NCBI GenBank assembly: GCA_002433075.1
Contig: DJHM01000038.1
Span: 4,075 to 68,074 of the forward strand
Source: Latescibacteria bacterium UBA6620
GTDB lineage: Bacteria > Latescibacterota > UBA2968
Length of the DNA stretch: 64,000 bases
Direction: 5' to 3'
Shown here: one piece after another, positions 1-64,000 of the stretch
Layout: the number at the start of each line of letters is the position of its first letter
How positions within the stretch are numbered: the stretch's first letter is position 1
The notes under the pieces: generated by a model
What the model was told of the DNA's origin: nothing
The model's input: the letters and a program-made list of their open reading frames with translations, nothing else
The model's database searches: none
Position numbers and translations under genes: made by a program

Positions 1-739
1 TGTAGCACTCGGCGATGTAATCCTCATCATCGACAATCGGGGGCGTGATGTAGGCCGGGTTGTCGACGACCTCGCGCACTCGACGTCGTCGGTTCTCGCG
101 ATCGATCTCGTCCGTATGGAAGATCAGGGTCGGATCGGTGAAGGACTCAAAATCCTCGCTTGTCGAAAGCCAGACCGAGCGGCCCCATTCGGTGGGCTGT
201 TTGACGAACGCTAGGAACCGTCCGGACTCCCGATCGTGTGTAAACTGAGACTCGTCCTGACTGGGAATCGGCGGGGTATCGATCATCGTCCAGTGGAAAC
301 CGTCGGGGGAAACGGCGGGGTATCGGCTGCTTGCGCTCAGGAGACCCTTGTAACGCCGATTCGGGTCCGGGTCAGTCTCGTCCCTCACACAGTGATACAG
401 CCTGCCGGGACGCTTCTGGCTCGGATCGAAGGCGGCCTGTCCTTCCGGATCGTAGGCGATGTTGTTCTCCTTCGATCCGTTCCATTCGAACAGACCCAGA
501 CTCGGCTTCTCCCAGTGTTCGCCGTCCTCCGAGGTGGCATAGTAGACGTGCCCGCCGAAGTACCACCATTCCCAGAGATTCTTGTCCGAATTCCACTGAG
601 GGCAGGTCCGGCTCTGGATGCCACCGGTGATAACGGGGCCCCACTTCTTCGGCGAGTGCAGCGTTCGGGTCGTACGCGTCTCGGTCTCGATCGCAAAATC
701 GTCGATGAACAGCTGGCGATGTTTTCTGGGGTCGATCAT
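1..739 (-). CDS. beta-propeller glycoside-hydrolase-like protein (GH32/43-clan-like, family unresolved); C-terminus lies outside the window
   Basis: Absent from the ORF track because it runs off the left edge. Manual minus-strand translation from ATG 739-737 is stop-free to base 1: MIDPRKHRQLFIDDFAIE...NLWEWWYFGGHVYYATSEDGEHWEKPSLGLFEWNGSKENNIAYDP...YITPPIVDDEDYIAECY. Track ORFs in 60-884 are Arg/Pro-rich shadow frames. Confidence 0.6.
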   Translation of the reverse strand, partial: MIDPRKHRQLFIDDFAIETETRTTRTLHSPKKWGPVITGGIQSRTCPQWNSDKNLWEWWYFGGHVYYATSEDGEHWEKPSLGLFEWNGSKENNIAYDPEGQAAFDPSQKRPGRLYHCVRDETDPDPNRRYKGLLSASSRYPAVSPDGFHWTMIDTPPIPSQDESQFTHDRESGRFLAFVKQPTEWGRSVWLSTSEDFESFTDPTLIFHTDEIDRENRRRRVREVVDNPAYITPPIVDDEDYIAECY

Positions 740-923
740 CTGGATCTCATCCGGCGGGTCGGCTTCACTCACTCGTGCGATGCAAGATGGGATGGGGAAA
801 GATCCGTCGCAAGCGGAGCGCGGCTGCCGAAACGAAACAAGGGACTACGTCTGTGACGTAATCCCTTCTCCTGTCCGGCGCTGAACGGCGGACTCGCCAG
901 GTCGCCTGGTTACGGCGTGCTCT

Positions 924-1766
924 TCACGAAGACTTCCCGTCCTTCTGCAGACACAGGATACCCCACGTCAGATACCCATCCTGTCCCCCGTCGATCCAGT
1001 GTTGCAGGCCTTTCTTCATCCGGTCGACGTAGTCCGCGCTCACGCGGCCAACGAGGCGCGAGGCCTGGCGTTCCGTTTCCTCCAACACGCGTGTGTAGTG
1101 CCGGACGAGACAGTCCGTCATATCCTCGTAGGTGAACGTGCTGAAGCCAGCCTTCCTCCCGCTTTCGCGATAGAAGGAAGGCGAGCCGAGCGAAGAGAGA
1201 TGGATGCGGTCGAAGATGGGTTGCAGAACACCCGGCGGACAGTCATCAGCCTGCATCGGATCGGTAAACACCAGCTCGCCGTCGGGCCTCAGAACGCGGC
1301 ACGCCTCGGACAGGACACGGTCTCGATCTCCACTGTGGAGGATCGCATCCTGGGACCAGACGACGTCGAACGATACGTCTTCGCACGGGATCGACTCGAA
1401 GCTGCCATCGATCACCTCGATCCGATCGATTCCCTGTTCCTGGTTGAGCTGACGATGGCGCTCGTTTTCGACCTCGCTCAGGTTGAGCGCCGTCACGTGA
1501 CAGCTGAAGGTCCTGTTGAGGTAGCGGGCTGCGCCGCCGTAGCCGGATCCCATATCGAGGACTCGACTGCCCTCGTGCAAGCCTTTCGTGATTCGCCGAG
1601 CAACCTGCTCGACCGTGCGACAGCTCGCCGTCAGGATCGTCTCGTCCGGCTCCAGGTAAATCCCAACGTGGATGTCCTCGCCACCCCAGATCTCGTGGTA
1701 GAACGCATCCGCGTCAGCGCTGTTGTAATACTCTCGCGCCGTCGAGACGGCATCGGAATACGCCAT
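924..1766 (-). CDS. sdmt: sarcosine/dimethylglycine N-methyltransferase (glycine betaine synthesis, steps 2-3)
   Basis: 280 aa ORF. It has SAM-binding motif I (VLDMGSGYGGAARYL) and end-to-end resemblance to SDMT of the Halorhodospira/Aphanothece type. Its start overlaps the upstream GSMT stop (TGATG). Confidence 0.85.
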   Translation of the reverse strand: MAYSDAVSTAREYYNSADADAFYHEIWGGEDIHVGIYLEPDETILTASCRTVEQVARRITKGLHEGSRVLDMGSGYGGAARYLNRTFSCHVTALNLSEVENERHRQLNQEQGIDRIEVIDGSFESIPCEDVSFDVVWSQDAILHSGDRDRVLSEACRVLRPDGELVFTDPMQADDCPPGVLQPIFDRIHLSSLGSPSFYRESGRKAGFSTFTYEDMTDCLVRHYTRVLEETERQASRLVGRVSADYVDRMKKGLQHWIDGGQDGYLTWGILCLQKDGKSS

Positions 1767-2692
1767 CAGGCAGCCCTTTCGACGTATTCCTTCTCCGCGA
1801 CGTGGATGAAAAAGTCCGGTTCATCCTCTTGATACGTTGCCTGAAAATCTCCGTAGGTCGAGGTCTCCTGAAAACCCACCTCCGTCATCAACTGACGGAC
1901 GTAATTCTTCCGGAGGGGGAACATATTCAGGTGATACTTGGAGCCGTCGGGAAACGTGTAACAGAAGCGGGCAAGCCCCTCATCCACGTGCTCGGGCTCG
2001 GCCGTCACGTTTTCGCCGCAGTAGTAGTAAACGTGCTTCGAGCTGAAGCCGTCGTCCAGAATCGCATCGTAGTTCCGGTGATCCAGGATCAGCACCCCGT
2101 CGTGCTTGAGCGCGGCGTAGTACTCCGCGAGCGCCTTCCGTCGATCCCGTTCCCGGGACATATGAGTGAAGGAGTTGCCGAGACAAATCACTGCGTCGAA
2201 CACCCCGTGCACGTCCCGGTTGAGAAATCGCCAGCCCGCCTGAACGGTGCTCAGGATTTCGCCTCGCTTGCGTCCATTCTCGAAGGCCTTGGCAAGCATC
2301 TGGGGACTCCCGTCGGCACTCACGACCTCGAACCCCTCCTGGAGCAGCCGAACGGAATGGAAGCCTGTTCCGGTCGCCACATCGAGGATTCTTCGCGCCC
2401 CCCGCTCCTTGAGATGATCGATAAAGAAGCTGCCTTCACCTTCCGCCCGGCTCTCCCAATCGATCAGCTCGTCCCATTTTTCCACGAACCCAGCGACGTA
2501 TTCTTCCTGGTAGTGGTCCGTCTCCCGCACCGCCACGGGCACGTCGCCGAAGTCCTGGTCCTCCGGGATTCCGAATGGATCCTTCTCCTGCCCCTCCACC
2601 TTTGAAGCGCTCGACACGTGGACATCCTTTCCGGCATTCCGATGTTTGGAGTCCTCATAAGTTTCGCACTCCAGCACGCGCCTGGTTGCCAT
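1766..2692 (-). CDS. gsmt: glycine/sarcosine N-methyltransferase (glycine betaine synthesis, steps 1-2)
   Basis: 308 aa ORF with GNMT-like architecture. Motif I is ILDVATGTGFHSVRLL, and it has the typical C-terminal YYYCGENV...FPDGSKY region. It is translationally coupled to sdmt. Confidence 0.85.
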   Translation of the reverse strand: MATRRVLECETYEDSKHRNAGKDVHVSSASKVEGQEKDPFGIPEDQDFGDVPVAVRETDHYQEEYVAGFVEKWDELIDWESRAEGEGSFFIDHLKERGARRILDVATGTGFHSVRLLQEGFEVVSADGSPQMLAKAFENGRKRGEILSTVQAGWRFLNRDVHGVFDAVICLGNSFTHMSRERDRRKALAEYYAALKHDGVLILDHRNYDAILDDGFSSKHVYYYCGENVTAEPEHVDEGLARFCYTFPDGSKYHLNMFPLRKNYVRQLMTEVGFQETSTYGDFQATYQEDEPDFFIHVAEKEYVERAA

Positions 2693-2762
2693 CTCGTGCT
2701 ATATCTTCTATAACGGATGCCACCCAACGAATGTGTGATCCTGCAACCTCGCAGGTAAATCA

Positions 2763-2792
2763 TTATAAAACAAGAATTTTTGCGCAGAGAAG
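2763..2792 (-). promoter_or_regulatory. candidate sigma70-type promoter of the betaine operon in an AT-rich island
   Basis: Perfect TATAAT on the minus strand (plus 2763-2768) about 65 nt upstream of the GSMT ATG. The -35 is weak (TTCTCT, 18 nt spacer). A 5-bp hairpin (2741-2756) sits at the predicted 5' end. The surrounding 2700-2900 is far more AT-rich than the window. Confidence 0.3.
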
Positions 2793-2922
2793 AATAAATT
2801 TAACTTATGTACCCACCCAGCCTTGCTACACATAACCCGGCTCTCTCGGTGTCCTTCTTTCTTTTCTGCGAACGAAGCGTCTGAAACGATGACCGGCGGC
2901 CACTGATTTCGTGTACACAGAT

Positions 2923-2954
2923 CAGGGGCTTACACGCTCACGTGTAAGCCCCTG
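2923..2954 (-). terminator. hairpin terminator downstream of tRNA-Leu
   Basis: Perfect 14-bp inverted repeat CAGGGGCTTACACG / CGTGTAAGCCCCTG with a 4-nt loop, 17 nt after the tRNA 3' end. Confidence 0.6.
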
Positions 2955-2971
2955 AAGAACCACAATTTATT

Positions 2972-3058
2972 TGGTGCCGAAGAGGAGACTCGAACTCCTA
3001 CGGGCTGACGCCCACTACGCCCTCAACGTAGCGTGTCTACCAATTCCACCACTTCGGC
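2972..3058 (-). tRNA. leuU: tRNA-Leu (anticodon GAG), CCA encoded
   Basis: Reverse complement reads GCCGAAGTGGTGGAATTGGTAGACACGCTACGTTGAGGGCGTAGTGGGCGTCAGCCCGTAGGAGTTCGAGTCTCCTCTTCGGCACCA. It has a 7-bp acceptor, anticodon loop TTGAGGG, a long variable arm and a TTCGAGT T-loop. Confidence 0.9.
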
Positions 3059-3064
3059 ACTAGA

Positions 3065-3460
3065 TCAGTTGGTTGTCGTGTCTGTTGACGCAGGCGTTGT
3101 TGCTTCGGTCGCCGGCGTTGTCGCATCGAGAGGCAGGGGTGCCTCGGGCTGCGTAAGGGGTACCGGGGTGCCCTGCTGTTGCAGCATTTTTTCCGCAGCG
3201 GTCTCGGGCAGCGACTCGCCCGTCCGAGCGGTGTACCACAGCCCCACGCAAGTGGCGAAGAACAATACCCCCGAATAGGTCGTCACTTTGGTCAGAAACG
3301 TGGCCGCGCCACCGCCACCGAAAAGCTGGCTGCCGCCTCCGCCGCCCATTCCGCCGAACGCTCCTCCCGCGAGGCCGCCACCGCGCCCAGCCTGCATCAG
3401 AATGGAGACGATCATGACCACACAGACCAGGATGTGCACACCTAAGAGAAGATAATACAT
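3065..3460 (-). CDS. secG: preprotein translocase subunit SecG (with Thr/Pro-rich C-terminal tail)
   Basis: Internal Met of ORF 3065..3532: MYYLLLGVHILVCVVMIVSILMQAGRGGGLAGGAFGG...LTKVTTYSGVLFFATCVGLW. This is the two-TM, Gly-rich-loop pattern of SecG. A start at 3460 avoids overlap with tpiA. Confidence 0.85.
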   Translation of the reverse strand: MYYLLLGVHILVCVVMIVSILMQAGRGGGLAGGAFGGMGGGGGSQLFGGGGAATFLTKVTTYSGVLFFATCVGLWYTARTGESLPETAAEKMLQQQGTPVPLTQPEAPLPLDATTPATEATTPASTDTTTN

Positions 3461-3470
3461 AGCGAAAACC

Positions 3471-4235
3471 TCAACTCTCTGCTGCCTTGACGATGGCGGC
3501 AAATGAATCGGCCTCGAGCGAAGCCCCACCAATCAGCCCACCATCGATGTCCGGTTTGGAAAACAGTTCTACCGCATTGTCGGGCTTCACGGAGCCACCG
3601 TACTGAATCCGAACCCCGTCTGCCGTCGACTGGCCAGCCAATCCGGCCAGCTCACCGCGAATCTGAGCGTGAACTTCCTCAGCCTGCTCGGGCGTCGCCG
3701 TCAATCCTGTTCCGATGGCCCAGACAGGCTCGTAGGCCATTACGATTCTCGCGACGTCATCTGACCCGATTCCTTCGAGCGCGCCGTTGACTTGAGCGCT
3801 TATCACGCGGGCCGTCGTACCACTCTCTCGTTCGCTTTGGGACTCGCCGACACAAACAATCGGCGTCAGGCCGGCCTCGATGGCCGCTCTCAAACGCCGA
3901 TTCACGGTTTCATCCGTCTCGCCGAAGAATTGCCGACGCTCCGAATGACCTAATATAACGTGGCTGCATCCGGCGGTCAACAGCATCGCCGTTGAGATCT
4001 CGCCCGTGTAGGCGCCTTCGGACTCCCAGTGTACGTTCTGACCCCCCACCTCGATATTCGTCCCCGCAACAGCTGCTGACACACGATCGAGCCCCGTGAA
4101 CGTCGGGCAGACAACCACATCGACATCGTCCACTCCGCTCACCACACCCGCAACTTCCCGGGCGAGGGACTCCGACTCGTCCACCGTTTTGTTCATCTTC
4201 CAGTTACCGGCCACGATGGGTCGTCTGTTACTCAT
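3471..4235 (-). CDS. tpiA: triosephosphate isomerase
   Basis: 254 aa with IVAGNWKMNKT, ILGHSERR and AYEPVWAIGTG motifs. Confidence 0.95.
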   Translation of the reverse strand: MSNRRPIVAGNWKMNKTVDESESLAREVAGVVSGVDDVDVVVCPTFTGLDRVSAAVAGTNIEVGGQNVHWESEGAYTGEISTAMLLTAGCSHVILGHSERRQFFGETDETVNRRLRAAIEAGLTPIVCVGESQSERESGTTARVISAQVNGALEGIGSDDVARIVMAYEPVWAIGTGLTATPEQAEEVHAQIRGELAGLAGQSTADGVRIQYGGSVKPDNAVELFSKPDIDGGLIGGASLEADSFAAIVKAAES

Positions 4236-4268
4236 CGGGATTCCCTTCTGTCGGGAAAAATGAAAGAA

Positions 4269-5465
4269 TCAGTTGGCATAGGACAGCGCCTCGACACCGG
4301 GAAGCGCCTTTCCCTCAAGAAACTCGAGCGAGGCCCCTCCACCGGTGGAAACGTGGCTGATCCGGTCCTGCAGTCCCAGGTCAACCACAGCAGCGGCGGT
4401 TTCGCCTCCGCCCACGACGGTCGTCGCTCCGTTGTCGGTTGCCTCCGCCATCGCCCGGGCTACAGCTTTGGTCCCATTCGAGAACGGCGTCATCTCGAAG
4501 ACCCCCATCGGGCCGTTCCAGACCACGGTCCTGGCCTTTCCTATCCATTCGCCGAACAATGCCTGCGTCTCGGGCCCGATATCTGCCGCTTCCTGGTCCA
4601 CGGGGATCGAGGCACGGTCGACGACAGCTGTGACCGCATCCTCCGACAGGCCCGTCGCCACCACAGAGTCGACAGGCAGCACCAGGTCGATGCCCGCCTT
4701 CTCCGCCTCGCCCACAATCTCTTCAGCCACGGCCATCCGGTCCTCTTCCAGCAGGGAACGTCCGATCTCCAGACCCATCACCTTGAAGAAGGTGTAGGCC
4801 ATCCCACCCCCGATCAGGAGCGCATCGACCTTCGTCATCAGCTGGCTGATCACGTCGATTTTTCCCGAGACCTTCGCGCCTCCCATCACCGCCACGAATG
4901 GCTTCTCCGGGTCCGACAGGGCGCCGTCCAGATACTCGAGTTCTTTCTGCATCAGCAGACCTGCTGCACACGTCGCGAAGTGATGCGTGAGGCCTTCTGT
5001 CGAGGCGTGCGCCCGGTGAGCGGTCCCGAACGCGTCGTTCACGAAGAGGTCTGCGAAAGCAGCAAACTCCATCGCAAATGCCGGGTTGTTGTCCTCTTCT
5101 TCAGGGTGAAACCGAAGGTTCTCGAGGATCAGCACTTCGTTCGCGGACTGGGCCTTCGTAGCAGCCCTGGCCACATCACCCACGCACTCGGGCACGAACC
5201 GGACCGGTTCATCGATCAGGCCGTCGAGAATCTCTGCGACCGGTTCCAGGGAGAGAGCGTCGACACGTTCCCCTCCCGGCCTTCCCAGATGGGAGATCAA
5301 GACAGGTCGTCCACCCTGGTCCAGGATGTAGCGAATCGTCGGAAGAGATGCGAGAAGGCGGGTATCGTCCTGCACGACGCCTTCGTCGAGCGGAACGTTG
5401 AAATCGACACGAACAAGGACCTGCCTGCCCGACAGATCCACATCTTTGATCGACAGCTTGGACAC
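4269..5465 (-). CDS. pgk: phosphoglycerate kinase
   Basis: 398 aa with VRVDFNVPL near the N-terminus and a C-terminal STGGGASLEFLEGK motif. Confidence 0.95.
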   Translation of the reverse strand: MSKLSIKDVDLSGRQVLVRVDFNVPLDEGVVQDDTRLLASLPTIRYILDQGGRPVLISHLGRPGGERVDALSLEPVAEILDGLIDEPVRFVPECVGDVARAATKAQSANEVLILENLRFHPEEEDNNPAFAMEFAAFADLFVNDAFGTAHRAHASTEGLTHHFATCAAGLLMQKELEYLDGALSDPEKPFVAVMGGAKVSGKIDVISQLMTKVDALLIGGGMAYTFFKVMGLEIGRSLLEEDRMAVAEEIVGEAEKAGIDLVLPVDSVVATGLSEDAVTAVVDRASIPVDQEAADIGPETQALFGEWIGKARTVVWNGPMGVFEMTPFSNGTKAVARAMAEATDNGATTVVGGGETAAAVVDLGLQDRISHVSTGGGASLEFLEGKALPGVEALSYAN

Positions 5466-6458
5466 TTAACTCGCGATTTTCCTGACGAGATCAATACAAC
5501 GATTGGAATAGCCCCATTCGTTGTCATACCACCCGCAGACTTTCACGAGGTTGCCTTCCATAACGGCCGTGATCTGGGCATCGAAGATGCAGGAGTGCGG
5601 GTTCCCGATAACGTCGGCAGACACGATCGGATCTTCCGTGTACTCCAGAATGCCCTTCAACGAGCCTTCCGCATTCGACCTGAAGGCCTCGTTGACGGCT
5701 GCGACGGATGTTGCCGTCTTCAGGGTTGCGACGAAGTCCGTGAAGGACCCATCCGGCGTGGGGATGCGGACTGCCATCCCGTCCAGTTTCCCGTTCAATT
5801 CGGGAATCACCTTGCCCACGGCACTCGCAGCCCCCGTCGTTGTTGGAATCATCGACACAGCTGCGGACCGAGCCCTTCGTAGATCCTCGTGCGGTGCGTC
5901 AAGCACCCGCTGGTCCCCCGTGTAGGAATGGATCGTCGTCATCAGCCCGCGCTCCACCCCGAAGGCGTCGTTCAAGGTCTTGACCATCGGGGCGAGACAA
6001 TTCGTCGTGCAGGAAGCGTTGGACATCACCGTATCGTCGTCGGACAGCGTATCGTCGTTGATTCCGAAGACAACCGTGGGCAGGTCTCCTTTTCCGGGCG
6101 CCGAGATGATCACCTTCCGGGCGCCCCCCTTGAGGTGCTGTGAAGCTCCATCTTTGCTCGTGAAGAAACCCGTCGACTCGATCACGATCTCCACGCCCTG
6201 GTCACCCCAGGCCAGGTTACCAGGGTCACGTTCGGAGAAAACCTTGACCTTCTTGCCGTCGACGAGCAGGGCCCCATCGGCAGCCTCGACACATCCGGGA
6301 TATCGTCCGTGCGTCGAGTCGTACTTGAGCAGGTGGGCCAGTGTCGCTTCGTCAGTCAGGTCGTTAATTGCGGCAACTTCAATGCCCTGCGACTGCGCCG
6401 CACGGTAGACCAGCCGACCGATTCGGCCGAACCCGTTGATCCCAATCCTTACTGCCAT
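5466..6458 (-). CDS. gap: type I glyceraldehyde-3-phosphate dehydrogenase
   Basis: MAVRIGINGFGRIGR start (internal Met of ORF 5466..6491) and the active-site SNASCTTNC motif. It abuts the pgk start. Confidence 0.95.
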   Translation of the reverse strand: MAVRIGINGFGRIGRLVYRAAQSQGIEVAAINDLTDEATLAHLLKYDSTHGRYPGCVEAADGALLVDGKKVKVFSERDPGNLAWGDQGVEIVIESTGFFTSKDGASQHLKGGARKVIISAPGKGDLPTVVFGINDDTLSDDDTVMSNASCTTNCLAPMVKTLNDAFGVERGLMTTIHSYTGDQRVLDAPHEDLRRARSAAVSMIPTTTGAASAVGKVIPELNGKLDGMAVRIPTPDGSFTDFVATLKTATSVAAVNEAFRSNAEGSLKGILEYTEDPIVSADVIGNPHSCIFDAQITAVMEGNLVKVCGWYDNEWGYSNRCIDLVRKIAS

Positions 6459-6497
6459 CTGGTCCTCCTCATTCCACTCCCCCCTCACCACCGGCGC

Positions 6498-7541
6498 TCA
6501 CCCGAAGAAGACTTTTGCGATATCGTAGAGTCCCATATCGACGGTGCGATTCTTCGATACGGCGTCCTTGATTTCGACAGGCACGATCTCCGTGCCCCGG
6601 AGCGCAACCATCTTTCCAAAGTCGCCCTGAGCAACCAGGTCGATCGCCGCGATGCCGAAACGCGTACCAAGCACGCGGTCGAATGCGGTGGGGCTTCCCC
6701 CCCGTTGAATGTGTCCGAGCACGGTCACTCGTGTTTCGTAGCCTGTTTCCTTTTCGATCTGCTCACCCAGGACATTCCCGATTCCGCCAAGCCGAACGTG
6801 ACCGAAGGCGTCCCTCTCGTCCGACTGGAGCACCATACTGTCATCGGCGAGCTTTGCTCCTTCGGCGACGACGATGATGCTGAACGTCTTGCCTCGTTCG
6901 TGGCGGAGCCGAATCACGTCGCAGACATCCTGAAGCCGGAACGGCTCCTCTGGAATCAACACAACGTCAGCACCACCGGCGATCCCGGACTCGACCGCAA
7001 TCCACCCTGCGTGACGCCCCATCACTTCACACACCATCACCCGGTTGTGAGACTCCGCCGTTGTGTGGAGTCGATCCACCGCCTCCATCACGACGTTGAT
7101 TGCCGTGTCGAACCCGAACGTCTGGTCGGTGCCGTCGAGATCGTTGTCGATTGTCTTGGGCACACCGACCACTTTGACCCCGTCCTCGTAGAGCTGGGAT
7201 GCCACACCGATCGTGTCGTCCCCACCCACCGCGATCAGCGCATCCAGCCCGAGGCGGGCCATATTGTCCTTCACCGTCAATTCGCCCTTTTCTTCGCTGA
7301 ACGGGTTCGTCCGCGAGGTCCCCAGGATGGTTCCGCCTTTCGGCAGGATGCCCGAAACCTCCTTCAGATCGAGCGGCTTGTAGAGCCCTTCCATCATCCC
7401 CCGCCAGCCCTCGAGGATGCCGATGATTTCCATATCGTAAACGTCGATCCCTTTACGGGCGACAGCTCGTATCACAGCATTGAGCCCGGGACAATCTCCT
7501 CCGCCTGTCAGAATCCCCACGCGTCGAGCAGACATATGCAT
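6498..7541 (-). CDS. pfp: 6-phosphofructokinase, predicted pyrophosphate-dependent type
   Basis: 347 aa with GILTGGGDCPGLNAVIR and MGRHAGWIA. GGDD replaces GGDG and PKTIDND replaces PGTIDND, the two residue switches associated with PPi rather than ATP use. Confidence 0.85.
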   Translation of the reverse strand: MHMSARRVGILTGGGDCPGLNAVIRAVARKGIDVYDMEIIGILEGWRGMMEGLYKPLDLKEVSGILPKGGTILGTSRTNPFSEEKGELTVKDNMARLGLDALIAVGGDDTIGVASQLYEDGVKVVGVPKTIDNDLDGTDQTFGFDTAINVVMEAVDRLHTTAESHNRVMVCEVMGRHAGWIAVESGIAGGADVVLIPEEPFRLQDVCDVIRLRHERGKTFSIIVVAEGAKLADDSMVLQSDERDAFGHVRLGGIGNVLGEQIEKETGYETRVTVLGHIQRGGSPTAFDRVLGTRFGIAAIDLVAQGDFGKMVALRGTEIVPVEIKDAVSKNRTVDMGLYDIAKVFFG

Positions 7542-7632
7542 TCCTCGCGTTTGCAGCTGGATGATTACCCCGCCTTATACCGGGCAAGGGTCCCACTCCA
7601 TCGCCACTCGTTTTTTCGCAGCAACCAAGAAA

Positions 7633-7659
7633 AGTATACAGGCACCTTTATCGTGTCAA
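7633..7659 (-). promoter_or_regulatory. candidate sigma70 promoter for pfk
   Basis: Minus strand reads TTGACA (7659-7654), a 15-nt spacer, then TATACT (7638-7633), about 90 nt upstream of the pfk ATG. The spacer is short, so this is tentative. Confidence 0.3.
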
Positions 7660-7972
7660 GTTTCACGGACAGGCTCAGGGTACCAAAGTGTTTGTTTCAA
7701 AAGCACTTCAGTGACTACGGGGGGGCGTGAACAGGTGAGAAAAAGGACGTTTTCGACCGGGATCAGGATGGACCTGTTTGAGGAACTAATGGAAAAAGGA
7801 TACCTGATGAATCGGCCTGTCCCTCCGGCTGACTTCCCAACCCGGATATCGGTTCCCTCCAGGTGCGGGCCTCAGCCGGAAGCCGAATCTGACACTTATC
7901 GAGCCCGATTCTCCCAACCGTCCGGTAACCTACGGGTTGCAAGACGCCGAACCGATCGATGGGCCCTCGCAG

Positions 7973-8086
7973 TCAGACCTGGTCCTCCCCATAGGGACAG
8001 GCTATAGCCATCACATCCGCCGAGGATGCCCCGGCCACGAGAAGCGCCTCCACGCAGGCGTTGACCGTTGCCCCCGTCGTGACGAG
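7973..8086 (-). pseudogene. comF: detached 3' fragment of comF (ComFC-type phosphoribosyltransferase C-terminus)
   Basis: Manual translation gives ...ALVTTGATVNACVEALLVAGASSADVMAIACPYGEDQV*. This is exactly the TTGAT-to-end segment missing from the comF ORF at 10033-10743, on the same strand about 1.95 kb downstream. Confidence 0.6.
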
Positions 8087-8185
8087 CGCACCACAAACTT
8101 TCCGAGCCAAATCAGCGTTAACACGAATGTTCTGATAAATCGAGAAATTTCAGGTATTTCGAGAGGGGAACTGAAATAGGTAGGA

Positions 8186-8400
8186 CGTTGATGCTTCAGG
8201 GTTTAGAACAATCACCCCCCCTTGCGTCCGTACAAAGGGGGCTTCTCGGCTCCCGACCCAGACGGTCACTAGGTCGGGTAGAACCCGATAACGTAAGTTG
8301 GGGTGGCTTACCCACCGGGCAACCCGGTTTAGGCCACCCACGGCTCTGCAAACCCGATTCAATTGTCGCGAGGGCATGACGCGGGAAGCAGGCGAAATCA
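8186..8400. ncRNA. candidate structured RNA / element-end structure (family unassigned)
   Basis: Consecutive strong helices: 8217-8241 (7 bp); 8252-8278 (CCCGACC/GGTCGGG), which is mutually exclusive with 8274-8288 (TCGGGT/ACCCGA); and 8301-8339 (GGGTGGC/GCCACCC) enclosing 8314-8328 (ACCGGG/CCCGGT). No convincing ORF on either strand. Confidence 0.2.
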
Positions 8401-8514
8401 CATTCCAGTAACTGCGTGCGCTATGCTTGTGAACTCCTTCATCAATTTGTTATGCCATTGATAGGCATCCGGGATATTCCACAGGGCAGGCTCAGTTCTG
8501 GGTCAAGTAGGAAT

Positions 8515-8540
8515 GCCCCCTGCCTGGGAAAGCAGGGGGC
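8515..8540. terminator. GC-rich hairpin (possible terminator downstream of the 158-aa gene)
   Basis: GCCCCCTGC / GCAGGGGGC, 9-bp perfect stem with an 8-nt loop. No clear U-tract on either strand. Confidence 0.3.
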
Positions 8541-8755
8541 GTGGGGATTACTGTAGATCGTCAAAGGTCGAGTCCAGGGCGAATCAGTACCCTATTCGAA
8601 TAACTCCAGCTATAAACAAAGCCTGCCAATGGGTTTGGATTCGCGATCCCCGATGTGAACCCCCCATTCCCACCCGCGATTGAACCGGTATTTCACACTA
8701 TTTCTTGTTAACTCCAGGCGGGCTGCCCCGGTAAAACCGTTGTTCCGCAAATCCG

Positions 8756-9232
8756 TTATTCTGCGAGAAACTGCTCCCGAAGCTCTTCAAGGGGCACTAA
8801 GCGATCATCAGTTCGTGTAAAGAGGTAATCGTAGCCATTCAGCGCTTTGGTGTTCCCACCTTTTGAATTGACAACCGCTATGGCAAGCTTACTTGGAACC
8901 ACGTGCCGCTGTCCGTTGTATTCAACGCTCCCATCTATCTGCACTTTACCAGCATCAATATAAAGTTCCCCACCATCCCGGCTTTGGCGCTTTAATGCCT
9001 TGCATACTAGTTCACTGCCCGGAGTGAGAAGGCCAGCCCGCACAAACTCAGCAAACGTCACTCGACGGCTTCCCTGCCTGCGGGATACCGAAGACGGATC
9101 CGGCATTGCCGACGGTTGACTAGATAGAGAAGATTCAGATCTGTCCGGATCGAAATACCACTTCAGCAGCGCTTCCCGTAGGTCTTGTGGCATTTCGCGC
9201 AACTGGCCTTCGCTCAACGTAAGAAAATCCAT
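8756..9232 (-). CDS. hypothetical protein with C-terminal RAMA/DUF4357-like (restriction-enzyme-and-methylase-associated) domain
   Basis: 158 aa with AAGGAGG 6 nt upstream of the ATG. The C-terminal half (FAEFVRAGLLTPGSELVC...IDAGKVQIDGSVEYNGQRHVVPSKLAIAVVNSKGGNTKALNGYDYLF) fits the RAMA pattern. Lower GC than the core genome. Confidence 0.65.
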   Translation of the reverse strand: MDFLTLSEGQLREMPQDLREALLKWYFDPDRSESSLSSQPSAMPDPSSVSRRQGSRRVTFAEFVRAGLLTPGSELVCKALKRQSRDGGELYIDAGKVQIDGSVEYNGQRHVVPSKLAIAVVNSKGGNTKALNGYDYLFTRTDDRLVPLEELREQFLAE

Positions 9233-9237
9233 AAAAA

Positions 9238-9306
9238 CCCTCCTTGTCGTGTTCCTTTAACACACAGAATACAATTTGTTTATTGAAGGAATTGTTTCAA
9301 GGAGGA
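9238..9306 (-). promoter_or_regulatory. candidate SD-sequestering hairpin in the leader of the 158-aa gene
   Basis: In the minus-strand RNA, CCUCCUUG pairs perfectly with the CAAGGAGG that contains the SD. A second helix (UUCCUUCAA/UUAAAGGAA, 8 of 9) lies inside, with a 22-nt apical loop. Confidence 0.35.
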
Positions 9307-9339
9307 TTTATGCCCTGGTTGGCCTGTCCCAATTGGACG

Positions 9340-10048
9340 CTACGCTGTTGATGTGCGGTGTTCCGTTCTCAGTTGGATGCGGTATGTTGCTTGCGCCTCC
9401 CCGCCATCCCCCACTGGAACATCAAACACCGGCTCCGCAACCAGCTCAACCCATCCGGGCCTGGGCATTGTCACCACAACGCAACCGTCACCAAGGAAGT
9501 CCAACAGTGCTTGCCGCCTTAGGTGCTTGGACGGCTGTAAGTCGGTGTGGTCTTTGCGCTCATACAGCTTAAGCCGCCACCGGTAGCTTTCAATCAGCTT
9601 CTCAAGATTATCTAGGGATTCGCGCTCTAAGTCGTAAGCCGCAATCTCGCCCTCGATCTTGCTTATGTGCTGTTTGGTTGCTGTTACTTCATTTTCCGCT
9701 GCCTTGCGCTCGGCTAAAGCTTCCAGGGACGTGAGTGCGCCGTCTATTGCTAACCGCTTGATCCTTTCGATCCGGTCCAATCTACCTCCTAAGCTGTGTG
9801 TCAAGTCACTTCAGATGCTCTTCAAGCTGCGGCTGCGTGTCGTTCTCTTGTAGCTGCAATTCCGCAACCTGGCGAACCATCTTCGGATCACTCAGGTGGG
9901 GCCACACAATGTTCTCACACGCAGCAGTATCCAGAGCTTCGAGCGGCACGTAGGGGAGCTTACAGCACCTGTCAAGACTCACCTCGGACTTGGGAACCTT
10001 CCGCTTCTCGGCCACCCGTCGGCGCTCTTTGTTGTCGCACTTGTAGTG
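9340..10048 (-). pseudogene. large serine recombinase, C-terminal remnant (no catalytic N-terminal domain, one frameshift near 9805)
   Basis: ORFs 9806..10015 and 9340..9804 read CCKLPYVPLEALDTAACENIVWPHLSDP... then LDRIERIKRLAIDGALTSLEALAERKAAENE...coiled coil...LLDFLGDGCVVVTM. This is the zinc-ribbon and coiled-coil C-terminal part of LSRs. The resolvase and recombinase domains are absent. Confidence 0.6.
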
Positions 10049-10743
10049 ACCACGTCGTCCACGAGCCAGATGTGCTTGTCTTCAACCGAACCTTTCACGG
10101 AAAACGCCCCTTCCACATTTTCGCGACGTTCGTGGGTATCGAGCGCCGTCTGGCTGGATGTCGCCCTTATCCGGACCACAAGGTTGGTCGACAGTCGACC
10201 GAATCCAGAACGGCTCAATTCCCGTGCGATCAACTCACTTTGATTGTAGCCTCGCTCCCTCTGCCGACTCGAGTGGAGCGGAATCGGAACGATTTCCCTC
10301 GGCCCCCTCTGTTCGATGCCGATCCCGCGCAATCTTCGAATCAGTCCCCCAGCCAGGGTTTTCACGACAGCTGTCCGGTTCCGGTACTTCAGATCGTGCA
10401 GAAGCCTCTGCACACCTTCCTCGAACGAAAAGCCCACCACCAGCCTCCGAAAAATGAACGCCTTGTCCTCACGTATATTACATTATGCAACCTCCGGCTC
10501 GCCCGGACACCCACATCGGGGGCACCCATTCGCTTCCACATATCCAAGACTCTCCGAACAGTCCTCGCAGACCCTGGATTCCACGAAATTCTGCCTTTCA
10601 CCGCACAGAAGGCAGGCAGGCCGGGAGAGGAACGCCTCCAATACGATCGTCAATCGGGTCGCAAAGTGAGAAAAAACAGTGACGTAATCTGGCTCACTCT
10701 CGTTTTGGAGAGGACGATGCGTGTTTGGGGTAGAGTTATTCAA
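10033..10743 (-). pseudogene. comF: comF (ComFC-type amidophosphoribosyltransferase) 5' part, with in-frame TAA and truncated after the PRPP loop
   Basis: ORF 10483..10743 carries the N-terminal Cys pairs (CLLCGE...CEDC...CPRCG). After TAA at 10483-10485 the same frame continues REDKAFIFRRL...LKYRNR...PIPLHSSRQRERGYNQSEL...HIWLVDDVVTTSAT, then loses ComF similarity. Confidence 0.7.
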
Positions 10744-10766
10744 GAATCTTCACCGATTGGGCCAAA

Positions 10767-11209
10767 ATGGCGCAGCGTATTCTCGTCATCGACGATGAGC
10801 CTGAATTCAGATCCACCCTCTCCAACGTACTGAGGCGTGGGGCTATCAGGTCGACAATCCAGAGTATCTGGCCTCTTCTGTCGGCATTGGTCTCACGGGT
10901 GACTATGACCTCATCACCCTGGACCTGAAGATGCCCGGTGTGGATGGCCTCGACGTCGCGCGCCTCTATTCCAAGAAACTTCCCGAGACACCGCTTCTTG
11001 TGATTTCAGGCTATCTGGATGACCAGGCGGTCTCGTCTCTCGACGAAATGGGCGTGAACCTCCTCCTGGACAAGCCGGCCGGTGTCGGCGATCTCCTCGA
11101 GGCCGTTGACGCTGCCCTGATTACGCCCGTTCCGGAGCGCAATGCGACCGAAAAGCCCCGGAACAGACACACGAACGGACGCGCTACCCGGCACCACCGC
11201 AGAATCTGA
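10767..11209 (+). CDS. response regulator receiver protein (frameshifted as read near 10832)
   Basis: MAQRILVIDDEPEFRSTLSNVL (frame 0) continues in another frame as EAWGYQVDNPEYLASSVGIGLTGDYDLITLDLKMPGVDGLDVARLY...LLDKP. The slip is at a GG run. Confidence 0.7.
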
Positions 11210-11320
11210 CCTGCGTAGACTTTCCCTCCTGAACGTCCTACATTGTAGCGCACGGGAAGACCCCTCCCTGGTTCCCTCATCGATCATCATCCGCTCGAGC
11301 CCACTCGACCGGCAGACATC

Positions 11321-13273
11321 ATGAAAAACACCCGCGCCGTCATCTTCGACCTCGACGGCACTCTCTTCGACCTAGCACCCCTCGTGCACGCGGCCCGGAA
11401 TCGCGTGGCCGCACTGCTTCACGCAGCCGGGTTCTTTGCGTCGGAGAGCTACGCGCTCAAGAGGATCAACGAACTCGAAAAACGCCACGGCCCCTACTAC
11501 TCGTCTTCGCCCTACTACTTCGCATTCTTCGACATCGCCAAGTCCATTTATCGAGAAAAGCCCGACAAGTGTTCGGCATTCCTCCGTACCTACGGGCACG
11601 CCGATGGCGATCCGATCGAGCAGCTCGTATCCGTGCTCGAGCAAGCTTACAACGCGGAGGATGTGGAGAACATCTCGCCCTATCCAGATGCGATTCAGAC
11701 CTTGGAGGAACTCAGAGCTGCCGGGTGCAGAACCTACCTGGTCTCGATCGGGCGACCCGGACGACAGCAGAACAAAATCGACAAGCTTGGTATCGCTCCC
11801 CTGTTTGACCGCATTATCAACGAAGGCCCGCCCTCTCACACCTACTGGTTCAACGAAATTCTGAGCGACGGAGGATACCGCCCGGACGAAGTCATCGTCG
11901 TTGGAGACCGCGCAGAAGACGAGATCCGTTCGGGCAACCGACTTGGCCTCACGACCGTCTGGCTGAGACGCGGGCGCTACGGTGAGATCGATCCTGGCGA
12001 AGGCGACCGTCCCGATATCGAGGTCGGATTCCTCGCCCAGGTCTCAACCCTGGTCCACCTCGCTCGTGTAGGGAAGGACAGGGAACATTTCAGTACGGTC
12101 GTCATCGGTGGCGGCACGGGACTGCCCACCGTGCTTCGTGGAATCCGGGCGTTCGACCGGAATCCCACGGCCATCGTCGCCGTCACCGATACCGGGGCGT
12201 CATCGGGCCGCATTCGCTGGAATCTCGGTGTACAACCTCCCGGGGACATTCGGAACGCCCTTACCGCGCTCGCGGACCCCGACCTGGTTTCCCCCGGCCT
12301 CTTCAGGGTCTTTCAGCATCGTTTTCCAAACGACGAGGCAGAAGCGGGCATCTTCAAGAACGATCATATCGGCAACTTTCTTGTCGCCGCCCTGACGCAG
12401 CAACTCGGAAACTTTCAGCACGCGATCCAGACCGCTTCGGAGATGCTGTACGTAAGAGGCACGATTCTACCGGCCAGTGTCGACAACGTCGACATCTGCG
12501 CCGAGCTCGAGAACGGCGAACATCGGTACACCGAGTGGATGGTCCGAAAACCGGGGAAAGCCCCACTCAAACGAGCCTACCTGGTGTCGAACCGTGAGCT
12601 CCTCGACGAACTCGACCGCAAGGGGGGATCGATCAAGCGAGTCGAGGACCCCGTTACGGGGCAGGTCGAGGTTCACGGCAGGAAGGGCGCTACTTTCGCA
12701 CCGGGATCCAAGTCGTTACAGGCACCCGAAGAAGCCATCGCCTCGATTCGGGAAGCGGACCTCGTCATTCTGGGTCCGGGCAGTCTTTACACGAGCGTGA
12801 TCACGAACCTGCTCGTCCCCGGAATCCGGAAGGCTCTGCTCTCCCGCTCGAACGGGAAGACCTGCTACGTGTGCAACATCACGACGCAGCCCGGTCAATC
12901 GGACGGCTTCAAGGCATCGGATCACGTCAAGGCGATCGTCAACCACCTGAAAAACGGGAACGCCCGCGACGTCTTCGACTGCGTACTGGTTCAGGAAACC
13001 GCGGTATTCGAGACCGACAAAAGCAAGGCTTGGGGACCGCTGCTTCAGCGCTACGCCGAAGACGACAAAGTCCTCGTCGAAGCGGACGAGGAGCTGGATC
13101 GTGTCGCGAACTGGATGAAGGCCGACTTCGTCGAGGAGTACAGTCCCGACGTAATGGGGCGAGGCGTCGGCGACTTCATCAGCCACGACTCCAACAAGGT
13201 GGCAGACGCCCTCTGTCGAGTCTATTGCGGCCTGCCCATCCCCGACTACTGGGGGCTCCGCACCGGGGAATGA
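11321..13273 (+). CDS. fusion protein: N-terminal HAD-superfamily hydrolase + C-terminal YvcK/CofD-family (UPF0052, gluconeogenesis-factor-like) domain
   Basis: 650 aa. HAD motif I is VIFDLDGTLFD. From about aa 260, VVIGGGTGLPTVLRGIR...IVAVTDTGASSGRIR...PPGDIRNALTALA is typical of YvcK/CofD. Confidence 0.85.
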   Translation: MKNTRAVIFDLDGTLFDLAPLVHAARNRVAALLHAAGFFASESYALKRINELEKRHGPYYSSSPYYFAFFDIAKSIYREKPDKCSAFLRTYGHADGDPIEQLVSVLEQAYNAEDVENISPYPDAIQTLEELRAAGCRTYLVSIGRPGRQQNKIDKLGIAPLFDRIINEGPPSHTYWFNEILSDGGYRPDEVIVVGDRAEDEIRSGNRLGLTTVWLRRGRYGEIDPGEGDRPDIEVGFLAQVSTLVHLARVGKDREHFSTVVIGGGTGLPTVLRGIRAFDRNPTAIVAVTDTGASSGRIRWNLGVQPPGDIRNALTALADPDLVSPGLFRVFQHRFPNDEAEAGIFKNDHIGNFLVAALTQQLGNFQHAIQTASEMLYVRGTILPASVDNVDICAELENGEHRYTEWMVRKPGKAPLKRAYLVSNRELLDELDRKGGSIKRVEDPVTGQVEVHGRKGATFAPGSKSLQAPEEAIASIREADLVILGPGSLYTSVITNLLVPGIRKALLSRSNGKTCYVCNITTQPGQSDGFKASDHVKAIVNHLKNGNARDVFDCVLVQETAVFETDKSKAWGPLLQRYAEDDKVLVEADEELDRVANWMKADFVEEYSPDVMGRGVGDFISHDSNKVADALCRVYCGLPIPDYWGLRTGE

Positions 13274-13959
13274 GCCGCCCCACGATCGGCGGGGTCATCT
13301 TGGACCTCGACGACACCCTCTTCGACTGCACCGGCCTCCTCACCGAGCCCGCAAGACGACGTGCCGCAACCGTCCTCGCTCGATCGGGTCACCTCGCGGA
13401 GGGAGATGCCTTCCATTTGCAAGTCGAGTGGTCGGCGAAATTAGGATCGACGGAAGCCCTTCGGGAGATCGCACGGCTCCACGGGTTCGCGGATGACGTC
13501 CTGAATGAGGCACTCGCGACCTACAACACGCCAGATGTACCCCCCATCGCCCCTTTCCCAGATGCCGTTTCAACCCTCCTGGCACTCAAAGACAACGGGC
13601 TTCCCCTGACCCTCGTAACGTCGGGTGTCCCGGAACGTCAGCGGGCGAAAATCGAAAGACTGGGTTTGGCCGAGTTCTTTTCCAAGGACATCGGAAACCT
13701 GTTCCTGCACGATCCAACGGCCGAACAACAAGGCAAGGGTCCACACCTGTCTGCGGCCGCTACGTGGATGGGCGTCACCAACGACAGTACCGCCGTCGTG
13801 GGTGACAAGCTGGATAGCGAAATCGAGGCCGGCAACAGATTGGGGATGGTGACCATCCACATCAGGCTGGGATTGCCTGCCGCCCCCACCACACCGGAAC
13901 AGAAACCCGATTACGAAATCGACGGCCTGGCGGAACTGGTCGACCTACTCAGCTCCTGA
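13270..13959 (+). CDS. HAD-superfamily hydrolase
   Basis: The internal Met of ORF 12871..13959 (MSRPTIGGVILDLDDTLFD) overlaps the upstream stop as ATGA. HAD motifs DxDxT, LVTSG and VGDKLDSEI are present. The upstream 133 codons are an Arg-rich out-of-frame overlap. Confidence 0.8.
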   Translation: MSRPTIGGVILDLDDTLFDCTGLLTEPARRRAATVLARSGHLAEGDAFHLQVEWSAKLGSTEALREIARLHGFADDVLNEALATYNTPDVPPIAPFPDAVSTLLALKDNGLPLTLVTSGVPERQRAKIERLGLAEFFSKDIGNLFLHDPTAEQQGKGPHLSAAATWMGVTNDSTAVVGDKLDSEIEAGNRLGMVTIHIRLGLPAAPTTPEQKPDYEIDGLAELVDLLSS

Positions 13960-13962
13960 CAG

Positions 13963-14745
13963 TCAGGCGATCCACCACCGCATCTCGACCTGATCTCCGC
14001 GACGAAGATCCAGCTGTTCGCTCGCGCTCCCTCCTCGCACCGAAATTTCCACCGTCTCCTGACTTCCCACCAGTGCGAGCACTTCGCCTTCTCCCACATC
14101 CGCGTAGGTGCGCCTCACGCCCCGTGCCGTCGTCGACGCCACGGACACTTCGACCTCTTCTTCCATCGGCGCGTCTCGCCGGTCCAGGTTCGTGACCGCA
14201 TTCCCGAACCGATCGATGTGAACGATCCGACCTCGAACCCAGCCATCGCCCCGTTCGACCTCCCACAAACCCAATCGGACGGGCTTGTCGATGGGCTCGC
14301 CGAAGTTCGACAAAGGCTCCCCCATCGCCAAGTGCCCGGCTGCCGGAGCGAAGACATCACGGCCGTGGAATGTCGCACTCACCACCGGACGCATCACTTC
14401 CGGATTGGCGATGGAGACGGCCCGGATGGGCTCGCGGTCCAGAAGTGGCGTCAGCACCCCGTTGTCGGGGGCGACGTAGAGCCCGTGCTCGGTTTCAAGA
14501 ATCATCCCTTTTCGGTCTGAGCCCACGCCCGGATCCACCACCACAATGTGAATGGTGTCCGTCGGGAACAGGCCCATCAGCGTGGACACGCTGTAGGCGC
14601 CCCCCCAGATATCCTGAGCATCGATCTCGTGGGTCACATCGACGATCTGGATGTCGGGAACCAGGCTCAACAGCACGCCTTTCATCGCCGCGACGTAGGT
14701 ATCGCTTCCTCCGAAATCCGTCGTCAGCGTGATCACTCGACTCAC
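13963..14745 (-). CDS. SAM hydroxide adenosyltransferase family protein (DUF62, fluorinase/chlorinase-like fold)
   Basis: 260 aa starting MSRVITLTTDFGGSDTYVAAMKGVLLS..., the signature N-terminus of this family. Confidence 0.85.
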   Translation of the reverse strand: MSRVITLTTDFGGSDTYVAAMKGVLLSLVPDIQIVDVTHEIDAQDIWGGAYSVSTLMGLFPTDTIHIVVVDPGVGSDRKGMILETEHGLYVAPDNGVLTPLLDREPIRAVSIANPEVMRPVVSATFHGRDVFAPAAGHLAMGEPLSNFGEPIDKPVRLGLWEVERGDGWVRGRIVHIDRFGNAVTNLDRRDAPMEEEVEVSVASTTARGVRRTYADVGEGEVLALVGSQETVEISVRGGSASEQLDLRRGDQVEMRWWIA

Positions 14746-14878
14746 GATGTCCTCGAATGATTCAGGGGGTCCGAAATGTGACAGGCCGGGACGAACCTAA
14801 AACGTTCCGACCCGGGCTGGCATCCACAGCACCCTGGAAAAAACCTCAACGATTTTCCATAAGCAATTGAAAGACAGT

Positions 14879-15526
14879 TTAATACAGATACATACACCTA
14901 AAAAATGATGACACATCTAGATCGTGATGGTGCCGGATGGGGACGGTCATGTTGGGTGGAAGGTTCCACCGGGAGGCCAGGTGGGTGCCAATTTCGGCGT
15001 GATTCGTTCCGAGCGCCTCGGACTCGGCTTTGGCGTGGTGGAGATCCCTTTCCTCTGCCATGGCCAGGGCATACCCGTGGAGGACGGGCAGATATCGTGC
15101 GAGCAGGTAGGTACCGATGTTCTGAAGGAGAGAAACAGTGAAGATGCCGTGAGAGGCCTCACGGTTGACGTGTGAAGTGATCATCACGGCCGCAACAGCG
15201 TTGGCGAGGGAGCACTCCCAGAATGCCTCGTAGTCAAAGCCGACCACATCCACCTTGGGGAGGCTGCTCATCGCTGCCAGACCCAACGCCAGCGACCCGA
15301 CCTGTTTGAACCCCATCAGGCTGACCGCTTCATTCACGCTGCTGATCCCGCGGCTGAACCCGTAGAACGGCGAGTTGATGATCTGAAGGACCTTGGCCGA
15401 CAACGCCATATCCTTTTCGATCAGACCCGCTACCTCTTTGACCGTCGTTCCGGGCCCGTCCGTCGCTTCGATCACCCGGGTCGCAACGTTCGGGAGTGCG
15501 GGCAGACTTCCAGCCGCCTCGATCAA
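14879..15526 (-). CDS. HDOD domain-containing signalling protein
   Basis: 215 aa with LSAKVLQIINSPFYGFSRGISSVNEAVSLMGFKQV and GTNHAEIGTHLASRWNLP motifs. Confidence 0.8.
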   Translation of the reverse strand: MIEAAGSLPALPNVATRVIEATDGPGTTVKEVAGLIEKDMALSAKVLQIINSPFYGFSRGISSVNEAVSLMGFKQVGSLALGLAAMSSLPKVDVVGFDYEAFWECSLANAVAAVMITSHVNREASHGIFTVSLLQNIGTYLLARYLPVLHGYALAMAEERDLHHAKAESEALGTNHAEIGTHLASRWNLPPNMTVPIRHHHDLDVSSFFRCMYLY

Positions 15527-15627
15527 GCGGATGACGTCCCCTTCCCGGATTTATAGTGCCATCCAGGCGTAGCCCAGACGCCCCGTGGTTGGCGCGTCAC
15601 CACTACCGATTCTCCCCCGATGATGAA

Positions 15628-15999
15628 CTAAGCCAATGCCGCCCAGACGGACTCGATGAGAACTTCGGGCTTCACGGGCTTTTGCAGCGTGGACATCGCC
15701 CCAAGTTGTTCGGCGAGCCTGAAGATGTCAAACTTTTCCCTGAGATCGATCCCTGAAACGACGATCAGACGGGCATCCGGGTCGAATTCACGAACTTTTC
15801 CGATCACATCGAGCCCGCCCTTCTCCGGCATGAAGAGATCGGTCACGACGACATCGATCGGCTCCGCCTTGTAGGTCTGAATCCCCTCGTCGCTGTTTGT
15901 CGCTTCCACGACTTGCAGCCCCTCTTTTTCCAGAATTTCCCGCAGGATCGCCCGGGAAACACTGTCATCATCCACCACAAGGATTCGTGCCGCAGTCAC
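15628..15999 (-). CDS. response regulator (stand-alone CheY-like receiver)
   Basis: 123 aa with ILVVDDD, DVVVTDLFMPEKGG and LQKP. It overlaps the kinase stop by 4 nt. Confidence 0.9.
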   Translation of the reverse strand: MTAARILVVDDDSVSRAILREILEKEGLQVVEATNSDEGIQTYKAEPIDVVVTDLFMPEKGGLDVIGKVREFDPDARLIVVSGIDLREKFDIFRLAEQLGAMSTLQKPVKPEVLIESVWAALA

Positions 16000-16805
16000 A
16001 GATCCTCACTCTCTGAAAGGGTAAGATCCGGGCCCGCCACCGGGATCCGGAATGCGAAAGTCGTACCCTCAGAGGCCGAGGAGGTCACATCAATCGTACC
16101 GTCGTGCGCCTCGACGAACAACCTCGCGATGGTCGTTCCCAACCCCGTCCCCTTATTGGCCCGCTTGGTCGTGTTGAACTTTTCGAAGATCGTCGCAAGG
16201 CGATCTGGCGGAATCGGCTCTCCGCCGTTCGTCACGCGAACCTCGACCTCTTCCCCGTGCGGGATGACTTCGACCAGAACTTCCCCGTCATCGTGCTCGA
16301 GTGCGTTCTTCAGTAGATTGGCGAGGGCACGCTGCAGAATCGGAGGATCGTGGACGATCGACAGTGGCTCCGGGCCGTGACGCTTGAAGGAGTCCCACTC
16401 CTCCCTCATCTCACTCATGTGAGTCTCCAGCTCACGACGCTTCGAGATTTTGATCAGGGTTTCGATGTAGAACTGGTCCTCGTCTCGCGCGACAATGCCG
16501 ATAGGCATTTCCACCGGAACACGTTGCTCGTCCCAACCCACCAGTTCGATCTCGATGCCCGCCAGCGTCTGCTCGTCCGACGAGGAGAGATCTTCGCGTA
16601 CCATCTCCCACGTGAGGGAATGCACCTTGCTGAAGTCCTGCCCGATCAGCTCCCCGAGGGGATAGCCCGTAAGTTCGGCAGCCTGGCTGTTGGCCTGGAG
16701 AATCTGTCCCGTATCCGGATCCCCGATGAAGACCGCATCGGCAATGCTCTCGAACAGGTTGCGATGCTCCTTTTCCAGGACGCGGATTTCGCGAAGATCG
16801 CGCAA
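15996..16805 (-). CDS. PAS-domain sensor histidine kinase (C-terminal ORF of an interrupted gene)
   Basis: 269 aa with a PAS region (NLFESIADAVFIGDPDTGQILQAN) and an HATPase_c domain (LANLLKNALEH...GTGLGTTIARLFVEAHDG). It is preceded in frame by TAG at 16821-16823. Confidence 0.8.
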   Translation of the reverse strand: MRDLREIRVLEKEHRNLFESIADAVFIGDPDTGQILQANSQAAELTGYPLGELIGQDFSKVHSLTWEMVREDLSSSDEQTLAGIEIELVGWDEQRVPVEMPIGIVARDEDQFYIETLIKISKRRELETHMSEMREEWDSFKRHGPEPLSIVHDPPILQRALANLLKNALEHDDGEVLVEVIPHGEEVEVRVTNGGEPIPPDRLATIFEKFNTTKRANKGTGLGTTIARLFVEAHDGTIDVTSSASEGTTFAFRIPVAGPDLTLSESEDL

Positions 16806-16823
16806 GCGGACTAGAAAATCCTA

Positions 16824-17107
16824 TTCTCCCTCGATCGCCCGAACTTCCAACATCATCGGGACGTGCCGCCCGTCGGCTGAGAGTACACCGACTTCGATCT
16901 CCGGCATGTCGGTCCCTCACGCACTCCGCGCAGAACGACCTCGAAGCCTGAGCGGCTCGACTCTTCGAGCAGCTCCGAGACCGCACGCTCTCTCAGGTCC
17001 GCAGCTGCGTATCCAAGGATATCGGTATACCGCGCGTTCGCTACGCCTACCTGACCTTCCTGATCGATCGTCAGGAGCAGGTCGGGGGGCGATGTCGAAT
17101 TGTTCAC
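16824..17107 (-). pseudogene. N-terminal PAS segment of the same kinase (frameshift near 16908-16918, then in-frame TAG)
   Basis: MNNSTSPPDLLLTIDQEGQVGVANARYTDILGYAAADL... switches frame at GAGGGACC to ...TDMPEIEVGVLSADGRHVPMMLEVRAIEGE, then TAG, and then continues in frame into the 15996..16805 ORF. Confidence 0.55.
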
Positions 17108-17908
17108 TTAGAATCCGTAGGTTCGATGGAGTTCCGACTTCAACGTTTCGAACGCCTCAGCTGGGGTGTCTGCAAAGTGGAACAATGAAAGGTCTTCTTT
17201 GCTGATCATGCCCCACTCCACGAGCGCGTCGAAATCAATGATCGAGTTCCAGAATTCGGACCCGTACACGACGATCGGCAGAGGTCGGTCAACCTTCCCC
17301 GTCTGGACGAGGGTGAGCACTTCCATCATCTCATCGAGGGTGCCGAAACCACCGGGGAAGACGACCAGGGCCTTGGCCAGGTAGACGAACCAGTACTTTC
17401 GCATGAAAAAGTAATGAAACTCAAAGCCCAGTCCCTCGGAAATATACGGATTCGCGTACTGTTCGAACGGCAAACTGATGTTCAGACCGACCGAGGGTCC
17501 GCCCGCTTCGAATGCTCCACGATTGGCAGCTTCCATTATGCCAGGCCCGCCTCCCGAGCAAACCGCGAATCGATGGTCCGGATCGAGCTCGCGCGACCAC
17601 TCACCCAACATGCGGGAGAGAGCGACTGCATCTTCGTAATATCGAGAGACCTCGACATCCCGTTGGGCTTTTCCTACGTCTCCGCCCTCTCTCGTCGCGT
17701 CATCGAGCGCTTGGGCAGCAGTTTCCCGGTCGCGGGTTCTGGCCGATCCGAAAAACACGATCGTATTCTGGATTTTCTCTTCGCCGAACCGCTGCTGTGG
17801 GTGAGTGTATTCGGAAAGAATCCGGATGATCCTGGCCTCGCGACCGTTCAGGAAGTCCATATTCTTGTAGGCCTTGTCAGGCGCTCCAGCAGCCTTCTGC
17901 ATTTTCAA
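17108..17908 (-). CDS. LOG-family (TIGR00730) nucleotide phosphoribohydrolase
   Basis: 266 aa with GGGPGIMEAANRGA and the PGGFGTLDEMMEVLTLVQTGK motif. Confidence 0.85.
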   Translation of the reverse strand: MKMQKAAGAPDKAYKNMDFLNGREARIIRILSEYTHPQQRFGEEKIQNTIVFFGSARTRDRETAAQALDDATREGGDVGKAQRDVEVSRYYEDAVALSRMLGEWSRELDPDHRFAVCSGGGPGIMEAANRGAFEAGGPSVGLNISLPFEQYANPYISEGLGFEFHYFFMRKYWFVYLAKALVVFPGGFGTLDEMMEVLTLVQTGKVDRPLPIVVYGSEFWNSIIDFDALVEWGMISKEDLSLFHFADTPAEAFETLKSELHRTYGF

Positions 17909-18000
17909 CCCAACCTTTTGTAATTGTTGGTTTTATATCAATAATTGACCAGTATATTTGGTCGTTCAATTCGTGTCAAACCCAATTCAGGCCAGGGTTC

Positions 18001-19173
18001 TTGCTCATGTTCGGCCCAGGCGTTAAAATGGCCGGCCGTGCGTTCACCTCATTCTCAGATCACCCGATCGTTCCTCTTCAACTTCCTATATTGATGAACC
18101 TACTGGCCATCTGCCTTGCGGTAACCTACGGGCTGATTGCACTCGCCCTGACCCGAGGCATCGTGCGAAACGAAATCGGATCTTTCTCCAACGCCCCTTC
18201 CGTCAGTGTGCTTGTCGCCGCCCGGAATGCGGCCGTCCATCTCGATGTTCTTCTTGAGGCACTGGCCGACCAGACCTACGAGGGCAACTTGGGCATCTAC
18301 GTTCTCGACGATCGCTCGACCGACGGGACGGCCGCGGTCGCAGCGAAGTGGTCAGACCGCATACAAGGTTTGAGAATCATTCCCGTCGACCGGGCCTACC
18401 ACCGTTGTGGCAAGAAGAACGCCCTGGAACACGGAATCCGGGCCTCGGACGGCGACATCGTTCTCACGACAGACGCGGACTGTCGACCCCTTCCGGAATG
18501 GATTGCGAGAACCGTGTCGTATTTCGATACCCACACGGGTGCGGTCGCAGGTCCCGCCCCACTGGAAGGACGTGGCTGGGCGCGTGGGCTCGCCGCCTTC
18601 CAGTCCCTCGTCGTCGGAGCCATCGGGCTGGGGAGTGCAGGCCTGGGCTACCCCCTCACCTGCTCGGGACGAAACTTCGGGTTCCGCAGGGCGGCCTTTA
18701 CCGATGTGGGTGGATACGACTCTTCCGGGCACCTCATCGGGGGGGATGACGTCTACCTGATGCGGGCCATCGCTGTCCACCGCGATTGGGACGTGGTGTA
18801 TCACGACGACACCGAGGCCGCCGTTCCCTCGCCAGCTCATTCCGACGCTCTCTGGCAACGACATCTGCGTTACCAATCCAAGACGTTGCGCTATGGGTTC
18901 GGAACCTTGATGGTCTCCCTGCCGGTCTATATATTGCACCTGACCTTGCTGGTCGCTCCGCTCATCGTGTGGTGGCGACCAGACCAACTCCCCGTTCTGC
19001 TCGGGCTTGCAGCCGTCAAGTTCCTCACAGATGGGGTGTTTCTTTATGCGGCTGCACGCAGGCTTCGCCAGATCGGTTTGTTGCTCTGGCTTCCGATCGT
19101 GGAGTTGATTTCCATACCCTACGTAGCCGTCGTGTCCGCCATCGGGGCCGTCCGGCCCACGTCCTGGTCGTAA
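18001..19173 (+). CDS. membrane glycosyltransferase family 2 (processive-type, Q-x-x-RW-like motif)
   Basis: 390 aa with VSVLVAARNAAVHLDVLLEALADQTY...VLDDRSTDGT, TDADCRP, GGDDVYL, and N- and C-terminal TM segments. An alternative start is ATG 18094. Confidence 0.8.
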   Translation: MLMFGPGVKMAGRAFTSFSDHPIVPLQLPILMNLLAICLAVTYGLIALALTRGIVRNEIGSFSNAPSVSVLVAARNAAVHLDVLLEALADQTYEGNLGIYVLDDRSTDGTAAVAAKWSDRIQGLRIIPVDRAYHRCGKKNALEHGIRASDGDIVLTTDADCRPLPEWIARTVSYFDTHTGAVAGPAPLEGRGWARGLAAFQSLVVGAIGLGSAGLGYPLTCSGRNFGFRRAAFTDVGGYDSSGHLIGGDDVYLMRAIAVHRDWDVVYHDDTEAAVPSPAHSDALWQRHLRYQSKTLRYGFGTLMVSLPVYILHLTLLVAPLIVWWRPDQLPVLLGLAAVKFLTDGVFLYAAARRLRQIGLLLWLPIVELISIPYVAVVSAIGAVRPTSWS

Positions 19174-19181
19174 CACACCTT

Positions 19182-20240
19182 ATGCTCTCACTCAAAACGC
19201 TACCGCAAGCGATCGGCCGATACTACGGCATCACCACCCCCAGGCGAGGGTGGAACGCGGCCAAGGTCATCACATCTTACGGTCTTTCGAATCTCTTCAG
19301 GCGGGACATCCGGTTCGGCCGGCCGATGATGCTCATGGTCGAACCTACCAACCATTGCAACCTGCAGTGCCCTCTTTGTCCTTCGGGCAACGGCGAGATG
19401 ACGAGGCCTCGCGGGATCATGCCGTTCGAAGACTTTCAACGGGCGTTCGATCCCCTGGCGGACGACCTTCTCCTTCTCCTCCTGTGGAACCAGGGCGAGC
19501 CGTTCATCAATCGGGATCTCACCCGGATGGTGCGTCACGCCGCCTCCCGCAACGTCCCCACGATCACCAGCACGAACGTTCACTACGTACGCAGCGACGA
19601 GGAGGCGGAGGACATCGTTACGAGCGGGCTCAGCGAACTCATTCTCTGTCTGGATGGAGTGGACCCTGAAACGTACGTCAAGTATCGCGTAGGAGGTGAC
19701 TTCGATCGTGTGCTCGACGGCATCGACCGCATCACGCGAGCCAAGCGACGCCTCGGGACAAAGGGCCCCCTCATTCATCTCCAGTTCATCATCATGAAGC
19801 ACAACGAAGGCCAGATCGAATCCGCTCGCGACCTCGCCCGCCGCTTTGGCGTAGACCGACTGTCCCTCAAGACGGCCCAGGTCTACACCGATGACGACGT
19901 TGACGAATTTCTTCCCAGCGACCCCTCCTTGAGTCGATACGATTATCAAGCCGAGGGGTTAAAAACAAAGGCACGTCTCAAGAATACCTGTCGCCATCTC
20001 TGGTACAGTACTGTCATTAACTGGGACGGCTCTGTTTCCCCGTGCTGCTTCGACAAGGATGTGCATTACGGGCTCGGTCAGACCCTGGACGGCACAGACT
20101 TCGACGATGTCTGGACCGGAGAACGCTACACACGTTTTCGAAACGACATCCTCGAGGACCGCGCGGCCGTCCCGATCTGTAACAATTGTTCGGAAGGCAT
20201 CAAGGGTTTGTTCTACGACATCGAGGACGTCACCCCGTGA
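19182..20240 (+). CDS. radical SAM enzyme with C-terminal SPASM-type Cys cluster domain
   Basis: The internal Met of ORF 18786..20240 gives MLSLKTLPQ.... The CxxxCxxC motif is EPTNHCNLQCPLCPSG. The C-terminal region reads CRHLWYSTVINWDGSVSPCCFD...PICNNCSEG. Confidence 0.85.
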   Translation: MLSLKTLPQAIGRYYGITTPRRGWNAAKVITSYGLSNLFRRDIRFGRPMMLMVEPTNHCNLQCPLCPSGNGEMTRPRGIMPFEDFQRAFDPLADDLLLLLLWNQGEPFINRDLTRMVRHAASRNVPTITSTNVHYVRSDEEAEDIVTSGLSELILCLDGVDPETYVKYRVGGDFDRVLDGIDRITRAKRRLGTKGPLIHLQFIIMKHNEGQIESARDLARRFGVDRLSLKTAQVYTDDDVDEFLPSDPSLSRYDYQAEGLKTKARLKNTCRHLWYSTVINWDGSVSPCCFDKDVHYGLGQTLDGTDFDDVWTGERYTRFRNDILEDRAAVPICNNCSEGIKGLFYDIEDVTP

Positions 20241-21403
20241 CCTCGCTCGAACTCGCCGCCCTGGGGTTCCTTGTTATTTCGACACTCGCCTACGTGATCT
20301 CCGCAGTCCTGTTTCGCATTGGCCTGGGGCGGCTTCACGATCCGTCTGGCGCAGACACGCCCTTCGTCTCGGTCGTCATCGCCGCTCGCAACGAAGAGAG
20401 TTACATCGGCGCCTGCCTCGACTCCCTCGCTCGACAGACTTATCCCCAGGACCGCTACGAGGTCCTCGTCGTCGACGATGATTCTGACGATCGAACGTCC
20501 GAGGTCGCTGCCAGCTACTCGGTCGCGACCGTCGTCCGACCCGACCCACAGTTCAACGATCACGCCGCCAAGAAAAGACCGATGGCCACCGGCATCAGCC
20601 GTGCAAGAGGGGAACTGATCCTCACCACAGACGCCGACTGTACCGTGCCAGAAACCTGGATCGAGGAAGTGACCAGGTGTTTCTTGCCAGAAATCGACGT
20701 CGTAATCGGGTTCTCGCAGATCAGACAACCTCGGTCTCCCGGATCGGTGTGGGATCGCCTCCAGGCGCTCGACTTCCTCGCCCTCCTCACCGCAGCCGCT
20801 GGCGCAACCGGCCTGGGATCCGCCCTTGCTGCGACGGGTCAGAACTTTGCTTTCCGGAAGTCCCTCTTCAGACGCGTTGGAGGCTATGAAGAGGTCAAGC
20901 ACCGTCCTTCCGGCGACGATGTTCTCCTGCTCCAACTGTTCAAACGAAGAGCGGGGGCCCGTGTGGGCTTCTGCCGTTCACCTGGCGGCTTCGCGACCAC
21001 CTGGCGAACCGAGGCGATCGCCGGCTATCTCCGACAGAGGAGAAGGTGGGCTTCAAACGCGACCGCCCAACTGAGACTCAATCCGCTTTTTTTCTCCTAC
21101 ATCGTCACTGTCTTCACAACGAATGCCCTGATCCCTGTCGCGCTCTGTCTGGGCCCGCCCCTGTTCCTGGCGGGTCTGGTGGCCGGCACCGTAAAACTCC
21201 TTGTCGATGCGCTCGTGCTTTCGGCAGGAGCTCACATCTTCGGCCGACGCGACCTGCTACGTCTTTTCCCAATGTGGACCCTGCTCCAGCCTGTTTATAT
21301 CGTCCTCGTCGGATTGACGGGGTCCCTGTTCGGCTTTACGTGGAAGAATCGCCGGCACTCACATCGACCCTCCAGCACGGACCTGAACCATGCCACAGTG
21401 TGA
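20237..21403 (+). CDS. membrane glycosyltransferase family 2 (QRRRW motif)
   Basis: The GTG start overlaps the rSAM stop (GTGA). Motifs are VSVVIAARNEESYIGACLDSLARQTY, VVDDDSDDRT, TDADCTVP, SGDDVLL and LRQRRRW, with multiple C-terminal TM helices. Confidence 0.8.
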   Translation: MTSLELAALGFLVISTLAYVISAVLFRIGLGRLHDPSGADTPFVSVVIAARNEESYIGACLDSLARQTYPQDRYEVLVVDDDSDDRTSEVAASYSVATVVRPDPQFNDHAAKKRPMATGISRARGELILTTDADCTVPETWIEEVTRCFLPEIDVVIGFSQIRQPRSPGSVWDRLQALDFLALLTAAAGATGLGSALAATGQNFAFRKSLFRRVGGYEEVKHRPSGDDVLLLQLFKRRAGARVGFCRSPGGFATTWRTEAIAGYLRQRRRWASNATAQLRLNPLFFSYIVTVFTTNALIPVALCLGPPLFLAGLVAGTVKLLVDALVLSAGAHIFGRRDLLRLFPMWTLLQPVYIVLVGLTGSLFGFTWKNRRHSHRPSSTDLNHATV

Positions 21404-22352
21404 CTACACCGGACCCAGCGGGAACCAGTGCGCCATCGACGCCCAGGATGGGAAACCGCGTTGTATCTGGCACGATCACGAGGTCTCCAAACGCGACCTG
21501 GACGTCAAAGCCCATCTGGAGGAGTGCGCGAGAAACTTCCAGAGTTGCGAAGGGTATGAGCTCAACGGAGCGAACCTCGAAGATGCCTACATCATGGAAC
21601 TCGATCTCTCCCACGCGAACCTCGAACGGGCGTTCATTCGGGACGGGCACGCCTACGGCATCAACCTGACCGGCGCCCGACTACAGAAAGCCGACCTGCA
21701 GGATGCCACGCTCAGAGAAGCCGTGCTAGCCGACGCAGAACTACTCGGCACGAACCTCGATGGAGCCAGCCTCGACCGCGCTGACTTCGGTCAGGGCAGC
21801 GTCCTCCGGAACCATAAGCTCGCAGACGAGCTCAGCCGTGATGGCGATGAGAGGGGAGCTATAACGAAGTATCAGGAGGCAGAAGAGATCTACCGCAACA
21901 TCCGGCAGCGATTCGAAGCCGCCGGAAAAACCGACGTGGCAGGCCGGTTCTTCTACCTGGAGATGGTCAGCAAGCGCCGTCAGCTCCCCTACTTTTCCGT
22001 GAGCCGGTTCTGGTCCAAGCTCGTCGATCTGATCTGCGGGTACGGGGAGGAACCCGTTCGGGTCGTCGGTGTTTCCGTGATGGTCATCCTGGCCTGCGCA
22101 CTGTTGTTCTGCATTTCGGGGATCGGTCACGGCGACAACGAATACGCCTTCCACCTTACCAACACCCTCTGGGAGGATGTCGAGATCCTGGCGATCTCGA
22201 TCTACTACAGCATCGTGACCTTCACCACGCTCGGATACGGCGACATGGTCGCTTTCGGGTGGGGTAAAGGGGTCGCCGCACTCGAGGCCTTTGTGGGTGT
22301 CTTCCTGAATTCGATGTTCCTCCTCACCTTCGCCAAGAAGATGGTTCGTTGA
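21390..22352 (+). CDS. pentapeptide-repeat protein fused to a two-TM K+-channel pore (TTLGYGD filter)
   Basis: 320 aa. It has a Cys-rich N-terminus (CDYTGPSGNQCAIDAQDGKPRCIWHDH), then about 20 A(D/N)LxX pentapeptide repeats, then TM-pore-TM with VTFTTLGYGDM. It overlaps the GT2 stop by 14 nt. Confidence 0.8.
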   Translation: MPQCDYTGPSGNQCAIDAQDGKPRCIWHDHEVSKRDLDVKAHLEECARNFQSCEGYELNGANLEDAYIMELDLSHANLERAFIRDGHAYGINLTGARLQKADLQDATLREAVLADAELLGTNLDGASLDRADFGQGSVLRNHKLADELSRDGDERGAITKYQEAEEIYRNIRQRFEAAGKTDVAGRFFYLEMVSKRRQLPYFSVSRFWSKLVDLICGYGEEPVRVVGVSVMVILACALLFCISGIGHGDNEYAFHLTNTLWEDVEILAISIYYSIVTFTTLGYGDMVAFGWGKGVAALEAFVGVFLNSMFLLTFAKKMVR

Positions 22353-23488
22353 GACGCGTTCTCGCGTTGCTCATCCTGCTCGGTGTCGTCAACTCCGTTC
22401 GGTCGGAGCCGCACCGGCCGCGTGCGCGCGACGCCGGCGTCGTCATCGGCCGTCATCCGACCGGCCCCCTCAACGCGATCACCGACGTCCCGGGCGTGGC
22501 CGTGGGTCACGTGACCCTGATCGAAGGTTCGGGAGCGCTTGTCGTCGGAAAGGGCCCCGTTCGAACGGGGGTGACTGCCGTTGTGCCACACCCCGGTGAC
22601 ATCTACGCGGAACCCGTCTATGCCGCAGCACAGGTCATCAACGGATATGGAGACATGACCGGGCTGTCGTGGATTCAAGAGAGCGGTCGTCTCGAGTCGC
22701 CGATCATGCTGACCAACTCGATCAGCATCGGGGCCGTCTACGAGGGCGTCCTCGACTACGCGCTCAAGCACGACCACGACCCGATGCCCGTCGTCGCGGA
22801 ATGCTATGACGGGGGGCTCAACGACATCAAAGGACGTCACGTCACGAGAGCACACGCGGTCCAGGCCATCCGCAGCGCAAAGACCGGGAAAATGGCGGAA
22901 GGCTCGGTCGGTGGCGGAACCGGAATGCGATCCTACGGCTACAAGGCCGGCATCGGCACCTCGTCCCGCCAGGTAGAACTTTCGTCGGACGGCTACGCCT
23001 TTACGGTCGGCGTCCTCGTGAACGCAAACTTCGGACGCCGGGCCAACCTGACAATCGCCGGTGTGCCGATCGGTGCCCGTCTCCCAGACGCTTCGGACCC
23101 GCCCAAGCGCGACGGCTCAATCATCATCGTTATCGCCACAGATGCCCCCCTACTCCCGATCCAGCTCAGAAACCTTTGCGGCCGAGCCGCATTCGGAATC
23201 GCGCGAACCGGTTCATCGTCTCGAACCAGCAGCGGGGATTTTGCGATCGCTTTCTCGACTGCCAAGAGACACAAACAAGATGATTCGGTCATCGATCGAT
23301 CCGAACACGTGCGACATGGCGAGCTAACGCCACTCTACGAAGCCGTCTCCGAAGCCACGGAGGAGGCGATCCTCAACGCAATGTTCAAGGCGGATACGAT
23401 GGTCGGTCAGGGAGACAGCGTGATGCCCGGTCTGCCGGTGGATCGCGTCAAGTCCATCCTCAAGGAACACGGAAGGCTGGCGGAATGA
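22349..23488 (+). CDS. P1/DmpA-family (peptidase S58) aminopeptidase, secreted
   Basis: 379 aa with a signal peptide (MRRVLALLILLGVVNSVRS), PLNAITDVPGVAVGHVTL and GGGTGM. The TTG start overlaps the channel stop. Confidence 0.8.
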   Translation: MRRVLALLILLGVVNSVRSEPHRPRARDAGVVIGRHPTGPLNAITDVPGVAVGHVTLIEGSGALVVGKGPVRTGVTAVVPHPGDIYAEPVYAAAQVINGYGDMTGLSWIQESGRLESPIMLTNSISIGAVYEGVLDYALKHDHDPMPVVAECYDGGLNDIKGRHVTRAHAVQAIRSAKTGKMAEGSVGGGTGMRSYGYKAGIGTSSRQVELSSDGYAFTVGVLVNANFGRRANLTIAGVPIGARLPDASDPPKRDGSIIIVIATDAPLLPIQLRNLCGRAAFGIARTGSSSRTSSGDFAIAFSTAKRHKQDDSVIDRSEHVRHGELTPLYEAVSEATEEAILNAMFKADTMVGQGDSVMPGLPVDRVKSILKEHGRLAE

Positions 23489-24942
23489 CGACGTCGGTGA
23501 TCATCGGGCTCATTGCCTACGTCGGCGTCACCCTCGGTATCGGCATCTATGCGGGCCGCCGAGTCAAAGACGCCTCCGACTTCCTGGTCGCCGGCCGCCG
23601 GCTCGGGACCGTCCTGGCCACAGGCACCCTCGCAGCCACCTGGTTCGGAGGAGGCATCGTGGTCGGCGCCTCGAGTGAAGCCTATAAACACGGGTTCCTG
23701 GGCGTCATCGCCGACCCGTTCGGCGCCGCACTGTGTCTGATCCTGGCCGGTCTTTTCTACGTTCGCACGATGCGCCGAATGGGCCTGACCACCATCGCCT
23801 CCTTCTTCGAAGTACGGTTCGGTCGAACGGCCAGCCTCATCGCGGCTGCGTGCACGATTCCGGCCTACGTTGGATGGGTCGCCTCCCTCATGGTCGCCTT
23901 CGGGCGTGTCATCCAGACCGTCGGCGGCATCGATCCCGATCTGGGAATCTGGATCGGCGCGATCATCGTGCTCGTATACACGACGGTCGGAGGCATGTGG
24001 GCCGTGACCCTCACGGATTTCGTTCAGGTTCTCGTCCTCGTCCTCGGGCTTGTCTGGATCACACCCACGCTACTTTCGGAAATGGGAGGCTGGTCGACGC
24101 TCCGACCTCAGATGCCCGATCGTATGTTCCATCTGTATCCGCACGGCGGCGATACGATCGCGTGGTTCAACTATGCTCGCGACTGGCTCGTCATCGGCCT
24201 CGGGAATCTGGCCGGCCAGGATCTCATTCAGCGTACCCTGTCCAGCCGTGATGAGACCGTCGCCCAGAACAGCGCCTATCTCTCAGCCGCGCTCTACCTG
24301 ACCGTCGGCCTGTTGCCCGTCTTCCTTGGTATCGCGGCAACCGTCGTGCTCCCGGACCTGGGGAACCCGGATCTCGTCATGATGGAACTCGGGCGGCTGT
24401 ATCTACCACCGCTGGCGCTTGCGGTTTTCATGGGAGCGCTTGTATCCGCCCTGCTCAGCAGCGCCGATAGTGCTCTGCTCGCACCGGCCAGTGTCATCAG
24501 CTGGGACATCCTGAAGGCCGTGCGTCCTGACGTCGACGAGCGTACCGTGCTCCGCGCCTCACGTTGGTGTGTTCTCGTACTGGGTGCAGTGTCCGTCTAC
24601 CTGGCGTTCGCGCACAACACTATCTACTCGCTGATGGTCGATTCCTGGTCCATCCTTCTCGCCACGTTGTTCGTTCCACTGACGGCCGGAATCTGGTGGC
24701 CTCGCGCAAACACACGGGGCTGTAAGGCTTCAATGATTGCAGGATTTCTCGCTTACCTGATCCTTGGGGAGTGGCTACCCGGCTTGCCGGCCGATCTGTT
24801 GGCCGTACCCATAGCCACCATTGCCCTAGGTTTCTTTTCATTGAGCGGGCCGTCTCCGCTCCCCCTCCGCACCCAAAATGGCTCTCCGCTGGGCCCCTGC
24901 CCCAGGATCGGTCTTCATTTCAGGATGCAAAATCGAGGATAA
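23485..24942 (+). CDS. sodium:solute symporter (SSF) family transporter
   Basis: 485 aa with about 13 TM segments and the typical SSF N-terminus (GIYAGRRVKDASDFLVAGRRLG). ATGA overlap with dmpA. Confidence 0.85.
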   Translation: MTTSVIIGLIAYVGVTLGIGIYAGRRVKDASDFLVAGRRLGTVLATGTLAATWFGGGIVVGASSEAYKHGFLGVIADPFGAALCLILAGLFYVRTMRRMGLTTIASFFEVRFGRTASLIAAACTIPAYVGWVASLMVAFGRVIQTVGGIDPDLGIWIGAIIVLVYTTVGGMWAVTLTDFVQVLVLVLGLVWITPTLLSEMGGWSTLRPQMPDRMFHLYPHGGDTIAWFNYARDWLVIGLGNLAGQDLIQRTLSSRDETVAQNSAYLSAALYLTVGLLPVFLGIAATVVLPDLGNPDLVMMELGRLYLPPLALAVFMGALVSALLSSADSALLAPASVISWDILKAVRPDVDERTVLRASRWCVLVLGAVSVYLAFAHNTIYSLMVDSWSILLATLFVPLTAGIWWPRANTRGCKASMIAGFLAYLILGEWLPGLPADLLAVPIATIALGFFSLSGPSPLPLRTQNGSPLGPCPRIGLHFRMQNRG

Positions 24943-25148
24943 ATTTCGCTTTGTGGTTCCATTCCAACTCTTTATATCATTTGTTTGTAAGAGGTTAGGG
25001 TTCGCAGGCGACATGTTGCCGATCGGTTTTCGGCACAGAGTGAGCGTTCGCGCACCAGCCACAAGAAATCCCCTATCAGTTTGTTTTGTAAGGCTTTGTC
25101 GTAACCCCACACCCACTTCCCGTGGGTGAAGCCGGGAACGATAAATTC

Positions 25149-26654
25149 ATGTCGGACGCTAGAGACAAACTGAGCGCGGCGATTGCCGCGAAAAAATCAG
25201 GCCCCGCTTCCAAGCCTTCGGCACCCAAGAAAGCCAAGGCGACAGCAGTATCCTCTTCGCCCGCGCCCCCCGCACGAACTTCCAGACCAAAAGCCGAAAA
25301 AGAAAAAGCCAAGAAGAAGAGTGGAGGAGGAGGCAATCTGCTTGGCAACGCACTCGGTAAGCTCGCAAAGAACTTCGTGGAAGGGCTCAAGGACGCGACC
25401 GGTGAGATCAGCCCCAAGCAACTGATCGAGTCTGCGCGGGACGGCATATCCAACCTTCAGCCTGGTGAAAAAGAAGGCGGTATCGATGAGGCTCCTGTGC
25501 CCACCTCCGAATCCCCCCTGAAGAGCCCGCTGCTTCACGCGACGTCGGCGTCTCCGCCGAAAGCTCCCCTGCAGATTCGGCAAACGGTGCCCCCGCGGGG
25601 GATGAAGCGTCCGGCGACTGGTCACCCGCCAAGGTCCAGCGCGCCCCCAAGAAGCGAGCAAAGAAAGAAGCTGCCCAAGAGGCCCCTGCTTCAGAGCACA
25701 CAGAGGATGTAGAGTCTCCCGTGGAAGGTGAGGTCGAGGCAGCCGAAGCCGAGGCACCTGCCGCTTCCGACACTCCCGGAGAGGAGGCAACTCAGGAGGC
25801 CGCGGTAGCCGACGAAGGCCCGACGCTCGAGGATGTCGACACCCCGTCCTATTCACCCGCCAAGGTGCAACGAGCAAACAGGCGCACGCCCAAGAAGGAC
25901 AAGGAGGAAGAGCCAGCTCCCGCTAACGAAGACGAAATCGAAGCTGTCGAATCCGCTGAAGCGGAAGCCCCTGAACCAGAACCCTCGAATGGCAAGCGCG
26001 CATCCAAGAAACGTCCCAAGCGATCCAGAGCGCCACAGGCCAACGTATCACCCGAGGAGCAGAAGATTCGTGGGTTCCAAGCCCTCCATACTCTATTGAA
26101 CAACGAAATATGGGCGCCCATCGCCGTCGACAGTCAGGCCAAACCGAGTTCCATTTTCGCCCCCCGGCAACACTTCGATAAACAATGGGCGACGCCTGAA
26201 TTCCGGGAAAGCCCCTACTGCCGTGTTCGAATCCACCCTCACACGGGGTGACGACGCGGGAGTCCCCCTGGAATGGACGCTCGCTCGTTTCAGAGTGGGC
26301 AGTGAGTCATTCTTCATCGGTGTTGCGCGAGACCTGTCGGATCGTAGAGCCGCAGAGCGGCAACGATATGAAGCAGAGCAGATGCAGACGCTCCTCGAGA
26401 TCGCGGGAGGTGCGGCCCACGAAATAAACCAACCCCTGACAGCCATCCTCGGCTACGGGGAAATGGCCCTCGCGCAGCTCGAGGAGAGCGACGGGATGCA
26501 CGGCCACCTCAAGCACATCGCGGAAGCCGCGCTGAGAATCACGGAGATTGTAAAGAGGATGCAGGCTCTGCACGAATACCGTACTCGCCCTTACGCAAAC
26601 GGTCAGCGCATTGTCGACTTTCGTTCGGAAGACGAACGAAGACGGGAAGAGTGA
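25149..26654 (+). CDS. Lys/Glu/Ala/Pro-rich disordered protein ending in PAS + HisKA (DHp) domains, no ATPase domain; two frameshifts as read
   Basis: Three track ORFs (25122.., 25721.., 26223..) join into one reading: MSDARDKLSAAI...(C6 run 25513-25518)...SPAKVQRAPKK...SPAKVQRANRR...PAS...H-box AAHEINQPLTAILGYGEMAL. The second slip is somewhere in 26185-26225. Confidence 0.55.
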
Positions 26655-26663
26655 GGCTCGTCC

Positions 26664-27425
26664 TTAGCCGTCAGATCGCTGACGGTTGATCAGACTCGCC
26701 GCATAACCTGCACCGAATCCGTTGTCGATATTGACCACGGTCACACCGGAACTGCAACTGTTCAACATCCCCAGCAACGCCGCCAGCCCACCAAAGCTCG
26801 CACCATACCCCACACTCGTGGGAACCGCTATGACCGGGGCATCCACGAGTCCTCCGACGACACTCGGTAGAGCGCCCTCCATTCCTGCCACCACGATCAC
26901 CACCGAGGCCCCCAGGAGCCACTCCCGGTAAGCCAACAGACGGTGAATGCCGGCCACCCCCACATCGAAAACGCGTTCCACCTCGTTTCCCATCACCGTT
27001 GCCGTGACCGCCGCCTCTTCTGCAACAGGCAGGTCCGATGTCCCCGCCGACACGACCGCGATCCATCCCCTCGTTTTAGGGGGTTCCGTATCGGGATGTA
27101 TGCGATGGGCGGTCCGGGCAAGGCGGTTGTGTTCAACCTCCGGAAGCGCCGCCGTGAGTGCCTGCCGGGTCTCTTCATTGACGCGTGTGGCCAGAAGAGT
27201 ACTCGAGGGGATAATGCGGCGTGCAATTTCCACCACGTGGTCGCTCTGTTTCCCCTGGCAGAAAATCACCTCCGGGAACCCCTTTCTAATCTCCCGATGG
27301 TGGTCGACGTGGGCGAAACCAAGGTCTTCGAAGGGCAAGTTCGCGAGGGCGCCCACGGCATCGTCGACCGCCAAAGCCCCCTCTCGAACCTGTTCCAGGA
27401 GCCGGGCGATCTGGTTCGCGTTCAC
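26664..27425 (-). CDS. larB: nickel-pincer cofactor biosynthesis protein LarB (PurE-like carboxylase/hydrolase)
   Basis: 253 aa with an N-terminal [23 protein letters not shown] and a C-terminal AIR-carboxylase-like region ([15 protein letters not shown]...[14 protein letters not shown]). Confidence 0.85.
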
Positions 27426-28543
27426 GTCCGCCCCCCCCGCTCACCTGGGTCCTCGGCCACTAGATCCCCTTCTGTCCTGGCCACGTGTCTCAATATTCGC
27501 TCCACCTCTTCGGGCTCCCCTTCTGTCAGCAGTGATCGCCTCAAGGGAACCGCGCTTTCGATTCCTTTAACATAGGCGGCCAGATGATTCCTCAACTCGT
27601 AGACTCCCTTTGCCCGACCCTTCAGGTCGACCGACCGCCAGAGGTGGTCGATGGCCACCTCCATTCGCTCCCCGATCGTCGGGGGATCGATTTCGGGCAT
27701 TCCGGACAGGCGTCTTTCGATCCTGCCGAACAACCACGGATTGCCGATGGCCCACCGACCGACCATCACCAGGTCGCAGCCCGTCTCCTCGACCATACGC
27801 TCCGCATCATCTGAACTACGAACATCTCCGTTCCCCGCGACGGGTACGCCCACGGCCTCTTTGACGCGCCGAATCACATCCCAGTCCGCGCGGCCCTTGA
27901 ATCTGGACGCCCGAGATCTTCCGTGAACGGCAATGGCGGCCGCACCCGCATCTTCGACGACTCTGGCCACCTCCGGAGCGTTTTCTTCTCGATCCCACCC
28001 GCTGCGGATCTTTACCGTAATGGGAGTGGAGACAGCCTCAAACATGGCCGAGACGATCTCTCCGAGCTTTTCGGGTTCCCGCATCAGAGCCGCGCCGGCA
28101 TTTCGGTTGACGATCTTCTTGACGGGGCACCCACAATTGATGTCGATAAGGTCCGGCTCGCGTTCGGCCACAACCGCCGCCCCGGCCGCCATCACATCGG
28201 GATCCGAACCGAACACCTGAACCGAGATGGGCGCTTCATCCGGCCTGAAGTCGAGGTATTCACTCGAACGCTCTCCTCCGTGAACAAGACCGCGGGCGCT
28301 CACCATCTCCGTCACGGCCAGACTCGCCCCCTGTTCGCGGCACAAGGTCCTGAACGATCGATCGGTCACCCCGGCTAATGGAGCCAGCACCGTACGACCC
28401 GTCAATTCCACACCACCGATGCGCACCCCCGAACTCCGATCGTCAGTCTCCGGAATAAGAAAAGCGCGCGACGAATGCCGCGCGCTCTCGTCCGCCTGGA
28501 CGACGGGCTCGTTCAGTTGGGCGTGATCAACCATCGCTTCCAT
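27422..28543 (-). CDS. dus: tRNA-dihydrouridine synthase
   Basis: 373 aa with [31 protein letters not shown] and [11 protein letters not shown]. The true start may be internal. GTGA overlap with larB. Confidence 0.85.
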
Positions 28544-28771
28544 TGCCCCATGACGTGAAACTGATGCTGAATCCTGTGATACCTCGACAACATCTCGATG
28601 ATTTTCAGACGCAGAGCCATCTTGCGAAGGTCTTCGGACACGGTATCCTCCCGGGATCGTGTGACGTGTTAATTTTAGCCACGGTCACGGATGAAGTCAA
28701 TCCGCCCTTTGCACTTCTGGATGGCGCGTCTATATTGGCGCCCTTCCGTTTCGAACCCAACAGGAGGTGGT

Positions 28772-29530
28772 ATGCCGAACAAACTCCAATCCGCGTTTTC
28801 CGAGGGGCAGGTTGCTCTCGGTCCCTTCGTCAACCTGGCCTCCGGGGCTCTGATCGAGATTGCGGCTTACTCCGGATTCGACTTCGTCATCATCGACACC
28901 GAACACGGTCCCCTCGACATCCCAGTCGCCGAGGATCTCTGTCGGATTGCCAAGAGTGCGGGGATCACGCCCATCGTCCGGGTTCGTGAGAACGACCCGC
29001 CCCAGATCCTGCGCGCGCTCGACATTGGTGCGGATGGGGTCCAAGTGCCCCAGATCTGCACTCGGGCAGATGCGGAGGCCGTGGCTCACGCGGCCAAATA
29101 CGCGCCCCTCGGGATGCGGGGCGTATCCCCCTACACCCGCGCTGCCCGATACTTCGCCGATGGAGCCGCCATCTTCGAGCGTCTCAACGAAAATCAGATG
29201 ATCATCGTTCACATCGAAGGCGTCGAAGGCCTTGAAAACCTGAGTGAAATCATCCAGGTCCAGGGGCTGGACGTCATCTTCCTCGGGCCCTACGACCTCT
29301 CCCAATCACTCGGCATCCCGGGACAGGTCGACGATCCACGTGTCGTGGACCGCATGCGTGAGGCTTCTGCCGAAATCAATGCAGCCGGGTTGACGGTTGG
29401 TACCTTCGCGGGCACGCCCGAGGCGGCAAGGCGGTGGATCGACGCGGGTGTTCGTTATATTTCCCTGTCCGTCGATACTGGAATCTACCTGGAAGGCTGT
29501 CGACGGATGATTTCAGAAACGAGGGGATAA
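28772..29530 (+). CDS. HpcH/HpaI-family 2-keto-3-deoxy-acid aldolase
   Basis: Internal Met of ORF 28691..29530, preceded by AGGAGG (28763-28768). Motifs are FDFVIIDTEHGP, VRVRENDP and LGPYDLSQSLG. Confidence 0.8.
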   Translation: MPNKLQSAFSEGQVALGPFVNLASGALIEIAAYSGFDFVIIDTEHGPLDIPVAEDLCRIAKSAGITPIVRVRENDPPQILRALDIGADGVQVPQICTRADAEAVAHAAKYAPLGMRGVSPYTRAARYFADGAAIFERLNENQMIIVHIEGVEGLENLSEIIQVQGLDVIFLGPYDLSQSLGIPGQVDDPRVVDRMREASAEINAAGLTVGTFAGTPEAARRWIDAGVRYISLSVDTGIYLEGCRRMISETRG

Positions 29531-29536
29531 AGAAAA

Positions 29537-29562
29537 AGCGAGGCACCACGAAGGGCCTCGCT
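29537..29562. terminator. bidirectional hairpin between convergent aldolase and dksA-like genes
   Basis: AGCGAGGC / GCCTCGCT 8-bp stem with a 10-nt loop, preceded by an A-run on the plus strand (a U-run for the minus-strand transcript). Confidence 0.5.
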
Positions 29563-29586
29563 TCCGCTCGATCCGGTTCTGAACGG

Positions 29587-30030
29587 TCAGTTGTCTTCAT
29601 CCATCGCCGGCAGATCCTCGCTCAAAATCGAGCGTCGACGCGGGCGCTCGGGCGCCCCCCCCGGGGACGTCTTTTCCCGCTCTTCCTGGACCGCAATCGT
29701 ATACCGTGCGGTCGGGATCGCCTTCAATCGGCCTTCCGGAATCAGCTCCCCGGAAACCTCGCAGATTCCGTAGGTTCCGTCCTCGATCTTCTCCAACGCG
29801 TGGTCGATTTCATCCAACTCTGCCCGCTCGTGATTGCCGAGGGTCGTTAACAGTTCGAGAGTCGAGGTGTTCCCGGCAAGATCCAGTGGGTCCGCGGGCT
29901 GATCGTCCCTGAGTTCACCGATGTCATCGTCCTGGTCGATCACCTGCTTCAGAAGCTCGGATTTACGTGTTGCCAGAAGCTTCTGGAAGGCCGCCAGCTT
30001 CTTTTTGGTGTATTTTTTGGCTTTTGCCAT
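29587..30030 (-). CDS. DksA/TraR-family transcription factor lacking the Cys4 zinc finger
   Basis: 147 aa. It has the coiled-coil tip motif ADPLDLA (DxxDxA). The C-terminus (GICEVSGELIPEGRLKAIPTARYTIAVQ) retains only the first of the four canonical Cys. Confidence 0.8.
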   Translation of the reverse strand: MAKAKKYTKKKLAAFQKLLATRKSELLKQVIDQDDDIGELRDDQPADPLDLAGNTSTLELLTTLGNHERAELDEIDHALEKIEDGTYGICEVSGELIPEGRLKAIPTARYTIAVQEEREKTSPGGAPERPRRRSILSEDLPAMDEDN

Positions 30031-30342
30031 CTGAACCGTCTTCCCAGCTTACACCCATTTAATCCAGAAAAATTCCCCTACCTGTTTGTGTTGCAACTGT
30101 TTACACCCAAAAACCAAGAAAAGTGAGAGGGTCCGACCCCGCCTCACTCGATAAACTGCAGGAATGCCGACGCAACATCATTGGCAACAGGAATTTAGGG
30201 TAGCCTGTCAACCGAGTCAACCCCCTCCCGTCGTGTGGCGCCGGAATGATGGGCGCGGCCCTCACGGCAACCCCGAAATCCAGCACACCTCCTTCAAACT
30301 TTCCTAAAATCTCTTCGCCAGACCCACAAAAGAGGAGCCGAA

Positions 30343-30738
30343 ATGGAAAAATCACACATCACACAGTGGATTGTGGCGTCCATCGCCATAGTCATTGTCG
30401 GCGCAGCGATCCTGCGTCTTGAAAAACAACCCGAATCAGCCGAGCCCACCCGTGATGAACGTGTCGAAATCGTTTCCTGGAACTGGAAGAAAGACCGATC
30501 GGGCAAGGTGCTGGCGGTCTATGGATCAGTCCGCAATCTCACCGACCATGACCTGACATCCATCGTCCTCGAGCTCAGAACCGAATCTGAGGGAAAGCCA
30601 CTGGGCTTCCACACGATCCGCATCCGAAATGTCCCGGCCCAAGGCAGCAAGGCTTTTCGCGAAGACATCATCCGCACGGGGAACGAAGAAATGGGCTACC
30701 TGGAGGTAAAGAATGTCGAGGAAGCACCCTCGGAGTAG
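30343..30738 (+). CDS. hypothetical membrane-anchored protein
   Basis: 131 aa with GGAG 7 nt upstream, one N-terminal TM helix (WIVASIAIVIVGAAIL) and a beta-rich remainder. No family recognised. Confidence 0.55.
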   Translation: MEKSHITQWIVASIAIVIVGAAILRLEKQPESAEPTRDERVEIVSWNWKKDRSGKVLAVYGSVRNLTDHDLTSIVLELRTESEGKPLGFHTIRIRNVPAQGSKAFREDIIRTGNEEMGYLEVKNVEEAPSE

Positions 30739-30741
30739 TAG

Positions 30742-31389
30742 TTACAGGGCGGACGGGCATTCAGCCCTGACAGGACAGGATGCGCAATCGGGTTTCCTCG
30801 CCCGGCACGTCTTCCTACCGTGACGAATCAGAAGGTGCGAGAACAACGTCCATTCGTCTCGGGGAACCACCTTCATCAGATCCTGCTCCACCTTGACCGG
30901 ATCCTTCTGCCGCGTCAACCTCAGGTGGTTGGATATCCGGCCAAGGTGGGTATCCACCACAACACCCTCCTCTTTTCCAAACGCATTTCCCAGCACAACA
31001 TTCGCCGTCTTACGTCCTACTCCCGCCAGAGCCGTCAGAGACTCCATCGAATCAGGTACCCTGCCTCCGTGGTGGTCGACAAGTGCTCTGCAGCACGCTC
31101 GGATCGATTTGGCCTTGTTCCTGAAAAACCCCGTCGAGCGGATCAGATCCTCGATTTCGGCCTGGGGGGCTTCCGCGAATGATTCTGCTGTCGCGTAGAC
31201 CTGGAAGAGCTCCTTCGTGACCGCATTGACGCGTTCGTCCGTACACTGCGCGGATAAAATCGTCGCGATCAGCAACTGCAGAGGCGTATCGTAATCGAGA
31301 GAACACCTTGCGTCAGGGAAGGCGGTCTTGAGTTCGGCAATGATTTTCTCCGTCCGAGCGCGCTTGTTCTTCAGTGACTCACGGGGCAT
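30742..31389 (-). CDS. nth: endonuclease III
   Basis: 215 aa with the HhH-GPD motif (LTALAGVGRKTANVVL) and the Fe-S cluster motif CRARKPDCASCPVRAEC. Confidence 0.9.
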   Translation of the reverse strand: MPRESLKNKRARTEKIIAELKTAFPDARCSLDYDTPLQLLIATILSAQCTDERVNAVTKELFQVYATAESFAEAPQAEIEDLIRSTGFFRNKAKSIRACCRALVDHHGGRVPDSMESLTALAGVGRKTANVVLGNAFGKEEGVVVDTHLGRISNHLRLTRQKDPVKVEQDLMKVVPRDEWTLFSHLLIRHGRKTCRARKPDCASCPVRAECPSAL

Positions 31390-33109
31390 CGATATCCTCT
31401 CCCGAACACCAACTCAAGAACGAATCCACATCCAACACGTTAAGCACATCATCCCGCCCCAAACCTCCCTTCCTGGCAATCCCCACACCGTAGACCATAT
31501 CTTCGAGCCCCTCGGCGCCGTGCGCGTCTGTGTTCACCGAGATCTTGACCCCTTTCTCTCTTGCCAGGGCGAGATACCGCCAGTCGAGTTCCAGTCTTCG
31601 CGGATGAGCATTGATCTCGATCGCGGTGTGTGAAGCCGCGGCGGCATCGAGCACAGCGGGAATGTCGAGCGGATATCCATCCCGGGAAAGAAGCAGGCGC
31701 CCTGTGATGTGTCCGAGGATGTCGACATTCCGATTCTCGACCGCTCGAATGACCCGCTCTGTCACCGTCACACCATCCATCCCGAACACCGAGTGAACCG
31801 AGGCAACCACGAGGTCAAACTCCTCCAGGAAGTCATCGTCGAAATCGAGACGGCCGTCGACCATAATGTCGACTTCCGTCCCTTTCAGGATTCGAATGCC
31901 TTCGAGCCGAGACTGTACCTCGTCGATCTCCTCCCACTGCGCCCTCACACGCTCTTCGCTCAGCCCTCCGGCGTATCCGGCGGCGAAGGAATGGTCGCAG
32001 ATCCCGATATATCCATAGCCCAGACCGTTCGCCGCGCGAGCCATCGCTTCGATCGTTCCCCGACCGTCACTGTGTTGGGTATGGACGTGAACGGTCCCTT
32101 CGAGGTCGTCCAACTCCAGCAGGCGAGGCAAGGCTCCGTCCTCCGCACGCTCGATTTCCCCAATTCCCTCTCTCATCTCAGGAGGTATATAATCCAGATC
32201 GAGCGCCTTAAAGATTTCTTCTTCTGTCGCGCACGGAACCGTCTCTTCTCCATCGAACAACCCGTATTCGTTCAGCTTCAGACCTCGACTCTTGGCGCGA
32301 CTCCTCATCTGGGTGTTGTGTTCCTTGCTCCCCGTAAAGTGATGGAGTGCGTTGGCGAATCCAGCATCTTCAACGATTCGGAGGTCGGCGTTCATTCCCG
32401 ACTTCAACTCTACGGACACCATCGTAGAACCCTTGGCGATCACTCGCGCAACCTGCGGACCCGCAGCGAAGGCGGCCGCGACGCCTCCAGGATCCTCCGT
32501 ACTTGCGACCAGGTCCACATCCTTGGTCGTTTCCTTCCACCGACGAATGCTCCCCGCCACCTCTGCCCGGACGACCTCCGGGTGGCCGCGCAAGAAATCC
32601 AGAAGCTCCTCCGCCTCGGAGCGTGCCGTACTCAGCAGATACTGCCCTCGATGCGTCTGCAGATATTCGATGCCCTGAGAGATGCTCTCCGCAGACTTTC
32701 GACCGAATCCTTTCAACTGTTCGACAGCACCCGACGCACACGCTTTGGCCAGCGCGTCGATGTCCGAAATCCCAAGCGTTTCATAGATCGTTCGCAGCCT
32801 CTTCCCGCCCAGACCCGGAATTTCACTCATCTCCGCCAATCCCTCCGGAACGGCCTTCAGCAGATCCCGGTGGCGCTTCATCGACCCCGTCTCGATCAGC
32901 TCGGCGACCTCTCGCGCCAGTGTCTTTCCAATCCCCTTGATCTCCGACAGTGTGTCCTCCGCTACGAGGTCATCGACGGGAGTCTCTAGGGTCTCGATCG
33001 CCCGGGCGGCTCCGGTGTACGCCCGGGCCCGAAACGGGTTTTCTCCGTTCAGTTCCATCAGGTTGGCGACATCCTCAAGAACACCGGAGACCACACGGTT
33101 ATCCATCAC
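31379..33109 (-). CDS. polX: DNA polymerase/3'-5' exonuclease PolX (Pol X core + PHP domain)
   Basis: 576 aa with N-terminal NPFRARAYTGAARAIE and HhH motifs, the nucleotidyltransferase core GSIRRWKETTKDVDLV, and C-terminal PHP histidines (VHVHTQHSDG...DHS...NAHP). Confidence 0.9.
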   Translation of the reverse strand: MMDNRVVSGVLEDVANLMELNGENPFRARAYTGAARAIETLETPVDDLVAEDTLSEIKGIGKTLAREVAELIETGSMKRHRDLLKAVPEGLAEMSEIPGLGGKRLRTIYETLGISDIDALAKACASGAVEQLKGFGRKSAESISQGIEYLQTHRGQYLLSTARSEAEELLDFLRGHPEVVRAEVAGSIRRWKETTKDVDLVASTEDPGGVAAAFAAGPQVARVIAKGSTMVSVELKSGMNADLRIVEDAGFANALHHFTGSKEHNTQMRSRAKSRGLKLNEYGLFDGEETVPCATEEEIFKALDLDYIPPEMREGIGEIERAEDGALPRLLELDDLEGTVHVHTQHSDGRGTIEAMARAANGLGYGYIGICDHSFAAGYAGGLSEERVRAQWEEIDEVQSRLEGIRILKGTEVDIMVDGRLDFDDDFLEEFDLVVASVHSVFGMDGVTVTERVIRAVENRNVDILGHITGRLLLSRDGYPLDIPAVLDAAAASHTAIEINAHPRRLELDWRYLALAREKGVKISVNTDAHGAEGLEDMVYGVGIARKGGLGRDDVLNVLDVDSFLSWCSGEDIDAP

Positions 33110-33760
33110 TCATTCCTTCGCCTGCTCGACGGGGGCCTCATCCACCTCGTCCGACGCCCGAACGGCGTCATCGCCCATCACCTCGTCCAGAAGAATGTTG
33201 TTACGAACGATGTATATGGGCGTCTGCACGAGAGCGATCAGGTTGACTCCGAGACTCAGAATAGCGAGCAATTCGTGAACCCGTGAAAGCATCGACTGGC
33301 CGGCGGGCTGTACCGGCCGCAGCAGGTCCGAATGCGCCCCACCACCGAGCATGGCGGCCGCCATAATCAGCAACATGCCGAAGAACAGGGCGTAAAAGAA
33401 GGAACCCTTGAACGCACGGGCGCGGCGCAAGTAGCTGAGGCTGAGATCGCGTTCCCTGACCTCGTGCTTGATCGCCGAACCGGTACCCATGAAGTAGAAC
33501 ATCGTCGTCGTATGTGCCAGCATCGTCATGATAGCCGTGACAAGCCCGAACTTGAGGTGCGTGCTCACGGTCACCCCCCACCACCCGTAGTGGACCCCGT
33601 ACCCCATCCCGAATGTGATGATCAGAAGCGGCAAAGAGATGACGACGAATGCCAGGATCGCTGCTTGCATAGAACTTGCCTTTACGCCTTCGGACGCATC
33701 CATCGTCATCCCCTGAGAGCCGGATCTGCCGGCCTCGCCCTTCGGCATTTTTGTGGACAT
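33110..33760 (-). CDS. hypothetical integral membrane protein (4-5 TM)
   Basis: 216 aa. Its stop directly abuts the polX ATG. Hydrophobic segments include AAILAFVVISLPLLIITFGMGYG, FGLVTAIMTMLAHTTTMFYF and FFYALFFGMLLIMAAAML. No family recognised. Confidence 0.6.
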   Translation of the reverse strand: MSTKMPKGEAGRSGSQGMTMDASEGVKASSMQAAILAFVVISLPLLIITFGMGYGVHYGWWGVTVSTHLKFGLVTAIMTMLAHTTTMFYFMGTGSAIKHEVRERDLSLSYLRRARAFKGSFFYALFFGMLLIMAAAMLGGGAHSDLLRPVQPAGQSMLSRVHELLAILSLGVNLIALVQTPIYIVRNNILLDEVMGDDAVRASDEVDEAPVEQAKE

Positions 33761-33852
33761 TCCAGAGCAAGAGACTATTTTAGCGCCCCTGCTCGACGAA
33801 AATACGTGTGTGGCGCGTGAATATAGACGCGGCCTCCGGCATCGTCAACTAG

Positions 33853-34752
33853 GTGCCCGTATCTGACCGCACCAAGTGGAGACTCGAAGTGAAGCTATCC
33901 CTCACATCGGTCATGCTCCCACGCTGGGACCTCGACCAGACCTTCGACAAGCTCGCGGAATACGGCTTCGACGCGATTGAGCTGCGTGTCCGGGACAACC
34001 CCGAGTCTGACGAGGCTCCCTCTTTCTGGGGTCGTCACCTCGCAGACGTCAGCCCCGGCAACCTCTTGTCAAAGGCCGACGCCATTCGGGAAGCTTCCGA
34101 GCGAACGGGCATCCGGGTCATTGCCTTCGCGCCACGCGCCACGATCAACGACCACGACCTGATTGACCTTCTGTTCGAAGGCGCACGGAAGATCGACGCT
34201 GACCGACCTCCGATGATTCGGATAGGTGCGCCGCCGCACGATCGTACACAACCCTATCTACCCCAGTTCGAATCTGCCCGAGAGGGATTCAGCGTCGTCG
34301 CGGACAGGGCCAGGGCGGCGGGCGTCAAGGTCCTATACGAGATACACACGGGCACGATCGCCGTCTCCTGCTCCCGCGCCATCGAGTTGCTGAGAGATCT
34401 CGACCCGAATCACATCGGCGCCATCTTCGACGTCCCAAACATGATTCGAGTCGGAATCGAGGATACCCGGATGGGAATGGAACTTCTGGGCCCCTACCTC
34501 GCACACTGCCACATCGGGAACGGTGTTCCTGTTCCCGACAAAGCCGATCTCTCGGGGCCCGACGATCGACAGGACTATACCTGGACCTTCAGCGAACTGC
34601 GCAAGGGGGTGGCCAACATCCCCGAGATCATCGAGGATCTGAAATCCGTTGGCTACTCAGGCTACATTTCCCTCGAAGATTTCAGCCCCGGCAACGATGA
34701 CGAGAAAGTCTGCGACCAGGGCGCCTATCTGCAAAGGTTGATCGTTCTTTAA
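33853..34752 (+). CDS. sugar phosphate isomerase/epimerase (xylose-isomerase-like TIM barrel)
   Basis: 299 aa with FDAIELRV and VLYEIHTGT. The start is uncertain (alternative GTG at 33889). Confidence 0.8.
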   Translation: MPVSDRTKWRLEVKLSLTSVMLPRWDLDQTFDKLAEYGFDAIELRVRDNPESDEAPSFWGRHLADVSPGNLLSKADAIREASERTGIRVIAFAPRATINDHDLIDLLFEGARKIDADRPPMIRIGAPPHDRTQPYLPQFESAREGFSVVADRARAAGVKVLYEIHTGTIAVSCSRAIELLRDLDPNHIGAIFDVPNMIRVGIEDTRMGMELLGPYLAHCHIGNGVPVPDKADLSGPDDRQDYTWTFSELRKGVANIPEIIEDLKSVGYSGYISLEDFSPGNDDEKVCDQGAYLQRLIVL

Positions 34753-34790
34753 ATCGGAAGGTCGACGACTCCAAAGACAAGGAGACCCAG

Positions 34791-35696
34791 ATGATCCCCC
34801 TGATCAGCAGCATCTGCAGCGGCCCCCTCGACGTCTGCCACCTGCCACGTTTCTGGTGGAAAGCCACCCTCCGCGCCAAAGGTCTGCTCGACGAGGAGTA
34901 CCCCGACCTGAGCGGCGGTCTGGACACGAATGTCCTGAATACCCTTGGCCTCGACCCCGATCCGACACTCGCCTTCATCCGTTCGGAGATCCCCTCCTAC
35001 CTGACGTTCGAGTCCTGGGTACTCGAACAGAAAGAGGGAAGCATCGATCGAGCCGCTACCGATACGTGGAACGAGTCCGTTCGAAACCGCGTTCACACCC
35101 GCCCTGAAAAGCTTGAGGAAACCTACAACGACATCGGGTGGAACAAGGACGAAGTCTCCGTCGACTCTGCCGTCGTGCTCAACAGCGTTCAGGACTGGCA
35201 GCTTTTCCACAAAAGAGATGTGGATGCCGGCTATGCTGCCTTCGGTAACCAGGTGGTGCCACTCATCGCCACGATCGACTACGGTCGTCTCGAAGTGTGT
35301 CAACTCCCACGCACCTGGTACAAGATCACCATGCGCGCGAAGGGGAAGCTCCACGACAACTATCCCGATATGCTACCAAACGGGGGCCTCGACAAACGCG
35401 TCATCGACGTCCTCGGTATCAGCCAGAATCGCGTGGTCTCTCACGTACGCGAACACCTGCCCGACTTCGTGGAATTCGAACAGTTCATCCTCGACGAATG
35501 CGGTGGTGAAATCGACAGGCAGGCGGCCGACGCCTGGAACACCGAGGTAAGAGATCGGATCCACAATGAAGCCAAGCAGACCGACATTCACGGCACCTTG
35601 AAGGATTACGACGTCGGCCACATCACATCGGCAGTTGTTCTAAACCAGATCGAGGATTGGCACTTCGCCCACCAGCAGCTGACCCAGAACACCTGA
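34791..35696 (+). CDS. tandem DUF5069-domain protein
   Basis: 301 aa made of two about 150-aa halves with the same pattern: (D/E)VCHLPRFWWKATLRAKGLLDEEYPD..GLD..VLNTLGL in the first half, and EVCQLPRTWYKITMRAKGKLHDNYPD..GLDKRVIDVLGI in the second. Confidence 0.75.
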   Translation: MIPLISSICSGPLDVCHLPRFWWKATLRAKGLLDEEYPDLSGGLDTNVLNTLGLDPDPTLAFIRSEIPSYLTFESWVLEQKEGSIDRAATDTWNESVRNRVHTRPEKLEETYNDIGWNKDEVSVDSAVVLNSVQDWQLFHKRDVDAGYAAFGNQVVPLIATIDYGRLEVCQLPRTWYKITMRAKGKLHDNYPDMLPNGGLDKRVIDVLGISQNRVVSHVREHLPDFVEFEQFILDECGGEIDRQAADAWNTEVRDRIHNEAKQTDIHGTLKDYDVGHITSAVVLNQIEDWHFAHQQLTQNT

Positions 35697-35772
35697 TCGT
35701 CTCTCATCTGCCCAAAGAAGAGGGGTGCCGTGATCTTTCGCGGAACCCCCTTTTTGTCTGCCCGTGGAACCG

Positions 35773-36933
35773 TCAGGCATCCGTGAAGACGGCCAGCCCC
35801 CCGGTGTAGCTGTGCACGAAATTCTTCCCCCCCACGGGAGCCAGCTCCGCGTTTCCGAAGAAACCCACGAGCGGGAATCGTCCCAGCCTGGAGGTGATCA
35901 GTCCGACGTCGTGATCGGGCTGACCGAAAAGTCCAAATCCGCGCCCCAGACAATTGAAGTAGAGCCCAAATCGAACAGGATCTTCACCCAGTTCGCCAGC
36001 CACGGCCTCCAGTGTCTGCAGCAGATCCTCGTGTGCGGCAGCGGGCGTTCGACGATTGAACTGGATCGTCTGGCCGGTTTCGACCCGCTCACCCACCGCA
36101 ATCGACCCGTCGTCGGGGTTGATACCGAGCAGATTTCGGATCAGAAAGTCGCCTCGTCCCCGCCCGGTCGCCATCTCATCCATGGCCAACCCGACGAAAA
36201 TCGACGGCCCAACGTTTTCCTTCTCCTCCGGAGTTAGGTCGTCAAGGGCCTCCTTCAGCGCATCGATCGCCGGCGCAAAGGCGATCTGGTGAATCACATT
36301 CCCTTCCGCCTTCGTGATCCCGTAGGCCTGGCCGAAGGGCTGACAACCCTGCGCCACTCCGGTCAAGATCCGAACATCGCCACGCAACAGCACGCCGCTC
36401 ACTCCACCCTGTAGCACCTCACGCCTGCACCACTGATAGCTCCTTGGGTCAATCGGCGTCCCCGACGGAGCTCCCCCCACGATCGGAAAAGGCACGGCCT
36501 CATCCAGCGTAGCAACAAGGGCGCCCGGGTTGTGCGTCGACGCATCCGGGAAAAGGCACAGGAGCCCCGAATCTCCCGAGTAAGGCATCAGGGTCTCGCT
36601 GATTTGGATCGGTACATCTTCTCCCGAGACCAAGAAAGGGACCGCTTCGATGGCGTCTCCCGAAAGCGCCAGAGCGGTAACAGCATCACGTTGCTCGACC
36701 TCGCCCACTTCGCTCAGCACGCCCATCCCACTACATCCAACCACTGATTCTGTCCTCGAAATCTGACACGCTTCCTTCAGCAGGACGTCCGCGCACGAGG
36801 AGGGTCCTCCGGAAGCGAACAACAGAACGAGAGAGACGTCACCGTCTAGACCGTCCACCGCCGCGGTGACCGCCTCCCGACTCGCCGTTGCCGCATCCGA
36901 CTCCTGGCTCATCCCCGCCCCGACCGCGATCAT
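35773..36933 (-). CDS. FIST (N+C) domain signal-transduction protein
   Basis: The internal Met of ORF 35773..37056 overlaps the upstream stop as ATGA. FIST_C features are present: RNLLGINPDDGSIAVGERVETGQTIQF and GLYFNCLGRG...GFFGNAELAP. Confidence 0.8.
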   Translation of the reverse strand: MIAVGAGMSQESDAATASREAVTAAVDGLDGDVSLVLLFASGGPSSCADVLLKEACQISRTESVVGCSGMGVLSEVGEVEQRDAVTALALSGDAIEAVPFLVSGEDVPIQISETLMPYSGDSGLLCLFPDASTHNPGALVATLDEAVPFPIVGGAPSGTPIDPRSYQWCRREVLQGGVSGVLLRGDVRILTGVAQGCQPFGQAYGITKAEGNVIHQIAFAPAIDALKEALDDLTPEEKENVGPSIFVGLAMDEMATGRGRGDFLIRNLLGINPDDGSIAVGERVETGQTIQFNRRTPAAAHEDLLQTLEAVAGELGEDPVRFGLYFNCLGRGFGLFGQPDHDVGLITSRLGRFPLVGFFGNAELAPVGGKNFVHSYTGGLAVFTDA

Positions 36934-37961
36934 TCTTTCACCTCGCAGTCCAACCAGCACAGGGCTGTATCGATGGCCGCCACCTGGAACCCGACCTGCG
37001 TTCCCACAGGGGTCCTGGCGTTGTTGTTCTGGACTTCCGTCACGATGTGCAAACACTCCCTTTCTATTTCATCCCACGCTTCGATCAGATACTCCGACTG
37101 TTCCGATCCCCGGCGGTACCTCGTCCCAGGGCTGGGTCTTGGATTCTGTCCGCCTTCGCGCCAGCGGTCGTGAATGGCTTGACCCAGAGCCTCATACGCG
37201 CATCGACGATCTTCATCGAACTCGCGCAGTCCTGTCGGCAGGTTTACGTGACAGTTATGCTCCGAACCGACATACTCTGTCTGATGCAGGTCGATCCACG
37301 CACGATAGTTCCATCGAGCGTCCAGATCGAAAAACGAGCGGAAAAACGTCGATCTGTGGTCCCGATTTGGTTCGACGTAGGTGTGCGCATCGATTTGCTC
37401 GTATGCGATACCCAGACGCTTCGGGCGCTCGACTTCACGACTGTCCCACGCAGGCACCCGGGGGAATCGTTCACCGGGCGCATCCCCTCGCTCGCCAAAC
37501 ATCCAGAGGAAAAACGTTTCGTTCGGAACCTCGGTCCCGTCCCAGAACTTCACGGGCGCCCGCTGGCTGCCCCCGGGGTTGGCGTCCGGCACGAACGTAA
37601 TCGAGAACCGAGTGAGTACCCATTCTCGCCACGAGCGTGCTCCGGACTACCGACCGGATAGCAGATCGAGAATCAACCAGCTCGCCGCCGTAGCGGCGGG
37701 CTCGTGGGCGTGAGGTCTGGCCACAAACACCCCGATCGGCCCTTCGCCCACCGTTACCGCGTAAACCGTCCGTCCCCCAAACTGCCTAAATCGGTCGACC
37801 TTCACAGATTCCAGAGAATCATAGTATTGTACGTGGAAGTCGGCCTCATCAGGCGTGACCGTCAATTCTGAAGGACCCGGGACGAGTCCCGAGAGGTCGG
37901 CCAGGCGTTTCATCAAAATCGAGTGGCCTCGGGGGAAAAGCGACAGGCTCTGATGCGCCAT
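36930..37961 (-). CDS. M14-like zinc carboxypeptidase-family protein, interrupted by in-frame TAG (37647-37649)
   Basis: ORFs 37647..37961 and 36930..37592 are in the same frame: ...VFVARPHAHEPAATAASWLILDLLSGR*SGARSWREWVLTRFSITFVPDANPGG.... The HxxE zinc motif and the P.ANPGG motif lie on either side of the stop. Confidence 0.6.
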
Positions 37962-38071
37962 TTTGAGAGCTTTTCTTGTCTGCCCAAATCAATTCGTTTA
38001 TATTAGTCGTCCTGCCACCAACGCAGGGCATTTCATTAGGTCTCTTAAGGTCGACGCGTGAATCGCACGTC

Positions 38072-38536
38072 ATGAATTTCAAAGAAACACTCAAGGCTGA
38101 GCCCGTACGGCGCATCGACCTTTCCTTCTACGTGGAAGTGAGAAAAGGCACCACGGTGGCCGATGCGGTAGAAAAGATGCAGGCCAGCCATCGCAAGTGT
38201 GCGCTCGTTCTGGACGGCGATCAACTCGAAGGCATTTTCACCGCCCACGACATCAGGGACCTTGCCCGCGAATCCGATGCACTCCAGCAGTCGATCGATT
38301 CGGTGATGACGCGTAATCCGGAGACCATCAGCGGTGACGCGTCGTTGTTCGAAGCCATTCAAGTTCTGAACGACAAGCCCTATCGATACCTGCCGGTTCT
38401 GAACAAGGACGGCCACGTCATCGGTACCCTCACCCACTTCGCCGTCCTCAAGCACATCTCCGATCACTTCCCGGAAGATATCTACAACCTGCCTCCGGAA
38501 CCCAATCGATTCGCACAGTCGCGCGATGGCGCCTGA
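38072..38536 (+). CDS. CBS-pair domain protein
   Basis: Internal Met of ORF 37976..38536, 154 aa with two CBS repeats (TTVADAVEKMQASHRKCALVLDGDQLEGIFTAHDI and ASLFEAIQVLNDKPYRYLPVLNKDGHVIGTLT). Confidence 0.8.
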   Translation: MNFKETLKAEPVRRIDLSFYVEVRKGTTVADAVEKMQASHRKCALVLDGDQLEGIFTAHDIRDLARESDALQQSIDSVMTRNPETISGDASLFEAIQVLNDKPYRYLPVLNKDGHVIGTLTHFAVLKHISDHFPEDIYNLPPEPNRFAQSRDGA

Positions 38537-38567
38537 CCATTCCGTTTCTCAGTGGAGATTTTGAATT

Positions 38568-40430
38568 ATGGCCGAAACTCCGGCTGAAGCAACCGACGAC
38601 GAAGGCATCGAAGTCGTCGAGTCTATCGCCGTTCGCTTCGCGGGCGATTCAGGCGACGGAAGTCAGATTATCGGCAATGAGTTTGCAAATACCTCGGCCA
38701 TACTCGGAAACGACATTTCGACGCTGCCAGATTACCCGGCTGAGATTCGTGCTCCGGCCGGTACCTTGCCAGGAGTCAGTGCCTTTCAGGTAAACCTTTC
38801 CAGCGAAGAGATCTACACGCCCGGCGACGAGCCACAGGTTCTTGTGGCAATGAATCCTGCCGCTCTCAAGGCTAACATCGACGATCTCCCCCCGGGTGGC
38901 GTCCTCATCGCCAACACCGATAACTTCACGCGTAACAATCTCCGAAAGGCAGGATACGACCAGGACCCCCTGGGAGACGGGTCTCTGTCGTCCTATCGCG
39001 TCGCAAAGATTCCTCTCACCACGCTCCATAAAGAGGCCCTGAAGCATCTCGATGGCCTATCCAATCGGCAGATCGACATCATGAAGAACATGTTCTGTCT
39101 TGGGTTGGTGTATTGGATCTTCGATCGGCCGATCGAACCCACGATCCGAATGATCGAGAAGAAGTTCGCCGCTAACCCCTTGGTCGTTGAAGGCAACACC
39201 ACGACGATGAAGGCAGGCTACAACTTCGGCGAAACCACAGAACAATTCCAGTATCGGTATCGAGTCACGAAGGCGCCTGTCGAGCCAGGGACCTATCGGA
39301 CGGTGAATGGTGCCCAGGCAGCAGCTCTCGGGCTCGTGACGGCAGCCACCAAAGCTGGCCTCACTCTCTTCTACGGAAGCTATCCCATCACGCCGGCGAG
39401 CTCCCTGCTGGAGGAACTCGCCTCCCTCAAGAACTTCGACGTTCGCACCTTCCAGGCCGAAGACGAAATCGCCGCGATGGGTTCGACCATCGGGGCCGCG
39501 TTCGGGGGCGCTCTCGCCGCCACAGGGACAAGCGGCCCTGGCATCGCCCTTAAAAGCGAGGCGATCAACCTGGCCCTTGTCCTCGAATTGCCGATGGTCA
39601 TCTGCAATTTTCAGCGAGGGGGGCCAAGTACGGGGCTGCCCACCAAGGCGGAACAAAGCGACTTGCTCCAATGCATGTACGGACGGAACGGGGAAAGCCC
39701 GATGATCCTGGTCGCAGCCCAATCTCCAGCCGACTGCTTCGACACGGCGATCGAAGCCGCACGGCTCGCGATCGAAACCATGTCGCCCGTCTTCTTCATG
39801 TCCGATGGATATCTCGTCTTCAGTTCGGAGCCCTGGCGTATCCCCGACCCTGATTCGATTCCCGAGATTCCCGTCACTCCCTGGACGAATCCAAACGATT
39901 TCCAGCCCTACAGCCGAAACCCGGATACCCTCGCAAGGCCCTGGGCTCTGCCCGGCACCCCCGGGCTCGAGCATAGGGTTGGCGGCCTCGCCAAGCAAGA
40001 TGGGACCGGGAACGTCTCCTACGACCCCAACGACCACCAGCATATGGTGGGCACGCTTCAGGAGAAAGTCGACCGCGTGGCGGATCGGATTCCCGAGCAA
40101 TCGGTCGACGGACCCGAATGGGGGGATCTGCTCGTCGTCGGATGGGGCAGCACCTACGGTGCGATTCGATCAGCAGTCCAGCGGTCGCAGCAGAAAGGCC
40201 AGAAGGTTGCCTTCGCACACGTCCGATATTTGAACCCGTTCCCCCGCAATCTTGGCGACATCCTTCTCAAGTACGACAAGGTTCTGGTCCCTGAACTGAA
40301 TGGTGGCCAGTTGGCCCACCTCCTCGATGCGAAATACCCGTTGAAGGTAATCTCTTACCCCAAGATTCAAGGTCAGCCTTTCCGGATTTCGGAAATCACC
40401 GCAAAGATCGACGAACTCCTGGACTCCTAA
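38568..40430 (+). CDS. korA: 2-oxoglutarate/2-oxoacid:ferredoxin oxidoreductase subunit alpha (gamma-alpha fused type)
   Basis: 620 aa with FAGDSGDGSQIIGNEF...DYPAEIRAP at the N-terminus and the central YPITPASSLLEEL. Confidence 0.9.
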   Translation: MAETPAEATDDEGIEVVESIAVRFAGDSGDGSQIIGNEFANTSAILGNDISTLPDYPAEIRAPAGTLPGVSAFQVNLSSEEIYTPGDEPQVLVAMNPAALKANIDDLPPGGVLIANTDNFTRNNLRKAGYDQDPLGDGSLSSYRVAKIPLTTLHKEALKHLDGLSNRQIDIMKNMFCLGLVYWIFDRPIEPTIRMIEKKFAANPLVVEGNTTTMKAGYNFGETTEQFQYRYRVTKAPVEPGTYRTVNGAQAAALGLVTAATKAGLTLFYGSYPITPASSLLEELASLKNFDVRTFQAEDEIAAMGSTIGAAFGGALAATGTSGPGIALKSEAINLALVLELPMVICNFQRGGPSTGLPTKAEQSDLLQCMYGRNGESPMILVAAQSPADCFDTAIEAARLAIETMSPVFFMSDGYLVFSSEPWRIPDPDSIPEIPVTPWTNPNDFQPYSRNPDTLARPWALPGTPGLEHRVGGLAKQDGTGNVSYDPNDHQHMVGTLQEKVDRVADRIPEQSVDGPEWGDLLVVGWGSTYGAIRSAVQRSQQKGQKVAFAHVRYLNPFPRNLGDILLKYDKVLVPELNGGQLAHLLDAKYPLKVISYPKIQGQPFRISEITAKIDELLDS

Positions 40431-40459
40431 CGCAGCAGCTTTCTGGAGAACGCATCACA

Positions 40460-41995
40460 ATGACCGAAGTAACGGCGGCACCTCAGCTCACGCGCAAAGA
40501 CTTTGTCTCCGACCAGGAGGTCCGGTGGTGTCCTGGATGCGGTGATTATGCCATCCTCGCACAGATGCAGCGCATAATGCCCGAGCTTGGCATTCCCAAA
40601 GAGAAAATCGTATTCGTCTCGGGGATCGGATGTTCAAGCAGATTCCCCTACTACATGGATACTTATGGAATCCACTCGATCCACGGACGTGCGCCTACCC
40701 TGGCGACCGGGCTCAAAGTAGCGAACCCCGACCTAGCAGTTTGGGTTATCACGGGGGATGGTGACGGGCTGTCGATCGGCGGCAACCATATGCTCCACGT
40801 GCTCCGTCGGAACGTCGACCTGAATATCGTGCTGTTCAACAATCGAATCTACGGCCTCACGAAAGGTCAGTACTCTCCGACTTCCAAGCCCGGCCACGTC
40901 ACGAAGTCATCGCCGATGGGTTCTGTCGAGCAGTCTTTCAACCCCATCTCCGTTGCGATCGGAGCGGAGGCGACCTTCGTTGCCCGGTCGGCGGACCGCA
41001 ATACGAAGCACTTGGCCGACATCCTTACCAAGGCCGCAGCACATAAAGGCACATCGTTCGTCGAGATTTACCAGAACTGCAACATCTACAACGATGGTGA
41101 ATGGCTCCACGTTACCGAGGCGGACGTTAAGGATGACAACACACTCATCCTGGAAGACGGCGAACCCATGATCTTTGGGAAAGACAGAGATCGAGGTATC
41201 CGTCTGAACGGGCTCTACCCCGAAGTCGTTCAACTCGGCAACGGAACGACCGAAAAGGACCTCCTGGTTCACGACGAGCAGGCGGAAGGCCCGGAACTGG
41301 CCTATCTGCTCAGTCGGCTTGGCCCGCCCGAGTTTCCCGTTCCACTCGGTGTCTTCCGATCAATCGAACGACCGACCTACGAAGCACAGCTGGCGGACCA
41401 AGGCAGGAGGGCACGGGAAGAGCGCGGCGACGGCGACCTGGCCACCCTGTTCCACGCCACCGACACGTGGATCGTGCCCGAGGATTCCGGCTGGATTCCA
41501 CCAGAGCAGCGACGCGACGTGTCGACAGAGGTCTCTCCCTCCACACCAGACTACACCCCGGACATCCATCACGAAGTAGAGCAGAGCGAGCTGCAGGCGC
41601 TGATGGAGAAGCGTATCGCCACGCTCGACCTGCCTGAACCTGCCTGCGTGAAGGCAGAAACGACACTCGCCGAGGCCATCGAGCTCATGCAGGATCGGAA
41701 CCTCGGATGCCTGCTCGTGACCGATGACAGCGACCGGATCGAGGGGATCTTCGCTCAGGGGGATATCTTCTCGCAGGTCGCCCGCCGCGAGATGGACATG
41801 GACACCACCACCGTCGGGTCCCTGATGACGTCCGATCCGACGACCCTCAGTCGTTCCGCCCCGATCGGCCACGTGCTCCATATGATGGCGGGTCACGGAT
41901 TCCGACACATCCCCATCGTGAACGGAGATGGCAAGCCCGTCGCGCTCGCCTCGTTCAAATCGATCCTAGGTTTCCTAGGCGACCTACTCAAGTAG
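40460..41995 (+). CDS. korB: 2-oxoacid:ferredoxin oxidoreductase subunit beta with C-terminal CBS-pair extension
   Basis: 511 aa with RWCPGCGDYAIL and the TPP motif ITGDGDGLSIGGNH. About 160 extra C-terminal residues form two CBS repeats (...LGCLLVTDDSDRIEGIFAQGDI... and HGFRHIPIVNGDGKPVALAS). Confidence 0.9.
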   Translation: MTEVTAAPQLTRKDFVSDQEVRWCPGCGDYAILAQMQRIMPELGIPKEKIVFVSGIGCSSRFPYYMDTYGIHSIHGRAPTLATGLKVANPDLAVWVITGDGDGLSIGGNHMLHVLRRNVDLNIVLFNNRIYGLTKGQYSPTSKPGHVTKSSPMGSVEQSFNPISVAIGAEATFVARSADRNTKHLADILTKAAAHKGTSFVEIYQNCNIYNDGEWLHVTEADVKDDNTLILEDGEPMIFGKDRDRGIRLNGLYPEVVQLGNGTTEKDLLVHDEQAEGPELAYLLSRLGPPEFPVPLGVFRSIERPTYEAQLADQGRRAREERGDGDLATLFHATDTWIVPEDSGWIPPEQRRDVSTEVSPSTPDYTPDIHHEVEQSELQALMEKRIATLDLPEPACVKAETTLAEAIELMQDRNLGCLLVTDDSDRIEGIFAQGDIFSQVARREMDMDTTTVGSLMTSDPTTLSRSAPIGHVLHMMAGHGFRHIPIVNGDGKPVALASFKSILGFLGDLLK

Positions 41996-42013
41996 ATCAG
42001 CATTCACCAACTG

Positions 42014-42053
42014 AAAATGCCCACCGCTTCCACACGGTGGGCATTTTTCTTTG
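42014..42053 (+). terminator. rho-independent terminator after korB
   Basis: AAAATGCCCACCG / CGGTGGGCATTTT 13-bp stem with an 8-nt loop, followed by a T-run, starting 19 nt after the TAG stop. Confidence 0.75.
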
Positions 42054-42068
42054 TTCGAGGGATCCCCA

Positions 42069-43044
42069 TTGAGCGCACTTCGAATCGGTATCATTGGGTC
42101 CGGTGGGATAGCCACACGCAGGGCGCACAGCTTTGCCGCTCTTCCGGAGTGCCGCATCGCCGCGATCGCGGCACGAAACCCCGAGACCGGCCCCGCGCTG
42201 GCCGAAGCACACGGATCGGATCTGACGACGGATTAGGCGCAGCCTCGTAGCGAGGGACAACCTGGACGCGCTCGTCGTCGCGACCCATAACGCCCTCCAC
42301 GGGGAGATCGTCGCTGCCGGACTCGAACAGGGCCGCCACATCTTCTGTGAGTACCCCACCTCACGGCGCCCGGCAGAATGGTCCAGAATCGCCAGCCTCA
42401 TCGAAGGCTCTGATGTTCTTCGGCTTACCCACAATGCGCACGTCTCCGAAGAACACCTTGCGCTGTCAGATTCCGTCCAAAGCAGCGCCCCCCTGCTTTC
42501 TAAATTCCTCAGGTTGACACCCGGACGCGGAAAACGCCCCGAGGTCCTGTTCAATCTCTATCTGTCCAGTCCCCCGGCGCTTTTCTTCGTTTATGAGATT
42601 CATCCCTACGTGAAACTCTTCGGGAAAGCCGAAACCGTCCACTGCGAGGCGCACTACGAGGGCCTTCACGACGACGCCTCCTACGACCGGTTTACCACCT
42701 GCCTAACCGTTCGCTTCCAGAACGGTGCCCGCAGTCAGTGGACGTGGGCAGGCGGTATCTCCATCGATGCAGCGATCCAAGAAGCCAGAATCGTTTCTCA
42801 CGGCGCCACCTTCATCGAGGCGAAGGAAGCCTGGGATATCGCCACACCGACCGGGACCACGCCCCTGGAGTTCGTTGACAACGATACCACCCTGGAGACG
42901 CTCTTCCTGGACGACATTCGAGGAGGAACAGACTGGCAGGCCGACGTCCGTACCGACCTCGAGGCTGACAGGATCTCGCTCGCAGCGGAGGTATCTGCCA
43001 CAGAAGGACGCGTCGTCGAGGTCGACGAAATCGGTTCGCTCTAG
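42069..43044 (+). CDS. Gfo/Idh/MocA-family oxidoreductase (frameshifted as read at 42231-42236)
   Basis: SALRIGIIGSGGIATRRAHSFAALPECRIAAIAARNPE...GSDLTTD then TAG. The +1 frame continues (W)RSLVARDNLDALVVATHNALHGEIVAAGLEQGRHIFCEYP... to 43044. GATTAGG reads as GATTGG plus one extra A. Confidence 0.7.
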
Positions 43045-43094
43045 GACCACTCGACTCTTTCTACAAAGGCCCCCCCGTCCAAGCGAAGGGGCCT

Positions 43095-43598
43095 TTATGG
43101 TTTCCTGAATGAGATCGTCGGCACGGGAGGCCATTCGACCCCTTCTAGCCCATCGGGGCCGGCTTGCCTGGCTCGCTCACGACCCTCGTCGATCCTCTTC
43201 TTGACCAAGCCGATGTCGACTCCGAGAAAGTCATCCGGGAACTGTTCGAGTTTGGCGCCTGCGTTGTTGAAGTGCTTGACCACCCCGTGATAGACTCCGC
43301 GTCCCAGCTGGTAATAGGCAGCCGCAAGCTGAATAAGGGCCTGGAAGAATACCCGACTCGGGACATCGCAACGTCGCCAGACCTCCTCCCACGCCTCGTG
43401 ACTTTCCCAATACTCGGACGAGTTGAAGAGCTCCGCACCACGGTGAAGATCGATCCAATCCTCCTGATTCAGTGGAGGTTCGACGACCTCTTCCGGAGCC
43501 AGCGAATATGCCGGACGCTCGCGCGCACTCTCGAAGTCTCGTTTCACACTCGCCTCCGGTTTATCCAGAATTCGACGCAAGATGGTCGAGCGCACCAT
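43095..43598 (-). CDS. DUF309 domain protein
   Basis: 167 aa with LFNSSEYWESHEAWEEVWR...FFQALIQLAAAYYQLGRG. The start is uncertain because it overlaps the upstream ORF by 38 nt. Confidence 0.75.
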   Translation of the reverse strand: MVRSTILRRILDKPEASVKRDFESARERPAYSLAPEEVVEPPLNQEDWIDLHRGAELFNSSEYWESHEAWEEVWRRCDVPSRVFFQALIQLAAAYYQLGRGVYHGVVKHFNNAGAKLEQFPDDFLGVDIGLVKKRIDEGRERARQAGPDGLEGVEWPPVPTISFRKP

Positions 43599-44298
43599 CG
43601 ATCGCCGCGAGATGTCCCAAGACCCGGACGTCGAAATCTAGACTGCTCGGAGACTCAGCCGTGATCATCCTTTCCGTATGCCCTTCCCTGAAGAGGGAAA
43701 TCGGGATGCCGCTGCCGTCTCTAAGCTTCGGTGCGTTCATATTCGGAAAGATCACTCCGTCGGCGGCGTCCTCACCATCGATCCGGGTTCGGCCGTCGAT
43801 CGGACAGACGGACCTCACACGCTCGATCAGCATTTGACCGATCGAAACCTTGTTGAACTGTTCGTAGAGATAGTAGCCCGGGCTCTCCCAATCCTCATGA
43901 AGATCCAGAACGCACCGAATGTCGCGACCCGCAACCAAACTCTTCACACACGAAATCTCCGGCACATCATCGCGCAAGTATGCCCAGTTCACGTCGATGT
44001 CCTGGGCATTGTGCCGCTGATCGCGAACTCAGGCGTGTGGACAGAGACAGGGCACCACCGTCAAACGAAACAAACGACTCCATCGTTCGGCCCCATTCTC
44101 GAGAAACCGCAAAGCCGCCTCGACGCCCGCGGGCTCATTGCCGTGCGTGCCCGCATTGATGTAGATGTTGGGATGGTCTTCGTTCCCCAGTTCTACGGTC
44201 AGAACGGGATGCCCCGCAATGTCGTCGAGAACGCGGCATCGTTCACGCTGGAGAGCTCGCACCCCGTCAACGATCGATGAGTAATCCCTCTCGCTCAC
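43561..44298 (-). CDS. M14-family zinc carboxypeptidase-like protein, interrupted by in-frame TGA (44029-44031)
   Basis: ORFs 44029..44298 and 43561..43992 share a frame: ...NIYINAGTHGNEPAGVEA...VVPCLCPHA*VRDQRHNAQDIDVNWAYL...VLDLHEDW.... The HxxE, N..G.D.N and LH.D motifs are all present. Confidence 0.65.
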
Positions 44299-44320
44299 GA
44301 AGCGCCCTTCTTGTCAGATC

Positions 44321-45288
44321 TCAAGCCATCGCTTCGATTTCGCTCAGGGCTTCGATCACGCGGCCATGGATGGCACCGTTGCTCACCACGAAACCCCGAT
44401 TCCGCTTCATTAGAGGATCCGATCGAAAATCCAGGTCCCTCCCACGCATATCCGTAACCCGCCCTCCGGCCTCCTCCACAATCAAGGAACCCGTTGCATG
44501 GTCCCAGATCTTCTCCGCATAACGTTTGCCGTCGGCTGAAGGCAAGCGCAAATACAGAACGGCGTCTCCCCGGGCCACGGCGGCGTATTTGGCCTGGCTG
44601 TCCATTCTCAGGGAGGACGTCTGAATATCGACGACGCGCGCAGCCGCTGACTGAAGTGCGGGATTCCCGTGCGAGGACTCTACACTTTCGACGAAACGCC
44701 ACGAGTCCGGAGAGGAGGCATCGCTCACCGCGATCGAATCTCGTCGTCCGGTCGGCAACACGGACCAGGCCCCTCTCCCCGAACGGCCAGAAACGTGCTG
44801 CTTTTCCCTTTGTCCAGCACGGGACACGCGAGGGCGGCGACATCCACGCGGCCCTCGACGATCAAGGCGAGGGCAATTGCGTACTGGTCGTTTCTCAGGA
44901 ATCCCTTGGTCCCGTCGATCGGATCGATGGTCCAGAACCGGTCCCCCACGGTTCAATTTCCCGGGTCGATCCAGGCCCGAATCTCCGGCTCTTTGGCGTC
45001 GTACCTACACCTTTCCAGGTGTTATTCGATCGCCCCCATCAACCCGCAATGTTCGGGTTGAACCAGATCGCTCGCATCTTCTTCCGCTACGATCGCATCG
45101 TCTGGGAACGTCTCGACCAGCCACCGACAGATCAGGGCTTGTGAACCAAAGTCGGCAACCGTGACCGGACTGCTATCGGATTTTTCGATCGCGTAACTCG
45201 CATCGAGTTCGCCACGTACCTGCTCGCACAGGACGGCCGCTTCACCGATCGCCTGAAGGGCGACATCCACCTCCGCCTCGTAGTTCAC
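44321..45288 (-). pseudogene. cysQ: 3'(2'),5'-bisphosphate nucleotidase (CysQ/HAL2-like, inositol monophosphatase family) with two in-frame stops and one frameshift
   Basis: It reads ...SPVTVADFGSQALI...AIE*(TAA 45022)HLERCRYDAKEPEIRAWIDPGN*(TGA 44953)TVGDRFWTIDPIDGTKGFLR...VRGEG. A slip in the C4 run at 44770-44773 follows, then AWSVLPTGRR...KIWDHATGSLIVEEAGGRVTD. Confidence 0.7.
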
Positions 45289-46166
45289 TTCGAGTCCACC
45301 GATCGATCCAGCCAGCCAGGGAGATCAAGCTCGGCGGATTTTCGCCACGCTGTCAGCAGCAAAGACGCAGAGAACCTCACAGCCTCCCGAGAGCGCTCCA
45401 TCGCGAATGCCGAGACGTGTTCGTTCGGTGCTGGGTCCTGCGGGTCGGTCCCAGGCAACACATCACCCAAGGCATAGACCTCGTCGACCAACCGGAAGCC
45501 CGCAGAAAACTGAGCCATAATCGTCGGCATCAGCGAATCCACCGATGTCGGAGCAATCCCGGCCGAAAGTAATGACCTTGAGAGACCGAGCGTTTCAGGT
45601 AAAGCATCAACCTTCATATGAATGCCTCGATGCTGCATCGTTCCATCCTCTCCCGGTCGGCCATCGGCGTGCGCCGTGAGGTGTAGTGGCTGACAGAGGT
45701 CCTGGGCATAGTGAGTTACGTAGCCCGCATAAACGAGGCACTTGTTCTGGATATGGGCATTGTTCGGCCACTTCCGGTGTTCGGCGAAAGCCACAGCCAG
45801 GCGCTCGGTCCACTCGCCAACTGCGTAGGGAAGGAAACCAACCTTTTCTGGACGCAAGCCCATCTCGTGACACAGGGCGATGTAGTGAAAGCGCTCCATC
45901 GGGAGAGGTCTGCCCTCGAGCAGCTCCAGATCCAGGTAGTGCTCGACCCGTTCCGCATTTCGTACGACGGGAGTGCCTCGATTCTTAGCAACGTCGGGAT
46001 CGTAGGAGGCGTGGGCGACCGCACGTCCTCCATCCCTGAAGAATTTGGGAACGTCCTGCGGGAGCGCGTCAATAGCGGCCATCGAGAGGATATCGTGCCC
46101 CCCACCCCACCAACCGAACGCGGGTGAAACCGTCAGGAAGAATACGGCGATGACCATCCGAATCAC
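45285..46166 (-). CDS. S1/P1-nuclease / zinc phospholipase C superfamily protein, secreted
   Basis: 293 aa. After the signal peptide it has the W(W)GGGGH motif, and also HYAQDLCQPLHLT. Confidence 0.7.
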   Translation of the reverse strand: MIRMVIAVFFLTVSPAFGWWGGGHDILSMAAIDALPQDVPKFFRDGGRAVAHASYDPDVAKNRGTPVVRNAERVEHYLDLELLEGRPLPMERFHYIALCHEMGLRPEKVGFLPYAVGEWTERLAVAFAEHRKWPNNAHIQNKCLVYAGYVTHYAQDLCQPLHLTAHADGRPGEDGTMQHRGIHMKVDALPETLGLSRSLLSAGIAPTSVDSLMPTIMAQFSAGFRLVDEVYALGDVLPGTDPQDPAPNEHVSAFAMERSREAVRFSASLLLTAWRKSAELDLPGWLDRSVDSK

Positions 46167-46420
46167 ACGCAGCTCCTTTTCCCTTGACCCGGAACGGGTA
46201 TGCGTTTACACTCTCTCCCTGTCTTCGGCCTGCGATTCGTTTCGAGCTCTCTGGGGAGTGTAGCTCGATTTCGTCCGCTGGCCGATCCCTCTTTCAGCAC
46301 CCCGGGCAAATGCCTGCGGCTGCTTTGATTTTTCCGCCCTAGGATGAGGGCTTGGCAGGAGCCAACTGAAGAGCGCTGAATCTACCCTTCTGCGTCTTTT
46401 CTGTCAACGGAGCGAAATCA

Positions 46421-46452
46421 AAGGGCCACCCGCCACGTGACGGATGGCCCTT
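46421..46452 (-). terminator. hairpin terminator after tRNA-Sec
   Basis: AAGGGCCA / TGGCCCTT 8-bp stem with a 16-nt loop, followed on the minus strand by TGATTTCG. Confidence 0.5.
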
Positions 46453-46458
46453 CTTGAA

Positions 46459-46556
46459 TGGCGGAAGCGCATCGGAATCGAACCGATCCTGTGTGGTTAT
46501 AGCACACAACAACGGCTTTGAAGGCCGCGGGGGACACCAGTTCCCCTTCCGCTTCC
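46459..46556 (-). tRNA. selC: tRNA-Sec (anticodon UCA), CCA encoded
   Basis: Reverse complement reads GGAAGCGGAAGGGGAACTGGTGTCCCCCGCGGCCTTCAAAGCCGTTGTTGTGTGCTATAACCACACAGGATCGGTTCGATTCCGATGCGCTTCCGCCA. It has anticodon loop CTTCAAA, a 6-bp long variable arm and an extended acceptor. It lies next to selAB. Confidence 0.9.
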
Positions 46557-46569
46557 CGGTCAATGGATC

Positions 46570-47587
46570 TCAGTCGGCCTGCAGCACGGCATCCTCGCGT
46601 GAGATCTGCTCCTTCTGCCATCCGTAGTACACATCACCCTCGTAGGAAACTTCGGGCGTTTCAATTGCCCACAGCTGCTTCCGGATCAGCCAGTTCTGAG
46701 GATCCAACTTGAAGGCCTCCTTTAACTCGGTGACGGCGGCCTCCCGCTCATCCTCCGTCATCGGCCTGATCTCGGTTTCCTTCGTCCCGAGCCACCTCTC
46801 CGGGAGGGTATTGGTTTCGGCCCACAAAGTCAGGTCTGCCAGGAATTCCTCGTCGACGATGTTCACCGAACCGACCGGCCTTACGAGTCGCCCCGCTTCG
46901 TCCAGGATGATCGCAACAGGCAAAAATTTCAGGCTGTAGGCCTTCCCGATCTGATTGTGTTGGTCCAGCAGGGCCCGATACATCCCGCCCGCCTCTTCCG
47001 CCCAGGGCTTCGCAACTTCTGCGCCCTGGGCATCTTGAGCGATGACCACCACTTCATCCCGATCGCCCTGGGTCTCGTAGAATCGCTTCCACCCGGGTAG
47101 CTGACCACGACACCCTCACCGGGAAGCCCACATATAGAAGACGGTCCGCCTCCCCACATAGTCCGTAAGCCGAACCTTTTCTCCTGTAAAGAGGTCTGGA
47201 AGTTCGAACCCGGGAGGGCAATCCCCCACCCCGAGTCCAACGGCCCCCCGCCTCAGTTTCCACGATGACGCGTGCTCCGTCGATCCTCCACGCAAAGTCG
47301 AGCGGCGAAGCAATGTGATCCAACCGAACGAAGGCCGCCGCCATCTCGAGCAAGTCACCCGCAGCGAGTGGAATGCACAGGTCACCCCGGCAGACAGAAA
47401 GCTGATCTTCCCCCGGAATCGGCTTTACCTCTGCTCCGGTCTCCGCACAGAACGGGTACAGTTCCACGTAGACCACTCCATCTTGATCGATCGCTCGCAC
47501 TGCGATCGACCGCCCGTCGATCGTCACATCGTAGTCCATCGTCGATCCTCTTCCCGGCCACAGAAACAATCCGGCTATCACGAACAT
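46570..47587 (-). CDS. candidate selenoprotein: secreted/anchored protein with TlpA/ResA-like thioredoxin-fold domain, TGA (47116-47118) at the redox-motif position
   Basis: ORFs 47116..47385 and 46570..47052 are one frame joined by TGA: ...GFELPDLFTGEKVRLTDYVGRRTVFYMWASR-U-GCRGQLPGWKRFYETQGDRDEVVVIAQD...KFLPVAIILDEAGRLV. The N-terminal part (ATG 47587, MFVIAGLFLWPG...) joins through a slip in the C6 run at 47244-47249. The gene sits between selB and selC. Confidence 0.6.
47067..47096 (-). promoter_or_regulatory. candidate bacterial SECIS hairpin
   Basis: The RNA CCGGGU GGAA GCGA UUCU ACGAG ACCCAGG has a lower stem CCGGGU/ACCC(A)GG and an upper stem GGAA/UUCU. The apical GCGA loop is about 29 nt 3' of the UGA. 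Confidence 0.3.
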
Positions 47588-47591
47588 CCAC

Positions 47592-49472
47592 CTACAGCAG
47601 GACACGCACATCTCCCTTCCGTTCCGTTACGCCCTGTGCGTCAAAGAAATTGAGCAACGGTACCGCGAACTTCCGAGAAGTGCCGACTAGATCGCGAAAG
47701 TCCGAAACACCGATTTCCCCACTGTCCTTCGCGAAACGAATGAGTTTCTCTCGGATGTCGGCGATCACCTCGGCGGCGAACCACATCGTGTCCTCCAGCC
47801 GCACAAGGTCTCCACGTGTGGCCATCGCATCCAGAATCGGCCCAACCTCGCTCAGGCCGGCTGCCGCTTCGAGCGCATCGAAATCGGGGGGCGACGCACC
47901 CGCCTCTCTTAACGCCTCCAGGATCGACTCCCGAGCCGTTTCCTCTTCAGGACCGAACGTGACGGTGTGGGTGGCCGTACGCAGTGCCGGCCCTTCCTTC
48001 ACCAGGCCACCGTCCGCAACCACAGCACCGATCACCCGCTGCAAGTAGTCTGAATCGTACAAGTCGAGGACCTGGCGCAAGGCCTCCCGGGACATCCCCG
48101 ACTGAAGGGGATAGGATGCGTGATGGCGCTCGACCAAACCGACCACCTCATCGCACAGCACCCCCCAACGATCCTTGCTGACATAGCCTCCGTCCGTACC
48201 GGGAACGCAGAGGGCGGCTCCCGCGGCGACGAGCGCGTTAAGGAGGTCGGAAACGATGTCGACAGAGACACCCAGCTCCGCGGCCAGGTCGGACGTCCAC
48301 GATATTTTGTACGGATCCCGTGTGAGGTAGTGCAGAAGTACCTGCTCCGGGTCATCCGCCTCCAGCTGTTCCACAGCGGCAATGACGTCAGGTCGTAGCC
48401 TTCGGTGCTTAGGGGGCTTTGCATCAAGCACAACCCCACCTCCAAGCGTCACAACGGGACTGAACCGGCGAATTACGAACCGGTCACCGCGTGCGGCCAC
48501 ACCGGGAGTTTCCAACCGAAACTGCACGAGGGCCGATTCACCGGGTGCGATCTCGTCCCCCTCGAGCACGATCACCCGGGCGAGCACACCCCGAGGACCC
48601 AGATGCAGGTGAACGCGAGCCCGATTCTTGACGGCGGATGCATCATTCAGCACCTGCAGACGGGCGTCGATCATATAGGTTGTCTCGAAGTGTCCCGGCT
48701 GCACCAGTAGATCGCCCCGCGTCACATCCCCCACGTCGACACCCGCGATGTTCATCGCCACGCGAGCTCCGGCGACGGCCTCTCCTACGTCCCGGCCGTG
48801 GGTCTGGAGGCCGCGGACCCGAACCGATTGGCCGTTCGGCAAGAGGTCGACGGTAGATCCGTACTTGACTGAGCCGGAGACGACAGTACCCGTCACAACG
48901 GTACCGAAACCACGTACCGAAAAGGCACGATCCACAGGAAGTCTGAAGATACCGCTGTCGGCTCGCTCCCCGACTTTCGCGACTTCCTCCTCGACAAGTG
49001 TTCGGAGCGTGTCAATCCCTTCCCCGGTCTCGTTCGACACCTGGACGATCGGCGCTTCGGCCAGAAAGGTTTCCGAAACCAGTTCCCGAAGCTCCTCGGC
49101 CACGAGTTCCACCCAATCTTCTTCGACCAGGTCCGTCTTGGTGATCGCGATGATGCCCCTCTCTACACGAAGCAGATTCAGGATACCCAGGTGTTCGCGT
49201 GTCTGGGGCATCGGACCGTCATCCGCCGCCACGACCAGGATCGCCAGATCGACGCTGCAGACTCCTGTCACCATATTCTTGACGAAGCGTTCGTGACCCG
49301 GGACATCTATGAACGTGACGTGGTCTTTCCAGTAGGCAAAACCGATGTCGATCGTCACGCCTCGCGCTTTTTCCTCAGGCAGCGTATCGGTATCGATTCC
49401 GGTGAGCGCTCGCACGAGCGCCGTCTTCCCGTGGTCGATATGTCCGGCAGTCCCCACAATCACGTGTCGCAC
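47592..49472 (-). CDS. selB: selenocysteine-specific translation elongation factor SelB
   Basis: 626 aa with the G-domain [20 protein letters not shown]...DVPGHERF and C-terminal winged-helix repeats. Confidence 0.92.
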
Positions 49473-50920
49473 GGAGTCTCCCGTTTCACACCCAATGCCT
49501 TGAGAACCGCATCGGCAATTTCAGCCACCTCTCCATCAGCCACCGTCCTCAGGTCAAGGTGCAGGACATCGTCACGGACGTAGCCCACAACCGGCGGATC
49601 GCTCGATCGCAGTCGGCGGGCGAACTCACTGGCCGACAAACCGGACTGGATCGTCACCGCAACACTCGGGATCGTCTCGACTGGCAACGCGCCGCTCCCG
49701 GCCTGCGCCGCAGACTCAACGATCTCTACCGTTCCGTCCACCTCCCCGATCTCTCTCGCAAGCAGGTTGGCCCTTTCCTTCACCCGGTCGACCGCCTCTG
49801 TCATCATTCGCATCACAGGATGTCGAGTCCGAAGGTGAGGTTCATTCAGAAACAGCTTCAGGGTCTCTTCGAGAAGGAGATACGTGATCTTGTCGCACCG
49901 AAGTGCTCTCATTAGAGGGTTTTTTCGGATGCGATCGAGGGCGTCCTTTTTTCCCACGAGGATTCCGCACTGTGGCCCCCCCAGCATCTTGTCGCCGCTG
50001 AAAGTCACCACATCCACCCCCGCACCCGCGCTCTCCGATACGATTGGCTCGTGGGGCAACCCGTATTCCCGCACGTCCTGGAGGACCCCACCACCCAGGT
50101 CGTGAAGGACCCCAACCTCGTGCCGCCGTGCGATTTCAACGATCTCTGGCAAGGCCACCTCAGCCGTGAAACCCTCTACCCGAAAGTTACTGGGATGTAC
50201 GGACAGCAGAAGAGCCGTCTTTTCCGTAATCGCCGCCTCATAGTCTCGTGCGTGCGTGCGATTGGTCGTCCCCACTTCGACCATCACCGCTCCGCTCCCG
50301 TCCATAATGTCGGGGATCCTGAATGACCCTCCAATCTCCACCAGCTGGCCACGAGAAACGATCGCCTCACTTCCTGCGGCGAGGGTATTTAGTGCAATCA
50401 GCACCGCCGCCGCATTGTTGTTCACGACTGCCGCCGCTTCCGCACCAGTGAGTCGACAGAGCAATGCGTCCACGTGATCGACGCGAGACCCGCGTTCGCC
50501 CGATTCAAGGTCGAATTCGAGGTTCGTGTAGCCCGATGCGATCTCAGCCACCCGCCCCACGGCCGCCTGCTCGAGAGGCGCCCGGCCAAGGTTGGTGTGC
50601 AGAATCACTCCCGAGGCGTTGATGACACGCTTCAGGTTCGGCGACAGAAGATCGTCGACCCGACGTTTCAGATCCTGCGTGAGCCAGACTTCCAGACCCT
50701 CTTCGGGATCGAATCCATCCGACAGAAGCTTCTGCCTCAGATCGAATGTCGCCTCCCGGGCAAGGTTGACCAGAACCCGTCGGTCGATTCTGGAAGTCAG
50801 GGAGGTGACCGCCGGTAGTTCCAGCAGTCGGTCGACCCCCGGAATCTGCGACAACAGGGACTGCTTGGATTCGGCTTTACTCACGATGAAAACCGCCTCG
50901 CTTCTTCGATTGAGCCACAC
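49460..50920 (-). CDS. selA: L-seryl-tRNA(Sec) selenium transferase SelA
   Basis: 486 aa with N-terminal [13 protein letters not shown] and PLP-fold [18 protein letters not shown]. It overlaps selB by 13 nt. The start is possibly a few codons downstream. Confidence 0.92.
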
Positions 50921-51094
50921 CTTCGCCCCGGGGCGGAATATTGTGTGCTAATCCTTTAAGAACCATGAAGATAGACAGTTTTTCTACCTTTTCAGGGGGT
51001 CTGGGTCGTCCTCCGAACACGATTACCTAATTTATCCCGAGCGACCCTGCCGCGCAATCGCCTTGTCCCCACAAAAGCGGCGCAAGTGGCTTAT

Positions 51095-51123
51095 TTGACA
51101 AGAATTTGGGCAAGTCCTATCTT
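51095..51123 (+). promoter_or_regulatory. candidate sigma70 promoter of the sugar-salvage operon
   Basis: TTGACA (51095-51100), a 17-nt spacer, then TATCTT (51118-51123). It lies inside the 5' end of track ORF 51086.., which argues that the real galU start is downstream. Confidence 0.45.
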
Positions 51124-51196
51124 CATTCGTCATCTGCGCGATCACCCGCAGTTCCCCTGCACGACCCCACTTCCACAGATCCGTCACGAGGATCCT

Positions 51197-52072
51197 TTGC
51201 GCATCTCGAAAGTCGTAGTTCCGGTCGCTGGAATGGGTACCCGTCTGTTTCCGACGACACGCGCCCTGCCCAAAGAGATGCTTCCGGTCGGACGACACCC
51301 GACAATTCAGGTTGTCGTCGACGAGCTCGTCGGGGCCGGCCTGATTGATCTCCTGTTCATCACCGCCCCATCGAAGAAAATCATCGAGCGTCAGTTCATT
51401 GACAATCTCGACGCGGGCACCGGAGCCGGTCCTGCTCTCACTTATTCATTTGCCGAGCAACAAACGCCGCCTGGCTGGAAAAAGCCCGGTGGAACCGGTG
51501 TAGCCATTGCGATGGCGGAGGCGTTCGTCGACGGCGACCCCTTCGTCGTGGCGTACGGCGATACCATCATCCGCTCCACGCACGAGCCCTCTTTTCTGCA
51601 TCGGATGCTGGATGCCCACAGCCGGGAGGATGCCGACGCCACGATCGCTGTTCGAGCGGTCTCCGAAAATCAGATTCCCGCCTACGGCATCGTAGAACCC
51701 GCCACCGGTCAGGACCCGCAATCCGATGCCTTCTGGATTTCGGATATCGTCGAAAAGCCCACCATCGAGGAAGCGCCCAGCAACCTCGCTGTTAACGCTC
51801 GCTATATCTTCGGCCCATCCATCTTCCCACACATTCATCGCCTGGGACCCGTGAACGACGCTGAGGTCGGTATTACGAATGCGATCCGTACCCTCATCGA
51901 AGCGGGAGGGAAGGTTCAGTGCGTACCGCTCGCACAGGGCGAAACCCGCTACGACATCGGGAACCACATCGGCTATTTCAAGGCCTTCATCGACTATGCA
52001 CTTGCCGATCCTGACTGCGGCGACGAGGTGCGAAGCTACCTGTCGACGGTCTGTGCAGGAGGCGACGAATGA
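51197..52072 (+). CDS. galU: UTP--sugar-1-phosphate uridylyltransferase (GalU-like)
   Basis: It has VVVPVAGMGTRLFPTTRALPKEMLPV near the N-terminus. The TTG at 51197 was chosen as the first in-frame start after the promoter. The track ORF begins at 51086. Confidence 0.75.
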   Translation: MRISKVVVPVAGMGTRLFPTTRALPKEMLPVGRHPTIQVVVDELVGAGLIDLLFITAPSKKIIERQFIDNLDAGTGAGPALTYSFAEQQTPPGWKKPGGTGVAIAMAEAFVDGDPFVVAYGDTIIRSTHEPSFLHRMLDAHSREDADATIAVRAVSENQIPAYGIVEPATGQDPQSDAFWISDIVEKPTIEEAPSNLAVNARYIFGPSIFPHIHRLGPVNDAEVGITNAIRTLIEAGGKVQCVPLAQGETRYDIGNHIGYFKAFIDYALADPDCGDEVRSYLSTVCAGGDE

Positions 52073-53631
52073 CCTCGATCGGTCTACTCGAAGCCACGGA
52101 ATGGAAGCGAATTCTTGAGAATCCCGACGCCACTTTGGAAAGCCGGCTCAAGGCCATTTACGGCCCCGATCCTTCCGTAGCCGAAGGCAGGCGCGCACTC
52201 CTGGAGACCGCCGTCGCGACCTTCATCGACCGGTATGGCGGGAATCGACAGGTTCTCATATCTCGGGCCCCTGGCCGGATCAACCTCCTGGGAAACCACA
52301 TCGATCATCGAGGTGGTTATCTGAACTTTATGGCCATCGACAGGGACACCCTGATGGTCGCGTCCCCGAACAGCGACGACACGGTACGAGCCTGCAACTC
52401 CCTCGAATCCCGGTTCGAACCCTTCGAATTCAGGATCGGCGAACTCCTTCCCGTCGAAAAGCGAGGTCAGTGGCACTCGTATATCGAAGAAATCAACATC
52501 CCCCCCCGCATCTGGCAAAACTACGTCCAAGCCCCCATCCTCTATCTCCAGGACCAGACAGACCGGGAACTCACCGGGATGGACGTCTGCGTGCACGGAG
52601 ATGTTCCCATCGCTGCCGGACTGTCCTCCTCCTCCACGCTCGTCGTCTCTGCCTTCCAGGCGTGCTGTGTCTTCAACCAGATCGACATCACACGGGATGC
52701 CCAAGCCGAATTCTGTGGAGCAGCTGAATGGTACGCAGGCACCCGCGGGGGCTCCGGCGACCACGCCGCGATGCTCTATTCTAGGCGCCAGACCATCCTG
52801 CAAGTGAGGTTTTTTCCCCTCACCACGACTGAGGTCCCTTTCCCAGAGGGCTATCGGGTTGTCGCGTGCAATTCACTCGTGGAACACGCGCCGCCCGGGA
52901 TCTTCAACGAACGGGTGGCCACCTATGAAATCGGCCTGATGATGCTGCGTAAGACCCACCCCACCTCGCTCGCCGAGGTCGAACACCTTCGTGACCTCGT
53001 TCCGGACGGTCGCGCCGCCACCCTCGAGTTTTACGAGATGCTGAAGGGTCTGCCCGAGCGGGCCACCCGAGACGAGATCCTCGGTACTCTGCCCGGAGAA
53101 GAGGATCGATTGAGCACGCTCTTCGCGCCACACTCGGAGCCCGAGAGGGGCTACCGCATCCGACAGGTTATGCTCTACGGTGTCGCGGAATGCGCACGGA
53201 GCGCGAGAGGTGCCAATCTGCTCTCCGCTGGAAAAGTGGAAGCCTTCGGCGACCTGAAGAGGCTGTCCCACGACGGAGACCGGCGTGTGCGGATCTCTCC
53301 CGATGGGACTCCATCTCCCGTCGACAACCGCGTCACCCAGGAAACGATCGACCGCCTCATCTCGACCGAGGCCGAGATCTACGCCCAGCCGGGGGGTTAC
53401 GACTGCAGCTGCGAGGAGCTGGACCATCTCGTCGACCTCGCCCAGAGTGTGGCAGGGGTCGTGGGAGCCGGGCTGACCGGGGGCGGGCTCGGCGGGTGTG
53501 TCCTCGTTCTCGTGAAGGAGAACTCGGTAGACGAATTGATCGATGTCCTGAAGAATCGCTTCTACGATGCACGAGAACTCGAGAGCGATATGCTCGTTTG
53601 CAGCAGCGTAGAAGGTGCCGGGATCCTGTAG
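52069..53631 (+). CDS. GHMP-family sugar kinase (galactokinase-like, 520 aa)
   Basis: Galactokinase signature RAPGRINLLGNHIDHRGGY and GHMP motif PIAAGLSSSSTLVVSA. ATGA overlap with galU. Confidence 0.8.
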   Translation: MTSIGLLEATEWKRILENPDATLESRLKAIYGPDPSVAEGRRALLETAVATFIDRYGGNRQVLISRAPGRINLLGNHIDHRGGYLNFMAIDRDTLMVASPNSDDTVRACNSLESRFEPFEFRIGELLPVEKRGQWHSYIEEINIPPRIWQNYVQAPILYLQDQTDRELTGMDVCVHGDVPIAAGLSSSSTLVVSAFQACCVFNQIDITRDAQAEFCGAAEWYAGTRGGSGDHAAMLYSRRQTILQVRFFPLTTTEVPFPEGYRVVACNSLVEHAPPGIFNERVATYEIGLMMLRKTHPTSLAEVEHLRDLVPDGRAATLEFYEMLKGLPERATRDEILGTLPGEEDRLSTLFAPHSEPERGYRIRQVMLYGVAECARSARGANLLSAGKVEAFGDLKRLSHDGDRRVRISPDGTPSPVDNRVTQETIDRLISTEAEIYAQPGGYDCSCEELDHLVDLAQSVAGVVGAGLTGGGLGGCVLVLVKENSVDELIDVLKNRFYDARELESDMLVCSSVEGAGIL

Positions 53632-53633
53632 TC

Positions 53634-55112
53634 ATGAGAATCGCCATCGGTGGTTTGTATCAGGAGTCCCATTCCTTCTCCCCGGCCCCCGCCGATCGTG
53701 GTGCCTTCGAGGGGGGTAGCCTGCTGTATGGAAGGGATCTGATCGAGGAACTGGCAGGTCTGAATCACGAAATCGGCGGCGCACTGTCCGCAGCCGTCGA
53801 CCACGAGGCCATCCCCCTCCTTTACGCGGCAACCGGCGCGTCCGGAATGCCCGTCCGCCAATCCGTCCTTGAGGAATTTGTCGGGGACTTTCTCCAACGA
53901 CTCAGCGCCTCACTGCCGGTCGACGGGGTCTACCTCGCAATGCACGGCGCAACCGCCGGCGAGCACCTCGATGACCCCACCGGCCATCTCTTCTCCCGTC
54001 TACGCGAACTTGTCGGGCCAGACGTTCCTATCGTGGCCTCCCTCGACCTCCACGCCAACGTCACCAAGGAGATGGTCGACGCCTCCGACGCACTGGTCGG
54101 TTACCACACTGCCCCCCACATCGATCAGGGCGATTCGGGCGCCCGGGCAATGCGCGCCCTCATCCAGGCGATGGAGGGCACCAGGCTGAGCACGGCCCTT
54201 CGGCAGATTCCGATGGTCGTGCCGGGAGAGAACGGCCGCACGACCGAAGGACCCTACGCTGGCGTGATGGACCAGGCGATCGAGCTTGAAGATGAGGAGG
54301 GGATCGTCTCGGCATCGGTTTTCTGTGTCCAACCCTGGCTGGACCTTCCAGAGATGGGCTGCTCTACCGTGGTCGTCACACAAAACGACCCCGAGCGTGC
54401 ACAGCGGGAGGCCGATCGTCTGGCTGAAATGCTGTGGTCGCGCAGGAGAGACTTCACGCCTCATCTGGTATCTGCGGACGATGGCATCGACCGTGCGCTG
54501 GCTGATACGGCGGGGCCCTACGTGTTCTCCGATGCTGCAGATGCTCCGAGCTCAGGCGCGCCCGGTGACAGCACCGTTCTGATCGATGCCTTCCTCCGTC
54601 GGGGCCTGCAGGAGACCGTCCTCTTGAACATCCTCGACCCTGATGCGGTGAGTTCCGCGACAGCTGTAGGTGTTGGAAACCGAGCAGTTTTTACCCTTGG
54701 AGCCTCACTTTCTAATACCTTTTACGGACCGGTCACGTTCGATGCCAGGGTCCGCACGCTGTTCGACGGCAGTTTCCGCTTCAAGGGCCCCGCTTTCAAG
54801 GGGGTCGAGTTCCATATGGGCCGAACCGCTGTCTTGGTCTCCCGCGGGCTTCACCTAGTTGTGATGGAGCAGCCGATTCTGCAGTGGGACCCTGAGCTGT
54901 ACCGCTGCGTGGGGCTCGACCCAGCGGATGCCAAGATCGTCGTCGCTAAATCTCCCGCAGCGTTCCGTGCGGGGTACGAACCCTTCGCCGCACAGATACT
55001 CAACATCGACTGCCCGGGCGTTTGCAGCCCGAATCTGAAGTCGTTTCCCTGGAAACGAGCCGGTCGACCGCTTTTCCCCCTGGATGACGACGCTTCGTTC
55101 GTCGTCACCTGA
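53634..55112 (+). CDS. M81-family metallopeptidase (MlrC/DUF1485-like)
   Basis: Internal Met (codon 149) of ORF 53190..55112: [19 protein letters not shown]..., 2 nt after the kinase stop. The upstream 148 codons are an Arg-rich overlap frame. Confidence 0.8.
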
Positions 55113-55152
55113 TTCAGAATCCACATCAACGCGCAACACGAGAGGAACAGGA

Positions 55153-56217
55153 ATGCCAGAAGCAAACATCGCCTCGATCCGGGACCATCTCGGCAGTGAG
55201 GCGGACAACTTGCTCAACCACAACGCCATCGTACCATCCGACGGGCTCACCCTGCCCGGCCCGGATTTTGTTGAACGGGTCTTCGTCGACTCCGACCGCC
55301 CCGTGCAGGTCCTCAACAATCTGCAACGACTTTACGGCACGGGACGCCTCGCCGATAGCGGGTATGTATCCGTCCTGCCCATCGATCAGGGGATCGAGCA
55401 CTCCGGCGGCGCCTCGTTCGCGCCCAACCCGATTTATTTCGACCCGGCGAACATCGTGAAACTCGCGATCGAAGGTGGATGCAACGCCGTGGCCTCGACC
55501 CTCGGCGTCCTCGGCATCGTCGCCCGTCGACACGCGCACCGTATTCCGTTCATCCTGAAGTTCAACCACAATCAACTGCTCACCTACCCCAGCCAATACG
55601 ACCAGGTCTTCTTCGCACAGATCGACCAGGCCTGGAATATGGGCGCCGCAGGCGTTGGGGCGACGATCTACTTCGGCTCGCCCGAAGCGAATCGCCAGAT
55701 CACGGAAGTGAGCGAGGCGTTTAAGAGAGCGCACGAATTGGGAATGTTCACCGTCCTGTGGTGCTACCTCCGGAACAGTGCCTTCAAACCGGCGGACATC
55801 GACTATCACGAGGCCGCCGACCTCACGGGGCAGGCCAACCATCTGGGCGTGACCATCGGGGCGGACATCATCAAGCAGAAGCTGCCGACGAACAACGGAG
55901 GATATCCTGCGGTCGATTTCGGTCGCACTCACGACAAGGTCTACAGCGAACTGAGCAGCGGCCACCCGATCGATCTCTGCCGCTACCAGGTGGTGAACTG
56001 CTATATGGGTCGTGCGGGATTGATCAACTCGGGTGGCGCCTCGTCAGGGGCCAGTGACTACGCAGAAGCCGTCGCCACCGCAGTCGTCAACAAGCGGGCT
56101 GGCGGGACCGGGCTCATCTCGGGGCGAAAAGCTTTCCAGCGTCCAATGGACGAGGGCATCGATCTCCTGAACCAGATCCAGAACGTCTACCTATGTGAAG
56201 ACGTCACCATTGCCTGA
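55153..56217 (+). CDS. fbaB: class I fructose-bisphosphate aldolase (DhnA/FbaB type)
   Basis: 354 aa from [23 protein letters not shown]..., near-colinear with E. coli FbaB ([61 protein letters not shown]). Confidence 0.9.
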
Positions 56218-56232
56218 CATCCACACACACAA

Positions 56233-56274
56233 ATAAAGAGGGCTCCCGAACAAACGTTCGGGAGCCCTCTTTAT
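56233..56274. terminator. bidirectional rho-independent terminator
   Basis: A 19-bp perfect inverted repeat ATAAAGAGGGCTCCCGAAC / GTTCGGGAGCCCTCTTTAT with a 4-nt loop, flanked by T/A runs between convergent genes. Confidence 0.8.
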
Positions 56275-56291
56275 TTTCTCTTGAACGCCGT

Positions 56292-57015
56292 CTACTTCTT
56301 CCTGCGACGTCGTCGTTCGCGCTTCTTGGGCTTTGGCGTAAACTTCTCGACACGCTCTGTGATCGTATCGGCGGTATAGGGCTTCACGATGTAGTCGTTC
56401 GCCCCCTCCTGCACAGCCTCAATGAGGGTTTCGTTATCCGTCAAGGAAGTTAACATCACGCCCGGGATGTTCGTAAGCATCGGGTTCTCGCGAATCTTCT
56501 TGAGCGCCTCGATCCCGTTCATTGCCGGCATCATAATGTCGAGCATAATCATCCCGGGCGGCTCTTTCCTCGCGAGGTCGTATGCTTCGTAGCCGTTCGT
56601 CGCCTCGACAGGGACGTAGCCAAGTTTCTTGATGACGAAACAGAGCGCGCGCCGGCTGGCGATCGAATCTTCGGCCACCAGGATGCGATTCGAATCGATC
56701 GGCGCCGCTGCTTTCTCCTTCAGGGCATTCCCACAGTTGCTGCAGAACTTTGCCCGGCGGAGGGTTCTTGGCGTCGCATTTAGGACGCGCGATCGGCTCC
56801 GCCGATACTTCCTCGGCCTTAGGAGCCGCCTCCACCTTAGCCCCCGGAGTGATTTCGATCGAGAAGGCTTCCCCCACGTGGCGGGCTGGCTCGAGGATCA
56901 TCCCCAGAAGCTCATTGATCGTGTCATCGCCGAATCCGAAGAACTCCCTCGCACGTTGATCCAATTGCTCCCGAAGGTCTGTGCCTTCGTCCTCGAGAAG
57001 CACGGATACGAGCAA
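56292..57015 (-). CDS. zinc-ribbon + receiver-domain response regulator with basic tail (frameshifted as read at 56749-56751)
   Basis: The N-terminal ORF reads ...RPKCDAKNPPPGK. After a slip in an A3/T3 run it continues FCSNCGNALKEKAAAPIDSNRILVAEDSIASRR...DIMMPAMNG...VKP...KKRERRRRRKK. Confidence 0.7.
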
Positions 57016-57033
57016 GCTCGATAGGTTGATGAC

Positions 57034-57717
57034 CTAAAGAATCGTTTTAATTCCGCGGGCAGGAGTCTTGTCAGCTTCGTAATAGTGGTGGCTCAGTACG
57101 GCGTCGCCCAGAAGCTTTGGCAGTTTCCACTTCCGGAAAAGCAAAGCGCCGATTTTCGCGTGGTCGACCCCGATTGAATCCTGCTCGGCCAGAACCATAT
57201 GGGTACTCTGGCCTTTGGAAACCCCGAGCGCGGAACCGTATTCCAGTGGCTTATACTGCACAAAGAACAGAACACCGATGTCCTGGAGCAGACCGACCGT
57301 AAAAACGTCGGCAGGCAAATCCGAAGGAAGTTTCGAAGTGATCGCTGCGGCAGCCACCCCGTGACAGATGGAGCGCTCCCAGAATCTGGCGTGATCGAAC
57401 GGGCCGCCAGCTTCCGTGAGGAAGTGAGAAATGAGGTCAAGGCCGACGCCAAGATTGCACATCTTTTTATAACCGAGAAGCTGGATCGCCTCTTCGATGG
57501 AGCTGGCGGGAGCTGCCAGCTTGTAGAAGCCGGAGTTGACGACCTCCAACATCTTCTTGGAGAGTTCGGCGTCCGACCCGATGCGGTCTGCGACATCCTT
57601 GACCGGCACGCTCAGATCCGACGTCAGCTGCGCGATCTCCGCCGCCGTCGAACTGAGCTTCGGAAAGTCCGTTGCCTAATTGATCAGGTGGACGACTTCT
57701 TCATCGGTTAATGCCAT
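57034..57717 (-). CDS. HDOD domain protein, in-frame TAG at 57676-57678
   Basis: MALTDEEVVHLIN*ATDFPKLSSTAAEIAQLTSDLSVPVKDVADRIGSDAELSKKMLEVVNSGFYK...VDHAKIGALLFRKWKLP. The residues between the TAG and the track ORF start match the HDOD N-terminus. Confidence 0.65.
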
Positions 57718-57744
57718 TTCGTCTTCTCGCTCCCACGTGGCTGT

Positions 57745-58179
57745 CTACACCAGATGCTGGCCGTCGAAAACGAGCTTCTCCCCCTCGTAGATGCACCCCG
57801 TTTCTTCATCGAGGTGGTACTTCATCAACTGCCCGATCGAGAGATGGTTGAAGACTTCCTTCGGATCCTTGTATTTCTCGATCAGTTTTTCGATCGGTCC
57901 CTCAAATTTAATCTCGCGCCGCTTCGGCCGGTCTTTCTGCTTCTGAGCGATCTCCTCAGCGGACATAATCGGAAGGCGCTCTGAGGTAGGCCCGAGCCGA
58001 CTCGCGAATTCCTGCTTCCTTCGATAGCGATCGTGACGAAGTTCGCTCGGTGTCAGGTCTTCATCATCTTCGGCGAGGGAATCGGCCTCGTCCATATTCT
58101 TGTTCCAGCGCTCCCGCTCGTTCTCCTTGAGCTGGTCGTCACCAGCTTTCCTCATAATGTCTTTCAGCGGATCGCTCAC
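57745..58179 (-). CDS. hypothetical charged protein
   Basis: 144 aa, Lys/Glu/Asp-rich, with a clean ORF and no competing frame. No family recognised. Confidence 0.5.
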   Translation of the reverse strand: MSDPLKDIMRKAGDDQLKENERERWNKNMDEADSLAEDDEDLTPSELRHDRYRRKQEFASRLGPTSERLPIMSAEEIAQKQKDRPKRREIKFEGPIEKLIEKYKDPKEVFNHLSIGQLMKYHLDEETGCIYEGEKLVFDGQHLV

Positions 58180-58322
58180 TCATTCCTCCACATTGGGAAA
58201 CCAAAAAACCCCACGAGATCCGTGTGGTTGGACCCTGCAGGGCGTCATCTCGATGTGATTCAAAGCACGGATCATGTTAAGTGTCGCTAATGATTCGAGA
58301 ATAAGCGAGGGGACGATCTTTG

Positions 58323-58595
58323 TCAATCTGTAAATTCCCGTTCAAGGCCGAAGATTTCGAGGTATTTACGCACACGACGGGAAAGATCGGGCGCCTCGAT
58401 GCTGAAGCAGAGGTCATCGGCTCGATAGGCTCGACAGACGTCTGGCCTGTCCTCGTAGATGGCGCACAGGAGGTCGTCCGTAAGATGGGGACACCGTTCC
58501 CCGATTCCCTTGCCGAGTGCGGCAATATCGGGTGCCACACAACAGGCCCCGCATCGGCTGCATTCGGTCTCTCCAGTCTCTGTCGTGCAGGCCAA
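58323..58595 (-). CDS. YkgJ-family cysteine-cluster protein (UPF0153)
   Basis: 90 aa with CSRCGACCV...CPHL...LCAIYEDRPDVCRAY. Confidence 0.75.
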   Translation of the reverse strand: MACTTETGETECSRCGACCVAPDIAALGKGIGERCPHLTDDLLCAIYEDRPDVCRAYRADDLCFSIEAPDLSRRVRKYLEIFGLEREFTD

Positions 58596-58696
58596 GAGGC
58601 CCCCTATCGTTGACGCTCCACCGGACGTCGGCTACATTGCCTGGCAGCCAAAATATACGAAAATTCCATCTTTTACCCGCAATCGTGGAGCACCAG

Positions 58697-59485
58697 ATGT
58701 CAGAATTCAACCGCCTGGTCGACATTATGGCCAAACTGCGGGCACCCGATGGCTGCCCCTGGGACCGCGAGCAGACGCACGAAACCCTCAAGCCCTACCT
58801 GATCGAGGAGGCCTACGAGGTACTCGACGCGATCGACGCGGGCGACACTCGGGACCTGGTCGAGGAACTGGGGGATGTCCTGCTGCAGGTCGTTTTTCAC
58901 GCTCAGGTTGCCAGCGAGGCGGGCGAGTTCGAGGTGGAGGACGTCGCTCGAGCCATCTCTGAAAAACTCGTTCGACGCCATCCCCACGTCTTCGCCGATG
59001 GGAATGCGAAGAACGCCGATGAGGTGCTCGCCAAATGGGAGCAAATCAAGTCTGAGGAGCGGGAAGGAAAAGGCGAGGACCCCTCGATCCTGGATGGCAT
59101 CCCGCGCCACCTCCCTGCCCTGCATCGAGCCGAGAGAATCCAGAAAAAGGTGGCAGGGGTCGGGTTCGACTGGGAGCACACCGATGAGATCGCGGTCAAA
59201 GCTAGGGAGGAGGTCGAGGAATTCATCGAGGTCCTCGGCTCGGACGACCGGGACAGAATAATCGACGAACTCGGGGACGTGTTGTTTTCGATCGTCAACC
59301 TGGCGCGCTTTGTCGGGCTCTCCCCCGAAGAGGCACTCACCAGCACCAACGCCAAGTTCATTCGTCGCTTCAAATTCATCGAAGAAAAGCTGGCCGAGCG
59401 TGGTAAGACACCCGAGTCATCCACTCTGGAGGAGATGGACTCGCTCTGGGAGCAATCCAAGTCAGCCCTGAATGAGGAAAGCTGA
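58697..59485 (+). CDS. mazG: nucleoside triphosphate pyrophosphohydrolase MazG (tandem MazG domains)
   Basis: Internal Met of ORF 58517..59485. Motifs are LRAPDGCPWDREQTHETLKPYLIEEAYEVLDAI and a second EELGDVLFSIVNLARF repeat. Confidence 0.9.
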   Translation: MSEFNRLVDIMAKLRAPDGCPWDREQTHETLKPYLIEEAYEVLDAIDAGDTRDLVEELGDVLLQVVFHAQVASEAGEFEVEDVARAISEKLVRRHPHVFADGNAKNADEVLAKWEQIKSEEREGKGEDPSILDGIPRHLPALHRAERIQKKVAGVGFDWEHTDEIAVKAREEVEEFIEVLGSDDRDRIIDELGDVLFSIVNLARFVGLSPEEALTSTNAKFIRRFKFIEEKLAERGKTPESSTLEEMDSLWEQSKSALNEES

Positions 59486-59509
59486 AGATCTCTGACAGAC
59501 TGGGGCTGA

Positions 59510-60454
59510 TCAACCCGACCAGAGGGTCCGCTCCAGGACGGCGAGCGCTGCAACCACATCCTGAGCCGCCAGACCGGTGAGATAGCAAATACTTCCGGTC
59601 CCCTTCGAGCTCGACAACGCCCCCAGTGCGGCATCCCCCATCGTTGGCGCATCGTCTTCCAGCGCATCGGGCAATTCCAGCAAGTCTCCGGAGACCCGAG
59701 CCTGATCCACGTGATCGGGCACGATTCTGCGTGCCGCAATCAGCCCTGGCTCCACCTGGATCGCCCGCGGATCTCCACCGACCACCGACAGGTGGGTATC
59801 GCCACCCAGATGATGGCTCAGGACAACAGGAGTTCGGGTGGGAACGGCCGTGAACAGCCCGTCCACACCCTCGGCGGCCTCATCGACTGACCCCACGGCC
59901 ACGACGGCCGCCGCAGCCCCTTCATCCAGTCGGTCGGCAAAAGCCTGGCGCCGGGTTTCCTTCCGGCTCGTGACTCTGATCTCTTCGCAGTCGAAGGCCG
60001 CATCGACACAGCGCACGATCGCCTCCGCAATCCGCCCTGTACCCACGACGCCCACCCTGGACGGATGATCCCGACCGAGATACCGACATCCCAGGGCGGC
60101 CGCAGCCCCGGTTCGCCAGTTGGTAATCGCCTCCGCGGCAACCGTCGCGCGGCGTCCTGTCCGGATTTCTTCGATCTCGATCACCGCCGTCCGTTCCCCG
60201 AGATGACCCGAGCCCGCTTTTGACCGCTCTTCGATTCGCTTCTTGCCGCGATAGTGTCCCAACCACTCCGCCGGCATTTCGAGACGGAAGTACTCCAGTT
60301 CCCCCTCTCGCCCCACTGATTGATCTCGAGGCGGGTTTACCAGCTCTCCCGAGCCATAGAGCCTGAAGGCCCGGTCACAGGCCGCCAGGAAATCCTTGGC
60401 CGACAGAACCCGTTCCACCGTCTCGTCCGTGATGACAGCTGGTTCGTCTCGCAT
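59510..60454 (-). CDS. ornithine cyclodeaminase/mu-crystallin family protein
   Basis: 314 aa with the Rossmann motif VGVVGTGRIAEA and a family-typical N-terminal region. Confidence 0.7.
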   Translation of the reverse strand: MRDEPAVITDETVERVLSAKDFLAACDRAFRLYGSGELVNPPRDQSVGREGELEYFRLEMPAEWLGHYRGKKRIEERSKAGSGHLGERTAVIEIEEIRTGRRATVAAEAITNWRTGAAAALGCRYLGRDHPSRVGVVGTGRIAEAIVRCVDAAFDCEEIRVTSRKETRRQAFADRLDEGAAAAVVAVGSVDEAAEGVDGLFTAVPTRTPVVLSHHLGGDTHLSVVGGDPRAIQVEPGLIAARRIVPDHVDQARVSGDLLELPDALEDDAPTMGDAALGALSSSKGTGSICYLTGLAAQDVVAALAVLERTLWSG

Positions 60455-60457
60455 TCC

Positions 60458-61060
60458 CTACTCCACAACCGGCATCAGGATCCCAGTGGCGTCACCCAGC
60501 ATTTCACCCCGTCCTTCCAGAAACCAACGTCCCGCCAGCGCCCCGCTGGCCGCATCCAGCTCGTGGTCATTGGCCGTTTTTCTGAGTCCTCGAAGTCCCA
60601 GTTTCCGCAGTCCCTTCAGCAGTCCTTCCATATCGTGCTGCTTTCGCGAAATGCCCCAGACATCCTGTGCACCTCCCGGATAGCACTCCACGGCTTCGTA
60701 CCCCATCTCCGCGAGGATGCCCTTGAGACGAATTCCTCTTTCAGTAAGCATCCGCATCGGCCCCAAGGTGATCGGAAAAAAACGAATCCCCATCTTCTGC
60801 AACACCCGATCGCAGGGCCTCAGGTGCTCACCGTTGCGATCTTCCAGGGTTTTCCGTCCCGGAGGCAAAGAAAGGGGAGCGTCCATCGGCACAAGGACGG
60901 GCGCGTGGGCATCCACAAGGGCCAGGAGCTCCTCGTCCTCGTAGACGGTCGAAACTTTAGCCCGGTTTCCCTGAAGGACACACACGCCAGTGGGTCGTTT
61001 GGGAGCTCCTGAAAGATCCACTCCAACGACAACGTCTTCTGCTGATTCGGGTTGGCTCAC
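60458..61060 (-). CDS. DUF429-domain protein (predicted RNase H-like fold)
   Basis: 200 aa with VVGVDLSGAPKRPTGVCVL...MDAPLSLP...DHELDAASGALAG. It ends 3 nt before the OCD-family gene. Confidence 0.6.
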   Translation of the reverse strand: MSQPESAEDVVVGVDLSGAPKRPTGVCVLQGNRAKVSTVYEDEELLALVDAHAPVLVPMDAPLSLPPGRKTLEDRNGEHLRPCDRVLQKMGIRFFPITLGPMRMLTERGIRLKGILAEMGYEAVECYPGGAQDVWGISRKQHDMEGLLKGLRKLGLRGLRKTANDHELDAASGALAGRWFLEGRGEMLGDATGILMPVVE

Positions 61061-61192
61061 GCTGCCAACCTACCGGTCAGGATCTGATGCGGCAAGTCCC
61101 TAAACCGGCCCCGGTCGCAACCCGAGTCTTGGTCGCCCGGCGATTCCATCTTACCTTACCGGCCGCTCAATCGAACACGCACTGGAGGACGT

Positions 61193-62356
61193 ATGAAGAT
61201 CACGAAGGTCGAAACTTTTATCGCCGGAAACCCCTGGAAGAACTGGCTCTTCACGAAAGTCCACACCGACGAAGGCGTAACCGGCATCGGGGAGGGCACG
61301 ATCAATGCCTTCGCAAAAACAGTCGAGGCCGCCGTACACGAACTCGAGTCGATGTTCGTCGGAATGGACCCTTTCCAAATCGAGCGGATCACCCAACGGA
61401 TGTATCGCGACGTCTACAGTGACGGCGGACAGGTCCACAAGCACGCCGTAGCGGCTGTCGAAGTCGCGTGCTGGGACATCATCGGGAAGAGTCTGGGAGT
61501 CCCCTGCTGGAAGCTTCTCGGGGGACAGGTCCGATCGGAAGTTAAAGCGTATGCGAACGGATGGTATCGTGGCGATCGAACGCCCGATAACTTCCACGAA
61601 CTCGCAAAGGGAGTCATCGATCGAGGCTACAAGGCACTGAAATTCGATCCCTTCGGGGCCGCCTATCAGATCACGGACAACGATGATGAAGCGCTCGCCA
61701 TCGACATCATCGCCGCCGTTCGCGATGCCGTTGGACCCAGCGTGGACATTCTGATCGAGGGGCACTGTCGGTTCAGCACGTCGACTGCCCTCAAATTCGC
61801 TCGAAAGATGGAGCGCTACAATCCCACCTGGTTCGAGGAACCCACCCCCCACCACAAGATCGACGCGTTGGTCGAGGTCGCTCGTGCTTCTCCCGTACCG
61901 ATCGCGACGGGAGAAAGCCTGCATACCAAATATGAATTCGCCGAACTGCTCAAGCACGATGTCGTCCAGATCCTTCAGCCCGAACCTCTTGCCTGCGGGG
62001 GGCTGTGGTCCTGCCGCACGATCTGCGATATGATCGACGCCCACTACGGGGTGGTTGCACCCCACAACGCCCAAGGACCCGTCTGCACCGCGTTGTGTAT
62101 GCAGATCGCTGCGTGTACGCCCAACCACTTTATTCAGGAAATCTTCGACGAGTTCAACGTGGAGTGGGAGAAAGACCTTCTCACCGGCCATCATTACGAG
62201 GTGAAAGACGGGTATATCGACGTATCGCACGAGCCCGGCCTAGGAATCGACCTCAACATTGAAGAGATTCAGAAACATCCATACGCACGTAGCAACTACC
62301 TGCCCCTCTTCCGGGATGGCTGGGAGCGACGGGAAGGTGAAACACAGCAGGGGTAA
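61193..62356 (+). CDS. enolase-superfamily acid-sugar dehydratase (mandelate racemase/muconate lactonizing family, galactonate-dehydratase-like)
   Basis: 387 aa with MKITKVETFIAGNPWKNWLFTKVHTDEGVTGIGEGT, AVEVACWDIIGK, FEEP and IATGES. Confidence 0.85.
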   Translation: MKITKVETFIAGNPWKNWLFTKVHTDEGVTGIGEGTINAFAKTVEAAVHELESMFVGMDPFQIERITQRMYRDVYSDGGQVHKHAVAAVEVACWDIIGKSLGVPCWKLLGGQVRSEVKAYANGWYRGDRTPDNFHELAKGVIDRGYKALKFDPFGAAYQITDNDDEALAIDIIAAVRDAVGPSVDILIEGHCRFSTSTALKFARKMERYNPTWFEEPTPHHKIDALVEVARASPVPIATGESLHTKYEFAELLKHDVVQILQPEPLACGGLWSCRTICDMIDAHYGVVAPHNAQGPVCTALCMQIAACTPNHFIQEIFDEFNVEWEKDLLTGHHYEVKDGYIDVSHEPGLGIDLNIEEIQKHPYARSNYLPLFRDGWERREGETQQG

Positions 62357-62382
62357 AGATCCACACCCGACAGGAGCACCCA

Positions 62383-63123
62383 ATGGTAAATCCGGTGAAA
62401 TCGATATTGGAAAGAGGAGAAGTCTCCCTCGGGGGCTGGCTCAATCTTGGTTCTCCGATGGCGGCAGAGATGATGGCGAGTTGCGGCTTCGACTGGCTCG
62501 CCGTCGACGCCGAGCACTCGCTATTCGACCTGAACACCATCGCCGATTCGATGCGTGGGATCGAAGCTCGTGGATGCGTACCGCTCGTGCGAGTCTACGG
62601 TCACGACCCCGTCACGATGGCCCGAATCCTCGACGCCGGGGCCTACGGGATCATCGTCCCGCACGTCAGCACACCAGATCAGGCGAAAGAGCTTTCGGAT
62701 TCGATGCGCTATCCCCCGGTCGGTGTGCGCTCGGCGGGGACGGGCCGAATCGCGGCGATGGGCGACGATTATCGTGCAACCATCAACGACCAGGTTCTCG
62801 TCATCCCGCAGATCGAGGATATGGAAGGGATCGAAAACGCAGAGGCGATCCTCGAGGTCGATGGCATCGACATCGGTTTCATCGGCCCGAACGATCTTGC
62901 CCTCTCGATGGGTGTCGAATCCGGCCATCCAGATCACGAAGCAGCCATCCTTGCCGTCGCGGCGGCTGGGAAAGCAACCGGCAAGCCCGTCGGGCTCCCG
63001 ATCCGTGAAGTCGAAGGCGCCAGGAAACGCATCGAAGATGGTTTCACCTTCATCGATTGCTGCAGTGATCTGCGGATAATGGAAGCCGGAGCCAAAGCGA
63101 CCCTGTCCGGGCTGAGAGGATAG
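62383..63123 (+). CDS. HpcH/HpaI-family 2-keto-3-deoxy-acid aldolase
   Basis: 246 aa with [37 protein letters not shown] and [11 protein letters not shown]. It is a paralogue of 28772-29530. Confidence 0.85.
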
Positions 63124-63125
63124 GG

Positions 63126-63458
63126 ATGCTCGTCCTGACCACACACACGATCGAGAACGCCTCCATCAGGACCTATCACGGTCTTGTCAGTGGGGAAGCC
63201 ATCCTGGGCGCCAACGTGTTCCGCGATCTGCTCGCGGGTATCCGCGACATCGTTGGAGGGCGATCTGGCGCGTACGAAGAGTAGCTCCGTTGTGCGAAAG
63301 ACATCGCCATCCAGGAGAGGGTGACACAAGCCGAATCCCTCAGTGCCAACGCCGTCACCGGCGTCGACGTAGACTATGAGACCATCAGCGGCGGGACTGG
63401 CAATATGCTGATGGTCGGCACCAGCGGCACAGCCGTGGTCTATTCGGATCGCGTGTAG
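63126..63458 (+). CDS. ybjQ: YbjQ-family (UPF0145) protein, in-frame TAG at 63282-63284
   Basis: Not in the track because both halves are under 60 aa. It reads [105 protein letters not shown]. It is colinear with E. coli YbjQ, where the stop aligns with Glu. Confidence 0.7.
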
Positions 63459-63492
63459 TAGGTAGCGTAGCCACCCCCGTCCCCTTCCCTCC

Positions 63493-64000
63493 TTGACGAA
63501 CTTCGATTCCCACATACAGCGCCTTCGATCTGCCGTTTGCGCAGCCGATCACACCCTCTGCCATCCGTCGACGGTCGAGGCTCTCTCCGCTCTCCGGCAA
63601 CACGCCACCGACATTGAAATCCGCCTCCGCACTCCGGAGTACGACCGCGACGAGTATCTGTTGAACTGCGACCAGGACGGTTGCCCAGTTCGCGCTGAGT
63701 TCGACGTCGCCGCTCTTGTCCCCTGGGTCGAGACCTCAGAGGGTATGATTCTCGTCAACAGATGGCTCGCCCACTTCTTCGGATTCCGCCATCGGGTGAT
63801 CCATCTTTTCCTCGACCACCCCGACCACTCCGATTGCACTTTCGCCCAGATCCGAAGCCTCTCCAAGTACAACTCGCCAGGTCGCCTGGATATGCCCGTG
63901 GGCGGCCACGTGACCGGCATCGACGACCAGTTGGATTCTCTGGCTCGAGAGGTGCAGGAAGAACTGGGGCTCAGCATCGAGCGCGATCTCATCGACGTGA
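63493..64000 (+). CDS. Nudix hydrolase (partial, continues beyond the window)
   Basis: The plus-strand frame is open to the window end. The Nudix box is GGHVTGIDDQLDSLAREVQEELGL. The start is uncertain (TTG 63493 is the first candidate after an in-frame TAG). Track ORF 63549..63992(-) is its antisense shadow. Confidence 0.65.
   Translation, partial: MTNFDSHIQRLRSAVCAADHTLCHPSTVEALSALRQHATDIEIRLRTPEYDRDEYLLNCDQDGCPVRAEFDVAALVPWVETSEGMILVNRWLAHFFGFRHRVIHLFLDHPDHSDCTFAQIRSLSKYNSPGRLDMPVGGHVTGIDDQLDSLAREVQEELGLSIERDLIDV

Follow-up and report, generated by a model that had tools for sequence, protein, structure and literature searches.

A predicted UGC-type selenoprotein gene inside a Latescibacterota selenocysteine operon is probably a recently inactivated pseudogene

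The window analysed here, a 64,000-nucleotide stretch of a Latescibacterota contig, carries on its minus strand, in this order, selA, selB, an ORF interrupted by an in-frame TGA, the tRNA-Sec gene, and a hairpin resembling a terminator (Table 1). By its sequence, the ORF is a predicted member of the UGC-type TlpA/ResA-like ("Prx-like, UGC-containing") selenoprotein family. We consider that the window's copy, with a probability of roughly 0.6, is a recently inactivated pseudogene lying in a selenocysteine (Sec) operon that is still under selection. The copy has a frameshift, a damaged SECIS stem, a Trp-to-Arg change beside the Sec codon, a deletion of 19 amino acids, and a dN/dS near 1, and therefore probably yields no working selenoprotein.

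Table 1. Coordinates of the Sec operon features in the window.
Feature	Position	Strand	Evidence
selA, L-seryl-tRNA(Sec) selenium transferase	49460..50920	-	TIGR00474 571 bits vs cutoff 268; PF03841 E 8e-145
selB, Sec-specific elongation factor	47592..49472	-	TIGR00475 371 bits vs cutoff 242; SelB winged-helix domains
5′ part, frame A: signal peptide plus CRGDLCIPL-containing N-terminal domain	47250..47611	-	start ATG 47611 or ATG 47587
G6 run (plus-strand C6) with one surplus G, +1 frame shift	47244..47249	-	comparison of assemblies
3′ part, frame B: TlpA/ResA-like redoxin domain (W-A-S-R-U-G-C motif), then TPR-like C-terminal domain	46570..47248	-	PF00578, PF08534, NF041054 109-119 bits, PDB ResA/Etrx alignments
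In-frame TGA, the family's Sec codon at the first Cys of CxxC	47116..47118	-	83/84 homologous instances; alignment to WASWCGPC
SECIS-type hairpin	47070..47115	-	folding, family consensus and covariation
selC, tRNA-Sec, anticodon UCA	46459..46556	-	ARAGORN; Rfam RF01852 74.5 bits vs gathering score 47
Terminator-like hairpin and T-rich tail, operon end	46425..46443	-	sequence

The operon proposed in the initial annotation, selA-selB-ORF-selC, was confirmed by profile scores for selA and selB and by ARAGORN and Rfam for selC. All three exceed their curated thresholds. The 13-nt overlap of selA and selB also follows from their coordinates (49460-50920 and 47592-49472). Two distances needed correction: ATG 47587 does follow the selB TAG, at 4 nt rather than 5, and tRNA-Sec does lie directly 3′ of the ORF's stop, itself a TGA, with a spacer of 13 nt rather than 14. 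The signal peptide is better predicted from the in-frame ATG 47611 than from ATG 47587. A tblastn search for selD, the fourth gene of the bacterial Sec-decoding set, gave no match within the 64-kb window; selD may lie elsewhere in the genome. Genes neighbouring the UGC gene are also broken, in all assemblies of the lineage that reach them.

The redoxin frame (47385-46570) is, as first described, interrupted solely by the TGA at 47118-47116, in the context RTVFYMWASR-TGA-GCRGQLPGWKRFYETQG, and no stop occurs in the 181 codons 3′ of it. The TlpA/ResA-like fold assigned to it is borne out by matches to PF00578 (E 8.4e-12) and PF08534 (E 4e-08) and by alignments to solved ResA, Etrx, and TlpA structures (E 2e-08 and weaker). 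In these alignments, which need a gap of one residue, the TGA of the W-A-S-R-TGA-G-C motif (47130-47110) coincides with the first Cys of WASWCGPC. Among 84 homologous instances, which carry six phylum labels, 83 have TGA as the aligned codon, and the remaining one, L074, has AGC (Ser). Structure alignment and homologues thus both uphold the assignment of the TGA to the redox motif's first Cys, and the TGA is not there by chance. The proteins ResA, TlpA, Etrx, and StoA (PDB 2yp6, 4nmu, 1st9, 1jfu) share with the window's protein the fold, an export signal, the cis-Pro region, and the FxLPD...G..v.L..f.GK...v.FWASWC context. However, they carry Cys-x-x-Cys and no Sec, and they have neither the N-terminal CxxDLCIPL domain nor the C-terminal TPR-like domain. 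Of their roles in cytochrome c maturation, spore cortex formation, and methionine sulfoxide reductase supply, the window's gene context gives no hint.

The top profile match is NF041054 "WAxxUGC" (E 3.5e-34), and the frame-corrected protein scores 118.6 bits on profile positions 13-212, matched by the N-domain and redoxin together across the frame junction. The family appears as "Prx-like (UGC-containing)" in Zhang & Gladyshev 2008, and it is catalogued in PMC2398784 (Table 2) and PMC13188914. Shared with the window are a Trx-fold AhpC/TSA-Redoxin domain, the motif W-A-x-x-U-G-C, in which Sec takes the place of the first Cys and the spacing is one residue shorter than in CxxC, an extra N-terminal domain in long forms (the match at profile positions 13-84), and a marine and metagenomic distribution; unlike the family, the window's copy is frameshifted and degenerate. 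The U-G-C spacing, which had been listed as an oddity, is a hallmark of a known predicted selenoprotein family; it is genuine and no sequencing slip. TGA-split ORFs of this type, called here as pieces 160-195 residues long, each represent half of a known predicted selenoprotein.

The equivalog cutoff of NF041054 (300 bits over the full 354-position profile) lies above the score of the window's protein. Intact relatives score 137-169 bits, and all members of the window's subfamily score 119-169 bits, on profile positions 1-212 only. Their C-terminal domain (NWLIRKQLWAIE...DVDYGWQK) is outside the coverage of the model, and we therefore regard them as a sister subfamily beyond its reach. Intact members are exported thioredoxin-fold proteins with a C-terminal TPR-like domain in all and, in some, an N-terminal domain with two Cys. 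L005-L010, L013-14, L027, L029, L039, L070-71, and others encode the N-terminal and redoxin domains as a single in-frame fusion; short forms without the N-terminal domain (L002, L015-26) and forms without any signal peptide (L072, L079, L080) also occur. In the literature searched we found no experimental Sec incorporation for UGC-family members, and PMC13188914 cites computational surveys only. A UGC subfamily that almost obligately contains Sec was not found there either and is possibly new.

A hairpin follows the UGA, as the initial annotation had noted. That annotation paired 47096-47067 and put the loop some 29 nt after the UGA, whereas folding and comparison with homologues support a different hairpin, with its loop at 20 nt. 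The apical stem pairs 47101-47096 with 47090-47085 around the loop CGGGU (47095-47091), and a lower stem pairs 47115-47105 with 47080-47070. Across the family the stem has 5-6 bp, and within the consensus CUGCC-NGGNU-GGCAG compensatory changes occur at synonymous positions. Of 77 aligned sequences, 75 keep columns 19-23/29-33 paired; at pair 19-33, 64 have C-G and 12 have U-A, a synonymous compensatory replacement, and only the Ser-containing L074 has this pair broken. The NGGNU loop and the 20-nt spacing agree with the published bacterial SECIS model (PMC13188914, section 5). A SECIS written into a conserved peptide, here QLPGWQ, is possibly new, as we did not find it in the literature searched.

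The window fits this model in its loop, spacing, and total folding energy, and its upper stem is interrupted by an A.A mismatch (47098/47088) at pair 21-31, which is G-C in 76 of the 77 sequences. The 99%-identical strain L084, which stands outside that alignment, has G.A at the same pair. The hairpin-breaking change is a Gln-to-Lys substitution, and the window's apical hairpin reaches -4.1 kcal/mol against -10.8 kcal/mol with the pair intact (L003, -10.8). The 53-nt region after the UGA nevertheless folds well, at -22.7 kcal/mol (z -2.43), and 3 of 200 shuffled controls were as stable. It has a lower stem of 10 bp that neither of the two close relatives folded, L003 and L005, shows and that could make up for the apical mismatch.

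The frameshift itself is fixed in a marine population. Six independent assemblies, which differ in sample and pipeline, match the window at 99.94-99.99% identity without a single gap; they comprise scaffolds named in SPAdes style or after TARA, two assemblies from GenBank, and one from Logan. The five of them that reach the run (L085-L088 and L090) all carry G6. The slip between the two domains was thus rightly seen at 47244-47249; it is a real frameshift and not a feature to be explained away. The window needs a +1 shift to join its two parts, whereas L084 has G5 and, Sec codon aside, one continuous ORF. An assembly artefact, with homopolymer or consensus errors producing the extra G and the nearby broken genes in a genome that encodes an intact selenoprotein, would fit the position of the shift within a homopolymer, the G5 of the 99%-identical contig, and the broken genes of L003 (the closest GTDB relative) and L002, whose contig names suggest long-read assemblies; this is largely refuted, and highly improbable, because independently assembled contigs agree on G6 and the lesions in neighbouring genes are identical in all contigs that reach them.

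Substitutions between the window and L084 also point to decay. The ORF has 11 nonsynonymous and 3 synonymous changes, whereas selB has 2 and 8, respectively (Fisher p = 0.011), giving a dN/dS of 1.16 for the UGC gene and 0.089 for selB; with 14 substitutions in the UGC gene the counts are small, and a value near 1 fits relaxed or diversifying selection alike. Counting all substitutions, the UGC gene has changed by 1.4%, much like selB at its synonymous sites (1.6%). Purifying selection continues on selA, selB, and selC, presumably because selenoproteins other than this one are encoded elsewhere in the genome. Of 41 columns with a family conservation of 95% or more, the window departs from 4, against a family median of 0. 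The conserved Trp beside Sec is Arg in the window's species, and 19 residues present in all other members are deleted from its C-terminal domain (junction near 46738), a deletion that the alignment finds only in this species and that L084 shares. Given these lesions, the full-length selenoprotein is most likely not made from the window's copy. Against decay, the region after the UGA still folds well, the frame past the TGA is open in the window and entirely so in L084, and the shift falls in the inter-domain linker in all three frameshifted alleles (window, L003, L028), which also fits a tolerated split into two cistrons.

We rate such a split as an unlikely alternative. The gene would work as an exported N-domain protein plus a cytoplasmic UGC selenoprotein with the redoxin and C-terminal domains, the latter initiated internally, e.g. 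at the GTG in GLG-V-GD, like the Dehalococcoidia forms without a signal peptide. The natural forms that lack the N-domain or the signal peptide, the three different linker sites of the shifts, the absence of any member shifted downstream of the TGA, and the stable hairpin after the UGA are all consistent with it. However, the redoxin part alone has 9 nonsynonymous and 3 synonymous changes between strains, which argues that purifying selection is gone, and inspection of the sequence upstream of GLGVGD revealed no convincing Shine-Dalgarno or start codon. The losses of the Trp by Sec, the SECIS G-C pair, and the 19 residues likewise weigh against it.

It is similarly doubtful that the gene is functional as it stands, with the UGA decoded through a lineage-specific SECIS with a long lower stem, the Trp-to-Arg, Gln-to-Lys, and deletion changes being adaptive, and the frameshift being a very recent, possibly polymorphic knockout. 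The single open frame of L084, the strong lower stem that brings total hairpin stability to -22.7/-22.8 kcal/mol in the window and L084, and a dN/dS compatible with diversifying selection would be expected if this were so. Yet L084 is itself changed at family-invariant positions (K to N in IGKAY, and I to T), three conserved-site violations and the SECIS break are older than the split of the two strains, and the gene's total rate matches the neutral expectation.

Ribosomal +1 or transcriptional slippage on G6 could in principle restore a full-length exported selenoprotein, possibly as a phase-variable switch (G5 on, G6 off), and we rate this as very unlikely. A G6 run would permit tRNA-Gly re-pairing in the +1 frame, and both G5 and G6 alleles exist in nature. 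However, the run is followed by neither a 0-frame stop nor a rare codon, no stimulatory element is seen in the sequence, and the shift site is not conserved, being about 12 codons upstream and non-slippery in L003 and requiring -1 in L028. About 20 long-form relatives are in frame, the G5 strain has 30 other differences over 3.5 kb, which argues against rapid switching, and the neutral evolution of the gene speaks against a maintained function. A prfB-like programmed frameshift was rejected since the window, L003, and L028 shift at different sites and the long-form relatives and L084 are in frame; as in prfB a +1 change would be required to join two conserved halves of one protein, but the window's site has no in-frame stop and no upstream SD stimulator.

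The closest clade, counting the window, comprises 33 distinct loci, and in 25 of them tRNA-Sec together with selA/selB or selD lies beside the gene; selD adjoins it in L002, L006, L009, L012, L015-26, and L031-32. In Latescibacterota-type genomes the gene (X) usually lies within the Sec operon, as selA-selB-X-selC or X-selD-selC, and machinery and client are probably co-transcribed. Since the gene travels with the Sec machinery, the two appear to be inherited together. The initial annotation had called a client between selB and selC unusual. The embedding stands; a selenoprotein gene beside selA-selB-selC is already known for fdhA in Proteobacteria (Zhang et al. 2006, PMC1794560), and such clustering is thought to allow inheritance or transfer as a unit (PMC1794560). 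Both arrangements cluster the machinery with a client selenoprotein gene; unlike in fdhA operons, a small UGC protein of the Trx fold is the client here, and its gene is placed between selB and selC or else ahead of selD-selC. We found no description, in the literature searched, of this arrangement as conserved across Latescibacterota-type genomes, and a UGC gene built into the Sec operon of Latescibacterota is possibly new.

A speculative and rather improbable idea is that the UGC selenoprotein is a dedicated selenium-handling component of the Latescibacterota Sec pathway, acting as an enzyme or a cis sensor. As an enzyme, it might be an exported Sec/Cys oxidoreductase supplying SelD by capturing or reducing selenium from the environment; alternatively, the UGA-SECIS might couple Sec-tRNA supply to expression of downstream selD/selC. 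Such a role would explain the phylum-wide placement between selB and selC or before selD-selC, the near absence of a Cys form, and the fixing of the recoding hairpin in QLPGWQ. If true, the window's species would be a natural knockout of that function.

The protein function of the UGC gene is a prediction, and the current understanding of Sec decoding is unchanged. In the family, Sec encoded by UGA would replace the first Cys of the redox motif, and SelB with its Sec-tRNA(Sec) would be recruited by the hairpin 20 nt downstream, which the Gln-Leu-Pro-Gly-Trp-Gln codons form. In the window's species this copy appears to be undergoing loss. Before the strains split, the Gln-to-Lys change would have broken the central G-C pair of the recoding hairpin, the Trp next to Sec would have become Arg, and nineteen residues of the C-terminal domain would have been deleted; after the split the gene would have evolved at a neutral rate, and in the window's lineage an extra G would have put the redoxin domain out of frame with the signal peptide and the N-terminal domain. 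The locus would thus offer a dated snapshot of selenoprotein gene loss, which is usually inferred from presence and absence only, suggesting that SECIS erosion and active-site change came before neutral drift and the frameshift last, while selA, selB, and selC are still selected.

Using TIGR00474, TIGR00475, ARAGORN, and Rfam, we found the selA-selB-ORF-selC layout described in the initial annotation, including the overlap of selA and selB, to be present in the window. Some spacers had been miscounted slightly (e.g. 14 nt rather than 13 nt from the ORF stop to tRNA-Sec) and the hairpin was misplaced (see below); the rest of that description is accurate. The UGC ORF consists of two parts, each in its own frame. 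In frame A lie a signal peptide and an N-terminal domain carrying the motif CRGDLCIPL; a TlpA/ResA-like redoxin domain (PF00578, E 8e-12) follows in frame B, together with a C-terminal TPR-like domain. As had been claimed, the sole interruption of frame B is the TGA at 47118-47116, within MWASR-TGA-GCRGQLPGWK, and alignment to solved ResA/Etrx proteins places it, again as proposed, at the first Cys of WASWCGPC, with the second Cys one residue nearer than usual. A search of the window for other TGA-interrupted selenoprotein candidates yielded none that was convincing.

Elements of the Sec operon in the window.
Feature	Position	Strand	Remarks
selA	49460-50920	-	TIGR00474, 571 bits
selB	47592-49472	-	TIGR00475, 371 bits; 13-nt overlap with selA
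UGC ORF	start ATG 47611 or ATG 47587	-	
tRNA-Sec	46459-46556	-	ARAGORN; Rfam 74.5 bits; 13 nt downstream of the UGC ORF stop
Terminator-like hairpin		-	after tRNA-Sec; last of five consecutive operon elements

The U-G-C spacing, earlier regarded as an oddity, instead identifies a family that is already described. Among NCBIfam models the best match is NF041054, "ResA-like WAxxUGC motif-containing protein", of which the frame-corrected window protein covers positions 13 to 212, spanning the frame junction. Table 2 of PMC2398784 lists it as "Prx-like (UGC-containing)", pfam00578, and counts 46 Sec sequences from the Global Ocean Sampling data, and the UXC variant was already noted in 2005 (PMC1088965); a full-text literature search for 'WAxxUGC' gave no match. 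Against NF041054, whose curated cutoff is 300 bits, the window's protein and six intact relatives reach 119-169 bits and align to the first 212 positions only; their C-terminal domain is marked by NWLIRKQLWAIE and DVDYGWQK. The low scores and the limited match indicate a UGC sister subfamily with a different C-terminal domain, outside the reach of the curated model. Both Sec insertion and protein function in the UGC family are predicted.

A scan for homologues, with one genome taken per species, gave 80 loci labelled Latescibacterota, Poribacteria, "Gemmatimonadetes" MAGs, Acidobacteriota, Chloroflexota/Dehalococcoidia, and Actinomycetota; some close relatives carry the label Gemmatimonadetes. 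Of 84 distinct instances, 83 have TGA as the aligned codon, in the context W-[AG]-S-W-U-x-C-R-x-Q-L. Because the search patterns were drawn from the C-terminal domain, this count carries no bias towards Sec. The exception, and sole homologue without Sec, is the acidobacterial locus L074 (6001-6651), with Ser (AGC) in WASWSLCRE.

Within 44000-52000, Rfam (E up to 10) recovered tRNA-Sec only, with no match to a curated SECIS family, so the hairpin was defined from the homologues. The hairpin CUGCC-NGGNU-GGCAG, whose stem-loop is formed by Leu-Pro-Gly-Trp-Gln codons, lies downstream of the TGA in 77 distinct sequences; the initial annotation had misplaced it, at 47096-47067. Its loop, 20-nt spacing, and energy (-10.8 kcal/mol in L003, the closest GTDB relative) agree with the published bacterial SECIS model (PMC13188914, section 5). 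Alignment pair 19-33 is C-G in 64 of these sequences and U-A in 12 (CUG/CAG versus UUG/CAA), an exchange that is compensatory and falls at synonymous sites; the pair is broken in Ser-containing L074 alone. Apart from the window's, the L074 SECIS stem is the only broken one (a C.A pair, with CUC replacing CCN), and the region may have the look of a site after recoding is abandoned. Many members are also predicted to form a lower stem, which is kept inconsistently; with 72% of cells paired and slight covariation, it was dropped as a family feature.

Long forms of the gene encode, in a single frame, a signal peptide, N-domain, redoxin domain, and C-domain; short forms have the signal peptide and redoxin domain, and Dehalococcoidia forms are without a signal peptide. 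In the closest clade, the gene (X) lies within a Sec operon at 25 of 33 distinct loci, counting the window: selA-selB-X-selC in the window, L003, L005, L007, L008, L010, and L028; selB-X-selD-selC in L006 and L009; and X-selD-selC in L002, L012, L015-26, and L031-32. More distant copies (Poribacteria and others) have no linkage to Sec genes. This context is conserved in the window's phylum. It resembles the known clustering of a client selenoprotein gene, fdhA, with selA-selB-selC (PMC1794560); we found no literature description of the UGC gene embedded in a Sec operon. In L002 (8586-9628), the only locus in which it was read for an in-frame TGA, the adjoining selD has its own, ...LVSCGG-TGA-ASKLDP, and is itself a selenoprotein gene, with tRNA-Sec within a few bases downstream. 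The poribacterial genome L038 has two nearly identical long-form copies, at 2374 and 6096, 3.7 kb apart. Around the sel operon, window 36000-57500 has ~21 kb of synteny with L003, an 8.4-Mb Latescibacterota MAG (OZ240241.1), sharing NTP-transferase, GHMP kinase, MlrC, DeoC, pyruvate:ferredoxin oxidoreductase-type genes, and DUF309, which places the window in that phylum.

The window's copy can be compared with L084, a metagenome contig of a sister strain with 99.0% identity to the window over 3.5 kb. L084 has a run of G5 and one continuous ORF, and shares with the window WASR-TGA-GC, a Gln-to-Lys change, and a 19-aa deletion. Through CAG to AAG, the recoding hairpin has lost its central G-C pair, in place of which the window has A.A and L084 has G.A, and with it the apical hairpin energy goes from -10.8 to about -4 kcal/mol. 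In both strains Arg replaces the Trp beside Sec, Ser replaces a conserved Phe of the C-terminal domain, and that domain lacks 19 residues; none of these changes, the lost pair included, occurs in any further Sec-containing member. Of 41 columns with at least 95% conservation, 4 are violated by the window (family median 0). These signs of decay predate the frameshift. Between the window and L084, the UGC gene has 11 nonsynonymous and 3 synonymous substitutions and 2 indels (dN/dS 1.16), versus 2, 8, and 0 in selB (dN/dS 0.089; Fisher's exact test on these small counts, p = 0.011), and its overall rate (1.4%) is similar to the selB synonymous rate (1.6%). The pattern suggests a gene no longer under purifying selection inside an operon still under it.

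We put the probability that the window's copy is a recent pseudogene at about 0.6, with four alternatives sharing the remainder. The gene may be split but working: each of the three frameshifted alleles is interrupted in the linker between the two domains, consistent with a tolerated two-cistron split, and no UGC family member is shifted downstream of the TGA. In the other two alleles, both in selA-selB-X-selC genomes, the N-domain and the redoxin domain stand in different frames, at L028 about 5800-6108 (-1) and L003 10240-10300 (+1); these two shifts may be real or may be assembly errors. The gene may also work in L084 only, where the frame is kept open. Recoding could be aided by a compensated hairpin, as the 53-nt stretch downstream of the UGA retains a stable fold (-22.7 kcal/mol, z -2.43 against shuffled sequences), and its lower stem of 10 bp, which L003 and L005 (the close relatives folded) do not have, could compensate the apical mismatch. 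A third alternative is bypass of the shift by slippage. A programmed frameshift site is ruled out by differing shift positions (L003 is shifted ~12 codons upstream of the window's site and L028 requires -1) and by ~20 long-form relatives in frame.

The weakest alternative, an assembly artefact in which neither the extra G nor the broken neighbours are real, was favoured at first, given a shift in a homopolymer, a nearest relative (L003) shifted elsewhere, broken neighbouring genes, and relatives from assemblies of long-read appearance, and was then largely ruled out by six independent gap-free assemblies. The window's 293-aa neighbour protein matched 18 contigs, of which six were compared: two ENA assemblies with SPAdes-style contig names, a TARA scaffold, two GenBank assemblies, and a Logan assembly. 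Each matches the window at 99.94-99.99% identity with zero gaps; G6 is present in all five that reach the run, and those reaching the neighbouring genes show identical lesions there. The slip in the C6 run (47244-47249) through which the N-domain was said to join the redoxin domain is therefore present, as a real frameshift beside the intact G5 ORF of L084, and the extra G is a mutation fixed in a widespread marine population. Error at CCWGG methylation motifs as the source of in-frame stops and W-to-R changes was also rejected, since CCWGG is not depleted and the lesions are reproducible.

Several neighbouring genes are broken as well. A CysQ/inositol-monophosphatase-family gene (44321-45288, minus strand), absent at that spot in syntenic L003, lies across three frames in fragments of 88, 74, and about 146 aa that match consecutive parts of PF00459; identical fragmentation in all five independent lineage assemblies with calls for this stretch makes it look like a real pseudogene. 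An M14/AstE-like peptidase gene (43561-44298, minus strand) has a single in-frame TGA at 44029-44031, which is no Sec candidate, since L003 has TGG (Trp) at the aligned position. In L003 (12377-13171) the gene is interrupted 15 codons further downstream by an in-frame TAG of its own (CAG in the window), pointing to independent nonsense changes in the same gene of two related genomes. An HDOD/zinc-ribbon/response-regulator gene (56295-57675, minus strand), one 475-aa ORF in L003, is split: tblastn recovers it as pieces in two frames, which overlap near 56683-56753, with the HDOD piece stopping early at about 57037. A GC3-based survey for other split genes in the window was too noisy; of five pairs tested with Pfam, four were separate genes, and the fifth repeated the HDOD/response-regulator split known from the comparison with L003.

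Altogether, the observation in the initial annotation is real but largely explained by a known predicted selenoprotein family, here in a subfamily beyond the curated model, of which this genome's copy is frameshifted and neutrally evolving. Perhaps new are the conserved embedding of the UGC gene in the Sec operon, the encoding of the SECIS within the peptide QLPGWQ, and a stepwise picture of selenoprotein gene loss.
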